Source of the DNA: a virus
IMG/VR virus record: IMGVR_UViG_3300031965_000005
Location: 1-64,000 of that record
Strand: one strand, 5' to 3'
DNA length: 64,000 bases
A model generated the notes under the pieces. The model was not told where the DNA came from. It did not search any database and was given only the letters and a program-made list of their open reading frames with translations. The translations under genes were made by a program, and so were the position numbers. Positions 1 through 64,000 of this stretch are shown in pieces; positions within the stretch are counted from its first letter, which is position 1; each line of letters opens with the position of its first letter.

Positions 1-491
1 TTCTCCTTTGTACCACGCCAAAGAAGTGAAATTTCGAGCTTCCAATTTTGACGTTCCAAACTCTAGGTAGAATCCATATGGAACTTCGTTCATTAAGGTT
101 ACAGTTAGGGGATCGGGCTGATTCCACTTCGATTGCGCTTTTCCTTTTTGAATCTCTGCTGGATCGATATGGTAATCCCGTCCTCTCGCTTTAATAGCCA
201 ATGAAGTATCGAAAATTTGCCTAGAATAATCTTGCTGAAATGTATCCAAATAGCCTGTCCATCCCCCACGAAGCTGTCCGGTATCTATGGGCGTGACTCG
301 AATAAGATATTTATGCACCTCGAAGACAAGCCTTTGAAAGATCTTCTCTAGCTCAACACGAAAGTCTTCTCCTAGATTAAGAGTGTCAATAATAGGCTGA
401 GGGTCATCAATATCGATTTTGAGAACAAACCCCCCTGGCTTCAGGATTTCCCTAGCCGTTCGATGTGTAATATTTCCGATCTTCACGCCCA
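1..491 (-). CDS. HK97 gp10-like head-tail/tail-completion protein (partial; C-terminus lies beyond window edge)
   Basis: Not in the ORF track. ATG at 489-491 (minus). My translation MGVKIGNITHRTAREILKPGGFVLKIDIDD...PIDTGQLRGGW...YGFYLEFGTSKLEARNF stays open to position 1. The PxDTGxLR and EFGT motifs resemble the HK97 gp10 family. Confidence 0.5.
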
Positions 492-902
492 TTACGTCTT
501 AACCTTCCTCATAACATATAAGAAGAAATAATCCTTACCCACTACATGCTGTGGCTTCTTCTTTCCTACAACTTGATATTCAGATTCTCGCCATATCATC
601 CTATCACCAATGCCACGCCCTTTGTCTGTGATCTCCTGTAATCTTTCATCAAGCTGCACATTTAGATCACCAATTTGGTAGAGACCTCCAGAGTACAGAA
701 TATCGTCTTGTGTAAGAGATTCAATAATAGCGCGACTCGGAGTCGTTGAGAATGTATATGATGGAGAGATGCCTTTAACCGGATCTCCTGGGCTAGCGCC
801 TGTAATTCTTTTTATTAGTATAGGTTCCCCAATATCCTCACGAACCCTTCTTAACATATTACGGATATGAGCCTTAGATGAATCTCGGCCAGTGGACATC
901 AA
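492..902 (-). CDS. head-tail joining / head-closure-like protein (tentative)
   Basis: 136-aa ORF with ATGA overlap to the upstream ORF, next to the gp10-like gene. Call rests on size and position only. Confidence 0.35.
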   Translation of the reverse strand: MMSTGRDSSKAHIRNMLRRVREDIGEPILIKRITGASPGDPVKGISPSYTFSTTPSRAIIESLTQDDILYSGGLYQIGDLNVQLDERLQEITDKGRGIGDRMIWRESEYQVVGKKKPQHVVGKDYFFLYVMRKVKT

Positions 903-1261
903 ATTTCATCCTCTTTTGACTTTAAAGTATTAGCTTCTCCTGTCCCATCACACATGGGGCATTCGTCTTTCGACTGTTCCATATTGTCTGGGTTAAAATT
1001 AAGCAAAGCACGGCCTGTCTCAGTCTTATTCCAATCCCCATTAATACGAAATCGAAATCCTAAACCTAAAACAATAAGCTCAAATTCATATCCAGGGATT
1101 ATAATATCGTGCATAAGATGAACCAATACTGGATGAAAATCGATCCAATTCCATCTTCCCCAAAGCTGCCTCCACTCGAAAATAGTATGGAATAGCCAAT
1201 TCTCCCCTTCTATTTCTAGAAGATCATATGCCTCAGGATGTTTCCACGTCTTGATTTTCAT
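899..1261 (-). CDS. hypothetical Trp-rich protein with C-terminal CxxCxGxG knuckle
   Basis: 120 aa with 7 Trp. C-terminal ECPMCDGTGEA matches the DnaJ-type zinc-knuckle pattern. Start and stop are tightly coupled to neighbours. Confidence 0.5.
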   Translation of the reverse strand: MKIKTWKHPEAYDLLEIEGENWLFHTIFEWRQLWGRWNWIDFHPVLVHLMHDIIIPGYEFELIVLGLGFRFRINGDWNKTETGRALLNFNPDNMEQSKDECPMCDGTGEANTLKSKEDEI

Positions 1262-1893
1262 TAGAAAAATCTGTTGGTCTTGTTGTAGTATCTTAGGAAA
1301 TTGAGATCTGATAGAAGTTGAGCTTCATTTTGTTTAATGATCATGTCAAAATGACTAGGCACTTGGTCTGTACTCACAGATCGTCCAGCCACTCCTAGCG
1401 CAAAGAAATCTCTCGTTTCTATCATTAAATTCTTCAAAATGTTCGTATATAATCTTTTGCAGATGGCAGCTTGGTAATCAATATGAATATTGTTTGCATC
1501 AATAGGTCTGCCAATAAGTACAGATACCTCCTTAACAGACGTAGCCAAAAGCCTTTCTAATAAAGTGTTATTAAGCGGTTGATAAAAATAATCGATTCGT
1601 ATAATATCAGTAGTAGGTGCAGTCAGAGTAATTTGCCCAGCCGCAAAATCTATAGTATAATCTGCTGTTGTGAATAGCAAAGTTTCTACTCCAGTGGTAG
1701 TGTTTATCTTTCTCACTCTAGGTCTGGGAGTAGCTAACCAATTCTTCCATCGTGCCACATAAGTTTGACTACCTGCTATTTCTGGCTCCAAATCTTCATC
1801 TATAATCTCTACATGCAAGCTAGATAATAAAGCCAAACATTCTGGTGTTAAAGCTGAGACTGTAGCTGGAGATAAGAATGTTATGTCTGACAT
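1261..1893 (-). CDS. hypothetical virion-module protein
   Basis: 210-aa ORF overlapping its neighbours by 1 and 13 nt. No motif recognised. Confidence 0.55.
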   Translation of the reverse strand: MSDITFLSPATVSALTPECLALLSSLHVEIIDEDLEPEIAGSQTYVARWKNWLATPRPRVRKINTTTGVETLLFTTADYTIDFAAGQITLTAPTTDIIRIDYFYQPLNNTLLERLLATSVKEVSVLIGRPIDANNIHIDYQAAICKRLYTNILKNLMIETRDFFALGVAGRSVSTDQVPSHFDMIIKQNEAQLLSDLNFLRYYNKTNRFF

Positions 1894-2288
1894 TTAGTTT
1901 TTTCTCTATCTGCATGACAAGTATTACACAATGTTGTCATCCAATATTTTCCGCGTGTCTTAACAAATTCGGTAGAACCGCACTCTTCACAAATTTTGGC
2001 AGACATACTCTCCGCTAGAGAAATCATCGCGTTCTGGTGTTCGTTTGAAGATTCGACATAAAATCTCAAGGTTCCATATTTTTCTTTCACCTGCGATGCC
2101 ACGACCTGCGGCTGACCATTTTTATCTGTATCCCATTGAAGCTGTGAGCATAGGGCGTTGATTAACCAGTACCACCCATCTCCGCAATCAAATCCCCAAC
2201 ACATGGCTGTCTCATGAAGATCTCCATAGCGATTGACAAATATCTTTGGGAAGTCTTTTACTAGTTTTTTGTCCAATTTAGGTTTCAT
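1881..2288 (-). CDS. conserved phage protein (CWGFxCGDGW ... KEKYGTLRFY motif) with C-terminal zinc ribbon
   Basis: 135 aa. The motifs MCWGFDCGDGWYWL and VKEKYGTLRFYVE recur in many phage hypothetical proteins. C-terminal CEECG...CNTC. Confidence 0.55.
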   Translation of the reverse strand: MKPKLDKKLVKDFPKIFVNRYGDLHETAMCWGFDCGDGWYWLINALCSQLQWDTDKNGQPQVVASQVKEKYGTLRFYVESSNEHQNAMISLAESMSAKICEECGSTEFVKTRGKYWMTTLCNTCHADREKTKCQT

Positions 2289-2290
2289 TT

Positions 2291-2869
2291 TTAATCTCCC
2301 ATTACATCATGAGTACAATCACTATTGACGACTAAATCATGTGTCTCATCTATAAATCCTACACGGTGAAATCTAATCTTGTAGCTTCCAGAGTTCAAGA
2401 ATACTGTATAGGCTCCATTTGTATCAGTTACATCATGAGCTATAGCATTTACTAAATCGCTACTAGTAAACACATACACATCTACGCCAGAAATGGGCTG
2501 TAGCGTACCGGAATCTTTAACTGTTCCATCAACTTGACAACTTCCCTGCCCTTGCTCTACAATATCAGGCGGTTGTTCAACTTTAAATGTCTCAGAGGAT
2601 TCTATATCAATTCCATCGATAGTCAATGTGTATTCAATTAAATAATCACCAAAGAAGGGGCTTGCTGAAATATTAAAATCAAATCGCCACAGGTTATCAT
2701 CAAGCTGAGTCATACTTGTTGAGGCAACGTCTTCTATTAAACTGGAGTCAAAGTGTAATACTCTAATTTGAGGTGTAGAATAATCCCCTGGGAAAATTGG
2801 GACATTTCCCACATGTCTTAATACTTGCAGATAGCTAGTTTTTGTCTCACCCGCTTGGTAAATTGACAT
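2291..2869 (-). CDS. virion surface protein with carboxypeptidase-regulatory-like beta-sandwich
   Basis: 192 aa. The C-terminal VDVYVF...VTDTNGAYTVFLNSGSYKIRFHRVGF resembles the CarboxypepD_reg-like fold. Confidence 0.45.
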   Translation of the reverse strand: MSIYQAGETKTSYLQVLRHVGNVPIFPGDYSTPQIRVLHFDSSLIEDVASTSMTQLDDNLWRFDFNISASPFFGDYLIEYTLTIDGIDIESSETFKVEQPPDIVEQGQGSCQVDGTVKDSGTLQPISGVDVYVFTSSDLVNAIAHDVTDTNGAYTVFLNSGSYKIRFHRVGFIDETHDLVVNSDCTHDVMGD

Positions 2870-2879
2870 TTTTACCTCA

Positions 2880-4346
2880 TCAAGACATCAATGCAAGCAT
2901 TTTGTCACTCGTATTAATGATAGTATTCCCATTGCCACTATTATATAAATCAGTCTTTTCTTGAGAACTTAAAACCTTCTTCCAAAAAAATACCTCATCT
3001 AATCTACCACGTGTATTATTTGCTATTACTGTATCGCCGGACGCCATTACACAGCCTATGGTTAGTCGTTGATTGGTAGCTACTCCCACCCCTGTCGTAG
3101 CCACACTATCTACTGTTCCATTGTTAACTTGAATGTTTACAGTATTTGCTGCTGCATCATGCCACCCCACTATAAAATACCAAGTATTTGCCGACAAAGT
3201 CACAGAACTGATTGCACTACCTCTGCCTCCTGACCCACCATCGCCTATCTGAAAAAATGGTTTATTGTCATTCCCAATTCGTAATCTATACTCAATTTTG
3301 GCAGTATCAGATTTGGCTATAATTGTATGATCATTATTTATAGTATCTATAAATATCCATCCCGCCACTGTATAATCAATATCACCAGTTTGTATATCTG
3401 AATCTGATGGTATTGATAAAAATATCCTATCAGTCGAAGCAGACCCCGTGAATCTTGGAGCAGTATGAACCCTACCAGTTTCTAATAAAATTGTTCCTTC
3501 ACCTGACCCAATCTCCCCTAAACTATGTCCGCCATCAATTCCCGCTGCAAAATCTACAGTATTATTATCCGTTAAATGGTTACTGCCGTGGGAATCATAT
3601 CGCTTTCTAAAAGTCTCGTTTAGATTCCAGTATGACTCTAAGCTATTAAACAATGTTCCGTAAAGTTCTTTATAATGAAGCCCTTTTCCGTTATTGTATA
3701 GTTGTGATATTTCAGTTGCCGTTAATACTCGTTTCCATACTCCAACTAATTGTATTCTAGCATCTGCATCACCACTAAACGGGGTATGCGCGGGTAAACT
3801 CCCAATAGAAAAGGCAGCAGTACCATTAAAAATATCTGCTGAAAAAGCGGTGGTATCAAATGCTCCATTATTAACAGAAATTTTTATGTTTGTTCCATCA
3901 TATTGACAAGTTATAAAATACCATGTATTAATTGATGGTGCTCCAAATGTATTCGCTCTTACAAATGCTATCGCACTACCGTCATTGGAAACGTCAAATC
4001 TGAATCTTTGTGTTGCTCCCGCGTTAAAGAATAGTCGATATTCAACATTATTTGTGTTAGAGTTATACTTGCCGAATATTGTATGATCTTGCGTTGTATT
4101 ATTTAGATAAACGGCAGCGGTAAATGTACATCGTACTCCACTTCCCATAGAGAGAGAAGCATTGTCTGCAATACTAAGATACTCATTATTCGCTGATACA
4201 AACAAAGCGGCGGGGCCTTTCCCAGGATTTAATGTCTCTTTCCAAAAACCACCTTTGGTTGCGTATGGGGTTTCATCCAATTTCCAATGGGCTATGAGAT
4301 TCGTCAATAAAGTTCCATTGGTATCTTTTTGAAATTTCAACCCCAT
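2880..4346 (-). CDS. double LamG/concanavalin-A-like lectin domain protein (putative receptor- or glycan-binding)
   Basis: Two internal repeats, each opening with a LamG_3-like signature (LIAHWKLDE..., LESYWNLNE...) and ending in WxxVLSxxEIxxLYNxG. Start moved to MGLKFQ (ATG 4344-4346), giving a TAATG junction with the upstream ORF. Confidence 0.6.
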   Translation of the reverse strand: MGLKFQKDTNGTLLTNLIAHWKLDETPYATKGGFWKETLNPGKGPAALFVSANNEYLSIADNASLSMGSGVRCTFTAAVYLNNTTQDHTIFGKYNSNTNNVEYRLFFNAGATQRFRFDVSNDGSAIAFVRANTFGAPSINTWYFITCQYDGTNIKISVNNGAFDTTAFSADIFNGTAAFSIGSLPAHTPFSGDADARIQLVGVWKRVLTATEISQLYNNGKGLHYKELYGTLFNSLESYWNLNETFRKRYDSHGSNHLTDNNTVDFAAGIDGGHSLGEIGSGEGTILLETGRVHTAPRFTGSASTDRIFLSIPSDSDIQTGDIDYTVAGWIFIDTINNDHTIIAKSDTAKIEYRLRIGNDNKPFFQIGDGGSGGRGSAISSVTLSANTWYFIVGWHDAAANTVNIQVNNGTVDSVATTGVGVATNQRLTIGCVMASGDTVIANNTRGRLDEVFFWKKVLSSQEKTDLYNSGNGNTIINTSDKMLALMS

Positions 4347-4747
4347 TAGCCTGTCCAATCATGGTTTCTATATATCTCAGGCCCCACATTAACACAACGA
4401 GAATATGTTATACCATTCTCAATTACTTGACCACATACTGTATATCCCGCACCATTAGTTCCTAGATATGTATTTACAGAAAGTGCAACTGGAATACTAC
4501 TATCTAGCATGATTCCCACATCTTGCCAACTCTCGGCTTGATCTTGAGGCTTCTTTGTCAAGTCAATAGCTACAGAATTACCGTCTGCTGGAATAGAATT
4601 TGTAACTCGAATACCTTGCCAATATCTTCCTCTAGCAAAACCATCTACCAACTCATTATAATAATCAGATTGAATAGTCTCTAATTGAGTTACTAAATCA
4701 TCAAATACTGCATCAACCGTTGCTTTTAAACTAGCGGACAATGCCAT
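4346..4747 (-). CDS. hypothetical virion-module protein
   Basis: Start trimmed to MALSASLK (ATG 4745-4747), just after the upstream stop at 4750. 133 aa. Confidence 0.5.
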   Translation of the reverse strand: MALSASLKATVDAVFDDLVTQLETIQSDYYNELVDGFARGRYWQGIRVTNSIPADGNSVAIDLTKKPQDQAESWQDVGIMLDSSIPVALSVNTYLGTNGAGYTVCGQVIENGITYSRCVNVGPEIYRNHDWTG

Positions 4748-4749
4748 AA

Positions 4750-5538
4750 TTAATAGCCTTTGACATATGCTAAAACTTCCCAACGAGTATCAGCTAAAAT
4801 ATACTTGGCCAAAATAAAATCAGCCTTATCTTGAACAGTAGCGGTAATTTGTGTAATATCACTACCAAATTTGAATCCACCGGATCCCGTATCTAATGTT
4901 AAAGTACGGTTGGCACCAGAGGCTTTTATTCGCCAACTCGCTACCTGACCATCCTTGGGGTTTGTGGGGGCACTTAATGTCCTATCTCCTGCTACAGTAA
5001 CTCTAAAATCATTTCCTAAAGAAGCATCTGTGGCTATATTCGCCCCATCAGTCAAAGCCGTTACAGTTGGTGCTAGTGCTTTTAATACTGTAATCGCGCC
5101 CGTAGTACCATCTTGACTAATTTGAGCGTCGCCGATTGTATCGGCATCAGTAAACCTTGCAATTCTGTTAGCCGTTCCAGAACCGTCTATACCGGCACCA
5201 CCAGAACCAGGCATAGCTACCCAAGTTCTCTTATCTGTAATCGTGGTGATAGCCCCACTGGCAGTAACTACAGTGGCTACTGCAAGTTTACCTGCCGTAA
5301 ATCCCGTTGTATTAGAGGTTGCCACGCCCACCGAATCAATCTCTACAAAATTCGTTGTGTCATCGGTCAATAGTATAGACTGTTCGGATTTATCGGTGAT
5401 GGTGTTGTCATTTCTAATCCGCCCAGCGCGAATAGTCAGATTGAGACCAGTACCCGCCTCTGGAGAAAAGTCGAAAAGGTCTTCTATACGAAGGTCTTCG
5501 TCTTTAATTTGGGTACTTCTCAATTCAGTTCTAGCCAT
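4750..5538 (-). CDS. fibre-like protein, paralog of 5932..6840
   Basis: Shares the N-terminus MARTELRSTQIKDEDL and a central block (RIRNDNT...TNFVEIDSVGVATSNTTGFTAGKLAVATVVTASGAITTITDKRTW) with the 302-aa fibre-like protein. Gly/Thr/Ala-rich. Confidence 0.55.
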   Translation of the reverse strand: MARTELRSTQIKDEDLRIEDLFDFSPEAGTGLNLTIRAGRIRNDNTITDKSEQSILLTDDTTNFVEIDSVGVATSNTTGFTAGKLAVATVVTASGAITTITDKRTWVAMPGSGGAGIDGSGTANRIARFTDADTIGDAQISQDGTTGAITVLKALAPTVTALTDGANIATDASLGNDFRVTVAGDRTLSAPTNPKDGQVASWRIKASGANRTLTLDTGSGGFKFGSDITQITATVQDKADFILAKYILADTRWEVLAYVKGY

Positions 5539-5851
5539 TAATAAGATCCTTGTGACCTCTAAATAGTTCTATCTTATTCCTAGACCAAGTAACCATATGC
5601 TGCAGGGCTGACAAAGCCCCTCTGATTCTCAATAAATTTTCTATGTCGGAAGATTGCTCAGACTGTAGAATTTCTATCTTTTCTTTTCGATCCTTTATTG
5701 ACCGAATTAATTTGCTTTCGTCTTGCTTAAATGTTTCAAATGTCTTAGTAGTTTCATCTAAAATCTGTTGAGAAATAGGAGTAATCTCTACCCTTGGGGG
5801 TAAAGCATCCACCTGTAAAGTTGAATCTTCTACCAATTTTTTCTTCGTCAT
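5531..5851 (-). CDS. coiled-coil protein (possible fibre assembly factor)
   Basis: 106 aa with heptad-like charged sequence, lying between the two fibre paralogs. Confidence 0.5.
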   Translation of the reverse strand: MTKKKLVEDSTLQVDALPPRVEITPISQQILDETTKTFETFKQDESKLIRSIKDRKEKIEILQSEQSSDIENLLRIRGALSALQHMVTWSRNKIELFRGHKDLING

Positions 5852-5870
5852 TTTTCACCTCTGGGCTTAA

Positions 5871-5899
5871 GGGGATGGGGAGAATTTGTCCCCATCCCC
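5871..5899 (-). terminator. 11-bp G+C-rich hairpin downstream of the fibre gene (terminator or RNA-stability element)
   Basis: GGGGATGGGGA-7 nt-TCCCCATCCCC in the 80-nt gap after the stop at 5932. No clear U-tract follows. Confidence 0.4.
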
Positions 5900-5931
5900 A
5901 TAGCTCATAGTTATCAATATTCAATCACAAA

Positions 5932-6840
5932 TTATTTCCTATAATCTGCTAAGATTACGTCAGTGCTAACTGGAGCATTTGCAAACGTAATGGTACTGCC
6001 TGACAGTGTAAAGTCATTGCCAGCACCTTCTCGTAGCCTCTGACCATTGAGGTACAAGTGCAAACTCGTTGAAGGACTTGGAGCATTAGCAAGCGTATAT
6101 GTAGTGTCTACGCCATCAAGATCACCTGTCGGTGTTTCATTATCTACGAAGTTTGAGTTAGTCAAACCTGTAGCATCGGCATCAATCAATAACCAAGCTC
6201 GCTTATCATTGATTGATGTGATAGCACCAGTGGCCGTAACAACAGTAGCCAGTGGTATACGACCTGTCGTAAAACCGACAGCATTTGCTGTTACAGAGCC
6301 CGCCGAATCGACTTCGATAAAGTTAGTTGCATCATCGGCAACAGCAAGCTCATCTGTTGCTGACACAGAGACCACCGTATTGTCATCTCGAATAGTACCT
6401 GCCGCAACGTCAACTGCCAAAGCACCTGTGCCTGCCGTCACTCGTAGATCAGAGAGATTATCTACGTCAACAGAACCCAATGCTAATTCATTGTTCGTAA
6501 TACCTGCTGCTTTGACCCTAACTGTATCAGCATTGATCTCAATAGTAGATCCATCGACGTTGACCGACAAGACCCCTGCCGCTGCGCCTAACCCATTACC
6601 TGCTACTGCTGAAATCAAGTCCGCAACGGTCTCTCGTTTTGAAGAACTGTCCGTTGCATCTAGGATAGTAACCGAATCTGCTGCCACATCTATAGTAACA
6701 TCAGTTAGCTCACTAAAAGCTAAAGCTAGCGGTGATCCAGCACCTCCAGAAATACCAACACCAGCTACTGAAGCATTAAGATCATCTTCAGTAATTGTTT
6801 CATCTAAAATCTGTGCACCACGAAGCTGTGTTAATGCCAT
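5932..6840 (-). CDS. fibre-like protein with C-terminal shared ~65-aa module
   Basis: 302 aa. N-terminal and central blocks are paralogous to 4750..5538. The C-terminal ETPTGDLDGVDTTYTLANAP...LYLNGQRLREGAGNDFTLSGSTITFANAP module recurs in 7194..7451 and 23370..23999. Confidence 0.6.
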   Translation of the reverse strand: MALTQLRGAQILDETITEDDLNASVAGVGISGGAGSPLALAFSELTDVTIDVAADSVTILDATDSSSKRETVADLISAVAGNGLGAAAGVLSVNVDGSTIEINADTVRVKAAGITNNELALGSVDVDNLSDLRVTAGTGALAVDVAAGTIRDDNTVVSVSATDELAVADDATNFIEVDSAGSVTANAVGFTTGRIPLATVVTATGAITSINDKRAWLLIDADATGLTNSNFVDNETPTGDLDGVDTTYTLANAPSPSTSLHLYLNGQRLREGAGNDFTLSGSTITFANAPVSTDVILADYRK

Positions 6841-6891
6841 ACTATTGTTATACCTCCTCTAATAGCAACCTAGGTTATATATTCAGGAGCA

Positions 6892-7197
6892 TTACTCAAT
6901 ACTTAACAAAACATTTGCATTTACATACCCTGCTCCATGACATTTGGTGCAGTCAGTATATCCATGTCTCAAATTAGCTCTACATAAACAAACTTCTAGG
7001 ATTCCTTCTGATTTTAATTCCGCAAAACATTTATTAAGACCATTGTAAAAACTATCCATTACTACCTTCTTGAAATATTTATAGCCCGCTGAATCTGCGC
7101 CTAGCTTGTATTCTCCCAAATCTAGAACAGACTTCATAATATCTAAGTGGGTTAAAAAAATCTTCTCTGCAATGTTTTTCATAATAGGTCTCATCAA
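6892..7197 (-). CDS. small Cys-rich protein with DnaJ-type CxxCxGxG motif (possible fibre chaperone)
   Basis: 101 aa. Contains CLCRANLRHGYTDCTKCHGAGY. ATGA overlap with the upstream ORF. Confidence 0.5.
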   Translation of the reverse strand: MMRPIMKNIAEKIFLTHLDIMKSVLDLGEYKLGADSAGYKYFKKVVMDSFYNGLNKCFAELKSEGILEVCLCRANLRHGYTDCTKCHGAGYVNANVLLSIE

Positions 7198-7451
7198 GCC
7201 AGTTGATATAAAACGGTCAATTTGTCCGTATAACTACCCTCTACACCTGGAGCTACCGTCATGCTAAAGGTTGTACTGTCCACTTCCACGTAATCTTCTC
7301 CAACTCCTGGGGTAAGTAGCATACCATTTAGAAACACCATTAGTGTGTTGGGAATATAAGATCGAGATGTTGTGAAAGTAGTGTTTACTCCATCTACTAC
7401 TCCTAATGGTATCTCACGCTTCAATATCAATCCACCTTGTGCAATCGCCAT
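7194..7451 (-). CDS. stand-alone copy of the shared ~65-aa fibre module
   Basis: 85 aa. EIPLGVVDGVNTTFTTS...VFLNGMLLTPGVGEDYVEVDSTTFSMTVAP aligns with the C-termini of 5932..6840 and 23370..23999. Confidence 0.5.
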   Translation of the reverse strand: MAIAQGGLILKREIPLGVVDGVNTTFTTSRSYIPNTLMVFLNGMLLTPGVGEDYVEVDSTTFSMTVAPGVEGSYTDKLTVLYQLA

Positions 7452-7479
7452 ATTTCAATGCCCTCTTGGTGACAATTAA

Positions 7480-8361
7480 TTAAACGCCAATCACCTTATA
7501 TCTGTTCAAGATACTTTTTGCTCTTTCATCCAAAAGCTTGATGATGCCCTCGTATGGCATCTCCCCAAAATTTCGATTTACGCTTTCAATAGATATTGAT
7601 TTAGACCCTGCTCCAACGGTTATAGCCTTATCTGTCAACACATATCTAGCAGCCCACATTGCTGTAGCATCTGTTATTTCTGCTGGTAGATTACCAAGAG
7701 TGGATCCAGTCAGAGGGTCAGCCTGAGTGGGATCTGAATACCCGTAAACATAACTAACTTGAAGATTCTGATATCCTCTCAAGAAAGTGTAATTCCAAAA
7801 AGGTACCGCTTGATTTTCAAGGAACAAAATCCTTGGAGGAATTGTTAACCTTCCCATTGAAGCGTCTATAAATAGATCGCTACGACCATACTGCTCTTGA
7901 GTGTCTGAGAATGAAGCTGTTTGGTCTGCCGAATCTGGGTCTTCACTCTGGAATCCCAGACCAGTTGAAAATACATAAGGGGGGGCAACTGTTTCGTCTT
8001 TTGGCTCAACCCCTCCCCTACGAGCTACTTGAATGCCTAGTTGATTCTTCGTAGAAACGTAGAACCACCTCTTAAATTGAACCCATTGTACTGAAGGGAT
8101 AATATATAAAACCGCGTTCACTATTTCTCTTACAGGTCTATGCAACAAAATCTGCTGTGATGTCCCGCTGCCATCATAAAATTCTTCTGTTACCGTCAAA
8201 TCAAAGTTACTTCCACAATAACTGTCTGCGTCCCTCTGAGCCCAAGGAATATAACGTTGATCTATGGCATCTTCTAGGGACGTTGGAAGATCAGAGACAT
8301 CTAATCCCAACAAATGTTTTTTTACATCATCTTTTGTGCAATATTTAAATGATAAGGCCAT
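7480..8361 (-). CDS. head-tail connector/adaptor-like protein (gp6-like N-terminus)
   Basis: 293 aa. The N-terminal KYCTKDDVKKHLLGLDVSDL...AIDQRYIPWAQRDADSYCGSNF resembles the Phage_connect_1 (gp6-like) pattern. Confidence 0.45.
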   Translation of the reverse strand: MALSFKYCTKDDVKKHLLGLDVSDLPTSLEDAIDQRYIPWAQRDADSYCGSNFDLTVTEEFYDGSGTSQQILLHRPVREIVNAVLYIIPSVQWVQFKRWFYVSTKNQLGIQVARRGGVEPKDETVAPPYVFSTGLGFQSEDPDSADQTASFSDTQEQYGRSDLFIDASMGRLTIPPRILFLENQAVPFWNYTFLRGYQNLQVSYVYGYSDPTQADPLTGSTLGNLPAEITDATAMWAARYVLTDKAITVGAGSKSISIESVNRNFGEMPYEGIIKLLDERAKSILNRYKVIGV

Positions 8362-8362
8362 T

Positions 8363-8752
8363 TTACCTCTTGAGTATCAACCAAATCGGGACTTTTCGAC
8401 CTAACGAATCTGCTGCTTTCAAATGTAGTCTGTACAATATTCCAGCAGGTACTTCAGAGCCTACCTCTGGCGAACTTTCATTTAAAAACACTTCGACTTC
8501 GACCGTATCGGTAGACTCCGGTAAATAACATTGCTCTCCAAACTTCGCTAGTTCTCCTATATTTGGGTCGGGATGAACTAATGATAACTCAGCGTAATCA
8601 TCTTTTTTACAACCTTGAGCAAATATTTTAATACCAACAATTTTTGTACCAAAGGCAAACGATATATCAACCGTTACTTCATCATTATCTGATGGAATTT
8701 CAATTAAAGTACCTTTTACATAAAGCCTGTTAGAAAACCCCACAAGTGTCAT
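8363..8752 (-). CDS. hypothetical virion-module protein
   Basis: 129-aa ORF with 1-nt gaps to its neighbours. Confidence 0.55.
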   Translation of the reverse strand: MTLVGFSNRLYVKGTLIEIPSDNDEVTVDISFAFGTKIVGIKIFAQGCKKDDYAELSLVHPDPNIGELAKFGEQCYLPESTDTVEVEVFLNESSPEVGSEVPAGILYRLHLKAADSLGRKVPIWLILKR

Positions 8753-8753
8753 T

Positions 8754-9848
8754 TTATACTTCCGCCCAATCTAAAGAAACGGTGCATTCAGTATTATTAG
8801 TGGTAGGTAATACAGAAAACAATATACTGTTGCCAGGCAATATTTGCAGCGTATTTGCCTCTTCCACTGTAAACACACCCGCTACTACTACGCTAATACT
8901 CACTTGAGTACCGAAGCTGGTAACAGTAGGAGATGTAAACAACTGCACGATAGATGTATTAGCATCACCAATTCTCTTATTTACAGGTGTTTGAGATGTT
9001 CCATTTGCAGTTACAATTGGATTCGTATATAGCCTGAAGGTTGTAGGTTTATTAGTTGAGACAACCCCCTCAACCATGTTTCTAAGTTTCAAGGTCTTTC
9101 CACTTCCTGCAGGGTTTACAAGATATACGAAAGATAATTCTGTACCACCAGTACCGAAATTAGTTTGGGGGGCTGAGTATAGGAAAGCTTGCCCCAAATC
9201 TGCAAAGTTTTCAAATTCTAATGCTGCCGATACTTTTAATCTGCCAGTGGGGGTAGCTTGCACATTAATGAATTGCCCATCATCCGCGCCGGACAATACC
9301 GCCTTTACTAATTCGGCATCAGCTTCTTTAGAAAGAGTATCCCCAATCCTATGTGAAGATGGTTTCCCACTAAAGGGATGTAAGATGGTCTGTAGACGGA
9401 ATACCCCCTGTGGAGTTGCTCCATTTATATATCTAATACGAAAGTACCGCGCCACAGAACCAAAACTATATAATTTATTTGCCTCATTTAATGGGTCATA
9501 GGAAAACGTATCATTAGAGTCCCAATTAGTTCCATCCTGCGACCACTCAATAATAAAACCCGATGCCGCAGATGATTGATCCGAAAACAAAAAAACCGAT
9601 AAATGCGCGTAGTCTTTAATCTCTTCAGCAGTTCCGGTAAAGGTGCCACCAGCCCCAAGTGGAGTAGTGGTAGAATTACTTGTAGATATTTTTGCGGCGC
9701 TAAACGCAATTACTGCCCCATCGGTAGTTGTTAGTAAATTACGTTTCAATCCGCTGGAATCTACACCACCTATTAACGCGGGATTCTCAGTTGTTGCTTC
9801 TCCTGTGGGAGATTTCCCATCTATGGAAGACGTATTATATAAAGGCAT
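8754..9848 (-). CDS. virion protein, paralog of 9848..11338 (shared RxRYxNGATPQ domain)
   Basis: Start trimmed to MPLYNTSS (TAATG junction at 9846-9850). Contains FSDQSSAASGFIIEWSQDG...ARYFRIRYINGATPQGVFRLQTILHP. Confidence 0.55.
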   Translation of the reverse strand: MPLYNTSSIDGKSPTGEATTENPALIGGVDSSGLKRNLLTTTDGAVIAFSAAKISTSNSTTTPLGAGGTFTGTAEEIKDYAHLSVFLFSDQSSAASGFIIEWSQDGTNWDSNDTFSYDPLNEANKLYSFGSVARYFRIRYINGATPQGVFRLQTILHPFSGKPSSHRIGDTLSKEADAELVKAVLSGADDGQFINVQATPTGRLKVSAALEFENFADLGQAFLYSAPQTNFGTGGTELSFVYLVNPAGSGKTLKLRNMVEGVVSTNKPTTFRLYTNPIVTANGTSQTPVNKRIGDANTSIVQLFTSPTVTSFGTQVSISVVVAGVFTVEEANTLQILPGNSILFSVLPTTNNTECTVSLDWAEV

Positions 9849-11338
9849 TATGTGAGTTCTGTCACCTTTGTATCTCCCGCACCAGCAGAGGCCCAAATAC
9901 CATCAATTATTCCAGTATATTTTGCGGGGACTTCATAGTATGCTTGAGCTACTAACCTCACAGTATAACTAGAAGTGGAAGCAGAAGCCCCAAGTTTGAG
10001 AAACAAAAATGAGTTTGCGTCATTATAGATCGTTGCACCTTTGCGATTACTATTGGCCGCTAACAGAGTAACCGATGTTCCGCTTCTTGATACTGCGGTA
10101 ACTGTCGAACTAGAGCTAACATCATCGCTATGAACATTTAGGGAAGTTCCGGTAAAAGTCAATAAATCTGTTTGAGATTTTATATCAAGAAGTGTGACCT
10201 CACTGGCTCTAGTAGATAATAATACATCAAGTTGGTCACGCACCGATTGTATTTTAGATTCTAATTCATCGGTATTGACTTCTAAAGTGTCTGTGCTATC
10301 AATTATGGATTGCAATTTTGCTTCGACTGTATCAAGATGATCTCTTACCTCTATTAATGTTGCCTCAGTTGCTCTTGTGGATAAAGTAGCATCTAAATTT
10401 TGAATGTTTGGCGTAATATCCGCTGGAGTAAGAAGAGTTCCACCCCACTTTAGGGTGTCAGTTTTTAATTCTCCATCATCTGTAGTTTTCAAATGGACAT
10501 AGTTACCATCAGTTTTTCGTCCATTAAGAGTTGACCTAACTGTCTGAGCAAAATTTTCATCAGTTAGTGATTTGTCAAGTGGTCTGCTTATAAGACCTGT
10601 TCCCGAAGGATGAGCAACAGTGTGTAATCTAAAGATGGTCTGCGGTGTAGCGCCGTTTATATATCTAACTCTAAAAAATCGACCTCTTGATGTAAGTGCA
10701 AATGCCCTACCTACATTCGCGAAAACACTAGAACCCTCTGAAACATCTGTATTAACTCCATCACCCGACCACTCAAATTTTAATCCATCTACGGCTGAGG
10801 ACTGATCTGCAAAAACGGATACTGTAACAAATGCTGCGCTGCTCGTATCTTCATAGGCACCAGTAAAAGTAGCACTTGCGCCTAAAGATGTTGTAGATGT
10901 ATTACTTGCTAATGATGTTCCCGCTGCGGTGCTCCCCGATATTAATACTGTTCCATCGGCTAATGTCTTTATATATGTGGCATTGCCAGAAGTTTGATCT
11001 GTGGAACCTACCTTCGTTTCAGTTTTAAGAGTAGATAAGTCTACATTTAAATGCTGAAACAGGGGCGTAAGATCGACACCAGTTTGAAGCACTCCCCCCC
11101 ATTTTTCTACATTTACATCAGGACTGACATTAATAGTACCGCCATTTAATACAAGCTCAGTATCAACCTCTAATGTAGCAGTACCATCTCCATTGTCAGA
11201 TGCTCTTAATGGAAGGTAATTCAAGATTTCCCCTGTTCCAGTATCAACTATAGGTACGAATAAAGCCGGAATAGGCTTATGATTCTCATCATAGGGAAGC
11301 GCTAGAACTTTTTCGTTTTTATAATCTGGTGAAGGCAT
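9848..11338 (-). CDS. virion protein with internal LSTRA(T/S)E repeats and RxRYxNGATPQ domain
   Basis: 496 aa. Contains FADQSSAVDGLKFEWSGDG...GRFFRVRYINGATPQTIFRLHTVAHP. Repeated KWGGxL...LSTRATEATL / LSTRASEVTL segments are typical of fibre shafts. Confidence 0.55.
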   Translation of the reverse strand: MPSPDYKNEKVLALPYDENHKPIPALFVPIVDTGTGEILNYLPLRASDNGDGTATLEVDTELVLNGGTINVSPDVNVEKWGGVLQTGVDLTPLFQHLNVDLSTLKTETKVGSTDQTSGNATYIKTLADGTVLISGSTAAGTSLASNTSTTSLGASATFTGAYEDTSSAAFVTVSVFADQSSAVDGLKFEWSGDGVNTDVSEGSSVFANVGRAFALTSRGRFFRVRYINGATPQTIFRLHTVAHPSGTGLISRPLDKSLTDENFAQTVRSTLNGRKTDGNYVHLKTTDDGELKTDTLKWGGTLLTPADITPNIQNLDATLSTRATEATLIEVRDHLDTVEAKLQSIIDSTDTLEVNTDELESKIQSVRDQLDVLLSTRASEVTLLDIKSQTDLLTFTGTSLNVHSDDVSSSSTVTAVSRSGTSVTLLAANSNRKGATIYNDANSFLFLKLGASASTSSYTVRLVAQAYYEVPAKYTGIIDGIWASAGAGDTKVTELT

Positions 11339-11347
11339 ACTAAATCT

Positions 11348-11692
11348 TTACCTCTTCCAAAATTGCCACCATAGGCGCTTATTTAATTTCTGGCTAGGTT
11401 GATATGCTTTCTTGGTCTTTTCGATGTCCAGTTGAGGATTTTCGGCAGGCTCTCCCGACATGACACCGACTGATAATACCCGTTTGCCCACTAGCTTCTT
11501 TAATTCATCTAAATTGCGAGGATAAGACTCTATTGAAACTTCTTCATATCCCGTCCTTGAAAGCAACTGAGCCGCAATATGACTACTTACTAGCGTGTAT
11601 CCGCGATCTTCACTTGGAGCCCTATCAATGGCTATATCTAAAGTCCCGACTCTAGTCATGATGTAACCCTTAGGACACATTAACAATTTCAT
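11348..11692 (-). CDS. hypothetical protein downstream of the capsid gene
   Basis: 114 aa. GGAGG lies 4 nt upstream of the ATG. Confidence 0.55.
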   Translation of the reverse strand: MKLLMCPKGYIMTRVGTLDIAIDRAPSEDRGYTLVSSHIAAQLLSRTGYEEVSIESYPRNLDELKKLVGKRVLSVGVMSGEPAENPQLDIEKTKKAYQPSQKLNKRLWWQFWKR

Positions 11693-11768
11693 TCTTCCTC
11701 CAATTAAAGAAAAATCCCGATTTTAACGCCTACTGCCCACAGGTTCATATCTCAATTTTGGTGAGGAA

Positions 11769-11791
11769 GGGCGGAGCCCTTAGCTCCGCCC
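11769..11791 (-). terminator. 9-bp GC hairpin after the major capsid gene
   Basis: GGGCGGAGC-5 nt-GCTCCGCCC, 22 nt past the capsid stop. Only a weak T-run follows. Confidence 0.45.
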
Positions 11792-11812
11792 CACATCACA
11801 TATTATTAAGCC

Positions 11813-12802
11813 TTACGCGCTAACGTTGATGATTTTACCTTGAAAGGCTTCCGCCGTTACCTGAAGTACGGTAAATTCCGCCACCAGAGTTCGGTAGGCT
11901 GATTGCAACAGCGCAAGATCAATAGCGCTGAGCGGCATCAGATCCACCATCTGAATGGCGTTACCATCTTCCAAAACCGTCTTGTCATCAATGACCAGAA
12001 CTTCGCTGTCACCCGTAGAGGGCAAATAACGAGATCCAATCACATCAACGATGCCGAAGGGAGAAACCCAACGAGTAACTGAAATACCCGCCGGAATATC
12101 AGCCATCGTACCAGCACCTTGCTGGAACAAACGGTAAAATGAGTTAAGGATCAACTCATTAAACTTTTGGACTTCACGGTAGCTCATAACAAGAGCTTGC
12201 GGCTTGCCACCAACTGCAACAATTGACTGCTCTGTAGTAGTAATGGAACTAAGAGTCAAAGGATTGCTCGCTAAGTCGGTAATGTTCGTGGTAATCTGCT
12301 TGCGCAGACCATCATATTGCAAACCCGTACCAACGCTTGAATCGCCGTTGAGAATCGCCCACTCTTCCATCAGAGCTACGTTAAGCATTTTGACCTTAAT
12401 TTGATGCTTTTTGATGTCGGTGTAGGTTCCACCAGCCATCTGATCAAAAAAGCTTACCGTCACAACATCTCCAAGAGAAGTATATGGAGCGCTGACAAAC
12501 TTATACCTAGGCGTTGTCGCCGTAGGAAGACCACCCCTGTCGAAAAATCCATTCGATGGGTTAGTCCCAAGGAACAAGCCTTCTGAGCTCGACGATGGAA
12601 CCAATTTATACCAAGAATGCGCACGACCGTTACCCTGAATGCGGTTAAAACGATTCCGCAACGGAGTATCTGTCGGAGCCATAATGGCCATTTCGGCTTG
12701 CAAGTCCTCTCGCACTAATAGAAGACCGCTAACATCGACCGAACTAATCGCTTTCTGAATATCTTGGATCGCAGCGTCAACCATGCCTGCGTTAAGAGAC
12801 AT
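11813..12802 (-). CDS. major capsid protein (HK97-fold type)
   Basis: 329 aa, immediately downstream of the protease-scaffold gene. N-terminal ...MAPTDTPLRNRFNRIQGNGRAHSWYKL is capsid-like. Followed by a strong hairpin. Confidence 0.8.
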   Translation of the reverse strand: MSLNAGMVDAAIQDIQKAISSVDVSGLLLVREDLQAEMAIMAPTDTPLRNRFNRIQGNGRAHSWYKLVPSSSSEGLFLGTNPSNGFFDRGGLPTATTPRYKFVSAPYTSLGDVVTVSFFDQMAGGTYTDIKKHQIKVKMLNVALMEEWAILNGDSSVGTGLQYDGLRKQITTNITDLASNPLTLSSITTTEQSIVAVGGKPQALVMSYREVQKFNELILNSFYRLFQQGAGTMADIPAGISVTRWVSPFGIVDVIGSRYLPSTGDSEVLVIDDKTVLEDGNAIQMVDLMPLSAIDLALLQSAYRTLVAEFTVLQVTAEAFQGKIINVSA

Positions 12803-12866
12803 TTACTTTACTTTCTCCTTTCACGATTTGGGTAGTTAGGGTTGTTTTTTACTTAATTTTTAGTTA

Positions 12867-14609
12867 TTAGACTTTGCGAAGAGCATCGCTGCCAAACTTA
12901 CCATCAATCATCTTATTCAGCACACGATCTCTTTTGATCGAAAGGTCTACTGGAAGCTCTTTGCCTGGATTAGATTGCTGCCAAGCGCGAATTTCATCAT
13001 AATCCTTTCGGATCTGCTCAGTGGGCGTTGCATCAGCCTCACCATCTCCAGCACCATAAGTCTTCTCGACTTTGTACTTTCGGGGTAACGGCCTAGACTC
13101 AACAGCGTCGAGCCTTTTTTGCAATGCTTCAATCGTTCCTGCTAACTTCCTCAAGTCGGTAGATTTTTCAGCCTTCTCGGTAGAACCAGCCGCCTTGACT
13201 GTCTTTCTCTTATACGTCTTCACAGAAGGTTCGTCCTCTGAATCTTCCTCTTCGTCTTCCATTTCCGGCATATCTGCCGCCTTAACTGGACCTTTAGCTG
13301 GGTAAGCACCTTCCATAGGCTGGGTTTCATAATCAGCAGCTTCTGCTTCCGTGGCTTTGCGTCCTTCGACGCTTCCTTTCGGAGTTTCTTTGCCGCGACC
13401 TTCCACGCCCATATCCCTCTTCTCCGCCTTCTCCTCATCTTCGTCTTCCTCAGACTTCGGCATATCAGCTGCCTTGACGGGGCCTTTGACTGGATAAGCG
13501 CCTTCCTTCGGCTGAGTGCGATGTGCATCAACCTCACCCTCAGTGGCTTCCTTAGATTTTACACTACCTTCTGGAGTGGCCTTCGCATTTTCAACTTCGC
13601 TGTGGCCACCTTCCCAAGGTCTGCTCTTTGGGGGAGTACCTTCATACGCTTTGAGGAATGAACCAAGTGCTTCAGCAAGTTTAGAGACTTTATCAGTCAA
13701 CTTTTCAACTTGCTCCGTTGTAATAGCCATATCAATTTCTACACCTCCCATTTGACTAGTCATCTTGCAGAGTGTACACTCTTCCTCTTTGTGAGAGGAA
13801 CCTAAAACTTTTTTAGCTTTTTCATGCACTTCTCGCTTCTCGACATCATTCAAGCGATAAGAATCGATCTTTCGAAGAGCCGCATATGCATGCACTTTGT
13901 CAGGAATTGCTAAAATTCTCTCTTTAACAATAGCCCCTTCCGGTGATGTATATTTACGAATTAAACCGAAATCATCATCTGATAAATCTTGAAGTTCATT
14001 TGCCGACAAAATCTTCTTCTCTAACGCTGAAGATTTGTCTTTGTACTCTTTAACTTCACTCTCCAATGGATCTTGAACTTCGGTAGCCACTACCTTTCGA
14101 ATATCCTCCACCAACTCCGTCTGATGGGGCAACCCGTCTTTGTCCATCTTGACTAGAGTAAATACAGCTTCTGGATTTGCTGGATTGTCTACTAGAGATA
14201 GTTCATTCAGTTTGTATTTGGTGATACGAGTGACTTGTTTTGCAGCGTTGCTTGCTGTATCTTTGACGATCTGGACTACTTTATCAATAGTGTTTCCACC
14301 AATCGAGAATCCAGTTAGGACACCTTCTTTAACTTTCTGCCAAGTATCTTCCGCCCCTTTGGAGATGTAGGCTTTGACGAATACTCTCTTCTCTTTATCA
14401 TCAGGAACAACTTCTACAGCTTTGCCGACAGCTTTAGCTTCGTGCATTTCTCGCAGATTACCTCCCCATTCTGCGAATGCATCTTTGGAAGCCGCATAAT
14501 CAACTACTTCTCCCTGCTTATCTATCGATTCAGTAGTAGCATAACCAGAGACTGTTCTATTCTCTTTGTCTACCTTCAAAATCGGCAAGTAAAGCTTAAA
14601 ATCACTCAT
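12867..14609 (-). CDS. prohead protease (HK97/S78-like) fused to an acidic scaffold-like region
   Basis: The N-terminal ~150 aa (VSGYATTESIDKQGEVV...REMHE...GFSIGG...ELSLVDNPANPEA) matches the prohead protease pattern. The remainder is coiled-coil and Glu/Lys-rich with a tandem repeat. Confidence 0.8.
   Translation of the reverse strand: MSDFKLYLPILKVDKENRTVSGYATTESIDKQGEVVDYAASKDAFAEWGGNLREMHEAKAVGKAVEVVPDDKEKRVFVKAYISKGAEDTWQKVKEGVLTGFSIGGNTIDKVVQIVKDTASNAAKQVTRITKYKLNELSLVDNPANPEAVFTLVKMDKDGLPHQTELVEDIRKVVATEVQDPLESEVKEYKDKSSALEKKILSANELQDLSDDDFGLIRKYTSPEGAIVKERILAIPDKVHAYAALRKIDSYRLNDVEKREVHEKAKKVLGSSHKEEECTLCKMTSQMGGVEIDMAITTEQVEKLTDKVSKLAEALGSFLKAYEGTPPKSRPWEGGHSEVENAKATPEGSVKSKEATEGEVDAHRTQPKEGAYPVKGPVKAADMPKSEEDEDEEKAEKRDMGVEGRGKETPKGSVEGRKATEAEAADYETQPMEGAYPAKGPVKAADMPEMEDEEEDSEDEPSVKTYKRKTVKAAGSTEKAEKSTDLRKLAGTIEALQKRLDAVESRPLPRKYKVEKTYGAGDGEADATPTEQIRKDYDEIRAWQQSNPGKELPVDLSIKRDRVLNKMIDGKFGSDALRKV
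13265..13577 (-). repeat. in-frame tandem duplication (192-nt period) inside the protease-scaffold gene
   Basis: GGCATATC...GCCTT...GGATAAGC/GGTAAGC blocks recur at 13267 and 13459. The peptides TQP(K/M)EGAYP(V/A)KGPVKAADMP plus an acidic run are repeated. Confidence 0.7.
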
Positions 14610-14618
14610 AAATTCACC

Positions 14619-15194
14619 TCAGAAATTGATTGCGTAGTAAATGATCGCTGCATTTTCTCCAGTATTAAAATCTTTTCCAATCCCAATTCCGATGCTAGAG
14701 TTGTCAATTACTATGGGTTTATTTAATTTAATGTCGTATGAAATTCCAATACCTAAAAACTTATATAAAGCCAATAAATCTAAATTGAAATTCCAAGCAT
14801 ATGCGACTTCTAAAGCTAACCCCGCTGCCGGACTACCTGAAGTTGTAATGCCCCCCGCTAACTTTGGATGGAGATGGACTCCATAAGGTCTCAACTTCTT
14901 AACATTTCCAGCAGTAACTATAGAACCATCAAAATAAAGACTACCATCTTTAATCTTTAATTCGTGCTGTTTACCATCCCCATTTAGTAAGTGGATAGTG
15001 GTATCTTTCATATCCACTTGAATGGGACGATTCTTATAACCCCGAAGATATCCAATTCCAAAAACTAAAAGAGCTACTAGCCCTATCAATATTACAGATT
15101 TAAACGTTGTTACTGTAGCTTTAGCCCACCCCACCGCATCTAACGGATTAAGACCAGCCAAAAGCTTTTTGAAACTAAACTTTTCTTTAGCCAT
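14619..15194 (-). CDS. membrane-anchored protein with OMP-like C-terminal beta signal
   Basis: 191 aa. N-terminal TM segment VILIGLVALLVFGIGYL. The C-terminus has alternating hydrophobic strands ending AIIYYAINF (terminal Phe). Confidence 0.5.
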   Translation of the reverse strand: MAKEKFSFKKLLAGLNPLDAVGWAKATVTTFKSVILIGLVALLVFGIGYLRGYKNRPIQVDMKDTTIHLLNGDGKQHELKIKDGSLYFDGSIVTAGNVKKLRPYGVHLHPKLAGGITTSGSPAAGLALEVAYAWNFNLDLLALYKFLGIGISYDIKLNKPIVIDNSSIGIGIGKDFNTGENAAIIYYAINF

Positions 15195-15531
15195 TTCTCA
15201 ACCGCTCTATGGATTTAGTTTGATGAGCAGTTAACTTATTGAGAGTCTCTTCTAGGGCAAATTTCTTCTCAATCAGTTCATCTTCCCCAAGGGCTTTTCT
15301 TACACCAAGACTGGCTTTAGACAAGCGATTCTCAATGGCCGAGAGTTCATCTAAATAGCTCTTGAGAATAGCTCGACCACCCTCTAAATGAAGGACATAT
15401 TTATTGATAAATTGGCCATCTAGATTCTTGAGGATAGTCCCAACATCAACTGAAGTTTGAGAAGCTGATTGGGGGGATATTCCTTCGGCCATTTTTTGCA
15501 TGACAGAAGGATGTAATGCTGGTTTGCTCAT
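15187..15531 (-). CDS. coiled-coil hypothetical protein
   Basis: 114 aa. GGGAG lies upstream of the ATG. 8-nt overlap with the next ORF. Confidence 0.55.
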   Translation of the reverse strand: MSKPALHPSVMQKMAEGISPQSASQTSVDVGTILKNLDGQFINKYVLHLEGGRAILKSYLDELSAIENRLSKASLGVRKALGEDELIEKKFALEETLNKLTAHQTKSIERLRNG

Positions 15532-16191
15532 ACATAGTCTCCCAAGTCGTGTTCCTCTACAACCTATATCATATGACTACTAATACCACCGAAGCTTCCC
15601 TTGTGTTGGGAACCACCTACCCATATCATGATCATAGATATTCCAATTTACAAACCATTTAGCCCAAAGAATCGAATGCTTCAATGACCACCATAGCCGC
15701 TTCATGGCATTCTGGCGAGTGCGGCGCTTTGTCCATTTCTCAGATAGACCACCAAGCTTTACATGCTCCGCTGTGCAACTCATTCACAATCCTCCCGATT
15801 TTTGTAGCTGCCAACCCATTTTCAGTACGCGAAATATCGCTGTCTGCCCCCTTTCGGGGACGCCCTGCCTTCCAGCTTGGTTACTGTATTGTAGCCATAG
15901 GATTTCAAGGGCGGTCTCTGCGGGCTTGAAGAGGTGTACGTAGCGCTACCCACTTCCTCAACAGTGTCCATTTAGTCAGAGATTTTTCCTATTGTTACTG
16001 ATATCCAATTCCCTAAGGCTGAAGCGATGCCTTAAGTTCGACCCATTTGGGCTCCGCTTATCTTGGTCTAAATTGGACAGTAGAAATTATCAGCATCTTT
16101 GCGCTGCCTTGCGCGTTTACCGTTACGCTCTGTGCACGAGCCTCCTAGTCACCCGATGCTGATTTATAGGTTCATCTACTTAGTACAATTA
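15532..16191 (-). ncRNA. candidate large structured RNA / unassigned non-coding block
   Basis: Largest gap in the window. Hand-counted G+C is 45/57/57% for the three 60-nt lines 15781-15960, against 38% in coding line 15001-15060. It carries several hairpins, including a GAAA-capped helix (15846-15861) and a 9-bp long-range helix (16089-16097 with 16155-16163). Confidence 0.3.
15580..15783 (-). CDS. possible 67-aa basic Trp-rich peptide inside the non-coding block
   Basis: GGGAGG lies 7 nt before the ATG, and the product has 7 Trp and many Arg/Lys. It may instead be a chance ORF in structured RNA. Confidence 0.25.
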   Translation of the reverse strand: MSCTAEHVKLGGLSEKWTKRRTRQNAMKRLWWSLKHSILWAKWFVNWNIYDHDMGRWFPTQGKLRWY

Positions 16192-16389
16192 TTAGGCGCT
16201 AGTTACTGCTTCCCAAGCTGTACCATTGTAGAAATTTATCTTGTTGGTTGTGGTATTGTAGATAACTAGACCCTCAACTGCGACAAGTGCATCACGCTCT
16301 GCGGTAGTGTAACCGTGAAGAACTAAGCCACCTTCCGTAATACGAAAATTGCCCGCCCAATGATTGTCGGGTACATTATTAAGTGCCAT
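16192..16389 (-). CDS. small fibre-tip-like protein
   Basis: 65 aa. TTAERDALVAVEGLVIYNTTTNKINFYNGTAWEAV matches a motif common at the C-termini of phage or cell-surface fibre proteins. Confidence 0.55.
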   Translation of the reverse strand: MALNNVPDNHWAGNFRITEGGLVLHGYTTAERDALVAVEGLVIYNTTTNKINFYNGTAWEAVTSA

Positions 16390-16450
16390 TTGTTTCCTCT
16401 CTAATTTTTATAGTCTGTGATTTAATAGAAACTTACTCCAGTTACGTTCT

Positions 16451-17134
16451 TTATGCAGCCCTGGTGATCAATTTCCAAACCGGTGAAGCCTTCGTACCGG
16501 CATTGATATATGCATTTCCGGCATCACGATCAATATACATCGAGCCAATCTCAGCAAATGTGGCACCTGTTGTCCCATCGACGGGAACACCAGAACCATT
16601 TAAAATGCAGACCTCATGAGACATACGAACATCAGCTTTGAGAATAGCAAGATCATTATACCCATCATGTGCTGCACCATGAAGGTCAACGCCAAAATCA
16701 AATCCTGAGCCTGGAGTGCTATTGTTTGACATAGCTTTAAATGCCGCATTGGCTTTAGTCAATGCACTATCACCATCAACATAAGCAACAACCGCACCAT
16801 CCGCCTCAGTAACTCCATCTCCAATACCTGCTAAGACTCCACCAGCAGGGTAAGTAGTGGATTTCGACCCCGTTACAGAGAAATGCCCAATAACACCTGC
16901 AACGTAATTCTTCGTCTTAGTCAGTAAGTCTCCCAGCACATTCCCCATTACTGCTGCAAGAAAGCTGGAATCACCTGCGGCACTAGTCCCCGCCCCCGCC
17001 TTCAACGCCAAGTCGGATGCTGTGGGCTGAAACGAGTTTTCATCTCCATATTCCTTCTCAATACGAAGTTCCCCTACGTTGAGAATATCAGTATTTTGTG
17101 TAACCCCTGGCTCAACCACCGGCCTATCTGCCAT
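16451..17134 (-). CDS. virion structural protein (fibre/decoration-like)
   Basis: 227 aa, Gly/Ala-rich. C-terminal GSMYIDRDAGNAYINAGTKASPVWKLI. Confidence 0.45.
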   Translation of the reverse strand: MADRPVVEPGVTQNTDILNVGELRIEKEYGDENSFQPTASDLALKAGAGTSAAGDSSFLAAVMGNVLGDLLTKTKNYVAGVIGHFSVTGSKSTTYPAGGVLAGIGDGVTEADGAVVAYVDGDSALTKANAAFKAMSNNSTPGSGFDFGVDLHGAAHDGYNDLAILKADVRMSHEVCILNGSGVPVDGTTGATFAEIGSMYIDRDAGNAYINAGTKASPVWKLITRAA

Positions 17135-17149
17135 TCTACTTTTCTCCTT

Positions 17150-17470
17150 TTACTTAGATAAGTCTGGATCTTCTTCAAGACCAAGCCGACGCCTATCGGC
17201 ATTTGACATTACATTCCCCACCTTTATATCGTCTCCAATGAAAAATCTACTGCCTCCCCCAGCGTCACCTAGAGAATCCTTCTTAAATCTAATGTTAGGA
17301 TTATTGATTTGACATTCAAAGATCGAACCATCTTCGTGATGGACATTAAAAGTCTTATCTCCCGTCCTCTCCATCTTAGTGGGCTGAGTATTACCTTTCT
17401 TTAACTTTTTACTTGCCCAGACCTCTTGACCTTTGTTAATAACTGTCTTGGGGGTAATAATATTGCTCAT
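17150..17470 (-). CDS. hypothetical protein
   Basis: 106 aa. ATGA overlap with the MuF gene. Confidence 0.55.
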   Translation of the reverse strand: MSNIITPKTVINKGQEVWASKKLKKGNTQPTKMERTGDKTFNVHHEDGSIFECQINNPNIRFKKDSLGDAGGGSRFFIGDDIKVGNVMSNADRRRLGLEEDPDLSK

Positions 17471-20028
17471 CTTGAGGGTTTTTCTTTATATTTAAAGTCT
17501 AATTGATATTTCGTATTACCTAATTTAGAATAAAAATCTGCAGCTTCAGGAGCTTCTTTCATCTCAGAGACCTTGGCATACTCTGACGGCCTCTTATCAG
17601 CATATCTCATCTCTGCAATGCCGTCTCGCATGACAATAACAGATTCCTGATTCCCTTCTGAAGGACTTAGAGCGAAATCCACAGCGGCATCTAAGTCTAC
17701 ATCACTTTTGGGAGTTGCGATGTAGCTACGTTCTTTAGTGCCATATTGCCCCTCTTGCATAACTAAGTCATCAGATAGGTTTTGCAATACCCTCTTAGCG
17801 GCAATACTTCTTCTATAATTTTCTTCTGGTCTGAGGTTACCTCTCTCCCCTGACATAATGAGGCGAGTTCCTGTCGATAGATGCTCTTTAATTCCCTCAA
17901 AAGTTTCTAATTTTTGTGGAACTGAAGTCTCTGGGGTATCTTCTCCAATATCCGCCCCACCGCCGCCACCGGAAGTGAATTTCCCCGATTCATCTCTAAG
18001 ATGTTCTTCTTCTCGAAACTCTGCTTTAATTAATTCATGTGCCACAGGTTTCTTAGCATCTCGGCTGTATACCCAATCTTTAAATGGTTTTATGTCCATC
18101 TCACTGAGAGCGCCCAGACCTTGCCACCCTTTGTCATAGTTGGACAAGTATCCCTCTCTGGCGGCCTTTGCATCTTTAAATCCCAACAAGACCTTGTGTT
18201 CGTCAAATTGTCCAGTATCTGGCTTGATCTGGTCAATAACAAAGACTTTCTCGCTTTCCAAATCAGATCCCAAAAAGACATCTACTTGCTCTTTATCCCC
18301 GCCCTCAGTCTGTTTAATATACCCGTAGTGATTATTTAGCTTAGTAGACCACTTATTTCCATTTCTATCTATTCCTGACCTCACTGAACCTTTAGGATTC
18401 TCGATCGAAATATCTAAGCCATGAATGTGCACATGACCCTTTTTATAATTGCCATTTTCTTTCTGATTCTCAGTCGGAATTTCTACTTCACTGGCGGCTT
18501 CTTCAATTCTCGCCTTCGTATCTGCTTTATGTACAGAGTTCAAATGCTGCTTGAGTTCCTCGTACGTAGCCTTCCAATCACCATCAAATCTAACAGCTTT
18601 ATCATCAACATATGCGGCAGCTAGGGGCTTCCCTGGATTCGCCCCAACAGGTTGTCTCGGATTGTAGTTTATGTAATCATAAATGATACCATGATACTTA
18701 AGATGATCTGCAATATCTTTCCTATTGCCCCTTACTGTATGGATTATGATTGTATATCCTTCTTCTTTCAACTTTGCTACCACTTCAGAAGCACCTGAAA
18801 TGGGATCTCCTAATACATTTATGTCATCGGTTATTTGCAAGATCGTACCATCTAAATCTATCGCTACTACCTTTGATTGATCAATAGATTCTCTCTTTAC
18901 TAGACTTGGAGATTCTACAAACTTATCGAGTCCTGGTTGACCATTCCAAAAGTCTGAAAGACTATCAGGCAAAGGAGCAGGTTCCCATAATTCTATGCAT
19001 CTACAATTTGAACGACATTGATTGGTGCCAGCTTCCATTCGAAATTGTGTAATGGTCATCCATTTGGCGTCATTATTCTCACACCCTTCACAGACTCCAT
19101 CATCATGCCTGGTATGCCAGTATCCTCCCATCAAAACTACACCAACGGGCAGTCCGGTTTCCCGATCTAGTTTGGGTTCCCCCGTTGGTTCTCCAGTCTC
19201 TGGATCAATTTCCTGGACATCTTTAATAGCTTGGCCTGTGCCTGCTGCAAGTAATACACTACCGAGAGCAGCAGCAAATTTAGGCAATCTATATGATTCT
19301 TTATTGTGGGCTTCTTCTACGGCTTGAAACAGTTTCTCAGGAGATTCATACTCTGCTTCTAAAGCTTTCTCGTAATCAGAGAATGCATCGCCCACTAGAA
19401 CTGCGAGAAATAACTCATTCCAATTCTCTTTCTCTTCTAAGATTTCCCTATCAACATCTGACAGGTCATCACTAATCTCTTGATCTGTCATAATCTGTCC
19501 ACGCTGCTTGCCAAGTTTGTATGCATCTTCGAATAGGGGCTTAGCGGCTCCCTTAAGCTCCTCTTTCATTTCTTCGAGCTTAGGTTTCAAAATTTCATTC
19601 TTTTTGGCCTTTAAATATCGAGCCATAAGCAACTTTCGCCGTGTCGAATCTTTCTCGGCTCTGACTTGAGCAAGAGTAGGGATAGCTAATATGGCAAGAG
19701 AGACTCGATCCTTCTCTTCTTCTTTATTATCTTCTTGTTTCTCCACTGTCTCTGGTAAGTCCTCTGCTTGGACTATACGCGAAATTTCTCGCCGATATCG
19801 ATCCCAAATGGATTTCATACGTTTGGTATATTTGTCAATGAGCTTGTCTACTTTCTTACCAATTTTAACTGGAACATTACGCTTGCGCATCGCCCCCAAG
19901 TATTCGCCACTAAACTCAATAGATTCTACTAACGGATAGGACTTGGTAGACGTTACAAAGGTCACTTTATCATTATATATCTTCCTCAGCTTTTCGATAG
20001 GCTGAGGCTCATCTAGTACAATTTTCAT
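17467..20028 (-). CDS. MuF/SPP1 gp7-like head morphogenesis polyvalent protein (MuF + HAD-like + pyrophosphatase-like + unknown C-terminal domain)
   Basis: 853 aa, directly after portal. MuF hallmark: GGYWHTRHDDGVCEGCENND...CRSNCRCIE (aa ~300-346). HAD-type: VVAIDLDGTI...IIIHTVRG...YVDDKAV (aa ~386-480). PPase-like: SIENPKGSVRSG...YGYIKQTEGGDKEQVDVFLG (aa ~540-590). Linker: EEHLRDESGKFTSGGGGG. Confidence 0.7.
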   Translation of the reverse strand: MKIVLDEPQPIEKLRKIYNDKVTFVTSTKSYPLVESIEFSGEYLGAMRKRNVPVKIGKKVDKLIDKYTKRMKSIWDRYRREISRIVQAEDLPETVEKQEDNKEEEKDRVSLAILAIPTLAQVRAEKDSTRRKLLMARYLKAKKNEILKPKLEEMKEELKGAAKPLFEDAYKLGKQRGQIMTDQEISDDLSDVDREILEEKENWNELFLAVLVGDAFSDYEKALEAEYESPEKLFQAVEEAHNKESYRLPKFAAALGSVLLAAGTGQAIKDVQEIDPETGEPTGEPKLDRETGLPVGVVLMGGYWHTRHDDGVCEGCENNDAKWMTITQFRMEAGTNQCRSNCRCIELWEPAPLPDSLSDFWNGQPGLDKFVESPSLVKRESIDQSKVVAIDLDGTILQITDDINVLGDPISGASEVVAKLKEEGYTIIIHTVRGNRKDIADHLKYHGIIYDYINYNPRQPVGANPGKPLAAAYVDDKAVRFDGDWKATYEELKQHLNSVHKADTKARIEEAASEVEIPTENQKENGNYKKGHVHIHGLDISIENPKGSVRSGIDRNGNKWSTKLNNHYGYIKQTEGGDKEQVDVFLGSDLESEKVFVIDQIKPDTGQFDEHKVLLGFKDAKAAREGYLSNYDKGWQGLGALSEMDIKPFKDWVYSRDAKKPVAHELIKAEFREEEHLRDESGKFTSGGGGGADIGEDTPETSVPQKLETFEGIKEHLSTGTRLIMSGERGNLRPEENYRRSIAAKRVLQNLSDDLVMQEGQYGTKERSYIATPKSDVDLDAAVDFALSPSEGNQESVIVMRDGIAEMRYADKRPSEYAKVSEMKEAPEAADFYSKLGNTKYQLDFKYKEKPSR

Positions 20029-20242
20029 CCGATTTCTTTTTGTAGACTATATTCCAGCGATTGGGAACATTGGAACAATCACTTACTGAATCATATAGAA
20101 ATGCGCTGAATATAATGACATTACCACATTTGCCACACATCAATCCCTGTGCTACCGTTCTCGCTGTGACTGGTGGCAACAACGAAGTCGGAAATGACAT
20201 TACATATAAGCAGTTGTCGCAAATAATATTGGCTGATGTCAT
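20009..20242 (-). CDS. small zinc-ribbon protein
   Basis: 77 aa with CDNC...CGKCG. 4-nt overlap with the portal stop. Confidence 0.45.
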   Translation of the reverse strand: MTSANIICDNCLYVMSFPTSLLPPVTARTVAQGLMCGKCGNVIIFSAFLYDSVSDCSNVPNRWNIVYKKKSDENCTR

Positions 20243-22053
20243 TTGTCCTTTTCGATCTGTTTTTCATCTGAAAATCCAATCTTAATAGTTGCTTCGACCC
20301 CTCTATTTTGTAATTCTTTTACAACATCGTGGATCATTTCATGTTGCTTAGCAACTGGCTTTCTTCGATTGACCTTCAAATTGAGATTAGTAGGCTCAGC
20401 CACCCCAGCTTCCGCTTGCGCCCCCGATTCTCGGTTCGCATCTGGGGTAGGGGTTGGACTCTCAGTGGCTGAAGCAGAAGGTTCTTCGCCATTAATATCC
20501 TCCTGATCTTCTTCCCCTTTCTCAAGAGTAACGACAGGAACTAACCCTGCGGCAGAAGTAACCGTTACTGCATCACCACCATCGATAGGCTTTAATCCAA
20601 GCTTGCGTCGTCTATCATTTCTAGAAATGACTCCACCCTGAATGTCTTGATGATCTATATTAGATTCTTTTTGTTCATCAGTTAAATCCATATCCTGCCA
20701 TTCAAACTTAACATCTTTAAATGAAAATCCAGATTTAACGATCTCATCATTATAATAGCATTTTAGCAGATGGAGAACACTTCTAACCCCACGAGCTTGT
20801 GATATGTCTAGTTGAGTCTCTGAAGTGGTGCGATGAAAATCCATCGTAAATCCAATATCTTGGGGCGATAGACCATAACATGCAGTCTTAATAGCCAACG
20901 TCCACTTCAAATATTCCATCATCTGCATATCACGGTTTGAATTTATCCTCATTGGAATAAACTTCGCGCCTTCAGTCCCACTCATGAACATCATACGATG
21001 AATACTACCACGTTTCCCTTGAACTTCGGCTTCCCACAAGCGCTGAAACATCTTACGCTGGTCTTCTGTAACATCTTTTCCTAAATCTAATACCCCTGGC
21101 GGAACGTTCGAGTTCTTAAAGTAGTCAATATTATACTCATCTGCGTAAATGCCAGCCGTGATGATATAAGCAGCAACTTCTAGAGGACTAAGACCATAAC
21201 CACTAGCTTGAGGATTCAGCATGATGAAGATAAGCTCATCCCAAGTAAATTCGGCTCTAGTGATGCCTGAATCCTCCCAGACATAAGCAGGTTCTGGGGG
21301 TTGAGGAACCGTTCGGTCTTCATTCCTATATATTCTTACTTGGTGTCCTGGAATGGTGTAAAGCTCTGCTAACTCTCCACGCATATTGTGATTCTTGACA
21401 ATTACCCCAGCGTCATAAACTAAGAGATCATCTACTACCAACTCCTGCAAAGCTCGAAAATTACTCTCTACTCCTTGGGTACTAGGTTGCTCGAAGATCC
21501 TGCGCACAGTCGGCCTATGACTCTCTGCTTCCTCTTTAATGCGGCGAGTGGCTGAAGCAAAACACCATTGAATAGCTTTTTTCTTTTCCGATGAATCTAC
21601 TGAAAGATTTAATATCTCTCTAAGCTTACTTCTTATGCTTTCGGCAATCTCAGGTTGCAAGTAGACGGGCTTAAATGTAATGGCTTCTGTTGGATCAATG
21701 GCATATGGGGATAAATAAGCCAAGGCGTAATCTTCCCATCGATTTAATTCTTCCTCCATCTTCTCAGTATCGACAATTATATCCCATTCAGCTTGGTTTA
21801 CAAAGGATTTTATAGTTCTACGTATAGACCATGTAATGGGATCAGTATTAGCTAATCTTTGGAGAGTGGCCGCATTAAGAGTAAATATGCGCTGCTGTTT
21901 TTTATTGACTAATGAATTAAAGAATGACCAAATACCCTTTCTGCCCTCCGGAACGGGTCTGTCGGGGTCATTCACTCTTTTAGCAAACGCCTGTAGATTT
22001 TGCCTAGCTAGTTCTGCAAAATTAAAAGGATTGATCTTACTAAACAGAGCCAT
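20239..22053 (-). CDS. portal protein
   Basis: 604 aa. Portal-family core (GLSPLEVAAYII...YFKNSNVPPGVLDLGKDVTEDQ...GKRGSIHRMMFMSG) and an acidic C-terminal tail. Lies upstream of MuF, protease and capsid. Confidence 0.85.
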   Translation of the reverse strand: MALFSKINPFNFAELARQNLQAFAKRVNDPDRPVPEGRKGIWSFFNSLVNKKQQRIFTLNAATLQRLANTDPITWSIRRTIKSFVNQAEWDIIVDTEKMEEELNRWEDYALAYLSPYAIDPTEAITFKPVYLQPEIAESIRSKLREILNLSVDSSEKKKAIQWCFASATRRIKEEAESHRPTVRRIFEQPSTQGVESNFRALQELVVDDLLVYDAGVIVKNHNMRGELAELYTIPGHQVRIYRNEDRTVPQPPEPAYVWEDSGITRAEFTWDELIFIMLNPQASGYGLSPLEVAAYIITAGIYADEYNIDYFKNSNVPPGVLDLGKDVTEDQRKMFQRLWEAEVQGKRGSIHRMMFMSGTEGAKFIPMRINSNRDMQMMEYLKWTLAIKTACYGLSPQDIGFTMDFHRTTSETQLDISQARGVRSVLHLLKCYYNDEIVKSGFSFKDVKFEWQDMDLTDEQKESNIDHQDIQGGVISRNDRRRKLGLKPIDGGDAVTVTSAAGLVPVVTLEKGEEDQEDINGEEPSASATESPTPTPDANRESGAQAEAGVAEPTNLNLKVNRRKPVAKQHEMIHDVVKELQNRGVEATIKIGFSDEKQIEKDK

Positions 22054-22442
22054 TACTTGTTCTCCGCGAAAGCCTTAGTTATGGCTACCACAACTTTATG
22101 CTCAAATTCGTCAACCGTCTTTTTCATAACTCTCCTAGCTCTGGTATCCTTTGTAGAAACAGATATCAACTTTCTTGCCATCTCAACTATCTCATTAAGC
22201 CTAACATGCAGCAATTCGTGTATCACTGTTGGTTCTAATTCGCTAGGTTCTTCTAGCAACTTGTCTTTATTCAAATACAATGAAGCCTCTCTTAATTCTT
22301 CATCAGTATTAATTTTTGCCCAATCACCCCGCAAAGTTTTATTATCTCCCCATGTTAGATTAAATGTGTAGTCTGCAATACCTAGCTTGTTTACCCATAC
22401 TCCAATCAACTTTTCGGCTTTCCTTTCCAATCTAATGCTCAT
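22053..22442 (-). CDS. small HExxH metallopeptidase-like protein
   Basis: 129 aa with VIHELLHVRL. TAATG junction with portal. Confidence 0.45.
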   Translation of the reverse strand: MSIRLERKAEKLIGVWVNKLGIADYTFNLTWGDNKTLRGDWAKINTDEELREASLYLNKDKLLEEPSELEPTVIHELLHVRLNEIVEMARKLISVSTKDTRARRVMKKTVDEFEHKVVVAITKAFAENK

Positions 22443-22460
22443 TTGTTGCCGATCTCCAGA

Positions 22461-22802
22461 TTATACTAAATGAGATTGAGTGCCCCCTTCAAATTCACCC
22501 GTAACGTATCTAACTGGCGGTGTTACATCGCTATATGAATCCGCCCCTTGCACAGCACAAGATCCCACTCTTGAATTAGTATTTTTAGGCTTCTGTCCAT
22601 AAGGAGCACCCGCAGCTTTAGCTTTCTTTCTAGGTCTATAGGTTTGGGGCCAACCATTACCTGTCCTCATTATAGATGCTCCACCCGCATCCCCATGCTC
22701 TCCTGCGAATTGTGGAGTTCCAGCTATGGGGCTAATCTGTTTGCTAAAAAGCATCATCTTAGATATGGCATTTCTTATAGCCCCCAACTCCTCAGAGGTC
22801 AT
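22461..22802 (-). CDS. hypothetical protein
   Basis: 113 aa, Gly/Pro/Lys-rich middle. Confidence 0.5.
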   Translation of the reverse strand: MTSEELGAIRNAISKMMLFSKQISPIAGTPQFAGEHGDAGGASIMRTGNGWPQTYRPRKKAKAAGAPYGQKPKNTNSRVGSCAVQGADSYSDVTPPVRYVTGEFEGGTQSHLV

Positions 22803-23098
22803 TATCTATTGCCCCACATCTTGCCAAATAATTGTAGACCTGTCCACATTAAACCGACGATGATAACTACTGCTTTAGTGCACACGGAAATAAACCGAGC
22901 TACTGCATCCATATCAGCTTGTCTACGGGATACGACAGCCACCATGTCCTTTACCTCCGCTATTTGATGGGGTAAATGGTTCGTGACTCTTGCCTTGATC
23001 TCGGCTAAATCATTACCCATCTCTTCATGCTTAGCTGTCATAGTGGCATAATCAACTTCAAGTTTCCCCAATCTGTCGTATATATCAGAGTCTGCCAT
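22802..23098 (-). CDS. coiled-coil protein with C-terminal TM anchor
   Basis: Start trimmed to MADSDIYDRL (TAATG junction at 23096-23100). C-terminal VVIIVGLMWTGLQLF. Confidence 0.45.
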   Translation of the reverse strand: MADSDIYDRLGKLEVDYATMTAKHEEMGNDLAEIKARVTNHLPHQIAEVKDMVAVVSRRQADMDAVARFISVCTKAVVIIVGLMWTGLQLFGKMWGNR

Positions 23099-23373
23099 TA
23101 TTTTATAACTTTCCAAATTAGGTGAAGAGGTAGCGCAATTCCCATCACAAGGACTACAGCTGTGAGAATCCATGCTTCCTCTTTATGTACAACGGAGTAC
23201 GCCCAAAATTGCTGGCTGAGTGTTCTTCCAGTTTTTACCTTAGAGGCTAATTCAAATCCGGCCAATAGCAATGTCACCGCTGTCCAAAACCATACCCACC
23301 AATATAATTTGGCAAAGTAGAAAGCGGCTATTAACATAGAAACAAACAAAACTGCTATTACTGCGTCCATCAT
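23098..23373 (-). CDS. three-TM small membrane protein (holin-like)
   Basis: 91 aa with three hydrophobic helices and a charged C-terminus. Confidence 0.4.
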   Translation of the reverse strand: MMDAVIAVLFVSMLIAAFYFAKLYWWVWFWTAVTLLLAGFELASKVKTGRTLSQQFWAYSVVHKEEAWILTAVVLVMGIALPLHLIWKVIK

Positions 23374-23999
23374 GATTTTATGTAAGTGACTCTAATTTTA
23401 TCTTGAGCCACAGGAGCATTAGCGAATGTAATTGTATCTCCTGAGATTGTATAATCATTACCTGCGCCTGAATCTAGGAGTTGCCCATTAAGATAGACCT
23501 CTTCGGTTCCGGTCAGAGGTGTATTTGCTAAGGTAAAATCGGTGTTTACACCATCTTGTGTTCCAGCAGGAGTTTCGCGGGTTACAAAATCGTCTCTATG
23601 AGATATAATATGATTCGTAATGTTGTCCCTATAAGTTAGTCGTGTAGGATTCGCGTCTGTTCTATATATTGAAAATGTTCTATCATTAAATGTTGATACA
23701 GTAAATCTAACAGAGGGATGTCCTATATCCCCCGTAACATTCACATCACCCCTTAAATTTACGGCGGTCGGTTGAAAGGTTATCGGGGCAAATAATGAGC
23801 TAAAATCTCCACCTGCTGCTGTATTTGAGCCAATAGAAATTAATCCGCTCAAATTTTGAATACGCCACAAACCCCCTGCTGTAATTGATGTATCAGTATC
23901 CCGCAATATATACTTAGGGTCAGCGCTCTCCACACGCGGATTCTGTGATGTTATAGGATCTAATCTAAGTTGTCTATCATGTAACACTGTCACGGCCAT
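23370..23999 (-). CDS. fibre-like protein carrying the shared C-terminal module
   Basis: 209 aa. C-terminal ETPAGTQDGVNTDFTLANTP...VYLNGQLLDSGAGNDYTISGDTITFANAP. Confidence 0.55.
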   Translation of the reverse strand: MAVTVLHDRQLRLDPITSQNPRVESADPKYILRDTDTSITAGGLWRIQNLSGLISIGSNTAAGGDFSSLFAPITFQPTAVNLRGDVNVTGDIGHPSVRFTVSTFNDRTFSIYRTDANPTRLTYRDNITNHIISHRDDFVTRETPAGTQDGVNTDFTLANTPLTGTEEVYLNGQLLDSGAGNDYTISGDTITFANAPVAQDKIRVTYIKS

Positions 24000-24025
24000 T
24001 TCGGATTAAAACTCCTTCTATTAAT

Positions 24026-24196
24026 TTATTCTGCCACTTCTTCTACTGATTCTCTTTTAATACATTGACCGCAATAAGCACAAATAACTTCTTTATACCG
24101 CAGAACTTTATTTTGTTCATCTTGCGGTAGTGTAGTATAATCTTGACAAAAAACCATAACTATTTTATTACAACTTGGACAAAAGTCAGTTTCCAT
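24026..24196 (-). CDS. 56-aa zinc-ribbon protein (below track cutoff)
   Basis: My translation is METDFCPSCNK...ICAYCGQC...VAE. Its ATG overlaps the upstream stop. Confidence 0.4.
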   Translation of the reverse strand: METDFCPSCNKIVMVFCQDYTTLPQDEQNKVLRYKEVICAYCGQCIKRESVEEVAE

Positions 24197-24416
24197 TATT
24201 TCTTTTCTTCTTTTTAGGCTTTCTAACCCCTAAATCTTCACGAGTCAATTCTAATCCGAAGACATCGCTTTCCATAGCTTTATACATGGATGTCAATCGA
24301 TTCAACTTCCCAATCAAATCACGTACAGTATCTATAGATTTCTTAGGAACTTTATGAGGAACATCTAGTCTCTCAGCGTTCCATTCTGGATATATAAAAT
24401 CAGCCTGTTTGTTCAT
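24186..24416 (-). CDS. hypothetical protein
   Basis: 76 aa with a basic C-terminus. Confidence 0.5.
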   Translation of the reverse strand: MNKQADFIYPEWNAERLDVPHKVPKKSIDTVRDLIGKLNRLTSMYKAMESDVFGLELTREDLGVRKPKKKKRNNGN

Positions 24417-24648
24417 TTACTTCAATAAATTTACTCTCAAATTCTTCTTGTGTCATTACCATTTGATTGCCTTGTGGATCTTGTACGACGTAGCTACCAC
24501 TTCTATATTTTTGTATTCTCTTTTCTCTTGATTGGAGTATAAAATCTCGGTGTATCTGTATGGCCTTGGCTGTGTAAGTGGAATTGTTGTTTTCTATGTA
24601 TTCCTTAGCGTCTTTCATAATATTTCCACACCCGCAAGGATTAAACAT
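24400..24648 (-). CDS. hypothetical protein
   Basis: 82 aa. Confidence 0.5.
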   Translation of the reverse strand: MFNPCGCGNIMKDAKEYIENNNSTYTAKAIQIHRDFILQSREKRIQKYRSGSYVVQDPQGNQMVMTQEEFESKFIEVNEQTG

Positions 24649-24652
24649 CAGT

Positions 24653-24919
24653 TTATCTAATTGTAGCCAAAATTTCGTAGTTTACTGATCCGGCGGAAGA
24701 TTTCACCATGATCTTCCCCACTGAAACCTCCAAAGAGACAGACTTACCAATGCCTAGAGTCTTAAATGTAGCTCCACCATCAAAGCTTACCAACAGATTA
24801 TTAGTCGCATCCATATTCTCGATGGTGATGGAATTGACCCCCACACCTAGGTTAACATCAGCCGCCGTTGTATTGGCCGCCCCATTAATATGCTTAACTC
24901 CACCAGCAATTGTAGCCAT
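24653..24919 (-). CDS. hypothetical beta-rich protein
   Basis: 88 aa. Confidence 0.5.
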   Translation of the reverse strand: MATIAGGVKHINGAANTTAADVNLGVGVNSITIENMDATNNLLVSFDGGATFKTLGIGKSVSLEVSVGKIMVKSSAGSVNYEILATIR

Positions 24920-24933
24920 ATCTTATTTATTCC

Positions 24934-25119
24934 TCAATTTTTGGGATAGTCGTTCCGATAGAACCCAGCGCCCCTAAAAATAAATCCGCCGATCTGAGAT
25001 ATAATCTTTTTCATAATGCCGCCACAACCTTCATGCTTTCTACTAACTTTACAGTCTACCATATGACGAATTTCTGTAATTTTTCTACATTTTTGACATT
25101 CGTACTCGTAAATCGGCAT
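24934..25119 (-). CDS. FmdB-type zinc-ribbon protein
   Basis: MPIYEYECQKCRK...HEGCGG matches the CxxC_CxxC_SSSS / FmdB pattern. Confidence 0.55.
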   Translation of the reverse strand: MPIYEYECQKCRKITEIRHMVDCKVSRKHEGCGGIMKKIISQIGGFIFRGAGFYRNDYPKN

Positions 25120-25252
25120 TAACTATGAGCCCAATTTTCTACCCGTTTAAATAGCCAATCGGAGCACCGAAAGATTCCCATACCTATCCATACAAAAGCT
25201 AATAATGGAACAGTGATTATAAACCCTACAATCTGCTTCGTCGTCCTGTTCA
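25118..25252 (-). CDS. 44-aa single-TM peptide (below track cutoff)
   Basis: GAGGTG RBS. My translation is MNRTTKQIVGFIITVPLLAFVWIGMGIF.... TAATG junction with the next gene. Confidence 0.4.
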
Positions 25253-25256
25253 TATT

Positions 25257-25715
25257 TCACCTCGACAGCAAGGCCGCTAAAATACAAGCTCCTTGCATAG
25301 CCCCCGTAGCTACTTCTACGACATGCCAAGTGAACCAATTATATCTAAGTGATAACCAATAAAGAGGGATAAAGGTTAGTAACGTTGCTACAGGCCATAC
25401 CCATGACCAATACACAAACATTGCCGGAATGCCTAGGAGAAGCGCAACTAAAGATCTTTCTACCCAATTCTTTCTTTCACCATATCCCATAGCATTTGCT
25501 ACCATCATAAGCGCGGCAGCCATTACAATAGGACGAAAAGATATTCCATTTGTTAGTAATACTAGTCCACATACAACAGGCCAAATATACCTGCGCCATG
25601 CCTTATCTAAATCTGGCACTTCCGGATGATCGCACTCATCTCCGCAACCGCCCAGGAACCACAGAACTCCACCGATTGGAACTAGAAGAAGATTAAGCAA
25701 TAAGATCACAACCAT
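25257..25715 (-). CDS. polytopic membrane protein
   Basis: 152 aa with 4-5 hydrophobic helices. Confidence 0.55.
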   Translation of the reverse strand: MVVILLLNLLLVPIGGVLWFLGGCGDECDHPEVPDLDKAWRRYIWPVVCGLVLLTNGISFRPIVMAAALMMVANAMGYGERKNWVERSLVALLLGIPAMFVYWSWVWPVATLLTFIPLYWLSLRYNWFTWHVVEVATGAMQGACILAALLSR

Positions 25716-25894
25716 CTCCTAAACAAATAAACCAACCAAAGTTTGAAGTCTGCCCATCTACTTTCCAACATGTCGGAACTATATTCTCCACCATGCATAA
25801 TATATTTAACTGCATCTCGCGTATTGTGATCTTTTTCAGATCCCACAAAATTATATATCTTTTGGTAAGTCTTCTTCGTCCGTCGCTTTCTCAT
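25706..25894 (-). CDS. hypothetical basic protein
   Basis: 62 aa. Confidence 0.45.
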   Translation of the reverse strand: MRKRRTKKTYQKIYNFVGSEKDHNTRDAVKYIMHGGEYSSDMLESRWADFKLWLVYLFRRWL

Positions 25895-26076
25895 TCGACC
25901 TCCACGCAGCTAGCCCACTCTCTCAAATCTTCAGCTTTGATCACAAATCCTGAAGCTCGCAGAAATGCTACAAAATGAGTCATCAATTCCGCCCAAGTCT
26001 CTTCTCCCGATTCTATATCAAACGTCACCGCCACTTGATCTGTCTTATCTGTCATTTTCATTAATTTATACATCAT
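25891..26076 (-). CDS. hypothetical acidic protein
   Basis: 61 aa. ATGA overlap. Confidence 0.5.
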   Translation of the reverse strand: MMYKLMKMTDKTDQVAVTFDIESGEETWAELMTHFVAFLRASGFVIKAEDLREWASCVEVE

Positions 26077-26205
26077 TTACACCTCAGGTTCAACCGCGTC
26101 AGATCCCATGCTAGCTTCATGGCTGGAAAGATTGGTTCTCCAGTCTTGCGGATTAGCTTGTACTGCTTAAACCAAAGAGACAAAGCCTCCAATATTCTTT
26201 TCCAT

Positions 26206-26433
26206 CTAGGTTTGTGTTGGAGCTTCATCGTTGTTACCATCAGCAATTTTCTCTACCGTGTAAGTTTCTTTATCATAGCGGTACATATCAATTACTTTCC
26301 AAGTGCCAACCTTCGTAATGAAGGTATCCCCCTTACTTAATTTCCTTCCCAACTTTTTCTCTAGAGCCTGCTGTGGAACGCTCTGAATCTCTCCGCTCAT
26401 GAAGTTATGACTCTTCTTTATGTTCGGCCTCAC
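26206..26433 (-). CDS. hypothetical protein
   Basis: 75 aa. Confidence 0.5.
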   Translation of the reverse strand: MRPNIKKSHNFMSGEIQSVPQQALEKKLGRKLSKGDTFITKVGTWKVIDMYRYDKETYTVEKIADGNNDEAPTQT

Positions 26434-27523
26434 CTAATTCCATAGAAAGAGCAGACAATATATCTGATGCAATACCTCGCACTGACACTAACACTCCATC
26501 TAAATATTCAGAAACTTCTTCGTCATCGGAATGGGTGCCCTGCATACCCTTCACACAAGATGCTAGGTTAATCACATGCTCAAGCAAGCATACTAAGGAC
26601 TGAAACGGAGTGGCCTGCACTACATCTGTATTTATGGGCTCCGGAGCTATGTCGCCATCTTTCTTGACTTTCTCTTCCACAACATGCTCAGCAATCGCCT
26701 CTCCCGTCGATTGTTTCGGCTTCCTACCAACTGGCTTACCAACGATTTCTACCTCAGTCTCTACTTCACCCTCTCGCACATCTTTCTCAATATCACTATT
26801 TGAAACAGATTTCTTGACAGGCGGGTGTTCTTCTCCTTCTTTCATCTCTTTGAGCTTAGATTCAGTATCCTTTGGGGCCTTAGAAACGGCATGATCTTTA
26901 ACGAGTACATGCGCCCACTCGTAAGTAGTAAGTCCATTTGCCCACTTAACTACGGCGCGGCCTTCGCTATCAACTTTAAAAACTACACCCTTAACCACAT
27001 GCATTCCAGTCTTTGCGAAATTCTTGACTACTACATCTCCCACCAAAGCGGGATTCATGGATACAAACTTAGCTGAAGGTTGAACTACTAACTCATTAGC
27101 TGGATTGTCTGTGCTGGCCTGCATATAATCCGACATTCTTTTTTCTTCTGTAGTAATCGTTTTATCTTTCTCATCTACATCAGGCAATTTCTCACCATCT
27201 CGCAAAGTCTCATCTGGCTCCGCAACCGGATTATCTCCCATCGGTGGTTTTTCTGTGTATTGCTTATAGGGATAAACTGGCGGCAGTTCGCGTGTGGGTT
27301 CTTGATCTGCTTTGTTAATATTACTTCGTGCCTGCTCCCCAGTGATCACCTTGACGACCTTGGCTACTGACTTTTTAGAACTCATCATGGCATCAAAAAC
27401 TTTTCGAGCATAATGCTCTTCTTTATCTGTCAGTGGAATGCTAGCTTGCCTCTTTCTCAAGATGGAGTCTAGCATATCCTTGTTAATTTCCATTTTCTTT
27501 TCTACTTCTCCCTTCTTAATCAT
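26405..27523 (-). CDS. acidic 372-aa hypothetical protein
   Basis: Long Glu/Lys/Asp-rich ORF with no recognised motif. Confidence 0.55.
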   Translation of the reverse strand: MIKKGEVEKKMEINKDMLDSILRKRQASIPLTDKEEHYARKVFDAMMSSKKSVAKVVKVITGEQARSNINKADQEPTRELPPVYPYKQYTEKPPMGDNPVAEPDETLRDGEKLPDVDEKDKTITTEEKRMSDYMQASTDNPANELVVQPSAKFVSMNPALVGDVVVKNFAKTGMHVVKGVVFKVDSEGRAVVKWANGLTTYEWAHVLVKDHAVSKAPKDTESKLKEMKEGEEHPPVKKSVSNSDIEKDVREGEVETEVEIVGKPVGRKPKQSTGEAIAEHVVEEKVKKDGDIAPEPINTDVVQATPFQSLVCLLEHVINLASCVKGMQGTHSDDEEVSEYLDGVLVSVRGIASDILSALSMELGEAEHKEES

Positions 27524-28269
27524 GGCTCAACATATCCCCTCTCTTCGCTATCCTTAAAATATTCAACTAAAGATGATAAGATATTAGTAAGCCTGCGTAA
27601 TTCTTTTCTTTCGTTTTCTGTTAAATCTTTCTCTGGCTCGTACTCTTTAATGGATTTCATCACTTCCATCAAGCTATCAACCGTATGTTGTACACCCTTT
27701 AATAAATCTTGAGTAGCCATTGCCTTCTCTTGTTTAAATTGTTCAATTTGCTGAAGACGCTCTTTAGCTTCCTTTTCGCTGTCATAGGTACCCATAGGCT
27801 TACCACTTTCAGAGTAGACTGTATACTGACTACCCTCTCGACGAATGTACTTGATCATTTTCTCCTGTCGTTGGGACTCGACTATAGCATTCGACACTTT
27901 ATTCCCACTATCCCACCGACTTATTACCTCCGCAGCAGATCTAGCCGAAGCTTCATCATCAATTTCACCGTCTGGTTGCTTAATGAGGTCTCTACCAGCG
28001 TCATGTAAGACAGACTCAGTAAAGTCAATATCTCCTTCTCGAACCGCTTTCATGGCGCTATCAACAGCCATACGTTGTTCATTAGCTGTTGGTGCCTTTT
28101 GATCAGGCTTCTGCTTCCGTCCTCCACCGCCAGAAGAAAACTTACCATCTTCGCCTCGTGGATGCTTTTCTTCCTCAAATTCAGCTTTGTTGACAAGCCT
28201 AGAATCTCGCTTACCTATCGGAGTTCTATTGAAAAAGCTAATTAAATCTAAAATTTTAGAAGTGTCCAT
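27520..28269 (-). CDS. hypothetical protein carrying an EEKHPRGxDGKF-polyGly motif
   Basis: 249 aa. AEFEEEKHPRGEDGKFSSGGGGRK mirrors the linker in the MuF polyvalent protein. Confidence 0.55.
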   Translation of the reverse strand: MDTSKILDLISFFNRTPIGKRDSRLVNKAEFEEEKHPRGEDGKFSSGGGGRKQKPDQKAPTANEQRMAVDSAMKAVREGDIDFTESVLHDAGRDLIKQPDGEIDDEASARSAAEVISRWDSGNKVSNAIVESQRQEKMIKYIRREGSQYTVYSESGKPMGTYDSEKEAKERLQQIEQFKQEKAMATQDLLKGVQHTVDSLMEVMKSIKEYEPEKDLTENERKELRRLTNILSSLVEYFKDSEERGYVEP

Positions 28270-28270
28270 T

Positions 28271-28423
28271 TTAAGAATTGGGGCGTGAAGGCTTGTTTAC
28301 TTTTGCAAACCTATTTGTTATAAAATCAGCAGTCTTCCTATCCACCAAAGTCTTTTTTAGTTTCAATTTGGTATCTAGAGATTTGTTAATCTGGTCTTCC
28401 TGTTCTTTAGTTAAGCGTAGCAT
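28271..28423 (-). CDS. 50-aa hypothetical protein (below track cutoff)
   Basis: My translation is MLRLTKEQEDQINKSLD.... Its ATG directly follows the stop of the preceding ORF. Confidence 0.35.
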   Translation of the reverse strand: MLRLTKEQEDQINKSLDTKLKLKKTLVDRKTADFITNRFAKVNKPSRPNS

Positions 28424-28669
28424 CTACTTGAAAACTCCTCTTTCTTGTAGCTTCCGTAAGCAACTCTTTGTATCCCATGCGATAACATATGGCTCTAAAG
28501 CTGGTTCTCTTCTAATCTCGAAAAATAAAAATTTGCTACTAAATTCACTCCCACCACACCCCCAACAGGTAAGCCCTATTGGGGTGCTAGCCGCGTTATA
28601 AACTATCTGCAGAAGATTCTGATTCTTCATCCTCTTCTTCGCATGTACAACTATCAACGTCCCACCCAC
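28424..28669 (-). CDS. uncertain ORF (GTG start)
   Basis: 81 aa. Its stop abuts the next ATG, but the start is GTG with no RBS, and it overlaps an alternative 39-aa ORF. Confidence 0.3.
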   Translation of the reverse strand: MGGTLIVVHAKKRMKNQNLLQIVYNAASTPIGLTCWGCGGSEFSSKFLFFEIRREPALEPYVIAWDTKSCLRKLQERGVFK

Positions 28670-28715
28670 ATTCGGGGCACCTATAATAAACAGAAGCTGA
28701 GACAGCCCATGTCAT
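28596..28715 (-). CDS. 39-aa Cys-rich acidic peptide (alternative to 28424..28669)
   Basis: ATGA coupling to the upstream stop. My translation is MTWAVSASVYYRCPECGWDVDSCTCEEEDEESESSADSL. Confidence 0.3.
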   Translation of the reverse strand: MTWAVSASVYYRCPECGWDVDSCTCEEEDEESESSADSL

Positions 28716-29005
28716 GTTCTATGTGCCCCTACTCCACCATCCCAAGTCCCTGCGAATCCTATTCCCTGACCGGATGTATCTCCCGAAATCCTAGGCTGTT
28801 GCTTTTTCTCTTTATCATGAAGACCAGTGATTATGGGAGAGATTTCATACTCGGTTTCCGTTGCTCCTACTACTTTCGTTCTATCTTCCGGCCTCCGTCT
28901 GACTGGCGGAGCATATTCTACGGTGTCCATAACTCTCTTCACTTCAGTCTTCCCAATTCTAGGAGCAATATTTCTCAATAAGTCCAAAGCTTCCTGCTTA
29001 ATCAT
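28712..29005 (-). CDS. hypothetical protein
   Basis: Start trimmed to MIKQEALDLL (ATG 29003-29005), 1 nt after the upstream stop. Confidence 0.45.
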   Translation of the reverse strand: MIKQEALDLLRNIAPRIGKTEVKRVMDTVEYAPPVRRRPEDRTKVVGATETEYEISPIITGLHDKEKKQQPRISGDTSGQGIGFAGTWDGGVGAHRT

Positions 29006-29006
29006 A

Positions 29007-29369
29007 TTAGCATCCTTGGCCTTCAGGATTGATCTTTTTTCGTGTAGATCGCTTATTGGTAAGATTTTTCCTAGAGGCCCTACGGGCTTTTTTTGGCGGT
29101 TCACTCGAACTTGTAAACGATCTACTATCTTCATTTGATGGCGGAACTGCATCTTTTTTATTTATCGCCCTAGATACCCATTTGCCATATTTAGCCATAA
29201 TCTTTTTTTGAAACTTCACTAAGCAATCATCGGAGCAGAAATGAGAAGGACCTTCCTCACTTTCGTTACAATGGCTGTGGGGATAATATACCATAATTGC
29301 GTTGCTGAGAATCTCTTTTATACAGAAGTCACAAATGTAGACCGTATTGGGTGAAAGTTGTTTAATCAT
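29007..29369 (-). CDS. Cys/His-rich protein with basic tail
   Basis: 120 aa. Contains CDFC...HSHC...CSDDC and a Lys/Arg-rich C-terminus. Confidence 0.5.
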   Translation of the reverse strand: MIKQLSPNTVYICDFCIKEILSNAIMVYYPHSHCNESEEGPSHFCSDDCLVKFQKKIMAKYGKWVSRAINKKDAVPPSNEDSRSFTSSSEPPKKARRASRKNLTNKRSTRKKINPEGQGC

Positions 29370-29745
29370 GATCTGCTTTCCACTCCTTTACTTCAAATAT
29401 TCCTTGCTTATTAAACCAATCCTTAAACACCGATCGAATAGAACTATATCCAAACTTTATGGCTTCAGAACTCAAAATAACTTTCGTCATCGGTGCTCCC
29501 CACGATTCCTTCTTTACTATTTGATTCTTCTCATCATATTCCCATCTACGACAGAGCAGCGGTCTATCTTTAATAATTTCTAAATAGCCTTCTAAAGCAC
29601 ATTCCGATACGAAATTACGAATAACTGGATCCCATTCTGTGTCTTGGTCTTGCAATAGAAGATACTGACCTTGGTGTTCTTCCCATTTAGGCTCGATCAT
29701 CTGCAAGACCAATCTCGAAGTTTCCATCCTAACTTGACTAACCAC
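29362..29745 (-). CDS. hypothetical protein
   Basis: 127 aa. Confidence 0.5.
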   Translation of the reverse strand: MVSQVRMETSRLVLQMIEPKWEEHQGQYLLLQDQDTEWDPVIRNFVSECALEGYLEIIKDRPLLCRRWEYDEKNQIVKKESWGAPMTKVILSSEAIKFGYSSIRSVFKDWFNKQGIFEVKEWKADHD

Positions 29746-29754
29746 TTGGATAAT

Positions 29755-30174
29755 TTATAGGTCAATCTTTTGATCCACATGATGATTGGCCTTGTTTTTT
29801 CTAATTATTGACCATTTGGGGTTGTAGGTCACCTGCAATGGCTGATCTGAAGGTATATACCTTTCCGTAGCCCTACACGCTGGGACTCTACTATCTGGTG
29901 ACATCGCATACTGCACTATACCAGTAGATAGTACTGAGTCTGAAACCCACTCTTTAGCTCGCGTGATTGGAACAGTCCATATGTACTCCCCACAAAAGCA
30001 AATATCGCCTTCTTGTATGCCAAAACCAACACTATATTCATCCATAGGCCGATAATCCAACGGGCTTTTTTCGGTCACCATCGACATAAGTACTCTTAGG
30101 ACTTTAGCTATGTAATACTTTTTTACTCGCCAAGAATGAATTAACCGAGCCGGATCACAATAAGAATAAGTCAT
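29755..30174 (-). CDS. hypothetical protein with WSIIRKNK C-terminal motif
   Basis: 139 aa. The motif is shared with 45242..45616 and 47605..47832. Confidence 0.5.
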   Translation of the reverse strand: MTYSYCDPARLIHSWRVKKYYIAKVLRVLMSMVTEKSPLDYRPMDEYSVGFGIQEGDICFCGEYIWTVPITRAKEWVSDSVLSTGIVQYAMSPDSRVPACRATERYIPSDQPLQVTYNPKWSIIRKNKANHHVDQKIDL

Positions 30175-30264
30175 TCGCTGCCCACGTATTCTAATTGGCT
30201 ATTGCTATCACGAAAAAGAGAAGAATGACGCACACTGTATATTCAATCAACTCTGCAGATATCA

Positions 30265-30471
30265 TCATTCCCCTAGTTGCTCTCTGAGCCACTTTTCATC
30301 ATTTGACTTGTGCTTCCATTCTTCACCCTCTTCTACAAGTGGCTGACTGAACAACGGAGATTTTTCTAATTCTTTGTTTACTTGCCAAGCGGTGTATATA
30401 ATCCCTAAAAGAAAGCCTGAAACGAACACAATAAGAAGAGCTACTCCAATCACTATTAATTCAAGTAACAT
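30265..30471 (-). CDS. single-TM small protein
   Basis: 68 aa. N-terminal LLELIVIGVALLIVFVSGFLLGIIY. Confidence 0.5.
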   Translation of the reverse strand: MLLELIVIGVALLIVFVSGFLLGIIYTAWQVNKELEKSPLFSQPLVEEGEEWKHKSNDEKWLREQLGE

Positions 30472-30736
30472 GATTAGTCATGCTCCACATAGGCTTGCCA
30501 TCACTAATTTCTTCCGTTGTTACTGTATATGAGACCGTTCTACTCTTAATTATTTTAATAAAAGGGCAGTAAGAACACTTGTAATGGTCTTCATGTATAG
30601 TTATAATGGCATCTGCTGTCGAAGGTTCATTGTAAAATGTCGAGGCTATAATATAATTCCATCTATGATTGCAATCGGAAGTCATCAATCCTCCCACAGG
30701 CCAGCCTTTTTCAATATCTCCACATGCTGCAACCAC
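30461..30736 (-). CDS. hypothetical Cys/His-containing protein
   Basis: 91 aa. Confidence 0.45.
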   Translation of the reverse strand: MVAACGDIEKGWPVGGLMTSDCNHRWNYIIASTFYNEPSTADAIITIHEDHYKCSYCPFIKIIKSRTVSYTVTTEEISDGKPMWSMTNHVT

Positions 30737-30797
30737 ATGAGACTTTCTTCTCGTCTAACTCGTACTCTTCGGCCTTTTTGGGTCGGCCTATCTTGAT

Positions 30798-31037
30798 CTA
30801 ATTCTTCGTCTTGATGCTTACGGTGTAAGCGATGTACTCGGTCTCTTGAGTGCATTTACATTCCTCACAATGCTCGACCTTCACCTCTGTTCCAGATTTG
30901 TAGGTTCGATATGTGGTATTGGTGCTAATTGTGATCCTATCACAACGATCACAGAACATAGCATAATCATACTTTTTTGTGACCTTTATGATTTCATCTT
31001 TTGGACTCATTAAGATCCTATGCTCTTCGTATACCAC
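30798..31037 (-). CDS. small zinc-ribbon protein
   Basis: 79 aa with CDRCDR...CEECKC. Confidence 0.5.
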   Translation of the reverse strand: MVYEEHRILMSPKDEIIKVTKKYDYAMFCDRCDRITISTNTTYRTYKSGTEVKVEHCEECKCTQETEYIAYTVSIKTKN

Positions 31038-32821
31038 TCAGGCGGAATCTCACCATAACGAACTAACTTTTCACTTTCCGATCGAATTGGATGCTTCCAC
31101 AGGCTTTGCGCAGAGCCGATAGATTTACCTATAGCGCTTGTCCAAGCCTGAAATGAAGTCTTGCCGAACTTGATGCAAAGGTTCGCACATCCAGCAACTG
31201 CATCAGCTATGTCTTTAGATCCTTGGTTCATTCCATCCTCGTTGAGCACACGCCTAGAAGAGTGAGCCGGATGATCTACTTTTCCTTTAGGAGTGACAGT
31301 CAGTTCTTCTAATTCTCTTATCAAAATATTGTGAGGATAACACTCGAAGATTCCCCGATAAATTAAAGATTTAAGCGTATCATATGCCTCATTGTCTCTA
31401 TCAACACTCTGTTCTTCGGCATGAACCCCCGCTTTTCTAAGTAATTGAATTGAATCCATAGACTGCCAACCATCATAAGTTACTAACTGTATTGGAAATT
31501 TTTTAACTCTAGCTAGGTTCTCAATCAGGCCACGGACTTCCTCAAACATAATTTCACCTTCAGCGGGTGCTCGAATCTGTAATACTAAATCCATAAATGC
31601 TCCAACCGCTTTATCGCCTTGAGCCCCACTAAGATCGAAGCCTTCATTGATTAACACACCTTGCACGAAGTCTGGCGGCAAACTAACTTCCATATCCCGC
31701 TGATAATGCCCCATTGCTAATCCACAACGATCGCCGCCTTTGGCTCCCTTAGCTAAGTCTACATGAATGAAATAAACGGTATTCGGTGCCGGATCGAACC
31801 AATCTTTAAATTGCAAATTTCTCAAATCCATAACGCTTATCTTATCCCCTACAATCGGGTTGTCCTTCATCCATCCGTTGATGACTTGAGAAATCCTACT
31901 TCTATACCTGAAATATCCTCCTTCGGAAGTCTTACCTTTACACTCATAAGTTCGTTTTGATCCCTCAGGATCTCTAATGTAATCTTTAGTAAAATCCTCT
32001 TTGACCCGCTTTAAATTCACTTCCCACGTAGCATAAGGACCGCTTCTATATGTCTGGGGCTCCTTTGCAGCCTGATCAAAACGCAACATCATGAAATCAT
32101 TGTCTGATCTTTTATAAGAAATTAGAAAGATTTTCATATACTTGGGAAATCTTGATCGCGCCGAAGTTACCAACGCATCATATAGACCACTAGCTTTCTT
32201 AGGATCAAAGCCACCCACTTCATCGAAGATGACAAAGAACAAATTTAATCCTTCTCCAGTGTACTCTTCACTATCTAAAGAGTGAGCAGTAATGTTCTTC
32301 GGAAAATCTATCTGTCTAGTCTTAATATTATGGCGTAAGTTCAAACCACGTTCAACAAACCAATTTCGCCCCGTCTTGGGGTTCTTACAGGATCTTACCA
32401 TGATCTTGAAGTATTTGAAGAACACCTCTTTAGCAAGCTTACTGTTAATGCAGACGTTACCAAGCTCCAATTTGTCCTCTATGGATGGGACTTTTTCAGC
32501 ACCAGCGCTGAGATATTCCATAGGATTCTTCATACACATAAGCTTGTATACCGCGTAACACAACGCTTTTGATGAAGTTCTATCTTTACCAGATCCTTTC
32601 CCCCACAAAGCCTGAAGCTCATCGTACTCCGTAGACCATTCTTTAGGGTCATTACCGAAGGCATTTCGGACTAAATCTCTTTGTGGACCTGCGAAAAGCG
32701 GCTCTCCTATAAATTTTTCAAAGAACTCATCTGGGTCTACAGGTGTTTCTTCCCAGATGCTATCATCTATATTCCCATCATCAGTGGTATGTTGGATTGG
32801 TACGACTCGAACTATCTTCAT
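31010..32821 (-). CDS. terL: terminase large subunit
   Basis: 603 aa. Walker A-like GKGSGKDRT, Walker B FFVIFDEVGG, and a C-terminal RNaseH-like nuclease region (LVTYDGWQS...). Confidence 0.85.
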   Translation of the reverse strand: MKIVRVVPIQHTTDDGNIDDSIWEETPVDPDEFFEKFIGEPLFAGPQRDLVRNAFGNDPKEWSTEYDELQALWGKGSGKDRTSSKALCYAVYKLMCMKNPMEYLSAGAEKVPSIEDKLELGNVCINSKLAKEVFFKYFKIMVRSCKNPKTGRNWFVERGLNLRHNIKTRQIDFPKNITAHSLDSEEYTGEGLNLFFVIFDEVGGFDPKKASGLYDALVTSARSRFPKYMKIFLISYKRSDNDFMMLRFDQAAKEPQTYRSGPYATWEVNLKRVKEDFTKDYIRDPEGSKRTYECKGKTSEGGYFRYRSRISQVINGWMKDNPIVGDKISVMDLRNLQFKDWFDPAPNTVYFIHVDLAKGAKGGDRCGLAMGHYQRDMEVSLPPDFVQGVLINEGFDLSGAQGDKAVGAFMDLVLQIRAPAEGEIMFEEVRGLIENLARVKKFPIQLVTYDGWQSMDSIQLLRKAGVHAEEQSVDRDNEAYDTLKSLIYRGIFECYPHNILIRELEELTVTPKGKVDHPAHSSRRVLNEDGMNQGSKDIADAVAGCANLCIKFGKTSFQAWTSAIGKSIGSAQSLWKHPIRSESEKLVRYGEIPPEWYTKSIGS

Positions 32822-33374
32822 CTCCCACCAATAAGGAATCTAACCATACTTTGAAATCCTGCTCTATTAGTTTTCTACTATTCTGATCGACTATATGCTT
32901 CTCGAAAAGGTCATGAACTTTCTTAAATACCATATCTGTAGTGAGGATTTGATGGAGCTTGTATTCCACATTCACCCTTGTTTCTATTAGTTTAGCTTTG
33001 GTCTCTTTAAGCTTTCTAATCTGATCGGCCAACAACATGGGGTTCTTCTCTTCCATGTAATCTATCAGAGCGGCCAATCTCAGGATTTCATCATCTAACT
33101 CCATAAAGCTAGATTTATCCTTCTTAAGCTCTTCTGCTCTACCAATCACCTCTACTGCCGCATCTCCCAACAGCGACCCCACATCATCAAGTGCTGCCCT
33201 ACGTCGCTCGACCGCCGCTGCCCATTTAGCCTTGACGTTATGTTGCGCACATCTTTCTCCCCCGCCATCTAACTCACAATATCCCTCTTTGGTTTGACTA
33301 TCTAACCAGATTCTAGCATTGCATTTATCTTTTTCTGGTTGTTTATGGGATATTGTAAACTCTCTGAAGGACAT
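32781..33374 (-). CDS. coiled-coil protein, possible terminase small subunit
   Basis: Start trimmed to MSFREFT (ATG 33372-33374). Lies immediately upstream of terL. The call rests on position and the coiled-coil only. Confidence 0.35.
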   Translation of the reverse strand: MSFREFTISHKQPEKDKCNARIWLDSQTKEGYCELDGGGERCAQHNVKAKWAAAVERRRAALDDVGSLLGDAAVEVIGRAEELKKDKSSFMELDDEILRLAALIDYMEEKNPMLLADQIRKLKETKAKLIETRVNVEYKLHQILTTDMVFKKVHDLFEKHIVDQNSRKLIEQDFKVWLDSLLVGDEDSSSRTNPTYH

Positions 33375-33378
33375 CTGA

Positions 33379-33702
33379 TTATACCTGGATCCCTTCCCGT
33401 ACCGCCAAAGCTCCAACTGTCCTTATCGTTTCTCTTAATCCTATACGGAAGATATATTCTACTAATTCCTTATGGGATAGGGAAGTATCTTGAGAAAATA
33501 TCTTAGCCAACTGATAATCTACTGCTTCCAGACCCCTTAGAGTAATATCTAAATTTATCTTGACGACTTCACCATCTATACCTAAAGGTTCCTTAGATAG
33601 TCGGTCCGTAAGATTATACACGTCGTTCTGAATTTTTTCTTTAGTGGTAGTATTCATATTATGGATGGAATAATGGCTTTCCACAGTTATGTTGAAGTAC
33701 AA
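33379..33702 (-). CDS. hypothetical protein
   Basis: 107 aa. Confidence 0.5.
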   Translation of the reverse strand: MYFNITVESHYSIHNMNTTTKEKIQNDVYNLTDRLSKEPLGIDGEVVKINLDITLRGLEAVDYQLAKIFSQDTSLSHKELVEYIFRIGLRETIRTVGALAVREGIQV

Positions 33703-34187
33703 CCATTCGTCGTTTTCATTGCTTCCAATTCTTCCTGAATAAGAGCTTTTAAGTTCCTTTTGGCAGCTTTAAGATATTTCGATACCATCTGTTGAGTAAC
33801 TCTTCCACCAGAAGGGTAGATAAACTTGTCAGCCATCTGTTGCTGAGTCAATGGCTCAACCCTACCTATACCGAAGAAGCCTTTCAATACTTTGGCTTGC
33901 ATAAAATTCTTCCTGGCAAGCTTTACAATCGCAGATTCCAAAGCCTGAAGATATGCTTGCATCTTAGGGCTTAATTCCATCTTCATATAATCTTGTGGTA
34001 TATTTAGATACTGATATAAAATCTCCAATCCTCTAGGATCCAACAAAACTTCCCATCTGGGGTGCATATTAGGCTTGCCTAAGTAATAGTCAAGGTAAAG
34101 ATTCCAAGCTTTTTGTAACTCTTCAGCAGGTAGATCATCTGAAGGTCTTTTCGGTGGTTCTATTATTTTTGATCGTATCTTAGACAT
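33687..34187 (-). CDS. sigma-70 region-4-like HTH protein (late regulator or DNA-recognition subunit)
   Basis: Start trimmed to MSKIRSK (ATG 34185-34187) so that it clears the terminator hairpin. The C-terminal LTQQQMADKF...VTQQMVSKYLKAAKRNLKAL resembles sigma region 4. Confidence 0.4.
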   Translation of the reverse strand: MSKIRSKIIEPPKRPSDDLPAEELQKAWNLYLDYYLGKPNMHPRWEVLLDPRGLEILYQYLNIPQDYMKMELSPKMQAYLQALESAIVKLARKNFMQAKVLKGFFGIGRVEPLTQQQMADKFIYPSGGRVTQQMVSKYLKAAKRNLKALIQEELEAMKTTNGCTST

Positions 34188-34202
34188 TATTATCTTCCCA
34201 TA

Positions 34203-34256
34203 AAGCAAAAGCCGAGAGCAACTAGTCATACTTCCGACTGGTCACCCTCGGCTCTC
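34203..34256 (-). terminator. intrinsic-terminator-like hairpin closing the early/accessory operon
   Basis: On the minus strand: GAGAGCCGAG ... CTCGGCTTTTGCTTT (6 GC-rich bp plus A-U/G-U extensions, then a U-tract). It sits in one of the very few intergenic regions. Confidence 0.45.
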
Positions 34257-34292
34257 TCGCCGCTGAGGACGCTTGCTTAAGTTATACTATCT

Positions 34293-34400
34293 TCAATCTT
34301 TGTTTATATACATAAATATCTTTACAGCCAAAGCAAAGCCTATGCCGACACTGACAATCGCCAGAATGGTGGTAAACGCAGCTTCAAGATATTCCAACAT
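34293..34400 (-). CDS. 35-aa single-TM peptide (below track cutoff)
   Basis: GGAG lies 6 nt upstream. My translation is MLEYLEAAFTTILAIVSVGIGFALAVKIFMYINKD. Confidence 0.35.
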   Translation of the reverse strand: MLEYLEAAFTTILAIVSVGIGFALAVKIFMYINKD

Positions 34401-34576
34401 CACATACTCCTAATTGTGCACAAGACGAAACTGGACAACCCATAAAAGAACATTAGTAGCGCCAACTTCGTATCCCCTTTCATTAAATAAATACAAGTTG
34501 CACTAATCTCTAATACCCCAATGCTAAACACGAACCAATTTGCAATATACATTTGTAGATCTCTTTCTATTCTTTA

Positions 34577-34747
34577 TTAACAGTTCTTATTTTTCACGTA
34601 TTCTTTGACCCTCATACCATCCAGTCTATTTGCTTGAATAACAAATTCAACCGTACAAAAGCTCTCTCTGTTGACCTTTTCTCTGTGAGCTTCTATAAAC
34701 TGAATTATCTGATCAGCTACACTAATTTTGTCGGTTAATGATTTCAT
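34577..34747 (-). CDS. 56-aa hypothetical protein (below track cutoff)
   Basis: My translation is MKSLTDKISVADQIIQFIEAHREKVNRESF.... Confidence 0.35.
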   Translation of the reverse strand: MKSLTDKISVADQIIQFIEAHREKVNRESFCTVEFVIQANRLDGMRVKEYVKNKNC

Positions 34748-34764
34748 TTTATGCTCTTGCTAGT

Positions 34765-35076
34765 TCAAGATTTATCAGACTTGGAAGATTCCTTTTTGGA
34801 GCCCAATCTGGCCAAAGTCTCTAAGGCGGCCTTCGTTTGCTCCTTACTCAGTCTATAGCTGCCCTCAAATGCTTTATAGAGTTGAGCTATGACTCCTTTT
34901 AGATTTGAACAATAAATACGTATGATTCCAGACTTTAAAGTGTGTCCTTCAACAACGTAACCATTGGACAATCTCTTAATAGTAAGTTGATCCGCCGATT
35001 CTCTTAAAATGGAAAATATGGGAGAATCATTTTGAACAGCAAATTGCTTGTGTGATTCATCACTGAAAGTGGTCAT
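34765..35076 (-). CDS. hypothetical cytoplasmic protein translationally coupled to the protease gene
   Basis: 103 aa. ATGA overlap with the stop of 35073..35873. No signal peptide. Confidence 0.5.
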   Translation of the reverse strand: MTTFSDESHKQFAVQNDSPIFSILRESADQLTIKRLSNGYVVEGHTLKSGIIRIYCSNLKGVIAQLYKAFEGSYRLSKEQTKAALETLARLGSKKESSKSDKS

Positions 35077-35873
35077 CGATTACCTCCACTGGATGCTCCG
35101 GAGAAAGCTAACAACAAAGCTGCTTCCTTTACAGATATAGCAAAGTTCATCCCGACATTGCTGCCCGTATTTGTGATCTGAGATAGTATAATTCCCAAAA
35201 GCTCGCCATTTGTATTTACAAGGGCTCCCCCACTTGAGCCTGGATTAACCATGGCATCAATTTGTATGAGACTTTCGACATAAAGAGAACTTGATCCATC
35301 AGAGGATCCTTCCCGCAGAAACCATCCTTTTGGCTGTATATTACTGTCATCGCCGTATTCCCCATCTTCCAATTTTCTTGGCTCCCTAATGGCTCTATTT
35401 ACTCCACTAACAATTCCCTTAGATACTGAAGCTTCATCTCTAGTGCCTTGGATCATATTAGAAGCTGGAAATCCCAAAGCCAATATTTCTTCACCCCGTA
35501 AAGGCTCTCTCTTAGAGACTGCTATTGGAGTAAGTCTCTTACATTGCGCCTTAATCAAAGCAATATCTCTATGCGCATCGGCTACATAAAATAAAGCGGG
35601 GCAAACTGTGCCGGTAGATGTTTTAACGAATACATGGGCGGCTCCAGTAATATTATGTTTCGCAGTCAATATATAACCATTAGCTGACACCACCACTCCG
35701 CTGCCTACCGTACTTACCTCCATAGTGCCTGTAGCCACACCCACTTGCACTATTGAAGGAGTAATTCGATCTACCATTTTCTCCAGCCGTCCTTCCTCTG
35801 CCGCAAAGGCTGAAGAAGACAAAAGCGAAATTTGTACTCCTAGTAATATGAGGCAAAATCTTCTACTCATCAT
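35073..35873 (-). CDS. secreted trypsin-like serine protease (S1C/HtrA-like catalytic domain, no PDZ)
   Basis: Signal peptide MMSRRFCLILLGVQISLLSSSAFA/AE. Catalytic triad contexts: ILTAKHNI, DIALIK and NPGSSGGALV. Confidence 0.75.
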   Translation of the reverse strand: MMSRRFCLILLGVQISLLSSSAFAAEEGRLEKMVDRITPSIVQVGVATGTMEVSTVGSGVVVSANGYILTAKHNITGAAHVFVKTSTGTVCPALFYVADAHRDIALIKAQCKRLTPIAVSKREPLRGEEILALGFPASNMIQGTRDEASVSKGIVSGVNRAIREPRKLEDGEYGDDSNIQPKGWFLREGSSDGSSSLYVESLIQIDAMVNPGSSGGALVNTNGELLGIILSQITNTGSNVGMNFAISVKEAALLLAFSGASSGGNR

Positions 35874-36492
35874 ACACTCCTATGTAATGAGGTGATGATA
35901 GGCTCCAGTCCCGAATTACTACATATCTGACTTCTGGATAGACAGTTAGAACTAGCTTCTTTATAGCCTCATGTGATGATACATTATCTTCCACAATTTG
36001 CCATTCCCCATTAACGTCAGCTAACACCCACTGGCTCCCATTATGATATACTGCAATAGCATGTCCAGAATCTAGAAGCCCAAGAGCCACGAAATAAGAC
36101 TCATAATCCTTGCGCCCCGAAATATAAGCTATGAGTCGAGCATAATCATCACAGTCCCCCTCCATCTCAGCGAATGCCACTAAAGGATGATCAGCTATAT
36201 CAAGCCATCCATCATTAGCATATATCCAGTTGGAATCGACAAAATCCGTCAAATCTTCGATGGAGAAGTCGTGTATGATTGCATCAAATCTACGGTGCAA
36301 AGAATTGGATAACACAAATTTATGAAGTGTATCATTCATGATGTAGAGCACTATTCGTGCTTTGTCACAGAAGATAAACTGCGCAAGCCCATCAGTCCTC
36401 AGCCAAACAAACAAAGTACCGTTTACTGCGCTACTTAGTAATAGAGCTATCGCAAGTGTTTGTAATCTTACCTTCCACCAAGGAAGCTTCAT
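35863..36492 (-). CDS. signal-anchored transglutaminase-like / papain-fold cysteine peptidase
   Basis: N-terminal hydrophobic anchor LQTLAIALLLSSAV. Cys-His-Asp contexts: EGDCDDYARLIAYI, SGHAIAVY and VLADVNG. Confidence 0.6.
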   Translation of the reverse strand: MKLPWWKVRLQTLAIALLLSSAVNGTLFVWLRTDGLAQFIFCDKARIVLYIMNDTLHKFVLSNSLHRRFDAIIHDFSIEDLTDFVDSNWIYANDGWLDIADHPLVAFAEMEGDCDDYARLIAYISGRKDYESYFVALGLLDSGHAIAVYHNGSQWVLADVNGEWQIVEDNVSSHEAIKKLVLTVYPEVRYVVIRDWSLSSPHYIGVYDE

Positions 36493-36763
36493 CTTTTCGC
36501 GATGCTCTCCTATATACGTTCACCAAAATCATAGAACCTACACCTGATCCTAATGCATATGCTATTATAACCCAGAAGTTCTGCAGATTCTCAAAGACTA
36601 TCCGCAATACTAAATAAACAATAGCAACATAAATGAAGCCATTTATCCCACTAATTAGTGCTTGCCCCTTAGCAATTGTTTTAGTATGCCATGCACTAAT
36701 AAAATCTTCGATCATACCCACAAAGAACAAAATCACGCATAACATAGCAAGCTCGGAACTCAT
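36431..36763 (-). CDS. small polytopic membrane protein (UPF0316/DUF2179 N-terminal-like)
   Basis: 110 aa with 3 TM helices. ...NFWVIIAYALGSGVGSMI resembles the UPF0316 membrane domain. Confidence 0.4.
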   Translation of the reverse strand: MSSELAMLCVILFFVGMIEDFISAWHTKTIAKGQALISGINGFIYVAIVYLVLRIVFENLQNFWVIIAYALGSGVGSMILVNVYRRASRKDEASLVEGKITNTCDSSITK

Positions 36764-37341
36764 TGCTTATCTACCCCAACTAACCTCTTCCCATAAGTAC
36801 TTTCAAGAAATTCCATTAGATCATTCCAACTTCTAAAAATCTTACCGTGACGCCTAACAACTCTCAAAATCCAGTAACTCCATTCTGAGAGAGGATCATA
36901 GCTGACTACATACACAGGCACTTGCGAATGGAGGACTGCCTCCCAAATTTCGCAAATCGTACCTGTCGATTTAACATTTGGCTTCATTAGTGCAATTACA
37001 AAATCGGATTCCCTCACCAATCTGACATCACGATCAATTAACAGATCGACATAATGATCAAATTTCTCCCAATCTTCATTTCTCACACACTCCTCTATCA
37101 TGTCTTTCACAGACACCGGATCACCTAACTCTTTAGCTTCATAGATAGTAGGATCAAGCACTTCAATATTAAGGTTCGTCAGGAAGCTAGTTAGCCTTCT
37201 TCGCCATTCTACTCCACCATCATTAGTGTCTTGGATGGGGCCAGCTAGATAAACTTTGAGTGGGCGATTAACCAACTCTTCAGGAGTCTTAAGTTTCGGC
37301 ATGCTACCACCACTATCCATTAAAATTTTTCTATCTGACAT
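36760..37341 (-). CDS. nucleoside 2-deoxyribosyltransferase-like protein
   Basis: 193 aa. KVYLAGPIQD and STGTICEIWEA are typical of the NDT/Rcl-like family. Confidence 0.6.
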   Translation of the reverse strand: MSDRKILMDSGGSMPKLKTPEELVNRPLKVYLAGPIQDTNDGGVEWRRRLTSFLTNLNIEVLDPTIYEAKELGDPVSVKDMIEECVRNEDWEKFDHYVDLLIDRDVRLVRESDFVIALMKPNVKSTGTICEIWEAVLHSQVPVYVVSYDPLSEWSYWILRVVRRHGKIFRSWNDLMEFLESTYGKRLVGVDKQ

Positions 37342-37353
37342 TTAGTTTACCTC

Positions 37354-37932
37354 CTATGCAATAGGGTAAACATCACCGTTTCTCTCTATTGCTTCATCCT
37401 CATATGGTGCAACATACTTGCGATAATATTCACGTTTACATTCTTTCAGCACTGAAAGAGCTTCATAATGGTCTGTAGGATCTACTACATCTCCATAGAC
37501 TCCTACCAAAAATCGAGTAATCACATAATTAACTACTCCACATTTCTTCTCTACAAGAGAGATATTATGGTTAATCTTTCGAGCTATGGATTCTATCCTA
37601 ACATCGACTAGATCACGAAGGCTTATATCTACATCGGGATAAATAGCAAACCGATCATAGATCTTCTGGGTTTTGTCTATACCTACCGTTCGGCGTTTGT
37701 ATTCTTGCCTTGCACATTCTAGTATGCCCATGACCTCATTGTATTCAGAATAATTTTTAGGGGCATATGCATCGGTCAATATCTTGAGAATAATGTAAGC
37801 AGATACTCCCATACGGTGTTCCATCAGAAGGAGATTCCACTTGACCCACTCTATTAAGTCATTTAGTGGTGCATCGATTAATTGTCGTCGATCCGTGTCT
37901 ATATATGGCATTGAGAAAAGATTCCTGCCCAC
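37354..37932 (-). CDS. hypothetical protein with an internal two-fold repeat
   Basis: The two halves share GVxxYxIxxxLxxxY...YxExxxxLxECxxEYxR. Confidence 0.5.
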   Translation of the reverse strand: MGRNLFSMPYIDTDRRQLIDAPLNDLIEWVKWNLLLMEHRMGVSAYIILKILTDAYAPKNYSEYNEVMGILECARQEYKRRTVGIDKTQKIYDRFAIYPDVDISLRDLVDVRIESIARKINHNISLVEKKCGVVNYVITRFLVGVYGDVVDPTDHYEALSVLKECKREYYRKYVAPYEDEAIERNGDVYPIA

Positions 37933-37946
37933 CCCATTTTCTTACA

Positions 37947-38711
37947 TCAGATCCCTTTTATTTTATCTATTTTAATCTTGCCCGTATTCTTATCAAATGG
38001 TGCTGAACACCACTTACCACACGCCTGACATTGTAATCGAGCGTATTCTATAACGGTACTACGTTGGTAGCCTCGGCGATGCAATCGTCCAACAACGCCA
38101 CAACGCGGACAAGCCTCGACATTCCCAGACCACAGACGATAATTTGGAACGTTTTTGGGCGATAGGGGACGAATTTCACTGTAAAGATTCGTCAAAACCT
38201 TAATGTCTTGCACACAGTGCTCAATGACATATCTGATACTAGGGACATGTCCCGCTCTTGCCCGCTTCCATATTCGCAGGTTCAACAATGTTTTGCTCTC
38301 AAACCCCGCAAATTCGGTCAAAGACTGTAAACGGTTGCTATGCATCTTCAATTTCTTCTTTGATATTAACCATGTATCGTCTAACGGAATTGGTGGTAAC
38401 ACAGGTAAATATTTAAATCGTTTTCGATGATCAAACAGTCGCGTTTGAAAATACTGAGGATCAAAATATGTTCCAAAATGTGCTACATGAGCATCAGCTT
38501 GCTCAAAGACCTTCAAAAAGTCTCGAACAACATAGAAATCATCCGTACAATTCTTCTTGAACGTTTTTGGATAGTCTAGTAGTGATATTGTATGAATCTT
38601 ACTCTCACCCAACCACTGGTAACTAACACAAATAATAAACCCTATATCGGCACTTAGATCGCTTGTCTCCAAGTCCCAAATTAAAATCTTTGGCTCTTTA
38701 TTACTTGTCAT
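37947..38711 (-). CDS. DEDD 3'-5' exonuclease (RNaseH-fold) with C-terminal zinc ribbon
   Basis: ILIWDLETSDL (ExoI), HFGTYFDPQYF (ExoII), HCVQDIKVL (ExoIII), then CPRCG...CQACG. Confidence 0.65.
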   Translation of the reverse strand: MTSNKEPKILIWDLETSDLSADIGFIICVSYQWLGESKIHTISLLDYPKTFKKNCTDDFYVVRDFLKVFEQADAHVAHFGTYFDPQYFQTRLFDHRKRFKYLPVLPPIPLDDTWLISKKKLKMHSNRLQSLTEFAGFESKTLLNLRIWKRARAGHVPSIRYVIEHCVQDIKVLTNLYSEIRPLSPKNVPNYRLWSGNVEACPRCGVVGRLHRRGYQRSTVIEYARLQCQACGKWCSAPFDKNTGKIKIDKIKGI

Positions 38712-39039
38712 TATTTCCCTCCCCTAGCAAATCGTCCAGAGCTTTTTTCAGACCACCGCCACTGGTTTTATTTTCCGCATTGATCGATTTTCGCCAGTCT
38801 GCATCAATAATTTCCAATTCTTTGTATAGATCGCTCGGCAATGATTCTATCAATTCAGCAATCCGGAGAGTCATTTCCAAATTTCTAAGCCCTACTTGCT
38901 GCAGACCATTGGCAATCTCCTGAACCGTCGCTTCATAATACACCGCCATTTCTTTACAGGATAAAACCAATGTATAGATCGATTGGGCTAGAGATTTATT
39001 GCTCATAACATGCGTCCTGCTGGTCATGTGTGATACCAC
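38701..39039 (-). CDS. hypothetical protein
   Basis: 112 aa. Confidence 0.5.
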   Translation of the reverse strand: MVSHMTSRTHVMSNKSLAQSIYTLVLSCKEMAVYYEATVQEIANGLQQVGLRNLEMTLRIAELIESLPSDLYKELEIIDADWRKSINAENKTSGGGLKKALDDLLGEGNNDK

Positions 39040-39044
39040 AAGAA

Positions 39045-40733
39045 CTACGCTGCATAGACTCTTGAGATCCCATTCTCTTTTCTCACCTCTACGACGTTCT
39101 CATAACGATCGCTGATATCTGCGTGAGTAATAATTATAACTCTATCGAATTGCGGCGACAACATCTTAGATAATTCCACAAATTTATCCCTTCCAATTCC
39201 ATCTAGAGAGCCAAAACCTTCATCTATAATAAGTGTTGAGCATTTGTAATTATTTCGTCGAGCCAAAACACTGGACAATGCTATCCGTAAAGCCAAATCT
39301 ACTCTGAACTTCTCTCCACCAGAAAGTATATCATAGAGCCGTGATCCTTTCAATGATTGTACTATTATTTCAAGCGTATCACTGGTGCCACCTGATTTTA
39401 GAGATTTTTGCGTTTGCATGGACAAGCTCATCGTGCCAGACAATACTTCCAAAATGTGATTAGCTATCTCTTCTATCTCAGGGACTACATTTTCCACTAC
39501 TAGCGCGGGGATTCCGCCTTTACCGAAGGCTCTTTCCAATAGACCATATCTTGATAAAACCTGCTTATTCTCCTGTATGGAACATTCTAATGATGCAACC
39601 ATTCTCCCAAGCTCAGCGCTTCTCTTTTCCTCTGCCATGGCTGTACCATGAGCAACATGCAACTTCTGTAGCTCAGAAGATATAGTTGCCTCTTTCAGTT
39701 TCATGGATCTTAATGTAGAAGTCGATCGTTCTATATCTGAAGATGCACCCGATAAATTTCTCTCTATGTCCATTATTTGATGTTGATATTTTGAGATTGA
39801 ATCGATGAGTTTCTCTATTTCATTGGCATATTCTTCTTCTATGTTATTCATTGTCTGATCATCTATAGAGGAAAAACACAACGGGCATTTGTTCTTCGAT
39901 TCTACTAGTTTACGCAGTCTAGCTTCCAGTTTACTCCGCTGACTTGCTGAGTCTGTCGATTGCGCCCTCAAATGATCCGACTGAGATCTAAGAGTATTCA
40001 TAGATTCCAACTTCACCCTAATATGTTCTTCCTCGTGAGCCATTTCCTTTTTGATACTGTCCAATTCGACTTGTGCCTTATGAATTTGTGATGCCAACTG
40101 ATTACTATCGGTAATTACCGCATTTAATGCAGATATTTGATTGTTATACAAATTTAGCTGAGCGGATCCGGTATCTATTTTAGCACGACAAGCGGCAATT
40201 CTTTGCCGAACTTGCTGAAGATAGAGCTCATAGACTTCTAGGTTTAATATGGACATCAAAACTTTCTTAGATTCTCTAGGAGACATTGCACTAAAGCTAT
40301 CAGATTTGCCTTGTTCAATGCAAGAGGTACACACAAAAATTTCATAAGTCATACCCAATAAAGATTCGATAACTTTTTGAGTCTCTGCTATTGTAGCCCC
40401 ATTTAGGCTTCTATCGCAACCCGTCTCTCTTATACTTAGATTTAGTGTACTTTTCTGATTTCTACTCCTTGTCCTTTTAACTATATATTCCGATTGACCA
40501 AGACGAAACTCTACGATGACTTCGCAATACTTCTCGCCTTCCGATATAATATCATCCAAACCGCCTCGCGCCCTACCGAACAAAGCCCAAGTAATGGAAT
40601 CTTTGAATAATGAGGATTTCCCCGCGCCATTCTGACCCACTACCACAGTTAGGCTTGAATTATCTTTGAAATTGATTGTAGTATCTTTATGCGACAAGAA
40701 ATTTGAAAGCTCGATAGCTTGGATATTCATCAA
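39045..40733 (-). CDS. sbcC: SbcC/Rad50-like SMC ATPase
   Basis: Walker A GQNGAGKSS, long coiled coil with a CPLC zinc hook, signature LSGGEKFRV, Walker B LIIDEGFGSLD. Confidence 0.8.
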   Translation of the reverse strand: MMNIQAIELSNFLSHKDTTINFKDNSSLTVVVGQNGAGKSSLFKDSITWALFGRARGGLDDIISEGEKYCEVIVEFRLGQSEYIVKRTRSRNQKSTLNLSIRETGCDRSLNGATIAETQKVIESLLGMTYEIFVCTSCIEQGKSDSFSAMSPRESKKVLMSILNLEVYELYLQQVRQRIAACRAKIDTGSAQLNLYNNQISALNAVITDSNQLASQIHKAQVELDSIKKEMAHEEEHIRVKLESMNTLRSQSDHLRAQSTDSASQRSKLEARLRKLVESKNKCPLCFSSIDDQTMNNIEEEYANEIEKLIDSISKYQHQIMDIERNLSGASSDIERSTSTLRSMKLKEATISSELQKLHVAHGTAMAEEKRSAELGRMVASLECSIQENKQVLSRYGLLERAFGKGGIPALVVENVVPEIEEIANHILEVLSGTMSLSMQTQKSLKSGGTSDTLEIIVQSLKGSRLYDILSGGEKFRVDLALRIALSSVLARRNNYKCSTLIIDEGFGSLDGIGRDKFVELSKMLSPQFDRVIIITHADISDRYENVVEVRKENGISRVYAA

Positions 40734-40897
40734 CTTGCTCCAGATAATCCACTTATATCAACATTAAGCGGATCAATTTCTAAATATTCTCCACAGTTTA
40801 TGCAATTTAAGATGGCAATATCTCCAGACGGGGCTCTTATGATGGATAGAACAACGAGATCGATGGACTGACAATAGGAACAATTAGCTTCTTGCAT
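40730..40897 (-). CDS. small zinc-ribbon protein coupled to sbcC
   Basis: Start trimmed to MQEANCSYC (GGGAG RBS). Contains CSYC...CINCG. ATGA overlap with sbcC. Confidence 0.45.
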   Translation of the reverse strand: MQEANCSYCQSIDLVVLSIIRAPSGDIAILNCINCGEYLEIDPLNVDISGLSGAS

Positions 40898-41155
40898 CCC
40901 GATCTCCCTTGTTTGTGTTAGGATGGCTCTGGGTTGCTCGTTCATGAAGCGATGCCGCCAATTTTCGCAGTAATCTCGCTATATTGTCAGTCGCTTCACG
41001 TTCCCATTTCATACTTCCAACTTGGTAATAACGATATGAAATTGCTTTGTCAAGTAAATATGCACTCGCTTGTTCTAAGCCAATACTTATACCAACTCTA
41101 TACGCTTCATCCAAATCTTCCTCAGTTATTTCATCTTCTGTAGTGTTAGTCATAT
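40880..41155. repeat. segmental duplication, copy A (~275 bp)
   Basis: Aligns by eye with 41888-42155 over its full length, with long identical runs such as GATGCCGCCAATTTTCGCA and AATCTCGCTATATTGTCA. Confidence 0.75.
40884..41153 (-). CDS. duplicated small protein, copy A
   Basis: Start trimmed to MTNTTEDEITEEDL. Ends ...NIARLLRKLAASLHERATQSHPNT. Paralog of 41891..42154. Confidence 0.5.
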   Translation of the reverse strand: MTNTTEDEITEEDLDEAYRVGISIGLEQASAYLLDKAISYRYYQVGSMKWEREATDNIARLLRKLAASLHERATQSHPNTNKGDRDARS

Positions 41156-41344
41156 TGCCTTTTGCTCCCCATCTTCTGCAGGACTCCGTACCCAAATTTC
41201 ATTTCCATCTTCATCGATTATGGCAATTTCATATTGATCCTTTATCGAGTTCAGCCTATACTTATAGCATGGCTCAGGAAATGGACTTCGTAAACGCACA
41301 GCCCTACACCATATCTCCTGCGAATTTGCCTCAAGTGCTGACAT
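41150..41344 (-). CDS. hypothetical protein
   Basis: 64 aa. ATGA overlap. Confidence 0.5.
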   Translation of the reverse strand: MSALEANSQEIWCRAVRLRSPFPEPCYKYRLNSIKDQYEIAIIDEDGNEIWVRSPAEDGEQKAI

Positions 41345-41357
41345 TTTATATCTCCAT

Positions 41358-41558
41358 CTACTGCAGCGCCGCTTTAATTAATCTTTTTTGGCATCTACTC
41401 TTCTTTACCGCCCTCAAGGCATCCCACAAGGCGGGATTCCATTCAAGCTGTGGCCAGTTGAGGTTTTTGTTCACAACAACTACTATGCCATGTTTACTTA
41501 AATCATAAATACCATCATCATTTTTACATACCTCGACAATGCACCAATATTTTGCCAT
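41358..41558 (-). CDS. hypothetical protein
   Basis: Start trimmed to MAKYWCIVEV, with GGAGGAG 8 nt upstream. Confidence 0.45.
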   Translation of the reverse strand: MAKYWCIVEVCKNDDGIYDLSKHGIVVVVNKNLNWPQLEWNPALWDALRAVKKSRCQKRLIKAALQ

Positions 41559-41851
41559 TCTAACATCTCCTCCCATGTTACAAATCGCAACAAACCGCCT
41601 CGTTTCCCTCTCTTAATGTGATTTCTTATGCGCATAAGCTGATACCATAATTCGTATCGTAGCCCATACCCGCGCTGAAACACATAAGGAACTGACCAAT
41701 TCCACCACTTTTTGGGGCCTTTATACAACCACCAAAAAGCTATACAATCCAATACATCTAATCCATACAGATCACGAAAAATAGCATCGGCCCAATTTTC
41801 ATAGCCCTGTGGTCGCCCATATTTTGACAAATAATTAAACCAAGCTCTCAT
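41498..41851 (-). CDS. hypothetical Trp/Tyr-rich protein
   Basis: 117 aa. Confidence 0.45.
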   Translation of the reverse strand: MRAWFNYLSKYGRPQGYENWADAIFRDLYGLDVLDCIAFWWLYKGPKKWWNWSVPYVFQRGYGLRYELWYQLMRIRNHIKRGKRGGLLRFVTWEEMLEWQNIGALSRYVKMMMVFMI

Positions 41852-41887
41852 CTTTCTGTAGCTCTTTCTTGAAGTACATTTTTAGTC

Positions 41888-42155
41888 CAATTAACTTCTT
41901 GCATTCCGATCTTCCTTGTGCGTGTTGGGGTGACACTGAGTGGCTCGTTCATGGAGAGATGCCGCCAATTTTCGCAACAATCTCGCTATATTGTCAATCT
42001 CTGTGCATCTTATATCGTCATCACCAAGCTCGAAGTAAGAAATTGCTTTGTCAAGTAAATATTTACTCGCTTGTTTTAAACCACTACTTATACCGACACC
42101 ATATGCTCTGTCCAAATCTGCCTCAGTTATTTCATCTTCTGCATCATTAGTCATA
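41888..42155. repeat. segmental duplication, copy B
   Basis: See copy A. It also retains an 18-codon remnant of the zinc-ribbon gene start (MQEVNWTKNVLQERATER). Confidence 0.75.
41891..42154 (-). CDS. duplicated small protein, copy B
   Basis: MTNDAEDEITEADL...NIARLLRKLAASLHERATQCHPNT. Confidence 0.5.
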   Translation of the reverse strand: MTNDAEDEITEADLDRAYGVGISSGLKQASKYLLDKAISYFELGDDDIRCTEIDNIARLLRKLAASLHERATQCHPNTHKEDRNARS

Positions 42156-42157
42156 TC

Positions 42158-42298
42158 TTATATCTCCATCATTTCTACTTGACCTTGCTTTCGTAACCAA
42201 TCAAGAAGATTATCAAACGATTGACCAATAAACTTTTTAATAATGGGAGATTCGCCATGTACAATATGGTTATCATCAACTGCTACACAGATTGTCAT
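42158..42298 (-). CDS. 46-aa hypothetical protein (below track cutoff)
   Basis: My translation is MTICVAVDDNHIVHGESPIIKKF.... Confidence 0.3.
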   Translation of the reverse strand: MTICVAVDDNHIVHGESPIIKKFIGQSFDNLLDWLRKQGQVEMMEI

Positions 42299-42324
42299 TT
42301 GGGGGGTTGAGAGGTAGTAACGCT

Positions 42325-42711
42325 TCATTCTAGGCTCGTATATTCTTCAAGACTGTTAGCTATTTTAACCCACAACCCCCGTTGTATTGAATTTATCGTC
42401 TCGTCAACACTTGCAATCCATATAAGATTGGCGTCGTTGAGATATACAAATCCAAATTCCTTGGGATTTCCCATAGTAATCAACATACATTTCCGATCAT
42501 CTTTGTTTATGTATATGCCACCTATTATCGCCACCGGACTCTCAACAAATTTGATATTGAACAAGTTAGAAAATAATCGTCTTATTGCTTTTTGCCCTTC
42601 TTTGCATACACCAGGTATAGCATCTATATCTTTTTTCAACTGAATAATGTCTATATTGAACTCTTGAGGAGTAATCGCACTAGTACCACTCTCCTTATAT
42701 ATTATTGGCAT
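42325..42711 (-). CDS. hypothetical protein
   Basis: ATG start MPIIYKESG chosen over the upstream GTG used by the track. Confidence 0.5.
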   Translation of the reverse strand: MPIIYKESGTSAITPQEFNIDIIQLKKDIDAIPGVCKEGQKAIRRLFSNLFNIKFVESPVAIIGGIYINKDDRKCMLITMGNPKEFGFVYLNDANLIWIASVDETINSIQRGLWVKIANSLEEYTSLE

Positions 42712-42862
42712 TTTTATCCTCACTATTTTCTCTATCTAACAACCCTTCATCACAAAATATTTCAACGGTCTTAGTTTCATTTCTGTGCATCCAATCACCA
42801 TACTTATTTTGAAACCTGTTCCATCCATTTTTACAACCAAAACAATTTGAGTCAATTATCAT
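42695..42862 (-). CDS. 55-aa Cys-containing peptide (below track cutoff)
   Basis: My translation is MIIDSNCFGCKNGWNRF.... Confidence 0.3.
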   Translation of the reverse strand: MIIDSNCFGCKNGWNRFQNKYGDWMHRNETKTVEIFCDEGLLDRENSEDKNANNI

Positions 42863-42992
42863 AATCCAAATTCTCTCTTTTTAATGCTTCTGCCCTACAA
42901 CTGTGCCCATCATCTTTATATACGTCAATTTTACCACATGTTGAGCATACTTGAACTATTGAGTTGAACGGCTTTAACTCTTCATCGCTCAT
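42852..42992 (-). CDS. 46-aa zinc-ribbon-like peptide (below track cutoff)
   Basis: ATGA overlap with the RNA ligase stop. My translation is MSDEELKPFNSIVQVCSTCGK...HSC. Confidence 0.3.
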   Translation of the reverse strand: MSDEELKPFNSIVQVCSTCGKIDVYKDDGHSCRAEALKRENLDYDN

Positions 42993-44008
42993 GGCTGTAT
43001 GACTCGCTCTTTAAGCACATCTTTCAAGACCTGTAGACATTTTTTAGGAGCAACTTTTCTAATTCTATCGAAGTTAATAGAATCAAATTCTTTCACCAAT
43101 GTCCAACATTCTTCTTTCATAATATCTTCAATTAATGCTTTCGGAAGATGGTGCATTAACGGCATGTCCAATTTATGTCCACTTTCTTCGGTGAGTCTCA
43201 GCATAGCTTTTCTAATCCGCGCTTCCGTATAGAAAGTATCTATAAATTTGGTAGTATCATCGTTTAACGGCTTTATCCAACCGCCTTTATTGTTAAAGGC
43301 TGCTGCATTAGCTTCTTTAAATTCTTCACGCACGATTTTGGCGAAGAGTTGTCTTTCATAGATGTTCTTCCTAAAATAATTCTTAATGACGATTCCTTCC
43401 ATCAAACCATCATAATAAGCACTTTTACTTATGAAATTTTCAAGTCTGGTTAAATCTAATTCAGACACTTTGCAACGAGTAATTAAAGGAACTACGGGTA
43501 AGCCTAACCTATCATACTCATCTTTCATACCTTGATATGGGATAAACACACCAGTACGAATATCTCTTATATCAAATCCTACAAATTTGGGCATAGTATC
43601 CCAAGCGTAGTTAATGGTATGTTTCTTACACCACTCCCCATAATAAACGTAATCAGGATTGAGCAGATCACCAGCGGTCTTTTCTGCCCCGACCCCATTT
43701 CCAAAGAGCTTCCCCAAGATCCATCCCGCATTTTCTCCAAATTGTTTATTTTGGGCGCTCCCATCTCCAACTCTAAACTGATTATTACGACTACCGAAGA
43801 TAATTTCTCCATCATGGAGTCTGAATTGCCCATTGCCACCGCCTATCTTCTCGGTAATCACTACAACATCATCAGGATAATCAAAGATATTCTCATTCTC
43901 TTCGTGACCTAAACGAGAAATGTCACAGTATTTTATCATTTGGGGAAAGTTTTTAGGTGCCATTTTATTTAATTTAACACTTCTTTTCTTCCTGGCTCTA
44001 ATTTCCAT
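42989..44008 (-). CDS. Rnl2-family RNA ligase-like nucleotidyltransferase
   Basis: 339 aa. Motif I TEKIGGGNGQF (compare T4 Rnl2 EKIHGTN), III YYGEW, IIIa FVGFDI, IV EGIVIKN, V FAKIVREEF. Confidence 0.65.
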   Translation of the reverse strand: MEIRARKKRSVKLNKMAPKNFPQMIKYCDISRLGHEENENIFDYPDDVVVITEKIGGGNGQFRLHDGEIIFGSRNNQFRVGDGSAQNKQFGENAGWILGKLFGNGVGAEKTAGDLLNPDYVYYGEWCKKHTINYAWDTMPKFVGFDIRDIRTGVFIPYQGMKDEYDRLGLPVVPLITRCKVSELDLTRLENFISKSAYYDGLMEGIVIKNYFRKNIYERQLFAKIVREEFKEANAAAFNNKGGWIKPLNDDTTKFIDTFYTEARIRKAMLRLTEESGHKLDMPLMHHLPKALIEDIMKEECWTLVKEFDSINFDRIRKVAPKKCLQVLKDVLKERVIQP

Positions 44009-44172
44009 TTATGTCCACATTCTGAATAATAAAGCGAGGTCAAACCCCCATCAATACTATGAGTTTGTGTAATATAACCGCAAACGGGACAAGTACGTTC
44101 ATATCGTTCAAAATTCTGCATGGATACAGTAGGCAAAATATTATCTGCCATCATAAAATCCACTTGTTCCAA
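43969..44172 (-). CDS. small zinc-ribbon protein
   Basis: 67 aa with CPVCGY...CGHKW. Confidence 0.5.
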   Translation of the reverse strand: MEQVDFMMADNILPTVSMQNFERYERTCPVCGYITQTHSIDGGLTSLYYSECGHKWKLEPGRKEVLN

Positions 44173-44329
44173 TCTCTACTGATACCTTGTGTTTTTTAGA
44201 TTTTGCGTGGTTTCTAGCTAATCTATTTGCAGTCATATAATTATCAGAGTTCCAATCACAATTTGTGCACTCAGCTATACAGTGAACTACACCAAACAAC
44301 TTCTTTAGTTTAGTAAGATTTTTAGTCAT
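44141..44329 (-). CDS. small zinc-binding protein
   Basis: 62 aa with HCIAECTNCDW...H. Confidence 0.5.
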   Translation of the reverse strand: MTKNLTKLKKLFGVVHCIAECTNCDWNSDNYMTANRLARNHAKSKKHKVSVEIGTSGFYDGR

Positions 44330-44507
44330 CGGCTATCTTTTCTTCAATAACAAACGGTCTATTCATTTGATCTATAAATCGCTTATCACATTTAGCACAT
44401 TCAAATTCAGTTCTACCATCTCGCCTGAAAGCGACAATCTCAAGATAAAGTGAGAGTAGCAAATGATTAATAGTATCACAAGAATTAGAACAATGTTTGT
44501 TTATCAT
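44322..44507 (-). CDS. small zinc-binding protein
   Basis: 61 aa with CSNSC...CAKCDK. Confidence 0.45.
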   Translation of the reverse strand: MINKHCSNSCDTINHLLLSLYLEIVAFRRDGRTEFECAKCDKRFIDQMNRPFVIEEKIADD

Positions 44508-44751
44508 ATTGCTCTCTCACAATTTTCGCCATCCATCTAACAAAAACACCAACAAACATTTGACATACACCATGGGCGTTATCACAATTACATTGACTTC
44601 TATGATCTCTCAAGATCGCTTCTGCCATAGCTCTTAGATCATCCTTGGAGATTCGCTTATACAGTCCGCCATTCTCTTGGACGAATTTCTTTGCCCAAGT
44701 TGTCTTGCCGGAAGCGGGTAATCCCTTGAGAATGATAACTTTTTGGCTCAT
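44485..44751 (-). CDS. P-loop kinase-like stub (polynucleotide-kinase-like N-terminus only)
   Basis: 88 aa. VIILKGLPASGKTTWAKKFVQENGGLYKRISKDDLR parallels the T4 Pnk kinase N-terminus. The remainder is Cys/His-rich and unrelated. Confidence 0.45.
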   Translation of the reverse strand: MSQKVIILKGLPASGKTTWAKKFVQENGGLYKRISKDDLRAMAEAILRDHRSQCNCDNAHGVCQMFVGVFVRWMAKIVREQYDKQTLF

Positions 44752-44894
44752 TTATTTGTCAGATTCTCACATAACATACAAAAGGTGATTCCAATACAAA
44801 ATCCAAACGCCGCCGCATTGAATATAAAACCTTGAAGCATAAACGGAATGTTCACGGCGGCTATAAGAAGATTTATTGCAATGCCTATCCACAT
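44748..44894 (-). CDS. 48-aa two-TM peptide (below track cutoff)
   Basis: GGAGGTG RBS. My translation is MWIGIAINLLIAAVNIPFMLQGFIFNAAAFGFCIGITFCML.... ATGA overlap. Confidence 0.4.
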   Translation of the reverse strand: MWIGIAINLLIAAVNIPFMLQGFIFNAAAFGFCIGITFCMLCENLTNK

Positions 44895-44916
44895 ATTTTC
44901 ACCTCCTACACTGATT

Positions 44917-45123
44917 TTACTTTTCCGCTCTGGTGACCTCTACCTCCAACCTACCAGTCCCTCTATCAAAATTCTTGCAAATCTCCTTTAACTGCTGGAC
45001 AACATTCTGACACAACTTATCCATCTCCACTTCATACTTAGAAGCGTCATCAACTGCCACTGAGATCCTCATGGTATAATCCCGAAATTTCCTCTGCAAC
45101 GCTGGCTGCGCCGTATCACTCAT
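44917..45123 (-). CDS. hypothetical protein
   Basis: Start trimmed to MSDTAQPALQ, with AGGAGG 6 nt upstream. Confidence 0.4.
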   Translation of the reverse strand: MSDTAQPALQRKFRDYTMRISVAVDDASKYEVEMDKLCQNVVQQLKEICKNFDRGTGRLEVEVTRAEK

Positions 45124-45241
45124 TGTGTGCCTCCTATGCCCCCAAAGGTTAGTAACAATACTCCACAAACCAAATGCTCTAAACTGTCTCCATACGTCCC
45201 CACTACAACAAAGATAAAGCCAGCCACCAACGACAGCACGA

Positions 45242-45616
45242 TCATGGTAATACTTTTGACTTCCTAATAATGCACCATGCACCCGAAGAAAGATTCTGGG
45301 GCTTCGTACTAGATTCGAGTATCTCTTTATATCCTTCTTTAACCAGCCTGGCACAAGATCTTTTATACAGATATTCGTAATCAGATTGCTCCAAACGCCC
45401 GTTTAATACCTTAATGACTTGACAGTTCATATGGAAAGTGCCATCGAAATATTGGTAATCCAATATTCCATTATGAATATACCCTGCACCAGAGAGCTCT
45501 TTGAGATAACAGTTAAGAACAAATACATAATCAAAGTTAAGTTCACCAACATCAAATATCCACTCTATAAACTTTCCATCGCGCCGCCAAGGACTCGTAC
45601 CATTAATTCTAATCAT
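45242..45616 (-). CDS. hypothetical protein with WCIIRKSK C-terminal motif
   Basis: 124 aa. Confidence 0.5.
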   Translation of the reverse strand: MIRINGTSPWRRDGKFIEWIFDVGELNFDYVFVLNCYLKELSGAGYIHNGILDYQYFDGTFHMNCQVIKVLNGRLEQSDYEYLYKRSCARLVKEGYKEILESSTKPQNLSSGAWCIIRKSKVLP

Positions 45617-46613
45617 TGCACATAATCTCTCTCGCTAATGCTGCCGTTTCTTTTTTCTCTTCCTCCGATATATCCTCTAATTTTGATAAATACAACATCA
45701 AAGCATCATCTGGTCGAACTGATTCGTTAACATTTTTATCCCTTTTGACAGCTTCGCGGATAACATCATATTGGATTATCAACTCCTTGCATCTCTCCTG
45801 CAAGACTTCCTTTACTTTAGATTCATTAACTTTCTGAATCTGCTCTGGAGTTCCATGGTATATTACTTTGACAATAGCACCTTCTGCTTGGGCTTTATTA
45901 ATTACTGGCGCGGGTTTATTTAAGTCTATGTCAATTTGAATCATCGGTCTAGTCTTTATGGGGACAAATTCCCAAGATAACTCATTTGTCGGGTCACAAT
46001 CTAAGATTATTACCCCTTTGGGATCGTTTCTTTCTGAGAAGTCGGTATGCTCGATCCCCCCTGCGTATACCACTAGAGGATCTTCTAACAATAATTGGTG
46101 TTTATGAACGTCCCCTAACATATACACATCAAATTTGGGATATTGATTTATTAACTCTTCGACACTCATAGCGTCCGGCACTTGATAATTCGTTGCTCCT
46201 ATCTTTGCCTCTCGAAGAAGCATATGACCCAAAAATAATCTCTCCCCTGTCATAGATTCATAGAAGAACGGGTTGTCTAAAATTTTCACATTCTCTTCTA
46301 TGGTTAAACTCTCATATTCAACGAAATTATGTGCCCCATCGGGGAATACATCATGATTTCCTTTCAATACTAGTATTTCGTTAATACCATTCTTACTCAG
46401 ATTCTTAATCCAATCAGCAAAAGCTTTCCGTTCGCTAGGATGTGGTCTTCTGCTAGTATAGATATCTCCTAAAATAACAACATGGTCTACACTATGACTT
46501 TGTGCCAATAAAGATATCTGAGACAAAGCCGCAACCGTATCATCCATACGACGATTGATATTGAGATGTATATCAGATAGGCAAAGATATTTAGACATTA
46601 GTTTCGAGATCAC
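45609..46613 (-). CDS. sbcD: SbcD/Mre11-like nuclease
   Basis: Calcineurin-like phosphoesterase motifs: LSDIHLN, ILGDIYTSRRP, LKGNHD, LGHM, GDVHKHQ. Confidence 0.8.
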   Translation of the reverse strand: MISKLMSKYLCLSDIHLNINRRMDDTVAALSQISLLAQSHSVDHVVILGDIYTSRRPHPSERKAFADWIKNLSKNGINEILVLKGNHDVFPDGAHNFVEYESLTIEENVKILDNPFFYESMTGERLFLGHMLLREAKIGATNYQVPDAMSVEELINQYPKFDVYMLGDVHKHQLLLEDPLVVYAGGIEHTDFSERNDPKGVIILDCDPTNELSWEFVPIKTRPMIQIDIDLNKPAPVINKAQAEGAIVKVIYHGTPEQIQKVNESKVKEVLQERCKELIIQYDVIREAVKRDKNVNESVRPDDALMLYLSKLEDISEEEKKETAALAREIMCND

Positions 46614-46623
46614 ATTCTCTATT

Positions 46624-46842
46624 TCATGCTTCGTCCATTATAGTGATCTTATCCCACTTCTTTAGACTTCCCTTAGGAAATCTGATCACCCCATATTCCT
46701 CAAGTCGATGCTCATCTACATATCCCTCGATTCGATAATCATCGATAAACTGCAGCAGTCCGTTAAGAAACACCATAAATGACGGACGTACTCTATATTT
46801 TCGATATCTACCACCACTATATAGATGTTCACGTATCCGCAT
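46624..46842 (-). CDS. hypothetical protein
   Basis: 72 aa. Confidence 0.5.
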   Translation of the reverse strand: MRIREHLYSGGRYRKYRVRPSFMVFLNGLLQFIDDYRIEGYVDEHRLEEYGVIRFPKGSLKKWDKITIMDEA

Positions 46843-47608
46843 TACCTATTCCTCCTCCATCCCTCCGCATTTTTTTAGATGCTTCATCCAATTTCTTGTC
46901 TATATCTGCTTGAGCTAATAGACCCTCCAAATCGCTATCATCAATTTTCTGAGTAATTGAACCCACGCGGAACTTTAAATAATCTACGACTCTCTTTCTC
47001 AATTCGGTGTCACCCTCACCAGCCTTACGCTTCATTCCTACCAAACCAACTAAATCATCTAATTTCCCACCTTCAGAATCGAAGAACTCACCGCTCTCAC
47101 CTCCAATAAAAATCTCATAGAAGGTAGAATCAGATATTTGCTTTCTCAGCAGATCATCAATTGCCTTTGGCTCTGAAGAGACATTGACTTCCATTATAGC
47201 TTTTGGTGTCATAGATTCGCCTACAGAGCCGCCATATATTATCTTGATCTCTTGCTGAGCCCTAATATAACAAGGAACATTTCGTATCCTAACAAGAATC
47301 AAAATTTCTCCATTTTTCACTACAGAATCAAATAGTCTAGGCACTACTTCCAACTTCAACACAAAGGGTACAAAGTCGGAAGGTAATGATCCTTCCTTTA
47401 ATCCAGGGGTGAAGTAGTTCCCCTTGCCCTCCACATCCTTTATCTCCAACTCAAATTTGTCATCGCCTGATATAAGCAACACCGGACTGACTATTTTATA
47501 GGGAACTTTATTATAGTCAAGACTTCGATAACGCAACAAGTTAATTACTTCCTTCTCGGAAAGATCGAGAACATTTCGAACGGTTTTGTCAGTGATAACG
47601 ATTTTCAT
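46829..47608 (-). CDS. hypothetical protein
   Basis: 259 aa with no recognised motif. Confidence 0.55.
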   Translation of the reverse strand: MKIVITDKTVRNVLDLSEKEVINLLRYRSLDYNKVPYKIVSPVLLISGDDKFELEIKDVEGKGNYFTPGLKEGSLPSDFVPFVLKLEVVPRLFDSVVKNGEILILVRIRNVPCYIRAQQEIKIIYGGSVGESMTPKAIMEVNVSSEPKAIDDLLRKQISDSTFYEIFIGGESGEFFDSEGGKLDDLVGLVGMKRKAGEGDTELRKRVVDYLKFRVGSITQKIDDSDLEGLLAQADIDKKLDEASKKMRRDGGGIGNADT

Positions 47609-47832
47609 CTTGCCACCTTAGATTTCCGAACTATAGACCATGCTGGAGATTTTTTAAAAACTAAAGTTTCTACATCGTATGGTTGCCCAAATGCCTCATT
47701 TATGCTACAAACCTCCAATGGACTTAGAAGGCGTCTATAACGTGCTACTTCAACGCCATCCATAAACACGCCCGTTTCTTGATCCTCAAAATTAAAAGCA
47801 TACGATATGATTACACTAGGAATTTGAGCCAT
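47605..47832 (-). CDS. hypothetical protein with WSIVRKSK C-terminal motif
   Basis: 75 aa. Confidence 0.5.
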   Translation of the reverse strand: MAQIPSVIISYAFNFEDQETGVFMDGVEVARYRRLLSPLEVCSINEAFGQPYDVETLVFKKSPAWSIVRKSKVAR

Positions 47833-48157
47833 CGCGGTTCGGCACAGTAATGCGCCGCCTCTCCATATCTTTCATAAATTCAATCATCTCTTCCATCATA
47901 TCTTGATATTTCTCTATTTCACCCTCTAGATCGGCGATATCTTTCTTAATTTGCTCCCGCTCTGTTTCACTAGTGGCCTCACGCAGTTTTTTTCTTAGCC
48001 TCTCCAAGGCTTTGATGTGGTCTTCTAATTTCTTTTTTACATCACCATATAGATCCTCTGTCCGTCGTTTCAATTCTTCATTGCCACCAGAAGAAGACTG
48101 TTTAGATTCTTCTTTAATTACTTCAAACATTCTCATCTTCATCTCGCAACATGGCAT
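47816..48157 (-). CDS. Glu/Lys-rich coiled-coil protein
   Basis: Start trimmed to MPCCEMKMRMF, with a GGGAG RBS just past the upstream stop at 48163. Confidence 0.45.
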   Translation of the reverse strand: MPCCEMKMRMFEVIKEESKQSSSGGNEELKRRTEDLYGDVKKKLEDHIKALERLRKKLREATSETEREQIKKDIADLEGEIEKYQDMMEEMIEFMKDMERRRITVPNRDGSNS

Positions 48158-48162
48158 TTTCG

Positions 48163-48408
48163 CTATCTCCCAATGGTATATCCTTTGGACAACCTTACTC
48201 TCACCGACTTGATCTTCTTGGGATCGCCCCCATATCGCATATAGGCTCGTCCACCATCTATAAATGTTGCGCCGCAACCACAGCTTCTAAAATCGTGCCG
48301 ATCAAGTGACACAACAATTTCTTCACATTTCAAGCATTGAAGGCCACCGTGCACCAAACTCCACTCGTCTACTTTATTTTTCTTATCTAAAGTTTTTGTT
48401 TTTCTCAT
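48163..48408 (-). CDS. small zinc-binding protein
   Basis: 81 aa with CLKCEE...HDFRSCGCG. Confidence 0.5.
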   Translation of the reverse strand: MRKTKTLDKKNKVDEWSLVHGGLQCLKCEEIVVSLDRHDFRSCGCGATFIDGGRAYMRYGGDPKKIKSVRVRLSKGYTIGR

Positions 48409-48701
48409 TTTCGAAAGATACCTTTCCCTTTCTTAGCTTGTTCTCGCGTATCGAGCTCAGTTACAATTGAGCGAACTATATTGTTGATCAGTAAATTCTG
48501 AGAGGCCATATGTACCATATGCTCTAATTGCCCATTCTTCTTGATATTGGCGTTGGGAAACATAGAAAAGTCATTAGTGACTGGATCTAACACTAAAGTC
48601 AATGCCCATAGCCTCTTCTGACGTTCTTCCGCTTCCAATTGCTCTTTCGTCTTATCTTCTACCCGTTCTTTTTCTACTCGCTCAGCAAATTCATCACTCA
48701 T
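48405..48701 (-). CDS. hypothetical protein
   Basis: 98 aa. Confidence 0.5.
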   Translation of the reverse strand: MSDEFAERVEKERVEDKTKEQLEAEERQKRLWALTLVLDPVTNDFSMFPNANIKKNGQLEHMVHMASQNLLINNIVRSIVTELDTREQAKKGKGIFRK

Positions 48702-49489
48702 TCCCCAATCCTCCTTTTAGCCTTCCTATGTTGTCTAACTCTCTCATAATTGTTCAATGTCGCCAATATCAACCTAGCTCCACCTGCTGTTCTGTTAGTC
48801 CCATAGGTCTTTCCTGGGATTTCTAATGTGATCGAATATGGAGCCCCTCTCTTTTCGAACATATTTTCCTCAATAGTATGCTCCTTTTTACTAGTAACGA
48901 CTCCCCCTTCACATTTCTCTTTATAGACTGTCTGTGCATCGTAGATATCAAAGTAATTTAATACATCATTCAACGCCAAAGCCGCCAACGATGGAGAATC
49001 CGGCAATTTTCTTTCGTATGCATAGACTTCATACCTATCAACATCACCATGTACATCTACAAATAGATCTATCTTAGGCGGTATATTTTTGAATATCAAA
49101 CTCAATTCATTTGTTGGCCTTAATCCTACTTTCCAATTACTTCCTTTTCTCTCGCCGTTGAGTCTAGAGGAATAGGAGTAGCCAAAAGGATTGGCACAAG
49201 GAAAAATCCAGAGGTTAAACATATCAGTGTCTATATCATTTAAAGCGTAGAGTAAAGAATCAATACCATACCACTCGTCACCATGAAATCCCGCAGTAAT
49301 GACCGCATTGTATTTAGCTGTCTTTTCCTCACTTCTCAACAATAAGAAGGGATATCCCTCTCGATTCGCGCCATACACTAAAGTGGATAGTATTTTCACA
49401 GAAAAATCGGCCTTGGCTGCTTCAGCTAATATAACATTGACTAATTTCAAATAATCTTTGGGTTGCTGTTGATTAATGTCTTTAGTCAT
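48698..49489 (-). CDS. M14-type zinc carboxypeptidase-like protein (AstE/AspA or MpaA-like)
   Basis: 263 aa. Zn ligand contexts AGFHGDEWYG and VDVHGD, with a distal YSITLEIPG glutamate. Confidence 0.55.
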   Translation of the reverse strand: MTKDINQQQPKDYLKLVNVILAEAAKADFSVKILSTLVYGANREGYPFLLLRSEEKTAKYNAVITAGFHGDEWYGIDSLLYALNDIDTDMFNLWIFPCANPFGYSYSSRLNGERKGSNWKVGLRPTNELSLIFKNIPPKIDLFVDVHGDVDRYEVYAYERKLPDSPSLAALALNDVLNYFDIYDAQTVYKEKCEGGVVTSKKEHTIEENMFEKRGAPYSITLEIPGKTYGTNRTAGGARLILATLNNYERVRQHRKAKRRIGE

Positions 49490-49796
49490 GATCGCAATAG
49501 TCGTACCTTATGTAGTAGTTCTTGCCACCCATCTGTAACATAAACAGCGGTGCTTTGCCCCTTTTCGTAGCGGAAATTTGCAAAGCCTCTAAGTCCTCTA
49601 GATTAAGCTTAAAGCTCTTTTTGGTTGTCGTTTTGACCTGGACTAAATGAGTATCAGTCTCAATATCTTCCTTGAAAAAGGGAAGAGAACCAGAAGCTAG
49701 TTGAGCTCTGCCGCCAATCTTCTTGGCTAGCTTCTTCTCAAAGCGCCTTCCCTTTTCTTGAGGAGTTTTGTCTTTTAACCACCTAGGAATGGTCAT
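49482..49796 (-). CDS. small PD-(D/E)xK-like nuclease (possible junction resolvase)
   Basis: 104 aa. ...FKEDIETDTHLVQVKTT... fits a D...(E/Q)xK layout. Weak call. Confidence 0.35.
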   Translation of the reverse strand: MTIPRWLKDKTPQEKGRRFEKKLAKKIGGRAQLASGSLPFFKEDIETDTHLVQVKTTTKKSFKLNLEDLEALQISATKRGKAPLFMLQMGGKNYYIRYDYCDHD

Positions 49797-50184
49797 ATTT
49801 AGCCTTCAATCTTACTAATTCCTGACGTTCTTGCAATTCCAAATTCTTGTTTTCCCTCTGACGATATCTATCTACGGCTTTCTGTTGTCTCTCTAAAGCA
49901 TTACTGTATCTTTTCGCTTCGTCATCAGTTATAATATCCAGATTTACTAGGATATCAAGTTCATAAATTTGAGGTAATGTCTCTCTTATAGCTAAATTGT
50001 CGTCGGAGTCAGTTACATCCAAAATACAAAATGAGCCATCAGTAAATTTAAACACCAACATACCAGCACGATTGGAATTTATTATATCAATAGTCTTCCC
50101 AAGTAACCAGTCAAAAGTACGTACCTGCAATTCGTCAATTTTGTCTTCCACTTCCCAACCAGAGTTAGGGTTATGCATTTTCAT
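49783..50184 (-). CDS. hypothetical protein
   Basis: 133 aa. Confidence 0.5.
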   Translation of the reverse strand: MKMHNPNSGWEVEDKIDELQVRTFDWLLGKTIDIINSNRAGMLVFKFTDGSFCILDVTDSDDNLAIRETLPQIYELDILVNLDIITDDEAKRYSNALERQQKAVDRYRQRENKNLELQERQELVRLKAKYDHS

Positions 50185-50354
50185 CTCTTGCTAGGATCTT
50201 GGCCATGCACTAACATGTAAGACAGTATCCATAAGCCATACATCTTCCAATAAGTAATTTTCGGAATTGCTGGAAATAGCTCAGTTAAAGACGCGTTCCA
50301 TGCCCACATAGCAAGAGCTACCGCCACAAATGATGCTAAAAAGTAAGTAATCAT
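50181..50354 (-). CDS. 57-aa two-TM peptide (below track cutoff)
   Basis: ATGA overlaps at both ends. My translation is MITYFLASFVAVALAMWAW...LWILSYMLVHG.... Confidence 0.4.
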   Translation of the reverse strand: MITYFLASFVAVALAMWAWNASLTELFPAIPKITYWKMYGLWILSYMLVHGQDPSKR

Positions 50355-50776
50355 TTGATTCCATACGCTCTATCTAAGATCGCATTGGCTTCTTCTAATG
50401 CCATCTTGGGGAAAGGCTTGTCATATTTAATTATACTTACACCATATTCGAGAATCCCGTACCCAAATTCATTATCCCCTAATATTTCTTTCTCTAACTC
50501 AAAAGCTCGATCGAGAGCTTCATCTAAAGTGTGGTGCATTGGGGCACTTCCATAATAATAGACTCTGTAAGCGTCTGTCACTTTCTTAGGAGTTTTATTG
50601 TCGTAATCGCAATTCTCTATGGCCTGAGCGTGAATAACATGATAAATATATTCCGTCTTATCTTTAGCAATTAGCATACAGTGTCTGGAATGCTCCTCCA
50701 AATAACGCCAACCATCACACTTACCACACCGCCACCGTAAAAACCTTCCTATATAAATGCCATTGTCGGCACTCAT
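50351..50776 (-). CDS. hypothetical protein
   Basis: 141 aa. Confidence 0.5.
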   Translation of the reverse strand: MSADNGIYIGRFLRWRCGKCDGWRYLEEHSRHCMLIAKDKTEYIYHVIHAQAIENCDYDNKTPKKVTDAYRVYYYGSAPMHHTLDEALDRAFELEKEILGDNEFGYGILEYGVSIIKYDKPFPKMALEEANAILDRAYGIK

Positions 50777-51252
50777 TTTGTTTCCAATAGTTCTGGATTC
50801 TCATAAATGTTACCAATGACTGCAATACGAGCGCGTCCCCATTGAAATTCTCCATCATACCTTGATAAATGTACTTCCGTAAGATCTAAATTTTTCCTAC
50901 CAATCGGTTCTACAATCCCCTTTTTAATTTGACATATATCAAATCCTGCCGATTGCCATATTACTGTTCCCTTCGGAGTTTCTCGAACAATGCCCTCGCC
51001 ATCCCAAATAGTTTGACCAACTACACATTCTTCAACTATATCACTTTCATAAATTTCTTTACCATCGCGGTCAAGAAGTCCAGTAAACTGCATAATGACA
51101 TAATCATCTTGATCAAGAAGCTCAGGCGAACCAAATCCATACTGCCAATGCCAATATAGTAGCCCATCAAATGAGTCAATAATGAAATTGTGTTCTTGGC
51201 GCATTACTCTGCGCTTCTTGTCCCAAATTTTATACCTGATCACCCGACTCAT
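50773..51252 (-). CDS. YopX-family protein
   Basis: 159 aa. Contains KIWDKK..., QFTGLLDRDGKEIYESDIV and a C-terminal IGNIYENPELLE. Confidence 0.7.
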   Translation of the reverse strand: MSRVIRYKIWDKKRRVMRQEHNFIIDSFDGLLYWHWQYGFGSPELLDQDDYVIMQFTGLLDRDGKEIYESDIVEECVVGQTIWDGEGIVRETPKGTVIWQSAGFDICQIKKGIVEPIGRKNLDLTEVHLSRYDGEFQWGRARIAVIGNIYENPELLETK

Positions 51253-51578
51253 CTGTTATCTCCACTACCACCAAGTTTTCCTCTTCTCTGTCTGGATTGC
51301 AGTTTGCAAAGATTTTCCAAAGCTATATCTCCAAGACTCACGCCTAATTCGGTAGCTAATTGACTCAAGTACCACAAAACATCGCCCATTTCGGAAACCA
51401 ATTCGTTCGTTTCAGAAACACCGAAATTTCCACTTTTGTCTCTCATAACCTTCTTCACCTTCTCGGCGACCTCTCCAGCCTCGCCGCACAATCCAAGAGC
51501 ACAATATGGAATGCTAGTATTCTTAGGATAAAAAGCCGTATTTTTACTCTCCTGTTGATATTCATAAAATCCAAGCAT
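51249..51578 (-). CDS. mazG: MazG-like nucleotide pyrophosphohydrolase
   Basis: 109 aa. Contains GLCGEAGEVAEKVKK and EMGDVLWYLSQLA. Confidence 0.75.
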   Translation of the reverse strand: MLGFYEYQQESKNTAFYPKNTSIPYCALGLCGEAGEVAEKVKKVMRDKSGNFGVSETNELVSEMGDVLWYLSQLATELGVSLGDIALENLCKLQSRQRRGKLGGSGDNR

Positions 51579-51579
51579 A

Positions 51580-51783
51580 TTAGTTCTCGTTAGTCAGCAA
51601 TATTCCTTCATTACTACACTCAACCACACCCGCCAAATACAGAACTCCATCCTCAGGCCAAGTGATAGGCATAATATCGCTCCACGAAAGATTCTTGGCT
51701 TTGCTGAAAGCCTCTTCTAATGAATCAGCCTCAATTTCTACACTAGTCTGCACCCTAGCATTCACCGTAGCTGAATATCTCAT
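51580..51783 (-). CDS. hypothetical protein
   Basis: 67 aa. Confidence 0.5.
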   Translation of the reverse strand: MRYSATVNARVQTSVEIEADSLEEAFSKAKNLSWSDIMPITWPEDGVLYLAGVVECSNEGILLTNEN

Positions 51784-51786
51784 ACT

Positions 51787-52815
51787 CTACCTCCTAGCTA
51801 GCTCCAATATCTCAGATTGCAGCTTCTCGGCCAATTTACCCCCGTCCTGCAACAAAACTGCAGCAAACGCCTCTTTCCCCGAAGCTTTGATAGATTCATA
51901 TTTATACATACTACCGCTCAATGTAACAAGATTAAACAGCTTTCCATATCTTACCAGTTCTTCGGTAGTGTCTATCTGCCCCTTCTTCTGTCCGGCAAAA
52001 TAAAATATAAACTCTGATTCTCGAAATGGCGGAAAAGTTTTGTTCTTCTCAGTACGAAACCGTACGGTATAGCCTATCTTTGCTTTGTCACCGTTGGGAT
52101 ATAATTCACCTTCTACCCATTCTCCTTTAGCAAACCGAACCCGAATCGATGATGCAAATTTGATGCCCTCTCCGCCAGTAGTGGTCTCAGGACTTCCATA
52201 TATAACTCCCACCTTATTACGTATCTGATTGATTAGAAGAATGGCGCAGTTGTTCCACTGACTTTCTTCATCATAAGTATTTAGTGCCGAATACAATCTA
52301 CGACATACTCTATTAACCAACAAAGCCCTAGTACCAATCTTTTCTGGATCATCGGCCATCGATTTTTCTAGTTCTAGTGAGGGCATCAGAGCAGCCACGC
52401 TATCCAATACAACCATCCCACATTCACCAGATCGAACTACTGCTTCCAAAGCATCAACCGCTTCTTCTCCGGTAGTTGGCTTGATCAAATCTAGGCTAGC
52501 CACATCTACCCCTAAGGCTTTGGCCCACTGAGGGTCAAAAGCCGATTCAGCATCGATCCAAACTACCCGCTTTCCCAACTTCTGTACATTTGCTGCAGTT
52601 TTCAGCGCCAGTGTTGTCTTACCAGATTGTTCCCGCCCGAAAAATTCAATAATCTTACCAAAAGGAATCCCACCACCAGTCTCAATATCTAAAGCCAAGC
52701 TGCCCGTCGAAACTCTAGATAGAGCCTCCATCTGTATTTCGCTGCCTTTGATAACGGCGCAACCATATTTTTTCTTAATTTGCTTTAAGACTTCATCTAA
52801 GTGGTTAGATGGCAT
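51787..52815 (-). CDS. recA: RecA-family recombinase
   Basis: 342 aa. Contains STGSLALDIETGGGIPFGKIIEFFGREQSGKTTLAL and VVLDSVAAL. Confidence 0.85.
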   Translation of the reverse strand: MPSNHLDEVLKQIKKKYGCAVIKGSEIQMEALSRVSTGSLALDIETGGGIPFGKIIEFFGREQSGKTTLALKTAANVQKLGKRVVWIDAESAFDPQWAKALGVDVASLDLIKPTTGEEAVDALEAVVRSGECGMVVLDSVAALMPSLELEKSMADDPEKIGTRALLVNRVCRRLYSALNTYDEESQWNNCAILLINQIRNKVGVIYGSPETTTGGEGIKFASSIRVRFAKGEWVEGELYPNGDKAKIGYTVRFRTEKNKTFPPFRESEFIFYFAGQKKGQIDTTEELVRYGKLFNLVTLSGSMYKYESIKASGKEAFAAVLLQDGGKLAEKLQSEILELARR

Positions 52816-53350
52816 GTTTATCTCCTAAGAGCTTCTTATATCCATACAGGGCTAAAACAGACGCATCGGCCATATTATCATCATCTATAGAATAATGAAA
52901 GCGATCGCATAGAAATTTCTTAATCTCATCTTTAGTAGCTGTTCCTTTACAACCTAAAAATTTTCTAGCGCTAGCTGCAGATATTACCAGCGGATCTATG
53001 TTATATCTCCGCGTATGCCACCACTCCCAAATTACTGCACCTGACAGTCTAGACAACAATTGCAATGTACGAACATTCTTATCGAAATAACAATCCTCTA
53101 TTACCACAATATTAGGATTATACTGCCTCATAATATCCCCGCATCTACTGGCTATATGACACAAGATGCCGAAATCGGTAGTTTGTTCTTTGGTTTCTTT
53201 TTTAGATCTAAACCCCTTTATAATTTTTAATTCGTCAATAGGCACTATGCATCCATTGTATAAATTGATGCCATTTTCAGTGGATTCCGATGATTCTGCT
53301 ACAGCCCAGCCAGTGGCGACGGAGGATATATCAATCCCTAAGACTCTCAT
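52805..53350 (-). CDS. ruvC: RuvC-like Holliday junction resolvase
   Basis: 181 aa. Contains MRVLGIDISSVATGWAV, VVIEDCYF and a C-terminal DDDNMADA. Confidence 0.75.
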   Translation of the reverse strand: MRVLGIDISSVATGWAVAESSESTENGINLYNGCIVPIDELKIIKGFRSKKETKEQTTDFGILCHIASRCGDIMRQYNPNIVVIEDCYFDKNVRTLQLLSRLSGAVIWEWWHTRRYNIDPLVISAASARKFLGCKGTATKDEIKKFLCDRFHYSIDDDNMADASVLALYGYKKLLGDKHAI

Positions 53351-54012
53351 TTGGTAGCCTTCTGCAGATATAATAAAGCACGTTTTAGGAAGTGCAAATT
53401 ATCATGAAACAAACCAAGTGCTTTATTACATGGATCACATAGCAATCCTCTTACTACACTATTCGTATGATCGTGGTCAACAGATAGCCTTCCGAACGTA
53501 GGGCACCTGTCACATCGACAGATTGCACATCGACCTCGCTGTTTCGCAAGTAGATTATTAAATTGCTCCATAGTCAACCCATATCGTTGCAACAGATGCT
53601 TCCTGCTAATCATCGCTCGCCTAGGTCTGTACCTCTCTCGGTATGATGAAACCCACTCTGGATTTTTCTTTCGCCACTCCGCTACTGCTACGATCTTCTC
53701 CCCTCTATTGCGCCAGTAGTGCGCTCTCTGATGCTTGGCTCTCGCTCCTGGATGTATCTTAAACCATCGACTATTAGTAGCCAATTTTCGAGCGCGATTC
53801 TTAAGATACCACTTGCGACTATATTCTCTATTGTAGGTTCTACGTATCTCAGGGTTCTTATATGGCATCTTCTCACCATCAAAAAGAATGGCCGTAGCTC
53901 TCCGGCCTGTCAAGCTCTGTGAATTACCGATTTTGGCCGTCCGTCGGCTCGGACTGGAATTGTGGGCGGCTTTCCCCCTAAAATTGACGTAGCTTCTACT
54001 ATAACGACTCAA
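53347..54012 (-). CDS. endonuclease VII-family nuclease with basic repeat N-terminus
   Basis: C-terminal CAICRC...LSVDHDHTNSVVRGLLCDPCNKALG is the Endonuclease_7 signature. Confidence 0.75.
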   Translation of the reverse strand: MSRYSRSYVNFRGKAAHNSSPSRRTAKIGNSQSLTGRRATAILFDGEKMPYKNPEIRRTYNREYSRKWYLKNRARKLATNSRWFKIHPGARAKHQRAHYWRNRGEKIVAVAEWRKKNPEWVSSYRERYRPRRAMISRKHLLQRYGLTMEQFNNLLAKQRGRCAICRCDRCPTFGRLSVDHDHTNSVVRGLLCDPCNKALGLFHDNLHFLKRALLYLQKATK

Positions 54013-54066
54013 GAAAGCGCCGCATTGAAGAGTAGGAAGTCCCTCAACGTAGAAGCTGTCAATCTA

Positions 54067-54333
54067 TCACTCGTCCTCAGTAGCTAAGTAATTAGCAACC
54101 ACAGTAATAACCCCAGCGGTTACTGGCAAAGCCAAGACACTACTAAGAGTGCCCACCAACGGCAGAGCCGCAATAACGCTAGCGGTAAGACCAGCGAGGA
54201 ATTGAGCTACAAAGACCGTGGCTCCCACACTGATAACTGTATCTACCGTTGAATTGTCATCAGTCGTGGCAAAGACTTGCGCCACCCTGCGAACAATCAA
54301 AGGCATATGAAGTTCGGCCATATCCTCACTCAC
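54067..54333 (-). CDS. small membrane protein
   Basis: 88 aa with two hydrophobic helices. Confidence 0.5.
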   Translation of the reverse strand: MSEDMAELHMPLIVRRVAQVFATTDDNSTVDTVISVGATVFVAQFLAGLTASVIAALPLVGTLSSVLALPVTAGVITVVANYLATEDE

Positions 54334-54347
54334 CCCCTCTCTCTAGG

Positions 54348-54908
54348 TTATACCACCTCTAAATTCGACACTGGAACAGCGAGTTCTTCTTCTGTACATC
54401 CCCTATGTTCCAGCATCACATTAAAGTGTTGAATCATCTCATCAATCTGCTTATAAAAGTATTCAAACCTATCCTTAACGTTTCTGATTTCATAGTCCCA
54501 ATCTTTCCAATCATCTAATGCATTCTCTGAGACATGAGGATCTGTGTTAATCTCATCCTCTCTACGAATCCTTACGACAAATCCACCACCAGCCTTTATG
54601 GCTTTGGCCTCATGGGGAAACCTAAGATCAGTAAATGCGAAATGCTTATACCCCTGTTGTTGTAATTCTTCAAGATGCTTCATAGCATAACGAGTCCAAT
54701 ACATCTGATCGTAGTGTTGTACCGCCATGCCCAACTCTTGCAGAAATTGCCTACCTCTTGTGTCCTTTTTGCCATCCCACCCCAATTGACGAGCTACTTC
54801 CTTCATTCTATTGGCGAAAGACACCCTCTGAAATCCATATATAAGCTCTAAGTAGTGGCCTAACGTGTCCTTACCGACTCTTTTCTTTCCCGATATTCCT
54901 AGGATCAT
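54348..54908 (-). CDS. deoxynucleoside monophosphate kinase (T4 gp1-like)
   Basis: ILGISGKKRVGKDT, RQFLQELG...MYW, and FTDLRFPHE...HVSE parallel T4 gp1. Confidence 0.75.
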   Translation of the reverse strand: MILGISGKKRVGKDTLGHYLELIYGFQRVSFANRMKEVARQLGWDGKKDTRGRQFLQELGMAVQHYDQMYWTRYAMKHLEELQQQGYKHFAFTDLRFPHEAKAIKAGGGFVVRIRREDEINTDPHVSENALDDWKDWDYEIRNVKDRFEYFYKQIDEMIQHFNVMLEHRGCTEEELAVPVSNLEVV

Positions 54909-55056
54909 TTTTGCTATCCCTCAGCTTATGAGAGCCTGTTGCCCAATGTTCATATAACTGAACACACCGAATGCAAACTACTCTACTACATCCATAACAG
55001 TAATCATTCCTAGATGCAGCAGGTCTCCTACATGATGTACATTTCACGCTAGCCAT
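54871..55056 (-). CDS. small zinc-binding protein
   Basis: 61 aa with CTSC...CYGC...CIRC. Confidence 0.45.
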   Translation of the reverse strand: MASVKCTSCRRPAASRNDYCYGCSRVVCIRCVQLYEHWATGSHKLRDSKNDPRNIGKEKSR

Positions 55057-55704
55057 CTACACAATGTCATCAGAGTCATTACCTACTAGAGGATTAGTCT
55101 CACCTGTGACTAGATTTACTTCATCATCTTTAGACTCTGTATCAGACTCTTCTTTCTTCTTGGGAACTTCCCCCTTTAGCAAAGTTTCCAACCTCTCTTT
55201 AGAGGGTTTGTAATATTCACTCAGGTTAATCTTGGTAAGAACAAGCTCTTCCTCCGTCAGTGGTTCCATATTTGGATCGATAGTAACACTATAGCGGGTC
55301 TCCAATTGCTGACCCCTACGAGTAACTGAAAGATCGAACTGAGTAGGTAGCTTCTTCCATTTCTTCATAGTAGCTTGCACATCACCCAAGATATCCCGAC
55401 CAAATTCCCATAGCTTAACTTTACCATCTCTACGATCTATAACATTAATCGCATGACGGAGAGCTATTTTATGTCCAGCCGCCTTGACTCTTTCGTTATC
55501 CTCCTTCAAGACTGAGACCGGATATCTTTTCCCATTGACCAAAATACGAGTTAGAAAGACTGAAATAGGAGCCAAATCTAGTATACGAAGGCTAGCCGTC
55601 TCTCCATCCTTCAAGGAGAAATATTCCACCTTCGCGTATGCTGGTTGATCTAGCCCCTCCCATGCCTTAGCTACATCATCCACTGTTGCTTGAGTCTCTG
55701 CCAT
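55057..55704 (-). CDS. ssDNA-binding-like protein B (paralog of 56809..57450)
   Basis: Start trimmed to MAETQ, with GGAGGG 5 nt upstream. Blocks shared with its paralog: LRILDLAPIS, NVIDRRDGKVK, FDLSVTRRG...TRYSV, and the acidic tail ...DSDDIV. Confidence 0.5.
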   Translation of the reverse strand: MAETQATVDDVAKAWEGLDQPAYAKVEYFSLKDGETASLRILDLAPISVFLTRILVNGKRYPVSVLKEDNERVKAAGHKIALRHAINVIDRRDGKVKLWEFGRDILGDVQATMKKWKKLPTQFDLSVTRRGQQLETRYSVTIDPNMEPLTEEELVLTKINLSEYYKPSKERLETLLKGEVPKKKEESDTESKDDEVNLVTGETNPLVGNDSDDIV

Positions 55705-55717
55705 ATCTCCCTCCGAT

Positions 55718-56164
55718 TTAGGTTGCATTATGCATCTTTTGTCTATCAGCTTCCAAAGTGTCCAAGAGCTTTTTGAGCGTATGGATGTACTGTTCACATC
55801 GAGCCAATTGTCCTTGATAGAAGCTAACCACATACCGGAGCTCTGCTACGGAGTGGGACGCATCTCTTTCTGCTGGAGCGGATACAAACTTTTCTCCAAT
55901 CATGGCAGCGGCATTCTTCAATTCCATATACCTATTTAACTCTTGATTATCTAAAATTGCTTTCCAAGTCCAATATCGATTAGAAAAAAAACTAAACAAA
56001 GCAGTAGCTTGTAATAGTAGTTGTTGTAGCCTCTCCTTTGGCAGAAACCTATCAGATATTGCGCCTGTCATTACTTCCTGATCAATCTTATCTAAATTCT
56101 TGCTCAATGCATCGGCATCAGTAGGAATTGATTGACTCCATTGAGCTTGGTCAGCAATAGTCAT
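55718..56164 (-). CDS. hypothetical protein
   Basis: 148 aa. Confidence 0.5.
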   Translation of the reverse strand: MTIADQAQWSQSIPTDADALSKNLDKIDQEVMTGAISDRFLPKERLQQLLLQATALFSFFSNRYWTWKAILDNQELNRYMELKNAAAMIGEKFVSAPAERDASHSVAELRYVVSFYQGQLARCEQYIHTLKKLLDTLEADRQKMHNAT

Positions 56165-56176
56165 ATATATTCTCCT

Positions 56177-56812
56177 CTATTTTGTACTAACAGCGCCGCC
56201 TTCCCATAGTATACTACCAATTTCTGGGCTTCCAGCCTTACTTAGATCGCCTATAATATACTCCAAGACTCCGATTGCTACATAGGCATCATACAAAGCA
56301 TGATGCGGCAACAGATTAGGAACATAATGACTGGCGAAGGCTTTGCCTACTAATTTAGCGGCATGCTTTAGATTCTTAAATCGTGATCCATGCTTCAAAC
56401 CATCGGCGAAAAGAAGAGCATTTAGATCGAGACTTCTATTGCCAAATATAGAAGCTGACTTAGGCAAGAATTTTCTAACAAAGGGCATATCGAAACAGCC
56501 AACATTAAATCCCATAGGAATTACAGTATATTTACATTTCTCCTTATAAAATGGAGATCCTTGCAGCCAATTTACTAGTTCTATATCGACCTCTTCGGCA
56601 CTCTTCAATCCTTCCCTATCCACCTGTGATATTTCCAATTTATTTACCCGCAATGCTTCTGGAGCTACAACCAGATTAGTATGTTTAATCTCTTCATAGA
56701 AGAAATTATTCATATCCGATACTCTGACGCATCCGATGGACAACAAAGCATGCTGAGTTACATCACTACCGGACATTTCGCCATCTATTGCTATGATATC
56801 ATAATCTCTCAT
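56177..56812 (-). CDS. DnaQ-like DEDDh 3'-5' exonuclease
   Basis: IAIDGEMSG, GFNVGCFDMPFV and HHALYDAYV. Confidence 0.7.
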   Translation of the reverse strand: MRDYDIIAIDGEMSGSDVTQHALLSIGCVRVSDMNNFFYEEIKHTNLVVAPEALRVNKLEISQVDREGLKSAEEVDIELVNWLQGSPFYKEKCKYTVIPMGFNVGCFDMPFVRKFLPKSASIFGNRSLDLNALLFADGLKHGSRFKNLKHAAKLVGKAFASHYVPNLLPHHALYDAYVAIGVLEYIIGDLSKAGSPEIGSILWEGGAVSTK

Positions 56813-57450
56813 ACTATGTCATCTCCATCTGCGACCGCTATTGGATTCTCAGTGCTATTTCTCTCTGCGACTCCTGATTGGTGAATTTGATTGAAGTCTC
56901 GAATTTTCCTCGTTGTTACTTGGGCACTATGGGACAGATGCCCCTGCATTTCATCAATGGGCATTGGTTTCAATACCTCTTCAAGGTTGTGATGTGTATA
57001 TTCTTCCGATAACGGTTCAATACCCCCAGACAGCGCCACCGAGTATCGCGTATCTGATTGTCCCTTTCCAGTACGTACTATAACGAGATCAAACATTCTA
57101 GGATCACTAGTTCCTAGTTGCTTCGCGGCCTCCACCAATATTTGTGACAGCGGCTCCTTCAATCCAATTGAAAAAGGCATAACTTTTACCTTATTGTCCG
57201 CTCTGTCCAACACATTTACATAAGACCTCTTTGAAATTCGATCGCCGCGAGCACAAAATAGACATCCTGCCCCTGGACAAATGATTGTACGCTTTACGAT
57301 GGATTCGAAGTGTACATCTTTGGAAATTGGAAATTCATCTAATATTCGTACCTTATAAGTTCCCTCTTTAAGCTTGAGCAGAGAATACCCCAATCCTAGT
57401 TCATCGGAGCTAGCTGCCCACTGATTTAAGCATTCCAAAAATTTACTCAT
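56809..57450 (-). CDS. ssDNA-binding-like protein A with Cys cluster
   Basis: 213 aa. Contains VRILDEFPIS, CPGAGCLFC, NVLDRADNKVK, FDLVIVRTG...TRYSV, and the acidic tail ...DGDDIV. Confidence 0.55.
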   Translation of the reverse strand: MSKFLECLNQWAASSDELGLGYSLLKLKEGTYKVRILDEFPISKDVHFESIVKRTIICPGAGCLFCARGDRISKRSYVNVLDRADNKVKVMPFSIGLKEPLSQILVEAAKQLGTSDPRMFDLVIVRTGKGQSDTRYSVALSGGIEPLSEEYTHHNLEEVLKPMPIDEMQGHLSHSAQVTTRKIRDFNQIHQSGVAERNSTENPIAVADGDDIV

Positions 57451-57477
57451 ATCTCCATCACCCCCAAGTAAAGTATA

Positions 57478-60096
57478 TCATAGACTTTGAGAATGTTCAA
57501 GTATCTGATCTTTAGATAGTGGCTTCATACTACCAAAGGATTGGCCAACCTTTACTTCAGCTTCTATAGGTATGTTAAACCCTGGAATCGGCTTCGTGGC
57601 CTCTCGGTACATAATTTGAGCTACTTTGTGTGATAACTCTGTAAGACATTCTGCCACAATGGAATCATGCACAGTCAAAAGCAATCTAGCCGCCGGAACT
57701 GAATTGGTAAAGGCTTTCCTAATACGGTTCATAGTAATGAATAATATGTCTGCTTCTAAACCTTGAATGGGGGCGTTAATAGCACTCCTCTCCGCATGCC
57801 CCCTAATCTTCCTATCTGGTGCCACTATATCTTGTAGCCGCCGCCGTCTTCCAAACAAATTAGTAACGAACCCATGTGATCTAGCACTGAGAATCATCCG
57901 GTTGTTATACTCACGAGCCAACGGATGTATTGAATACCATCTGTCCAACAACCTCATAGCTCTATCTTCATCTATCTTGAAATGCTGAGCTATCTTCCAA
58001 TGTGAGGCTCCCATAATAACAGCATAAGTAAACGCTTTAGCCGCTTGGCGCTCTTCCTTAGTAACCGACTCCGAAGATTTATTGAATATTACAGAAGCAT
58101 TTAATCTATGGATATCTTGTCCTGTTTCCAGAGCTTCCTTCATTCGCAAGTCACCCACATAGAAAGCCCAAATTCTATATTGAATTTGTGAGAAATCTAA
58201 CTCAATTAGCGAACTGCCTTCAGGTGATATAAATATATCCCTTGCCCTACTGGCTATTGTCGCTTCTCCTGTGTCCATATCTGATTCCATACGAGGAATG
58301 TTCTGTAGATTCGGATTTCTACTAGATAATCTCCCGACTTCTGTTCCATGCATAAGTAATTTCGTATGTATTCTTCCATCACTCTTAATGAAAGATTCAA
58401 AGTTGCTTCCGTATGCCGATACCAAATGCTCGTATGACCTCTTCTGCATAATCAATTTAGGAATGTCATGCATTCTCGCTAGTTCTTTTAATGTGGCTTC
58501 ATCAGTAGATGATTTACCTGTCTTCGTGGTCTTGACTGGTTTTAATTTTAAAATGTCAAACAATATACGCCGCAACTGAACGGGAGATCCCCAATTTACT
58601 TCTTCGACCTCAAGTAATTCCTTTGCTTCAGCATTACACGGGTGAGACCGCAATTGGATATCAATATCTGCTGCCGCCTTCTCATATTCAGATCGGATAT
58701 TCCTCAGTTTATCGACATCTATTTTTACTCCGTTCCATTCCATCTCACACAGGGTATTTTGTGCGGGCATAACAATTCTTTTAAATAATGGAATTAGACC
58801 TTCTTTCTCCAACTGTTTGTGGAAAATTCGTCTCAATCTACCTGTCGCATCTACATCAGCCGCAGCATAAGGCCAGATCACACTAAAGGGAATCTTAGAA
58901 AAGTCTACCGTTTTCTTAGAGTAAGCGGGCTTTACTTCTCCCTTACCTCTACAGCTTCCACATATCGCACCACTACCAGATATTTCCCCCGTGCCGCCAC
59001 AAGCAGTACATGGTTCATTAGTGACAATCAGCTTATTCTTCCATTCTTCTATCTCAGCATCATAAAGACCTAAATCAGTATATTCAAGAGCCAATTCCTT
59101 CAAACCATGACTTTTCGCGTTCTCATTCAGTAGATAGTGCATAATCAAAGTATCACAGGCGAAATTCTTTACACGAATGCCAACTTTTCTCAAAAACTGA
59201 ACATCGAAAGAGCCCATATGTGCAGACTTGGGGATATCCGATTCAAAGAATCCTTTCAATCGATCTATGACGGTTTGATGTTTATCTCCCCAATATAGTT
59301 TACCCCCTACCAACAAGGGAACAACATATGATTCAGCTTCTGCTGGAGACAGAGCTACACACATTATCTCATGAGTGTCATAATTCAGCCCTGTAGTTTC
59401 AAGGTCAAAATCTACAATTGGAGCATTGAACAATCTACACATCAGAGCTTCAAATCCCTCAGTTGAATCTACCAATGTATAATGAGTCGGAGTTCTCTTC
59501 ACCTCCAAAGAACCAGTTTCTACATATGTTTTGGCAGTAGAGAGGTCTTTGATTAATTGCTCTTTAAATCTCACTTTAGAATCTCCTATACTATGCAATA
59601 TATAAGAAGGATGATACGTAGGTAGCAATTTGCATCCCAATACTTGATCGGTAGTTATCAACCCTCTCGCTCTAGTGATACCAGACTTACCTGAAAATAC
59701 CTTGAGAGCAACTGCGCCTAATAAAATTATCAGCTTCGGCTGGACATCCTGCATTTCTTTAATGAGGAAAGGAACATAATCTGTGATCTCCTTGTGAGTC
59801 GGGGGTCTATTTTCTACACCTCTGGAAGTCTCCAAGGTAGGTCTAAATTTCACCACATTGGTAATGTACACATTATCTCTGTTTATACCCGCCCCCTTTA
59901 GGCATTCTGATAATAATGCTCCAGCCGGACCGACAAATGGCTTACCTTGACGCGATTCCTCTGCTCCTGGAGCCTCACCGATAATCATAATCTCTGCCGG
60001 AGTTGATCCTACACCTGGAACAAATCCGACCCCCGTCCTATCACAGTTTGCACCTTCGGGATATTTTTCAATAAGCTTATGCAACAAAGAAACCAT
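57478..60096 (-). CDS. polA: family A DNA polymerase with N-terminal UDG-like domain and 3'-5' exonuclease
   Basis: UDG family 4/5-like: IIGEAPGAEE, FVGPAGALL, YHPSY. Exonuclease: DFDLETTGL, SFDVQFL, YAAADVD. Polymerase: LIELDFSQIQYRI (A), RQAAKAFTYAVIMG (B), LTVHDSIVAE (C). Confidence 0.85.
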   Translation of the reverse strand: MVSLLHKLIEKYPEGANCDRTGVGFVPGVGSTPAEIMIIGEAPGAEESRQGKPFVGPAGALLSECLKGAGINRDNVYITNVVKFRPTLETSRGVENRPPTHKEITDYVPFLIKEMQDVQPKLIILLGAVALKVFSGKSGITRARGLITTDQVLGCKLLPTYHPSYILHSIGDSKVRFKEQLIKDLSTAKTYVETGSLEVKRTPTHYTLVDSTEGFEALMCRLFNAPIVDFDLETTGLNYDTHEIMCVALSPAEAESYVVPLLVGGKLYWGDKHQTVIDRLKGFFESDIPKSAHMGSFDVQFLRKVGIRVKNFACDTLIMHYLLNENAKSHGLKELALEYTDLGLYDAEIEEWKNKLIVTNEPCTACGGTGEISGSGAICGSCRGKGEVKPAYSKKTVDFSKIPFSVIWPYAAADVDATGRLRRIFHKQLEKEGLIPLFKRIVMPAQNTLCEMEWNGVKIDVDKLRNIRSEYEKAAADIDIQLRSHPCNAEAKELLEVEEVNWGSPVQLRRILFDILKLKPVKTTKTGKSSTDEATLKELARMHDIPKLIMQKRSYEHLVSAYGSNFESFIKSDGRIHTKLLMHGTEVGRLSSRNPNLQNIPRMESDMDTGEATIASRARDIFISPEGSSLIELDFSQIQYRIWAFYVGDLRMKEALETGQDIHRLNASVIFNKSSESVTKEERQAAKAFTYAVIMGASHWKIAQHFKIDEDRAMRLLDRWYSIHPLAREYNNRMILSARSHGFVTNLFGRRRRLQDIVAPDRKIRGHAERSAINAPIQGLEADILFITMNRIRKAFTNSVPAARLLLTVHDSIVAECLTELSHKVAQIMYREATKPIPGFNIPIEAEVKVGQSFGSMKPLSKDQILEHSQSL

Positions 60097-62393
60097 TAAG
60101 CAGGTACTCCTATTTCAGGCATGGTCACAGGAAATGCTAATCTATGGTACATCTGCATCTCTTCTGCAGTACATTCTACCATTCTATGAAAGTCTGTATA
60201 GAATTTATAGTACATTCTACCTTTGAAGGAAGACGTTCTGTTCTTGGTAAAATTGATCTCCACTACGGGTTGCCATGCACCCCCAAATTCGAACCGTAGC
60301 TTAGCTGCTTCCTGACATATAGCAATATCATTATACATAAGTCCAACACAATCTGCATCATACTTGAAATCTGAAGCCTCTTTTATATCATCTGCAATAG
60401 GTCTACCATTCCCATGCTTTCGTAGCTCTACGGTAGATAATATAGTAACCCCATAATCATTCCGCCAGCTTTTCAGTGCGTCGGAGATTTCAATGGCCGC
60501 TTCTCTCATCCCAGAGCCGAAACGCTGCGGAACTCTAACTCTGTGAGCACTATCGATACACACGATAAGATGACGACCTTCTGCTATCTGCTTATACATG
60601 CCAATAAGTCTTTTAATATCTCGAATATCACGAATGTGGGTCTCATCTTTTATAGCTATTGAATGGGACATATTCCTAAGAGTCTTCAAAGCGTCATTAT
60701 ATCGCCCCAATAGTTCTTCCTTCTCTTGAGAAGAATAAGCATTATTTGCCTGTATTTTATATTTGGGATTCTTCATTGCATTGATTTCTAGACCAGTTTC
60801 CATGGCTAACAAACGAGCTATAACTTCACTGACGGGCTCATCTATGGAGACAAACAAGACAAATGCTTTTCCTGGATTGGCCTTAATGACCTGGAAGCAC
60901 AAATTTCGGGTGAACGCACTCTTGCCAGTGCCTTCTACACCTCCGAACAAGTACACTTGTGGCTGCAATCCATCCATCTTCTCTGTAAAAATTGGAAACC
61001 CACACGATAGTCCTAATAATTCCTCCCGCCTCCATGCAGATTTCTCAAACTCTACTATTTCCCTATCTAAAGTTGACTTTTCCCTGATCACATCAGCAGC
61101 ACTTACTAAGCCTTCATCGCCTTCTTTCTCGACTATGTGATCAAACTCCTGCAAAACTACGTCCATCCTAACACTTAATTCCTTAGCCATCTTCTTGCAT
61201 AAATTCTCGCGGTCAATGGGGCTCTTCTCCAGAAGTATAGATCGCAAAGCTCTATCTCTATCAATTTTATTAGATGTAGCTTTATACGCGGCCACATAGA
61301 AATCGAACAGAGACACATTGTTGGACGTGAGCAAAAAATCATGTTTGTTTAGGCATTCGTCTGGATCTTTGCATTCATCTCTTTGCCTAATGCTGATCTC
61401 CAGATCATGGGCGCTAGTTATTCTGCTTATGATAGCCTCTTCTCCCACCTGTCCACTTTTATCTGTGTCTAGGCAAAATGCAATCTTTTTTATCCCTTTC
61501 TTAATAAGTGCCTTGAGGTGATTATCAGTCATAGAAATCCCACATATAGCTACAGCATTCTTGATTCCTCTACGACACATAGTAAGTACATCAGCAAATC
61601 CTTCCACCACTATAGCGGAGTCTCCAGCAATGTGATTAAGATTGTAGATCGTCTCAGATTTCTGATAGACCATAGATGTGCTGGAGTTTTCATACTTTCG
61701 AAAGTCGGGAGAAGGTCTATCATCGATTGCACGACTTGCAAATCCCACAACTCTGCCCCTTGAATCGTGCACGGGAAAGAGCAACCTTCTATCAAATAGT
61801 TCCCTATGTATCAGTCCTGCTCTACTAAGTACCTCAGTTTCGAATCCTCTTTTTCCCAATGCATCTATCAGCTTGTCATAGGAACAATATCCAAGCTTGA
61901 ACTCCCCAGCCACTTCTTGCCAGCCTCTTTTCCTAATATAATTCATAGCTAGCTCAGACTTAGATAAACCAGTATGAGCCAAAGATGCAGCTATGGCTAA
62001 AACCTCATAGACTCTCTGCCTCAGTCGTTCTTCTGGTGTTAGCTCTTCATAATCATAGGATACACCCATAAGATCAGCAAGATAAATCAATGTCTTAGAT
62101 ATCCATTCAGAACCACTTGAAGGTTTATCTTCTAAATAATGGGCAGCATCGAAGATATCACCTTTCAGATTACAGGCGAAACACTTCCAATGCTCTTCAT
62201 CTGGCCAAAATCCACAGCTAAAATGAATATCGTTATTCTCATGAAAAGCACGATTGGGACAATTGAATTGCTGACCATTGCTGGAGAATTGAGTCCCCTT
62301 GACTTCCAAATATTTACGAAGTCCTTTCCTAACTTCAGCCTTCAATCCCTCAATATCTTTAATTTTCTGCATTTGTTCTAATCTCCATGGCAC
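60096..62393 (-). CDS. bifunctional primase-helicase (T7 gp4-like)
   Basis: Zinc finger CPNRAFH...CFAC. TOPRIM VVEGFADV and DTDKSG. DnaB-type Walker A GGVEGTGKS and Walker B LIVCIDSAH. Confidence 0.85.
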   Translation of the reverse strand: MPWRLEQMQKIKDIEGLKAEVRKGLRKYLEVKGTQFSSNGQQFNCPNRAFHENNDIHFSCGFWPDEEHWKCFACNLKGDIFDAAHYLEDKPSSGSEWISKTLIYLADLMGVSYDYEELTPEERLRQRVYEVLAIAASLAHTGLSKSELAMNYIRKRGWQEVAGEFKLGYCSYDKLIDALGKRGFETEVLSRAGLIHRELFDRRLLFPVHDSRGRVVGFASRAIDDRPSPDFRKYENSSTSMVYQKSETIYNLNHIAGDSAIVVEGFADVLTMCRRGIKNAVAICGISMTDNHLKALIKKGIKKIAFCLDTDKSGQVGEEAIISRITSAHDLEISIRQRDECKDPDECLNKHDFLLTSNNVSLFDFYVAAYKATSNKIDRDRALRSILLEKSPIDRENLCKKMAKELSVRMDVVLQEFDHIVEKEGDEGLVSAADVIREKSTLDREIVEFEKSAWRREELLGLSCGFPIFTEKMDGLQPQVYLFGGVEGTGKSAFTRNLCFQVIKANPGKAFVLFVSIDEPVSEVIARLLAMETGLEINAMKNPKYKIQANNAYSSQEKEELLGRYNDALKTLRNMSHSIAIKDETHIRDIRDIKRLIGMYKQIAEGRHLIVCIDSAHRVRVPQRFGSGMREAAIEISDALKSWRNDYGVTILSTVELRKHGNGRPIADDIKEASDFKYDADCVGLMYNDIAICQEAAKLRFEFGGAWQPVVEINFTKNRTSSFKGRMYYKFYTDFHRMVECTAEEMQMYHRLAFPVTMPEIGVPA

Positions 62394-62922
62394 CTAACAA
62401 AAGATCAAAAGGCAACAACAAATTAACAGGAAAGCACACTATCTTCTGACCAGATTTGTCCTTTACCATATACGTATAGCCCCATTTTTGAAAGTCTTCG
62501 AGAAATGTGATATCATGTCCATAAATCTTATCTTTAGACTCTACAAAGACAATAAGAAGTCTCTTTCGCCATTTCAAATGCCTTAACATTCGGCAGAATT
62601 GATCTTCATTTAAGCCAGTCCATCTGCTCCCTAAATGGAAGAATGGACGCTTACATTTTACCTCAATCCCCGCTACATACTTCCCATTATTAGTAAATAC
62701 TTCTATATCGAATGGGAATAACTTTCCACTGATGGGATCCTGTCCATACCAATGCCGAGCATATGCCAGCAAATTTCGGTTAGTAAGAGATTCGACATAT
62801 GATGAAACCCATATTTGCCCTCTCAGCCCCTGCAAAGTCTTATGATCGGGGCTTGGGGGCATCCCAGGCGGAATCCACCTAGAAGGTCTTCCTTTTAGTA
62901 TAGCATTATATTTTGAGGACAT
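62359..62922 (-). CDS. PD-(D/E)xK nuclease-like protein
   Basis: 187 aa. FPFDIEVF...GIEVKCK fits the D...ExK core. Confidence 0.4.
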   Translation of the reverse strand: MSSKYNAILKGRPSRWIPPGMPPSPDHKTLQGLRGQIWVSSYVESLTNRNLLAYARHWYGQDPISGKLFPFDIEVFTNNGKYVAGIEVKCKRPFFHLGSRWTGLNEDQFCRMLRHLKWRKRLLIVFVESKDKIYGHDITFLEDFQKWGYTYMVKDKSGQKIVCFPVNLLLPFDLLLGAMEIRTNAEN

Positions 62923-62961
62923 TCACCTTACCCTTAAGTATACTACAGGCTGTAGCCAAGA

Positions 62962-63777
62962 TCAATTTCTCTTCGCCGGAGTCTCATACAACCACCTAAA
63001 ATCTACTCCAGTCTTAGTGGCTAAGTCTTCCGCTTTACAGCGGCGATTATATCTACACATATAACAACTTTTGTAAGTAGGGTCAAATTTCTTAGAATCC
63101 ACTTTGTTAATGATATTATGTATCCTACCTAGGAGCTTTTCGTAATCTTCCTCAATATACTTTCTAGGAGCATAAACGATCTTATCATGTTGTGGATAAA
63201 TCAATCCGGCAATATCTTCCTCCACTTTTAATAACCGCCTAGTGGCTAAACTATAAATCACAAGCTGATCATATTCAGATAGTTCCGACTCTTCAAGCTG
63301 AATAAGCCCCATCTTAGAGTCCAAAAGTCTAATTCTATTTGAGTTCTTAATTATTAGGTCTACCCCACCAACTATTGAGATATCTCCCAAATCTAACCTA
63401 AATTTCCATTCTGTCTTTAGTGGGGGAACCAACAACTCTTCTCTTTGCGCGAGTCTATGAAATTGTTCCAATACTTTGTAACCCTTATTTAACCACTCAG
63501 TCTCTTTCTTATTATCTTTAAAGAAAAACTGATCTCTTTGTAATTGATCACTATAAATAGACGGCCATATCTTACGAAGATAGGCCAAATCAAAATCTCT
63601 AGATATGTACATCGCATTTATTACGCGATGGAGAGCTCTACCGTGAATTGCAGCAATGGATTGAGGCCAATCGGGGATAACCTTATCTACTTTTTCGTAG
63701 CGAAATGCTCTAGGGCACCAGTTGTATAATGCCATCCAACTATAACTAACGCTAGTGGCCTTCGCTCCATCAGGCAT
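62962..63777 (-). CDS. Cas4/RecB-family exonuclease (PD-(D/E)xK with 4-Cys cluster)
   Basis: N-terminal YNWCPRAF, then GGVDLI, LLDSKMG, QLVIYSLA, and C-terminal CYMCRYNRRC. Confidence 0.7.
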   Translation of the reverse strand: MPDGAKATSVSYSWMALYNWCPRAFRYEKVDKVIPDWPQSIAAIHGRALHRVINAMYISRDFDLAYLRKIWPSIYSDQLQRDQFFFKDNKKETEWLNKGYKVLEQFHRLAQREELLVPPLKTEWKFRLDLGDISIVGGVDLIIKNSNRIRLLDSKMGLIQLEESELSEYDQLVIYSLATRRLLKVEEDIAGLIYPQHDKIVYAPRKYIEEDYEKLLGRIHNIINKVDSKKFDPTYKSCYMCRYNRRCKAEDLATKTGVDFRWLYETPAKRN

Positions 63778-63982
63778 ATTGGAGCTCTTTTAAATGCTTA
63801 TAGAAATCCTGTATGGGCTTCAACTCTCTTAATTTACTTAACATCTGGGTGATTCTCTGCTGGCTTATGCTCAACTCTGAAGCAATGCTAGCTTTGCTTC
63901 TTCCAGAGCAAAGGCCATCAAACAAGCTAAGATATGAATCAATATTTCGGGGAGTTGATGGTTCCGTATATTCCCTAGACAA
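63770..63982 (-). CDS. small HTH protein (sigma region-4/LuxR-like)
   Basis: 70 aa. SKASIASELSISQQRITQMLSKL. Confidence 0.5.
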   Translation of the reverse strand: MSREYTEPSTPRNIDSYLSLFDGLCSGRSKASIASELSISQQRITQMLSKLRELKPIQDFYKHLKELQYA

Positions 63983-64000
63983 AGCAAAGCGAAGTCTACT

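Follow-up and report, generated by a model that had tools for sequence, protein, structure and literature searches.

A candidate multi-domain non-coding RNA in the head-gene operon of a phage, and a structured motif that recurs in phage tRNA arrays

Described phage RNAs and the present locus

GOLLD and ROOL are large ornate RNAs of phages and prophages that often lie beside tRNA genes, and in T4 the small stable-RNA genes of species 1 and 2 (rnaC and rnaD) stand inside the phage tRNA cluster, on the tRNA strand. We know of no job for any of these RNAs. The pRNA of phi29 is built on a three-way junction and has two complementary, covarying loops, which pair between molecules to form a ring; its primary sequence shows little conservation. 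In the window (the whole stretch of 64,000 nt that was analysed), a block of 660 nt lies between two genes of the minus strand, and an earlier note, made from the sequence alone, had suspected there a GOLLD/ROOL-class RNA, a degenerate self-splicing intron or a novel RNA. Its core idea, a non-coding structured RNA on the transcribed minus strand and not a decayed gene, was supported, and among the three identities the novel RNA survived whereas the other two did not. Two things could not be seen by that reader: the 5' ~100 nt appear to be a widespread, phage-restricted motif that is often found in tRNA arrays, and the 3' ~265 nt are without support as RNA structure.

The RNA of the window is similar to GOLLD and ROOL in being phage-borne, non-coding and long (~385 nt), with several domains and GNRA-capped hairpins. 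The motif family is likewise tied to tRNA genes, 43 of 86 copies lying within 300 nt of a tRNA, and complementary loops such as it has might in principle bring RNAs into contact. However, the motif core measures only ~90-105 nt and is a pseudoknotted three-way junction, and the long 3' part belongs to one lineage and is not a feature of the whole family. The motif is also all but missing from cellular genomes (5 pattern matches among 185,579 reference genomes, of which only one, on a 4.4-kb unplaced contig, passed the covariance model R1 described below) and therefore from their prophages, in which GOLLD and ROOL do occur. It thus appears to be phage-restricted.

The layout recalls the "tuning fork" of purine riboswitches: a three-way junction closed by P1, in which the junction strands are conserved and the helices covary freely, and complementary loops on P2 and P3. 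In contrast to these riboswitches, the motif has longer junction strands (13 and ~10 nt) and a 5' strand engaged in a pseudoknot, has no sequence or model similarity to them (Rfam negative), and shows no evident consistent expression platform and no coherent regulated genes, half of the copies being in tRNA arrays. With phi29 pRNA it shares the three-way junction and the two complementary, covarying loops, and the window RNA lies within the head-assembly gene block; it differs by ~35 near-invariant nucleotides, by contexts such as tRNA arrays and gene sets of the tailed myovirus type, by the absence of a link to the portal or packaging motor, and by the lack of a match to Rfam Phage_pRNA. The likeness to rnaC and rnaD is one of position, and no junction sequences are held in common. 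A search of AF158101 (69500-74500) with R1, filters off, gave a best score of 8.0 bits (E 0.77), not at rnaC or rnaD.

The comparison with Rfam that the earlier note had recommended was made with Rfam 15, and gave no match for the window at gathering thresholds or for the block at E ≤ 10; GOLLD, ROOL, HEARO, raiA and OLE were all unmatched in the block at E ≤ 10, which speaks against membership of the GOLLD/ROOL class. No Rfam 15 family was found at the motif in 9 other loci (E ≤ 1) or in one variant locus. Among the isolate phages of INPHARED, neither the block (blastn) nor the capsid and 227-aa proteins (tblastn) had a match, and two motif-bearing array segments had none by blastn either; the conserved strings are too short for BLAST, and no cultured phage with the motif was identified there by BLAST. 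Literature searches by motif sequence and by descriptive terms returned no description of it. The ncRNA arrays of UG27 reverse transcriptases (bioRxiv 10.64898/2026.09.22.753630) have another architecture and context and need an adjacent reverse transcriptase. The motif may be among the 10,006 viral RNA candidates of a published catalogue (PMC10690425), which comes without a searchable supplement. As far as these sources go, domain 1 of the block seems to belong to a previously uncatalogued class of phage RNA.

The gap and its parts

The gap that the earlier note had placed at 15532-16191 is real. It has no conserved ORF, and nowhere else does the window go so far without a minus-strand ORF of at least 80 aa as over the gap and the 65-aa gene before it. 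The G+C contents that had been counted by hand were correct (45.0%, 56.7% and 56.7% over 15781-15960, and 38.3% for 15001-15060); the gap as a whole has 46.7%, compared to a mean of 40.8 ± 2.6% in 660-nt windows (97th percentile), and the enrichment is real but modest. The 67-aa ORF is indeed the only sizeable one in the gap, but it is an orphan whose sole relative among 5.8 billion proteins is itself, and Pfam returned no domain for any ORF in the gap, this one included. Another ORF, of 49 aa, runs across domain 2; it lacks a start codon and has an early stop in a related phage, L005.

Every hairpin listed in the earlier note was found at its coordinates. The claim that the block is hairpin-dense beyond chance failed thermodynamically, with minimum free energy (MFE) z-scores of -1.1 on the minus and -1.6 on the plus strand for the whole block, and only the 5' domain taken alone neared significance (z = -2.2). 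Comparative support spans ~385 of the 660 nt, and the remaining 3' ~265 nt have z = +0.8 and no homolog. The features are listed in Table 1.

Table 1. Parts of the gap and its flanking genes, ordered 5' to 3' along the minus strand
Feature	Position	Strand	Remarks
65-aa gene, PTL_trimer domain (PF26696, precomputed)	16192..16389	-	upstream of the gap; ends in tandem stops TAATAA
Domain 1, complete motif copy	16079..16180	-	R1 match; MFE fold of 16182-16077 reproduces P0, P1, P2 and P3
Outer stem P0, AGUAGA / UCUACU	16180-16175 / 16084-16079	-	closes domain 1
J0/1 strand UGAACCUAUAA	16164..16174	-	one exact copy in the window
Pseudoknot 5' half CCUA	16170-16167	-	covaries across the family
P1 5' strand AUCAGCAUC	16155..16163	-	pairs with GAUGCUGAU at 16097-16089
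J1/2 strand GGGUGACUAGGAG	16142..16154	-	one copy in the window
Pseudoknot 3' half UAGG	16147-16144	-	within the J1/2 strand; covaries family-wide
P2 hairpin GCUC-GUGCACA-GAGC	16127..16141	-	all P2 pairs covary
J2/3 strand GUAACGGUAAAC	16115..16126	-	fits the consensus UAAnGRUA
P3 hairpin GCGC-AAGGCA-GCGC	16101..16114	-	all 7 modelled P3 pairs covary
P1 3' strand GAUGCUGAU	16089..16097	-	R1 match and compensatory changes
Linker, two local hairpins	15993..16078	-	z = -1.5; differs from L005, which has another hairpin
Domain 2	15897..15992	-	closed by AUAGGA (15992-15987) / UCCUAU (15902-15897)
Domain 3	15797..15896	-	aligns to L005; z = -1.9
GNRA-capped hairpin GUCCCC-GAAA-GGGGGC	15861-15846	-	in domain 3; L005 has CCC-GCAA-GGG there
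Hairpin GCGA-UAUU-UCGC	15840-15829	-	part of the L005-aligned domain 3
GGGAGG and 67-aa Trp/Arg-rich ORF	15580..15796	-	GGGAGG 15796-15791, ORF 15783-15580; z = +0.8; no similarity to L005, L060 or L061
Leader of the 114-aa gene	15532..15579	-	GGTTGTA at 15564-15558
114-aa gene, intact	15187..15531	-	homolog P0002 also 114 aa; 69% identity, 98% coverage

Domains 2 and 3 (15992 to ~15797) appear to form a lineage-specific structured extension that is common to the window and one related phage, L005, and this part rests on these two sequences only. In domain 2, a 59-nt block is 85% identical to L005 (E ~7e-11 by blastn and nhmmer), and in the comparison of the two sequences 5 of 22 predicted pairs were changed on both sides and none was broken. 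No further copy of domain 2 was found with the model R2 in 0.95 Mb, and three patterns, run on viral contigs and one of them also on metagenome contigs, matched only the L005 contig. Among the helices that had been paired by eye in the earlier note, the GNRA-capped hairpin corresponds in position to a GCAA-capped one of L005, and the UUCAAG/CUUGAA helix is not retained there. The stretch 15580..15796 is either a doubtful orphan gene or a plain spacer. The GGTTGTA of the leader that follows recurs in L060 and L061, both without the RNA, about as far ahead of the homologous gene. Its reading as a repeated promoter was dropped, the window having 5 matches against 1.7 expected, not at gene starts.

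The order of a p227-like gene, a small ORF and the motif is found in the window and also in L005 and in a further contig, L137; the small ORF of L137 is p65-like by eye only, and that of L005 is not p65-like. In L061 the 65-aa gene and the RNA are missing, a spacer of 126 nt is present, and the p106-, p114- and p191-like genes are kept in order. The 65-aa gene and the RNA form an accessory block. Of the relatives found by way of the 114-aa gene, the L060 contig is too short and L061 is without the insert.

Conservation and covariation of the motif

The family motif of ~90-105 nt consists of an outer stem, a conserved 5' strand CUGAACCUAUAA and a three-way junction of P1, P2 and P3, with two near-invariant junction strands, GGUGACUAGGAKG (first) and UAAnGRUA (second). 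A 4-bp pseudoknot joins the 5' strand to the first junction strand, and the loop of P2 is complementary to that of P3. The variable outer stem usually encloses the whole element, and its sequence differs between copies. In the window the three conserved strands are present as AUGAACCUAUAA, GGUGACUAGGAGG and UAACGGUA, and the 9-bp helix (16163-16155 with 16097-16089) and the enclosed hairpin (16114-16101) that the earlier note had picked out by eye turned out to be P1 and P3 of this covariation-supported motif. A separate idea, that TGAACCTATAA is a multi-copy phage promoter, was rejected: there is a single exact copy in the window, and matches with up to two mismatches are at chance level.

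Homologs were retrieved by exact patterns on two junction strands. The canonical form of the pattern was found in 44 stretches of IMG/VR and 94 stretches from metagenomes, and a variant of the pseudoknot in 38 stretches of IMG/VR. Sequence-only search is blind to this family: nhmmer with the whole block found only domains 2 and 3 of L005 and missed the copies of domain 1, and with the 3' parts of the block it found nothing new. Alignment of all 35 first copies with MAFFT and RNAalifold gave only P2 and the invariant pseudoknot, owing to misalignment of the 3' half. The covariance model R1 was built from 10 well-aligned sequences, and it confirmed nearly all of the pattern-found stretches at full length, giving 113 distinct copies of at least 80 nt on viral and metagenome contigs. 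The window sequence was left out of the R1 seed alignment; it was matched at full length at 16176-16088 (minus strand) with 39.3 bits (E 1.8e-6, or 2.7e-7 with filters off).

In the first 37 distinct copies, compensatory changes occurred in 19 of 19 modelled pairs and 93.1% of the cells were paired (for P1, 9 of 9 pairs and 94.9%). These counts come from model-fitted alignments, a procedure that is biased towards the structure. Cells with changes on both sides numbered 250, compared to 72 ± 7 in shuffles, none of 500 shuffles reaching 250, and slid controls were only 32-45% paired. The invariance of the junction strands is to some extent imposed by the search, because the retrieval used exact patterns on two strands. 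The J2/3 strand UAAnGRUA was never in any retrieval pattern, and each of its conserved positions was kept in 99-104 of the 104 copies (out of 113) where a loose template placed the strand. The G preceding GUGACU, another position outside the search patterns, was found in 106 of 113 copies.

One variable pair of the pseudoknot accounts for the two pattern forms, with 44 matches as U-A, 38 as C-G (36 of which pass the model) and none as the C-A mismatch; a second variable pair was C-G in 25 cases, U-A in 3 and mismatched in none. Between the loops of P2 and P3 the mean longest Watson-Crick run was 3.42, compared to 2.37 ± 0.08 when the partners were permuted (0 of 200), and runs of at least 4 bp occurred in 44% of the copies versus 9.6% with permuted partners. 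The window itself has a complementarity of only 3 bp, in which UGC of the P2 loop (16136-16134) can pair with GCA of the P3 loop. An aptamer-like fold is therefore backed by covariation in the three-way junction, the pseudoknot and the loop-loop contact.

About half of the 113 copies are set within tRNA arrays of phages and share the strand of the tRNAs. The window scan found no tRNA or tmRNA, and no tRNA genes were found across ~84 kb of the phage that were examined. Other copies occupy the spacer between tail sheath and tail tube genes or lie just upstream of DNA polymerase. The genes downstream are diverse and include tail tube, DNA polymerase A, and a 98-aa protein followed by a 352-aa protein that by eye may be of a head-morphogenesis type.

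Explanations for the block and for the motif

The intron reading drew on two strings that the earlier note had compared to the R and S elements of group I introns, and this loose resemblance is its sole support in the sequence. Phage introns do occur in structural and polymerase genes, and the motif shares with phage group I introns the contexts of structural genes, polymerase genes and tRNAs. Nevertheless, a degenerate or otherwise unusual self-splicing intron, of group I or II, is effectively refuted. The S-like string GAUAUAGGUU (15570-15560) overlaps the GGTTGTA that relatives without the RNA also carry; Intron_gpI was without a match both in the window, at the gathering threshold, and in 15300-16450, at E ≤ 10, where no other Rfam family matched either, the group II models were likewise unmatched at E ≤ 10, and no ORF in the gap has a Pfam domain, that of a reverse transcriptase included. 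The gap interrupts no gene, as the upstream gene stops with its PTL_trimer domain complete and the downstream gene is full-length by comparison with its homolog, and L061 keeps the neighbouring genes intact where the insert is lacking. The conserved domain is a three-way junction of ~90 nt and not a P3-P9 core, for which it would be too small, and tRNAs are often its direct neighbours, as in L030. A decayed protein gene, or a neutral spacer with chance hairpins, would agree with the folding z-score of the whole block and may be right for the 3' ~265 nt, but as an account of the block we consider it very improbable, because the 59 nt shared with L005 are 85% identical where the neighbouring protein has only 62% identity, the reading frame is not kept, and domain 1 has more than 100 homologs, among which no modelled pair is without compensatory changes. 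By covariation this reading is refuted for 16180-15797, and it stands for 15796-15532. Equally remote is a palindromic element acting as DNA, such as a site of recombination or packaging, an origin of replication or a miniature transposable element, although the outer stems resemble terminal inverted repeats and the motif is scattered across unrelated phages. The outer stem varies in sequence between copies, which the ends recognised by a transposase do not; neighbouring tRNAs are on the same strand as the motif in 394 cases and on the opposite strand in 1, so that orientation always follows genes and tRNAs; the helices contain 104 G-U against 32 A-C pairs, a tolerance that marks a single transcribed strand; and covariation in a pseudoknot and between loops is meaningless for duplex DNA.

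A cis-acting element of the operon deserves more weight, though we find it doubtful. Candidates are an aptamer of the riboswitch type, a signal for processing or stability by which the flanking genes are uncoupled, and an antiterminator RNA of the put/EAR kind. The motif is always on the coding strand and within operons, it has the classic aptamer layout of a three-way junction with conserved strands and a P2-P3 contact, and its sites recur, namely the tail sheath-tube spacer and a position 10-30 nt before the start codon of DNA polymerase. Some outer stems are long (10-15 bp) and could be RNase III sites, nine copies have a U-tract after the outer stem, and in L036 the order appears by eye to be a -10-like box, the element and a ribosome-binding site. 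However, the downstream genes are functionally unrelated and half of the copies adjoin tRNAs instead of ORFs, the distance to the next start ranges from ~10 to >600 nt, in the DNA polymerase subgroup no sequestration of the ribosome-binding site is apparent, and the terminator-like tail is limited to 9 of 111 copies. A leader or antiterminator would predict a bias to the 5' end of tRNA arrays, and such polarity is absent (100 tRNAs on one side and 88 on the other). A new class of self-cleaving ribozyme, cutting polycistronic phage transcripts such as tRNA precursors and late mRNAs, is improbable in our opinion. Its appeal comes from the compact pseudoknotted fold with invariant junction nucleotides and from contexts in which transcripts are processed, and known small ribozymes, e.g. 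theta ribozymes, are scattered in phage genomes and beside phage tRNAs. Yet the known self-cleaving classes (hammerhead, twister, twister-sister, pistol, hatchet and HDV-like) were unmatched with Rfam 15, the ~35 conserved nucleotides exceed what a small self-cleaver usually needs, and the sequence itself offers no candidate for a cleavage site. The junction strands, as we read them, seem unlike the hammerhead core.

The best explanation, to which we give a probability of about 0.6, is that the block encodes a multi-domain non-coding RNA of ~385 nt, from ~16180 to 15797 on the minus strand, which acts as a stable module and not as a switch for the next gene. It would most likely be co-transcribed with the head-morphogenesis operon, and would be followed by ~265 nt of unstructured spacer or orphan ORF and then by the leader of the next gene. 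Because the helices turn over while ~35 junction nucleotides stay fixed, among differing, unrelated neighbours and copies of 33-66% G+C, the fold may be a pocket for one conserved molecular partner, which could be a small molecule or a macromolecule of the host or the phage. In tRNA arrays and highly expressed late operons the RNA has the position of a small-RNA gene, and we therefore suggest that it may be made in quantity, trimmed from the polycistronic transcript and kept as a stable module; its transcript ends, stability and abundance are all inferred. We would guess that it is a stable module to which a ligand or a protein binds. It may act in trans, but some copies look cis-placed (L036, the DNA polymerase subgroup and those with U-tracts).

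More tentatively, domain 1 might be a phage-only ligand-binding or catalytic RNA. It could be a "sponge", an abundant aptamer that would take a metabolite of the host or a nucleotide of immune signalling out of circulation, or it could be a self-cleaving ribozyme; alternatively, the P2 and P3 loops might pair between molecules to assemble rings or cages like those of pRNA, ROOL and GOLLD. The small size, the pseudoknot and the loop-loop contact make the motif tractable for ligand screening, cleavage assays and structure determination.

If the preferred reading of a stable RNA module is true, a widespread phage-restricted structured RNA joins the few that cluster with tRNAs, namely GOLLD, ROOL and T4 species 1 and 2. 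For annotation, it would account for "empty" spacers in tRNA arrays, in tail sheath-tube gaps and upstream of phage DNA polymerase. In the window, the odd gap of the head operon would be an accessory RNA block that is absent from the close relative L061, and neither an intron nor a dead gene.

The gap in the virion operon

The window comes from an uncultured phage contig of 93.7 kb (ENA ERZ27256875 k141_4790549), and its minus strand carries essentially all of its genes. No INPHARED isolate phage was close enough for a blastn or tblastn match, and no tRNA genes were found in the window. The earlier note had described a hairpin-dense, G+C-rich non-coding block in the middle of the virion operon. 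The location is correct because head genes stand on both sides of the gap, with the portal upstream and the prohead protease and major capsid protein downstream. The gap is also real: with the 65-aa gene, it forms the window's longest stretch without a minus-strand ORF of at least 80 aa. The hand counts of G+C were exact (46.7% for the block, against 40.8 ± 2.6% in 660-nt windows, the 97th percentile) and every named hairpin is present, but the block is thermodynamically not special, with folding z-scores of -1.1 (minus) and -1.6 (plus). The 67-aa ORF has no Pfam domain, and its sole relative among 5.8 billion proteins is itself. A 49-aa ORF over domain 2 is not kept in the related locus L005, where it lacks a start codon and meets a stop after ~21 codons.

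Coordinates of features in the window and in retrieved viral or metagenome loci (L numbers); the first window genes follow the order of transcription
Feature	Sequence	Position	Strand	Place
Portal	window	20239-22053		upstream end of gene order
853-aa protein, pyrophosphatase domain	window	17467-20028	-	next after portal
106-aa, then 227-aa protein	window			between 853-aa and 65-aa genes
65-aa PTL_trimer protein	window	16389-16192	-	directly before gap
Gap	window	15532-16191		between 65-aa and 114-aa genes
114-aa, then 191-aa protein	window			after gap
580-aa protein, prohead protease domain	window			after 191-aa gene
SU10-type major capsid protein	window			after 580-aa gene
Domain 1 (conserved motif)	window	16180-16079	-	gap
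Domain 2	window	15992-15897	-	gap
Palindrome GUAGCGCUAC	window	15940-15949	-	domain 2 centre
Domain 3	window	15896-15797	-	gap
GGTTGTA	window	15558-15566	-	end of block
GGTTGTA	L060; L061	~85-93; ~850-858		before 114-aa homologs
Shared N-terminus	window	16389-16336	-	65-aa protein
Shared N-terminus	L004; L005; L061	3968-4021; 3998-4051; 151-246
RNA ligase domain, 339-aa protein	window	42989-44008	-
Other ORF-poor stretches	window	25716-26404; 34230-34764; 44009-44484; 24000-24399
Two motif copies	L001	4689-4778; 5570-5657
Permuted tmRNA	L026; L028; L033	860-1250; 3979-4306; 9072-9491		tRNA arrays
Permuted tmRNA	L034; L040; L054	4076-4511; 13287-13722; 8607-8989		tRNA arrays
Four proteins, as a set	L196	5519-6058; 7473-8609; 8610-9239; 660-1445		contig beyond 64000

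A phage-restricted RNA motif

Homologs of the 227-aa protein in IMG/VR led to ten loci. Among these, L005 is likewise non-coding at the position of the gap and shares with the window a 59-nt block of 85% identity (nhmmer E 7e-11). Comparing L005 and L001 with the window revealed a second, shorter likeness at the gap's 5' end. In order, it consists of TGAACCTATAA followed by a variable stretch, then GGTGACTAGGAG and a first hairpin, then GTAAYGGTA and a second hairpin, and finally the complement of the variable stretch. Homologs were retrieved with an exact pattern on two conserved strings, which matched 44 stretches in IMG/VR, 94 in metagenome contigs and 5 in reference genomes (one genome per species, 185,579 bacterial and archaeal species). 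Four of these five are chromosomal and fail the motif's covariance model (R1), and the fifth is a 4.4-kb unplaced contig; therefore, the class is essentially confined to viral sequence.

R1 was built from ten well-aligned copies, the window being excluded. It matched the window over its full length at 16176-16088 (-) with 39.3 bits and E 1.8e-6 (2.7e-7 with filters off), E-values that are rough since the models were short-calibrated. No other copy occurred in the window or in 20 kb more of its contig. R1 confirmed 37 copies in the first set and gave 68 matches at E ≤ 1 in the second, about 65 of them credible; with the pseudoknot variants described below, the distinct copies of at least 80 nt amount to 113.

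Covariation in homologs, on which the earlier note had made its structural claim depend, is present for domain 1: in the first alignment, which was fitted to the model and so favours structure, all 19 modelled pairs changed on both sides (shuffles 17.2 ± 1.0, 42/500 reaching 19), with 250 double-change cells against 72 ± 7 (0/500 reaching 250). In this alignment, standard pairs formed in 93.1% of cells, compared to 53.8% when shuffled and 32-45% with partners slid. The helices can nevertheless be seen plainly in the raw sequences. G-U pairs outnumbered A-C pairs by 104 to 32, therefore the RNA is read from the gene strand. The best outer-stem helix averaged 8.1 bp versus 6.8 in permuted controls and reached at least 8 bp in 49% of copies versus 24%; its sequence is variable, it often encloses the element, and several stems comprise 12-15 perfect pairs. 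Positions left free in every search pattern were conserved as well: nearly all copies have the U that precedes GAAC, and 106/113 have the G that precedes GUGACU. A loose template located the second junction strand, UAAnGRUA, in 104 copies; each of its conserved positions, likewise free in the search patterns, holds in 99-104 of these.

The 5'-strand CCUA can pair with UAGG of the first junction strand, and one L001 copy has CUCA with UGAG instead. A scan that demanded C as the third base and G as its partner found 38 stretches, 36 of which pass R1; in the adjacent pair, for which the pattern allowed any Y and R, C-G occurred 25 times, U-A 3 times and a mismatch 0 times. The mismatch pattern (C opposite A) found 0 stretches, against 44 canonical ones. 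L001 itself carries two diverged copies ~880 nt apart, one with the canonical pseudoknot and the other with the compensated variant; a fibre-like ORF of ~58 aa, for which TTG is the only possible start, follows the second.

The loops of helices P2 and P3 are complementary to each other while their sequences change (CACU with AGUG, UGCCA with UGGCA, AGCCA with UGGCU, UUCCA with UGGAA, UGCUUA with UAAGCA, UUGUCA with UGACAA). The longest Watson-Crick run averaged 3.42, versus 2.37 ± 0.08 when loops were re-partnered between sequences (0/200), and runs of at least 4 bp occurred in 44% of copies versus 9.6%. The contact may form inside a single molecule or join two of them, as the covariation is compatible with either.

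The block carries a real structured RNA, read from the minus strand, and its 5' domain, domain 1, belongs to a phage-restricted class described by no Rfam family. In the cmsearch that the earlier note had proposed, no Rfam 15 family passed its gathering threshold anywhere in the window, and the block drew no match at E ≤ 10; motif positions gave none in nine loci (E ≤ 1) or in a variant locus (E ≤ 10). Among the identities first considered, a novel RNA stands, whereas a self-splicing intron and membership in GOLLD, ROOL or another Rfam family were rejected. The motif is not homologous to the T4 species 1 or species 2 RNA. A catalogue of 10,006 candidate viral RNAs (PMC10690425) may already list it; its newness is relative to Rfam. 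That it is a genuine structured RNA of a new family we regard as very probable.

Genomic setting and possible role

In the same locus, tRNA genes accompany 49 of the 86 distinct canonical copies (394 on the motif strand, 1 on the other), and 43 copies have a tRNA within 300 nt; in L030, the motif almost exactly fills the space from tRNA-Ser to tRNA-Thr. Other positions recur as well: in 10 loci the motif stands immediately upstream of a tail tube gene, in 5 it comes ~105 nt after a tail sheath gene, and in 4-6 it separates a small gene from DNA polymerase A. It also follows 227-aa-family genes, directly in L001 and with a small ORF between in the window, L005 and L137.

Because the junction strands are fixed while the helices vary freely, among unrelated neighbours and at 33-66% G+C, we suggest that the fold would be a binding pocket for one conserved partner. 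Its placement like a small-RNA gene in tRNA arrays and late operons suggests that the RNA would be cut out of polycistronic transcripts and would be stable and abundant. We give this whole reading, a new class of structured RNA with such a pocket and such a fate, a probability of about 0.6. The main rival is a cis-acting role, in which the element would be a switch with an aptamer, would signal processing or stability, or would act as an antiterminator. Certain placements speak for this role; the diverse neighbours speak against it, as does the lack of polarity in tRNA arrays, with 100 tRNAs upstream versus 88 downstream in symmetric windows. Judged from sequence, it is also possible that the motif is a new self-cleaving ribozyme, or that the complementary P2 and P3 loops let the RNA oligomerise.

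In one group of tRNA-array phages (L024, L014, L031, L040, L042, L017), the motif lies between inverted copies GUUUCAAUAUGGUG / CACCAUAUUGAAAC, an outer helix of ~14 bp, with a further direct copy of the string just downstream. In the same group, a 3' hairpin loop (e.g. GAUGAGCA) is complementary to UGCUCA just 5' of the motif. Together, these elements may constitute a processing stem used across the array, or else a further pseudoknot. ARAGORN also found permuted (two-piece) tmRNA genes in motif-bearing arrays; that of L026 was confirmed by Rfam tmRNA_permuted (116 bits).

The rest of the block and the contig

The closing helix of domain 2 is AUAGGA/UCCUAU in the window and CUGAGA/UCUCAG in L005; overall, of 22 predicted pairs, 5 changed on both sides and 0 were broken. 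Domain 3 keeps its GNRA-capped hairpin (GAAA in the window, GCAA in L005). Neither domain had a further copy in three pattern scans, in nhmmer or in a search of 0.95 Mb with a dedicated model, so this evidence comprises two sequences. The perfect palindrome at the centre of domain 2, identical in L005, could fold into a tight hairpin or, as modelled by RNAalifold, bind GCUAC at ~15806; a third option is pairing from one molecule to another.

The last ~265 nt (15796-15532) had no structural signal (z = +0.8) and no homolog. GGTTGTA stands ~30-70 nt upstream of the 114-aa gene start in the window and two relatives; as a repeated promoter it was rejected, with 5 matches in the window versus 1.7 expected and none at other gene starts. 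L061 has genes like those for the 106-, 114- and 191-aa proteins, with a 126-nt spacer and neither the 65-aa gene nor the RNA. Because it keeps the neighbouring genes without both, the 65-aa gene plus RNA is an accessory block.

Four other stretches of 400-690 nt lack a minus-strand ORF of at least 80 aa, and neither Rfam nor R1 matched in them. The 339-aa protein has an RNA ligase domain (PF09414), and its phage shows no tRNA genes across the ~84 kb examined; linking this ligase to the structured RNA would be pure speculation. The 853-aa protein has a strong inorganic pyrophosphatase domain (PF18823, E 1.6e-56) and a weak S-adenosylmethionine-lyase-like match at its C-terminus (E 1.2e-3, below cut-off), an unusual fusion near virion genes. 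Beyond position 64000, the contig (L196) encodes peptide deformylase, adenylosuccinate synthetase, a Gad2-family (anti-Gabija) protein and a pentapeptide-repeat protein, which are auxiliary metabolic and anti-defence genes. In relatives, proteins that otherwise differ, namely the 227-aa family of L004 and L005 and a 211-aa protein of L061, start with the first 18-32 residues of the 65-aa protein (MALNNVPDNHWAGNFRIT...), which look like a shared attachment module on interchangeable bodies.

Follow-up and report, generated by a model that had tools for sequence, protein, structure and literature searches.

LapG of P. fluorescens and Legionella and HvyA of Caulobacter belong to the BTLCP group (Peptidase C93) of transglutaminase/papain-like Cys peptidases, which are periplasmic and calcium-dependent. 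The periplasmic substrate of LapG is the adhesin LapA (PMC4241560, PMC3032545), and HvyA, another BTLCP, blocks capsulation, which alters phage sensitivity (PMC4241560). In viruses from river water, BTLCP genes were the most frequent 'auxiliary' gene; the proteins from these single-virus genomes are likewise Cys peptidases of uncultured phages with an inferred function in surface modification or biofilm, but they were found by standard annotation, which the family described here escapes (PMC11283719). Proteases of the HtrA family (DegS, DegP and DegQ; MEROPS S1C) have a chymotrypsin fold, an H/D/S triad, a signal peptide, a periplasmic destination and one or two C-terminal PDZ domains. DegS is de-repressed by PDZ deletion. 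The cellular UPF0316 family, built of tandem DUF5698 modules and a C-terminal DUF2179 domain, is itself without known function. To our knowledge, the pseudomurein endoisopeptidases PeiW and PeiP of methanogen (pro)phages are the only precedent of a transglutaminase-fold Cys peptidase acting as a phage lytic enzyme. The surface of infected cells is altered by phages almost always through small blocking proteins or glycan-modifying enzymes.

Genes for a LapG-like peptidase, an HtrA-like protease and a DUF5698 protein were found side by side in an uncultured phage genome of about 94 kb with bacterial-type RecA, DnaB/DnaG and PolA. Such a pairing was reported neither in PMC11283719 nor elsewhere in the literature searched. 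The window, i.e., the whole stretch of DNA analysed, comprised 64,000 nucleotides of this genome.

Organisation and conservation of the gene block

Five ORFs chained by overlaps (g1 to g5, in the order of transcription) occupy positions 34765–37341 on the minus strand, as a preliminary description made from the sequence alone had it. The overlaps read from the sequence are ATGA (4 nt) for g1/g2 and g4/g5, 62 nt for g2/g3 and 11 nt for g3/g4, and the Shine–Dalgarno-like motifs AGGAGG, GGAG and GGAGG lie upstream of g1, g4 and g5. The string continues on the same strand with the conserved small protein g6 (34577–34747, 56 aa), g7 with two hydrophobic (TM) segments (34400–34552, 50 aa) and g8 with one (34293–34403, about 35 aa), the g7 stop being overlapped by the g8 start (TGATG). 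Homologues of g6 were detected in loci L001, L004, L007, L008, L009 and L011 (E from 1e-9 to 1e-16), mostly following an AAA ATPase gene missing from the window and in L001 directly after a small basic ORF. No conservation of g7 or g8 was detected by tblastn in the related loci.

An intrinsic-terminator-like hairpin (minus strand, 34196–34269, core stem about 34209–34254) with a folding energy of −37.9 kcal/mol (z = −3.1) is followed by UUUUGCUUU. Strong stem-loops with U-runs occur at the equivalent site in L004, L008, L009 and L011, their sequences being unrelated. The hairpin placed at 34203–34256 by the preliminary description is real, but it does not directly end the five-gene block, as g6, g7 and g8 intervene after g5. 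It occupies the sole intergenic gap of at least 40 nt between 41.3 kb and 30.3 kb, and there is no such gap from about 41.3 kb to about 34.3 kb. Thus, the five genes do not form the self-contained operon proposed earlier but belong to a longer string, of which they make up the distal part. This gap-free string of about 14 genes runs from about 40.9 kb to 34.3 kb, has the recombination genes SbcC and exonuclease at its start and closes at the terminator just before the g9/terminase block, upstream of TerL.

Six related metagenomic loci, on contigs of up to about 98 kb, had the block in colinear order, and its position was kept across the lineage, which argues that it is conserved rather than 'accessory', the term first applied to it. 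The order g1-g2-g3-g4(-g5) was kept in these loci at 27–60% identity: L004, L007, L008, L010 and L011 carried homologues of all five genes in the same order, and in L009 g1–g4 passed the tblastn cut-off with only a weak alignment for g5 in the same position. The conserved order indicates that the five ORFs are real genes. The composition varied among lineages. The g3 gene was absent from the L001–L003 lineage and from L177 and g5 from L177 and L173, the protease gene g4 persisting in all of them. The g2 and g4 genes stayed together wherever g2 occurred, the DUF5698 protein and the S1 protease being adjacent in the L002 and L177 lineages, and the gene directly after g2 was g3 or that of the S1 protease in L002/L003, in L177 and in the main clade. 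Transglutaminase-like and Trypsin_2 genes co-occurred again in the much more distant L173, where the neighbours were rearranged. An AAA ATPase gene and genes for membrane proteins were inserted within the string of relatives. The g3/g4 clade was not found among 50,697 GenBank phage records, in agreement with the earlier remark that an envelope-targeted trypsin-like protease is not standard phage equipment.

Properties of the encoded proteins

The g3 gene (35863–36492, minus strand) encodes a 209-aa protein whose predicted type-II membrane anchoring and likeness to LapG/BTLCP bear out its first description as a signal-anchored transglutaminase/papain-fold Cys peptidase. Its family is represented by only 32 proteins in 1.84 billion. 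In the alignment of 29 members, G112, D113, C114, D116 and H144 were invariant and D115 was present in at least 90%. Asp162, located 18 residues after H144, is Asp in most close members, and the distant ones vary nearby, often with Asn; judged from the alignment, it is likely the third residue of the triad. The family profile matched the LapG chains 4u65_E (1.3e-5) and 4fgo (4.1e-5), with the Cys and His aligned to those of LapG and GDCDDYA aligned to GDCEDYA of both chains. The acidic residues beside the catalytic Cys correspond to the calcium-binding positions of LapG. In Pfam, 19 of the 29 members matched DUF553, 14 Transglut_core and 7 Peptidase_C93 (PF06035), the last only weakly (best E 9e-4), and the window protein itself had no match at E ≤ 0.1. 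Hence, g3 is a distant superfamily relative and not a C93 peptidase proper.

The Foldseek search suggested in the preliminary description, conducted with the AF2 model of g3 (pLDDT 95.2), returned LapG structures 4fgq and 4fgp at the top (6e-5), followed by 3isr and CPR-C4, with probability 1.0 and TM-scores of 0.33–0.44; the identity to LapG was 14–16% at TM-scores of 0.36–0.44. LapG was thus the best match by both profile and fold. The likeness extends to the Cys-His-Asp order, the acidic-flanked Cys in G-D-C-(E/D)-D-Y-A and the predicted extracytoplasmic location, and the data support the assignment of g3, at the level of sequence and predicted fold, to the transglutaminase-fold Cys peptidases. 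LapG is a soluble periplasmic protein, whereas g3 is phage-encoded and anchored by a TM helix. One N-terminal TM segment (residues 13–31, KD 1.94) was predicted by hydropathy; the Gly/Ala/Ser/Thr fraction of this anchor, a heuristic rather than a validated predictor of SAR anchors, was 0.37 (0.11–0.42 in homologues). The homologues carry anchors or, in distant relatives, lipobox-like or AXA leaders, and g3 looks membrane-anchored with its peptidase domain outside the cytoplasm. No LapD-like receptor and no LapA-like adhesin were in view.

The g4 gene (35073–35873, minus strand, 266 aa) encodes a predicted secreted S1C protease domain of the HtrA/DegS type. It matched Trypsin_2 at 2.1e-24 and DegS/DegQ/DegP structures at about 6e-19, with DegS protease domains as top relatives by sequence. 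H72, D102 and S213 (P0002 numbering) were aligned with DegS and invariant in 18 clade members, and the hydrophobic N-termini of all 18 accompany a Sec-type leader that ends in AFA|AE in g4. The triad and the cleavage site were therefore as first described, and the careful alignment of catalytic residues proposed with that description found the Cys and His of g3 and the H, D and S of g4 invariant in their families, so that both enzymes look catalytically active by their sequences. Unlike HtrA proteins, g4 had no PDZ match in Pfam and ends about 15 residues past the protease domain, whereas its cellular matches carry PF13180, PF00595 or PF17820. Between its two barrels, g4 also carries an extra segment of about 40 aa that is specific to the clade, and its scores are far below the cut-offs of the curated models, of which NCBIfam DegS and Do were the best (degP_htrA_DO, 111 bits versus a cut-off of 416). 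A role of g4 as an anti-phage defence protease (RT-Protease, LmuA, Avs1b) was rejected, as the PADLOC matches span only the protease domain, the protein has a secretion leader, unlike these cytoplasmically acting proteases, and no RT, STAND or Lamassu partner was found nearby.

The g2 gene (36431–36763, minus strand, 110 aa) encodes a predicted inner-membrane protein with three hydrophobic segments and a basic C-terminal tail. Its residues 30–79 matched DUF5698 with 33.2 bits (Pfam threshold 27.5), in line with the earlier 'UPF0316-like, 3-TM' label. Full membership in UPF0316 was rejected: g2 has a single DUF5698 module instead of the tandem, no DUF2179 domain was found in Pfam and the PRK04164 (UPF0316) models gave only 18–30 bits versus cut-offs of 160–351.

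The g1 gene (36760–37341, minus strand, 193 aa) encodes a putative cytoplasmic protein without a TM segment by hydropathy, which was initially called nucleoside 2-deoxyribosyltransferase (NDT)-like. This likeness is weak: the family profile matched the NDT structure 7m5h at E = 0.008, with the invariant E131 of the GGTxxE motif aligned to the NDT Glu, and the Pfam scores stayed below threshold (PF15891, 28.1 bits versus 30; PF05014, 24.6 bits versus 28.8). The other four of the five initial protein labels are supported. The g1 gene always lies upstream of the envelope genes, and its homologue in L176 adjoins DeoC. It is probably one of the nucleotide-metabolism genes that lie upstream and not a component of the envelope module, and it most likely encodes a separate enzyme of that metabolism which happens to be translationally coupled.

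The g5 product (34765–35076, minus strand, 103 aa) is basic (pI 9.4) and has no signal peptide, as expected for the cytoplasmic protein coupled by ATGA that had been described. It had no match in Pfam, PHROG, PADLOC or NCBIfam. A core of about 50 aa was conserved in eight loci, and g5 showed 43% identity to the 70-aa ORF that follows the L004 protease gene. A homologue follows the protease gene in L001, L004, L006, L007, L008 and L011; in L010, two small ORFs lie between them, and in L009, the alignment was weak. The single-sequence AF2 model of g5 was unreliable (pLDDT only 56).

Possible roles of the module

The best reading of the gene structure, export signals, catalytic residues, folds, conservation and genome position was that g2, g3, g4 and probably g5 form a conserved module with which the phage targets the envelope of its host; from these features we infer its substrates, timing and benefit to the phage. 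The dispensability of g3 and g5 in some lineages indicates that the 'module' may be looser than proposed. Proteolytic remodelling of host envelope proteins by a middle-expressed module is tentatively favoured, as a possibility well short of a firm assignment. The module would be transcribed with the recombination and nucleotide-metabolism genes, ahead of the terminator in front of the packaging genes; gene order and the predicted terminator are the two features that suggest middle expression. The g4 protein would be exported through its cleavable Sec-type leader as a free HtrA-type Ser protease, probably unregulated as it lacks a PDZ domain. The g3 protein would be held in the cytoplasmic membrane by its N-terminal TM helix with the LapG-like Cys-His-Asp domain outside, and g2, small and with three TM segments, would be a partner in that membrane. 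In mid-infection, g3 and g4 would cut envelope proteins of the host, such as adhesins, receptors, surface-polymer machinery or periplasmic regulators, and would not dissolve the wall. The surface of the infected cell would thereby be changed, for example by the shedding of receptors or adhesins, so that superinfection may be excluded or the trapping of progeny avoided. DegS, DegQ and DegP, the nearest relatives of g4, are protein-directed periplasmic proteases, which by analogy would favour protein targets, as would the cleavage of an adhesin by LapG, the nearest solved relative of g3. On balance, host surface proteins are slightly favoured over the cell wall as targets.

Room for a lytic role was left by the search for endolysins. 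It covered about 84 of the about 94 kb (Pfam and PHROG on the window, precomputed Pfam on two 10-kb flanks) and detected no canonical endolysin, which for the 64-kb window agrees with the preliminary description. Lysozyme, amidase, M15, CHAP and NlpC families were not detected among window ORFs of at least 100 aa, in the two 10-kb flanks or in the 10-kb tail end of a relative. An unconventional lysis cassette, in which g2 would be holin-like, g3 a tethered wall peptidase similar to PeiP/PeiW and g4 a replacement for spanins that attacks wall-to-outer-membrane tethers or envelope proteins, was nevertheless considered unlikely. The endolysin search covered part of the genome, and numerous ORFs are unannotated. 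Like the lysis genes of lambdoid phages, the block is found just upstream of the terminase genes, but it also comes before the terminator in front of the late genes. With about 100 aa, three TM segments and a basic tail, g2 resembles class I holins, but its family (DUF5698/UPF0316) is of a cellular housekeeping type and has a conserved polar motif, unlike holins. PeiP/PeiW were among the fold matches of g3 only weakly (E about 0.06, range 0.03–0.07; psiM2 PeiP 0.03), and these transglutaminase-fold Cys peptidases have wall-binding repeats and the pseudomurein of archaea as their substrate, whereas the window phage has replication genes of the bacterial type. The suggestion that g3 is a SAR endolysin was weakened, as its anchor appears to be an ordinary, strongly hydrophobic TM segment (Gly/Ala/Ser/Thr 0.16–0.37, a heuristic), unlike SAR domains. 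Moreover, g3 is absent from two lineages in which g4 persists, neither g3 nor g4 matched a peptidoglycan-hydrolase family in Pfam, PHROGs or NCBIfam, and we know of no HtrA-family enzyme that cuts peptidoglycan. No positive tie of the proteases to peptidoglycan was found. That the phage lineage has no conventional endolysin and escapes because g3 and g4, helped by g2, cut wall cross-links or envelope protein tethers from the periplasmic side was judged improbable.

The five genes could also be unrelated neighbours, kept together by the synteny and dense packing seen throughout the lineage. The genome as a whole is one-stranded and so densely packed that overlaps are common, g1 looks like a nucleotide-metabolism gene, g3 and g5 come and go and other genes are inserted in the string of relatives. 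Such a chance assembly was regarded as rather improbable, since three of the four remaining proteins are envelope-targeted, the DUF5698 protein and the S1 protease are adjacent in two further lineages and the two peptidase genes meet again in L173 despite its rearranged neighbours.

It is more doubtful that the module takes over envelope proteostasis or stress signalling, with the PDZ-less g4 acting like a constitutively active DegS or DegP and g3 as an accessory. In this case, g4 would clear misfolded envelope proteins or cleave an RseA-type anti-sigma factor and so reprogramme host transcription. The DegS domains and the DegS and Do models as best relatives of g4, the de-repression of DegS upon PDZ loss and the status of g4 as the most constant exported component across lineages speak for such a function. 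The scores far under the family cut-offs are those of a generic S1C domain with a clade-specific insert, nothing points to a host anti-sigma target and the LapG-like partner is left unexplained. A toxin-like protease paired with an inhibitor, chaperone or immunity protein, in which g5 would neutralise g4, for instance by cytoplasmic binding of its precursor, is very improbable: the ATGA coupling and the six loci with a g5 homologue after the protease fit it, but g5 has no signal peptide and would meet the exported g4 only before secretion, it is missing from two loci that keep the protease, it resembles no inhibitor family in the four databases searched and its model is unreliable.

Significance of a predicted envelope-directed protease pair

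The g3 family forms a very small, previously unrecognised branch of LapG-like peptidases, and its confident structural model clearly shows which residues to choose for mutation. Practical use is limited at present, as the module is not carried by any cultured phage. Compared with blocking proteins and glycan-modifying enzymes, sending a conserved, active-looking protease pair to the host envelope would amount to another strategy. Shedding of receptors or adhesins would make it a proteolytic variant of superinfection exclusion or of biofilm release; lysis by g3 and g4 would make it a new way for phages to leave the cell and, among tailed phages of bacteria, a lysis system of a new kind.

Gene string and its terminator

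All substantial ORFs of the window are carried by the minus strand, as a one-stranded segment of the phage genome. The five overlapping ORFs of the preliminary description were all present: g1 (36760–37341), marginally similar to nucleoside 2-deoxyribosyltransferases (NDT), g2 (36431–36763), encoding a DUF5698 protein, g3 (35863–36492), encoding a LapG-like cysteine peptidase, g4 (35073–35873), encoding an HtrA-like protease, and g5 (34765–35076), encoding a small basic protein. The overlaps g1/g2, g2/g3, g3/g4 and g4/g5 were 4, 62, 11 and 4 nt long, and good Shine–Dalgarno sequences were located upstream of g1, g4 and g5. No intergenic gap of at least 40 nt was found upstream of the five genes until about 41.3 kb; they are therefore the downstream portion of a string of about 14 genes, in which genes for an SbcC-like ATPase, an RNase H-fold exonuclease and a DUF6899 protein come first, and not the closed five-gene operon proposed earlier. 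Directly upstream of g1, the g0 gene (37354–37932, minus strand) contains a tandem DUF6899 duplication with two matched stretches, whereas in several relatives the DUF6899 gene is single-copy and encodes about 95 aa.

Downstream of g5, three small ORFs, g6 (56 aa), g7 (50 aa, two hydrophobic segments) and g8 (about 35 aa, one hydrophobic segment), precede an intrinsic-terminator-like hairpin. This hairpin (34196–34269; −37.9 kcal/mol, z = −3.1), already noticed in the preliminary description, is followed by UUUUGCUUU and lies between the replication-side string and the block of g9 and the terminase gene. It was overlooked by a simple terminator scanner because of its long and bulged stem. Strong stem-loops with a U-run, unrelated in sequence, were detected just before the g9-like gene in the related metagenomic loci L004 (~9060–9100), L008 (~9545–9590), L009 (~9543–9580) and L011 (~9150–9190), so the terminator belongs to the conserved architecture of the genome. 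Kept in position and not in sequence, the hairpin defines a boundary between transcription units in this lineage. A comparison of the 19 intergenic regions revealed no common promoter motif, and a sigma-70 promoter scan gave no more matches than in shuffled controls.

Several other features of the genome were recorded. Two small paralogous ORFs (41891–42154 and 40884–41195, minus strand), about 1 kb apart, have common N-terminal (...EDEITExDLDxAY...) and C-terminal (...NIARLLRKLAASLHERATQ.HPNT...) halves. The gene at 57478–60096 (minus strand) encodes a DNA polymerase of family A with a domain of the uracil-DNA-glycosylase superfamily fused to its N-terminus (order: UDG (6e-35), 3'-5' exonuclease, polymerase). 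The early region of the same genome, upstream of the window, encodes a SEC-C-motif peptide deformylase, an adenylosuccinate synthase and Gad2-like and pentapeptide-repeat proteins.

The proteases with export signals and their neighbours

The g3 sequence alone had no match in Pfam or PDB and a word-indexed protein search returned only g3 itself. Its family was recovered solely by an exhaustive HMMER search of 1.84 billion proteins, which yielded only 32 representatives. Residues G112, D113, C114, D116 and H144 were invariant across the family alignment. The family profile matched LapG of P. fluorescens and Legionella (1e-5 to 4e-5), with GDCDDYA of g3 aligned on GDCEDYA of LapG and the His also aligned, and members matched DUF553 (19 of 29), Transglut_core (14 of 29) and Peptidase_C93 (7 of 29). 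An AlphaFold model built from the family alignment was of very high confidence (pLDDT 95.2). In a structure search with it, LapG, a protease, was the best match together with a putative cysteine protease of Cytophaga and the CPR-C4 protease, with PNGase, vasohibins and pseudomurein endoisopeptidases ranked lower. The profile and structure matches and the invariant Cys and His agree with the earlier assignment of g3 to transglutaminase/papain-fold cysteine peptidases. Residues 13–31 form a single, strongly hydrophobic N-terminal helix ahead of the peptidase domain.

The g4 product, described earlier as an S1 serine protease with a leader, contains an S1C/HtrA-type protease domain (Trypsin_2, 2e-24; DegS, DegQ and DegP structures, ~6e-19). 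All curated HtrA models matched it far below their cut-offs and no PDZ domain was found in it. Its leader, MMSRRFCLILLGVQISLLSSSAFA with predicted cleavage before AEE, is built like a Sec signal peptide. In the 18 members of the g4 clade the His, Asp and Ser were invariant, all N-termini were hydrophobic and an insert of about 40 residues was common to members. PADLOC matches were confined to the protease domain and membership of g4 in a defence system was set aside. The pair of proteases, predicted to be exported, is real, and both enzymes look catalytically competent.

The proposed NDT likeness of g1 was present, at the margin only. The gene most likely belongs with nucleotide-metabolism genes because of its NDT-type Glu motif, the adjacency of DeoC in the related locus L176 and the Mom-like genes nearby in L177. 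In agreement with the three-TM membrane protein described before, g2 showed three hydrophobic segments, a basic tail and a DUF5698 match above threshold. Its C-terminal extension runs 62 nt into the start of g3 in another frame (36431–36492). This overlap was 53 nt in L010, 14 nt in L011 and at most 8 nt or none in other relatives; the extension is therefore lineage-specific. Family searches with g5 and g6 gave no matches and a word-indexed protein search with g5 found only g5 itself, the single-sequence structure model of which (pLDDT 56) was too poor for a structure search.

Conservation in related phage contigs

The g4 clade pointed to related contigs of about 95–105 kb from groundwater and other metagenomes. 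According to tblastn and HMM searches, g1-g2-g3-g4 were colinear in six loci (L004, L007, L008, L009, L010 and L011) at 27–60% identity. All six had SbcC, exonuclease and DUF6899 genes upstream and, downstream, a sigma-r4-like g9 followed by a 603-aa gene, the large terminase, with 27–29% identity to Streptomyces phage terminases. The g5 gene directly followed the protease in four of them (L004, L007, L008 and L011), two small ORFs intervened in L010, and the g5 match in L009 was a weak alignment only. The block is not variable in the way that the earlier term 'accessory' implies; the protease pair is maintained by selection.

Other arrangements were also observed. In L001–L003, g1 and a small ORF were followed by g2 directly before g4 and then by g5 and g6, without g3, and L177 carried g1, g2, an unrelated 123-aa ORF and g4, without g3 and g5. 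The much more distant L173 had NDT-like, transglutaminase-like and signal-anchor Trypsin_2 genes within ~3.5 kb, and in L176 the NDT-like gene adjoined DeoC, with a transglutaminase-like gene next. Between g5 and g6 (L004 7040–8860; L008 7307–9110; L009 6987–8933; L010 7438–9407), relatives carried genes absent from the window: a small basic protein with a RIKIRKxWxRNP motif in most, an MgtC- or DUF202-type membrane protein in several and a 450–467-aa AAA ATPase in the longer loci. In L177, a more distant relative, the AAA ATPase is followed by two adjacent Mom-like genes (8576–9981), a hint of DNA modification in the lineage.

Searched with blastn, 50,697 phage records gave no match to the region. 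Among GenBank phages, tblastn with g3 found nothing, and the g4 matches were confined to bacterial DegP/DegS genes in records that were mislabelled or contaminated. When metagenomes and genomes were scanned with the S1 alignment, nearly all matches were cellular HtrA genes, with L011 as one extra phage locus; neither these scans nor the tRNA scan of the window, which detected no tRNA genes, provided a host clue.

Possible roles of the conserved block

LapG frees the adhesin LapA (PMC4241560, PMC3032545), and the BTLCP HvyA prevents capsulation and alters phage sensitivity (PMC4241560). HtrA proteases, too, act on proteins of the envelope, which they degrade or cleave. The analysis tentatively favours envelope remodelling as the possible role of g2–g5, because the nearest characterised relatives of g3 and g4 cut proteins in the periplasm, the block lies together with middle-type genes before the conserved terminator and phage-borne BTLCPs have already been seen as frequent auxiliary genes (PMC11283719).

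The lack of a canonical endolysin, stated in the preliminary description, held across the window and the 10-kb flanks searched, together about 84 of 94 kb of the genome, where most late ORFs are unannotated. None was found with PHROGs on all ORFs of 1–30.7 kb, with Pfam on the upstream half and every ORF of at least 100 aa in 12.8–33.7 kb, or among precomputed Pfam matches, taken from a near-identical 93.7-kb contig, for the remainder of the window and 10 kb past each end. Pfam on the 10-kb tail end of the relative L180 showed no recognisable endolysin. An unconventional lysis cassette in place of an endolysin would fit the position of the block just before the terminase, the small 3-TM g2 protein and the existence of lytic enzymes with a transglutaminase fold, PeiP and PeiW. 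It is nevertheless unlikely: two lineages have no g3, the g3 anchor is not SAR-like, the genes lie upstream of the terminator and no HtrA relative is known to cut peptidoglycan. The idea of g2 as a holin was kept only within this alternative, DUF5698 being a conserved cellular family, which also speaks against lysis.

One further protein was considered as the endolysin and rejected. The 263-aa M14-type zinc peptidase-like protein encoded among replication genes (48698–49489, minus strand) is the window's only other peptidase-like candidate for a wall-directed enzyme. It matched Peptidase_M14 above threshold (27.4 bits), MpaA and N-acetylornithine deacetylase weakly, and PDB entries 2qvp, 3ieh and 3b2y; an export signal is lacking, and the resemblance is to functionally uncharacterised M14 proteins of the AstE/AspA type, not to wall hydrolases. 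The 853-aa protein adjoining the portal gene (17467–20028, minus strand) appears to be polyvalent and either part of the virion or ejected. It combines a strong 'InPase' domain (PF18823, 1.6e-56) with a PHROG match of HAD/phosphoheptose-isomerase type and a weakly S-AdoMet-lyase-like C-terminus. Its 'endolysin' label (phrog_938) spans only this shared domain.

That the conserved order is mere synteny of genes with no function in common is rather doubtful, and a DegS/DegP-like role in proteostasis or signalling is quite improbable. A protease–inhibitor pair with g5 is the least credible and can hardly be expected.

Literature searches brought up no paper on DUF5698, none on the function of UPF0316 and none on phage HtrA proteins or lysis, and the ~95-kb phage lineage had no counterpart among the 50,697 GenBank phage records. 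All components can be placed in known superfamilies, and BTLCP genes of phages have been published before. The highly divergent g3 family appears to be new, as do its conserved association with a DUF5698 protein and an exported HtrA-type protease that lacks PDZ, and the fixed place of the g2–g4 set in this uncultured phage lineage.
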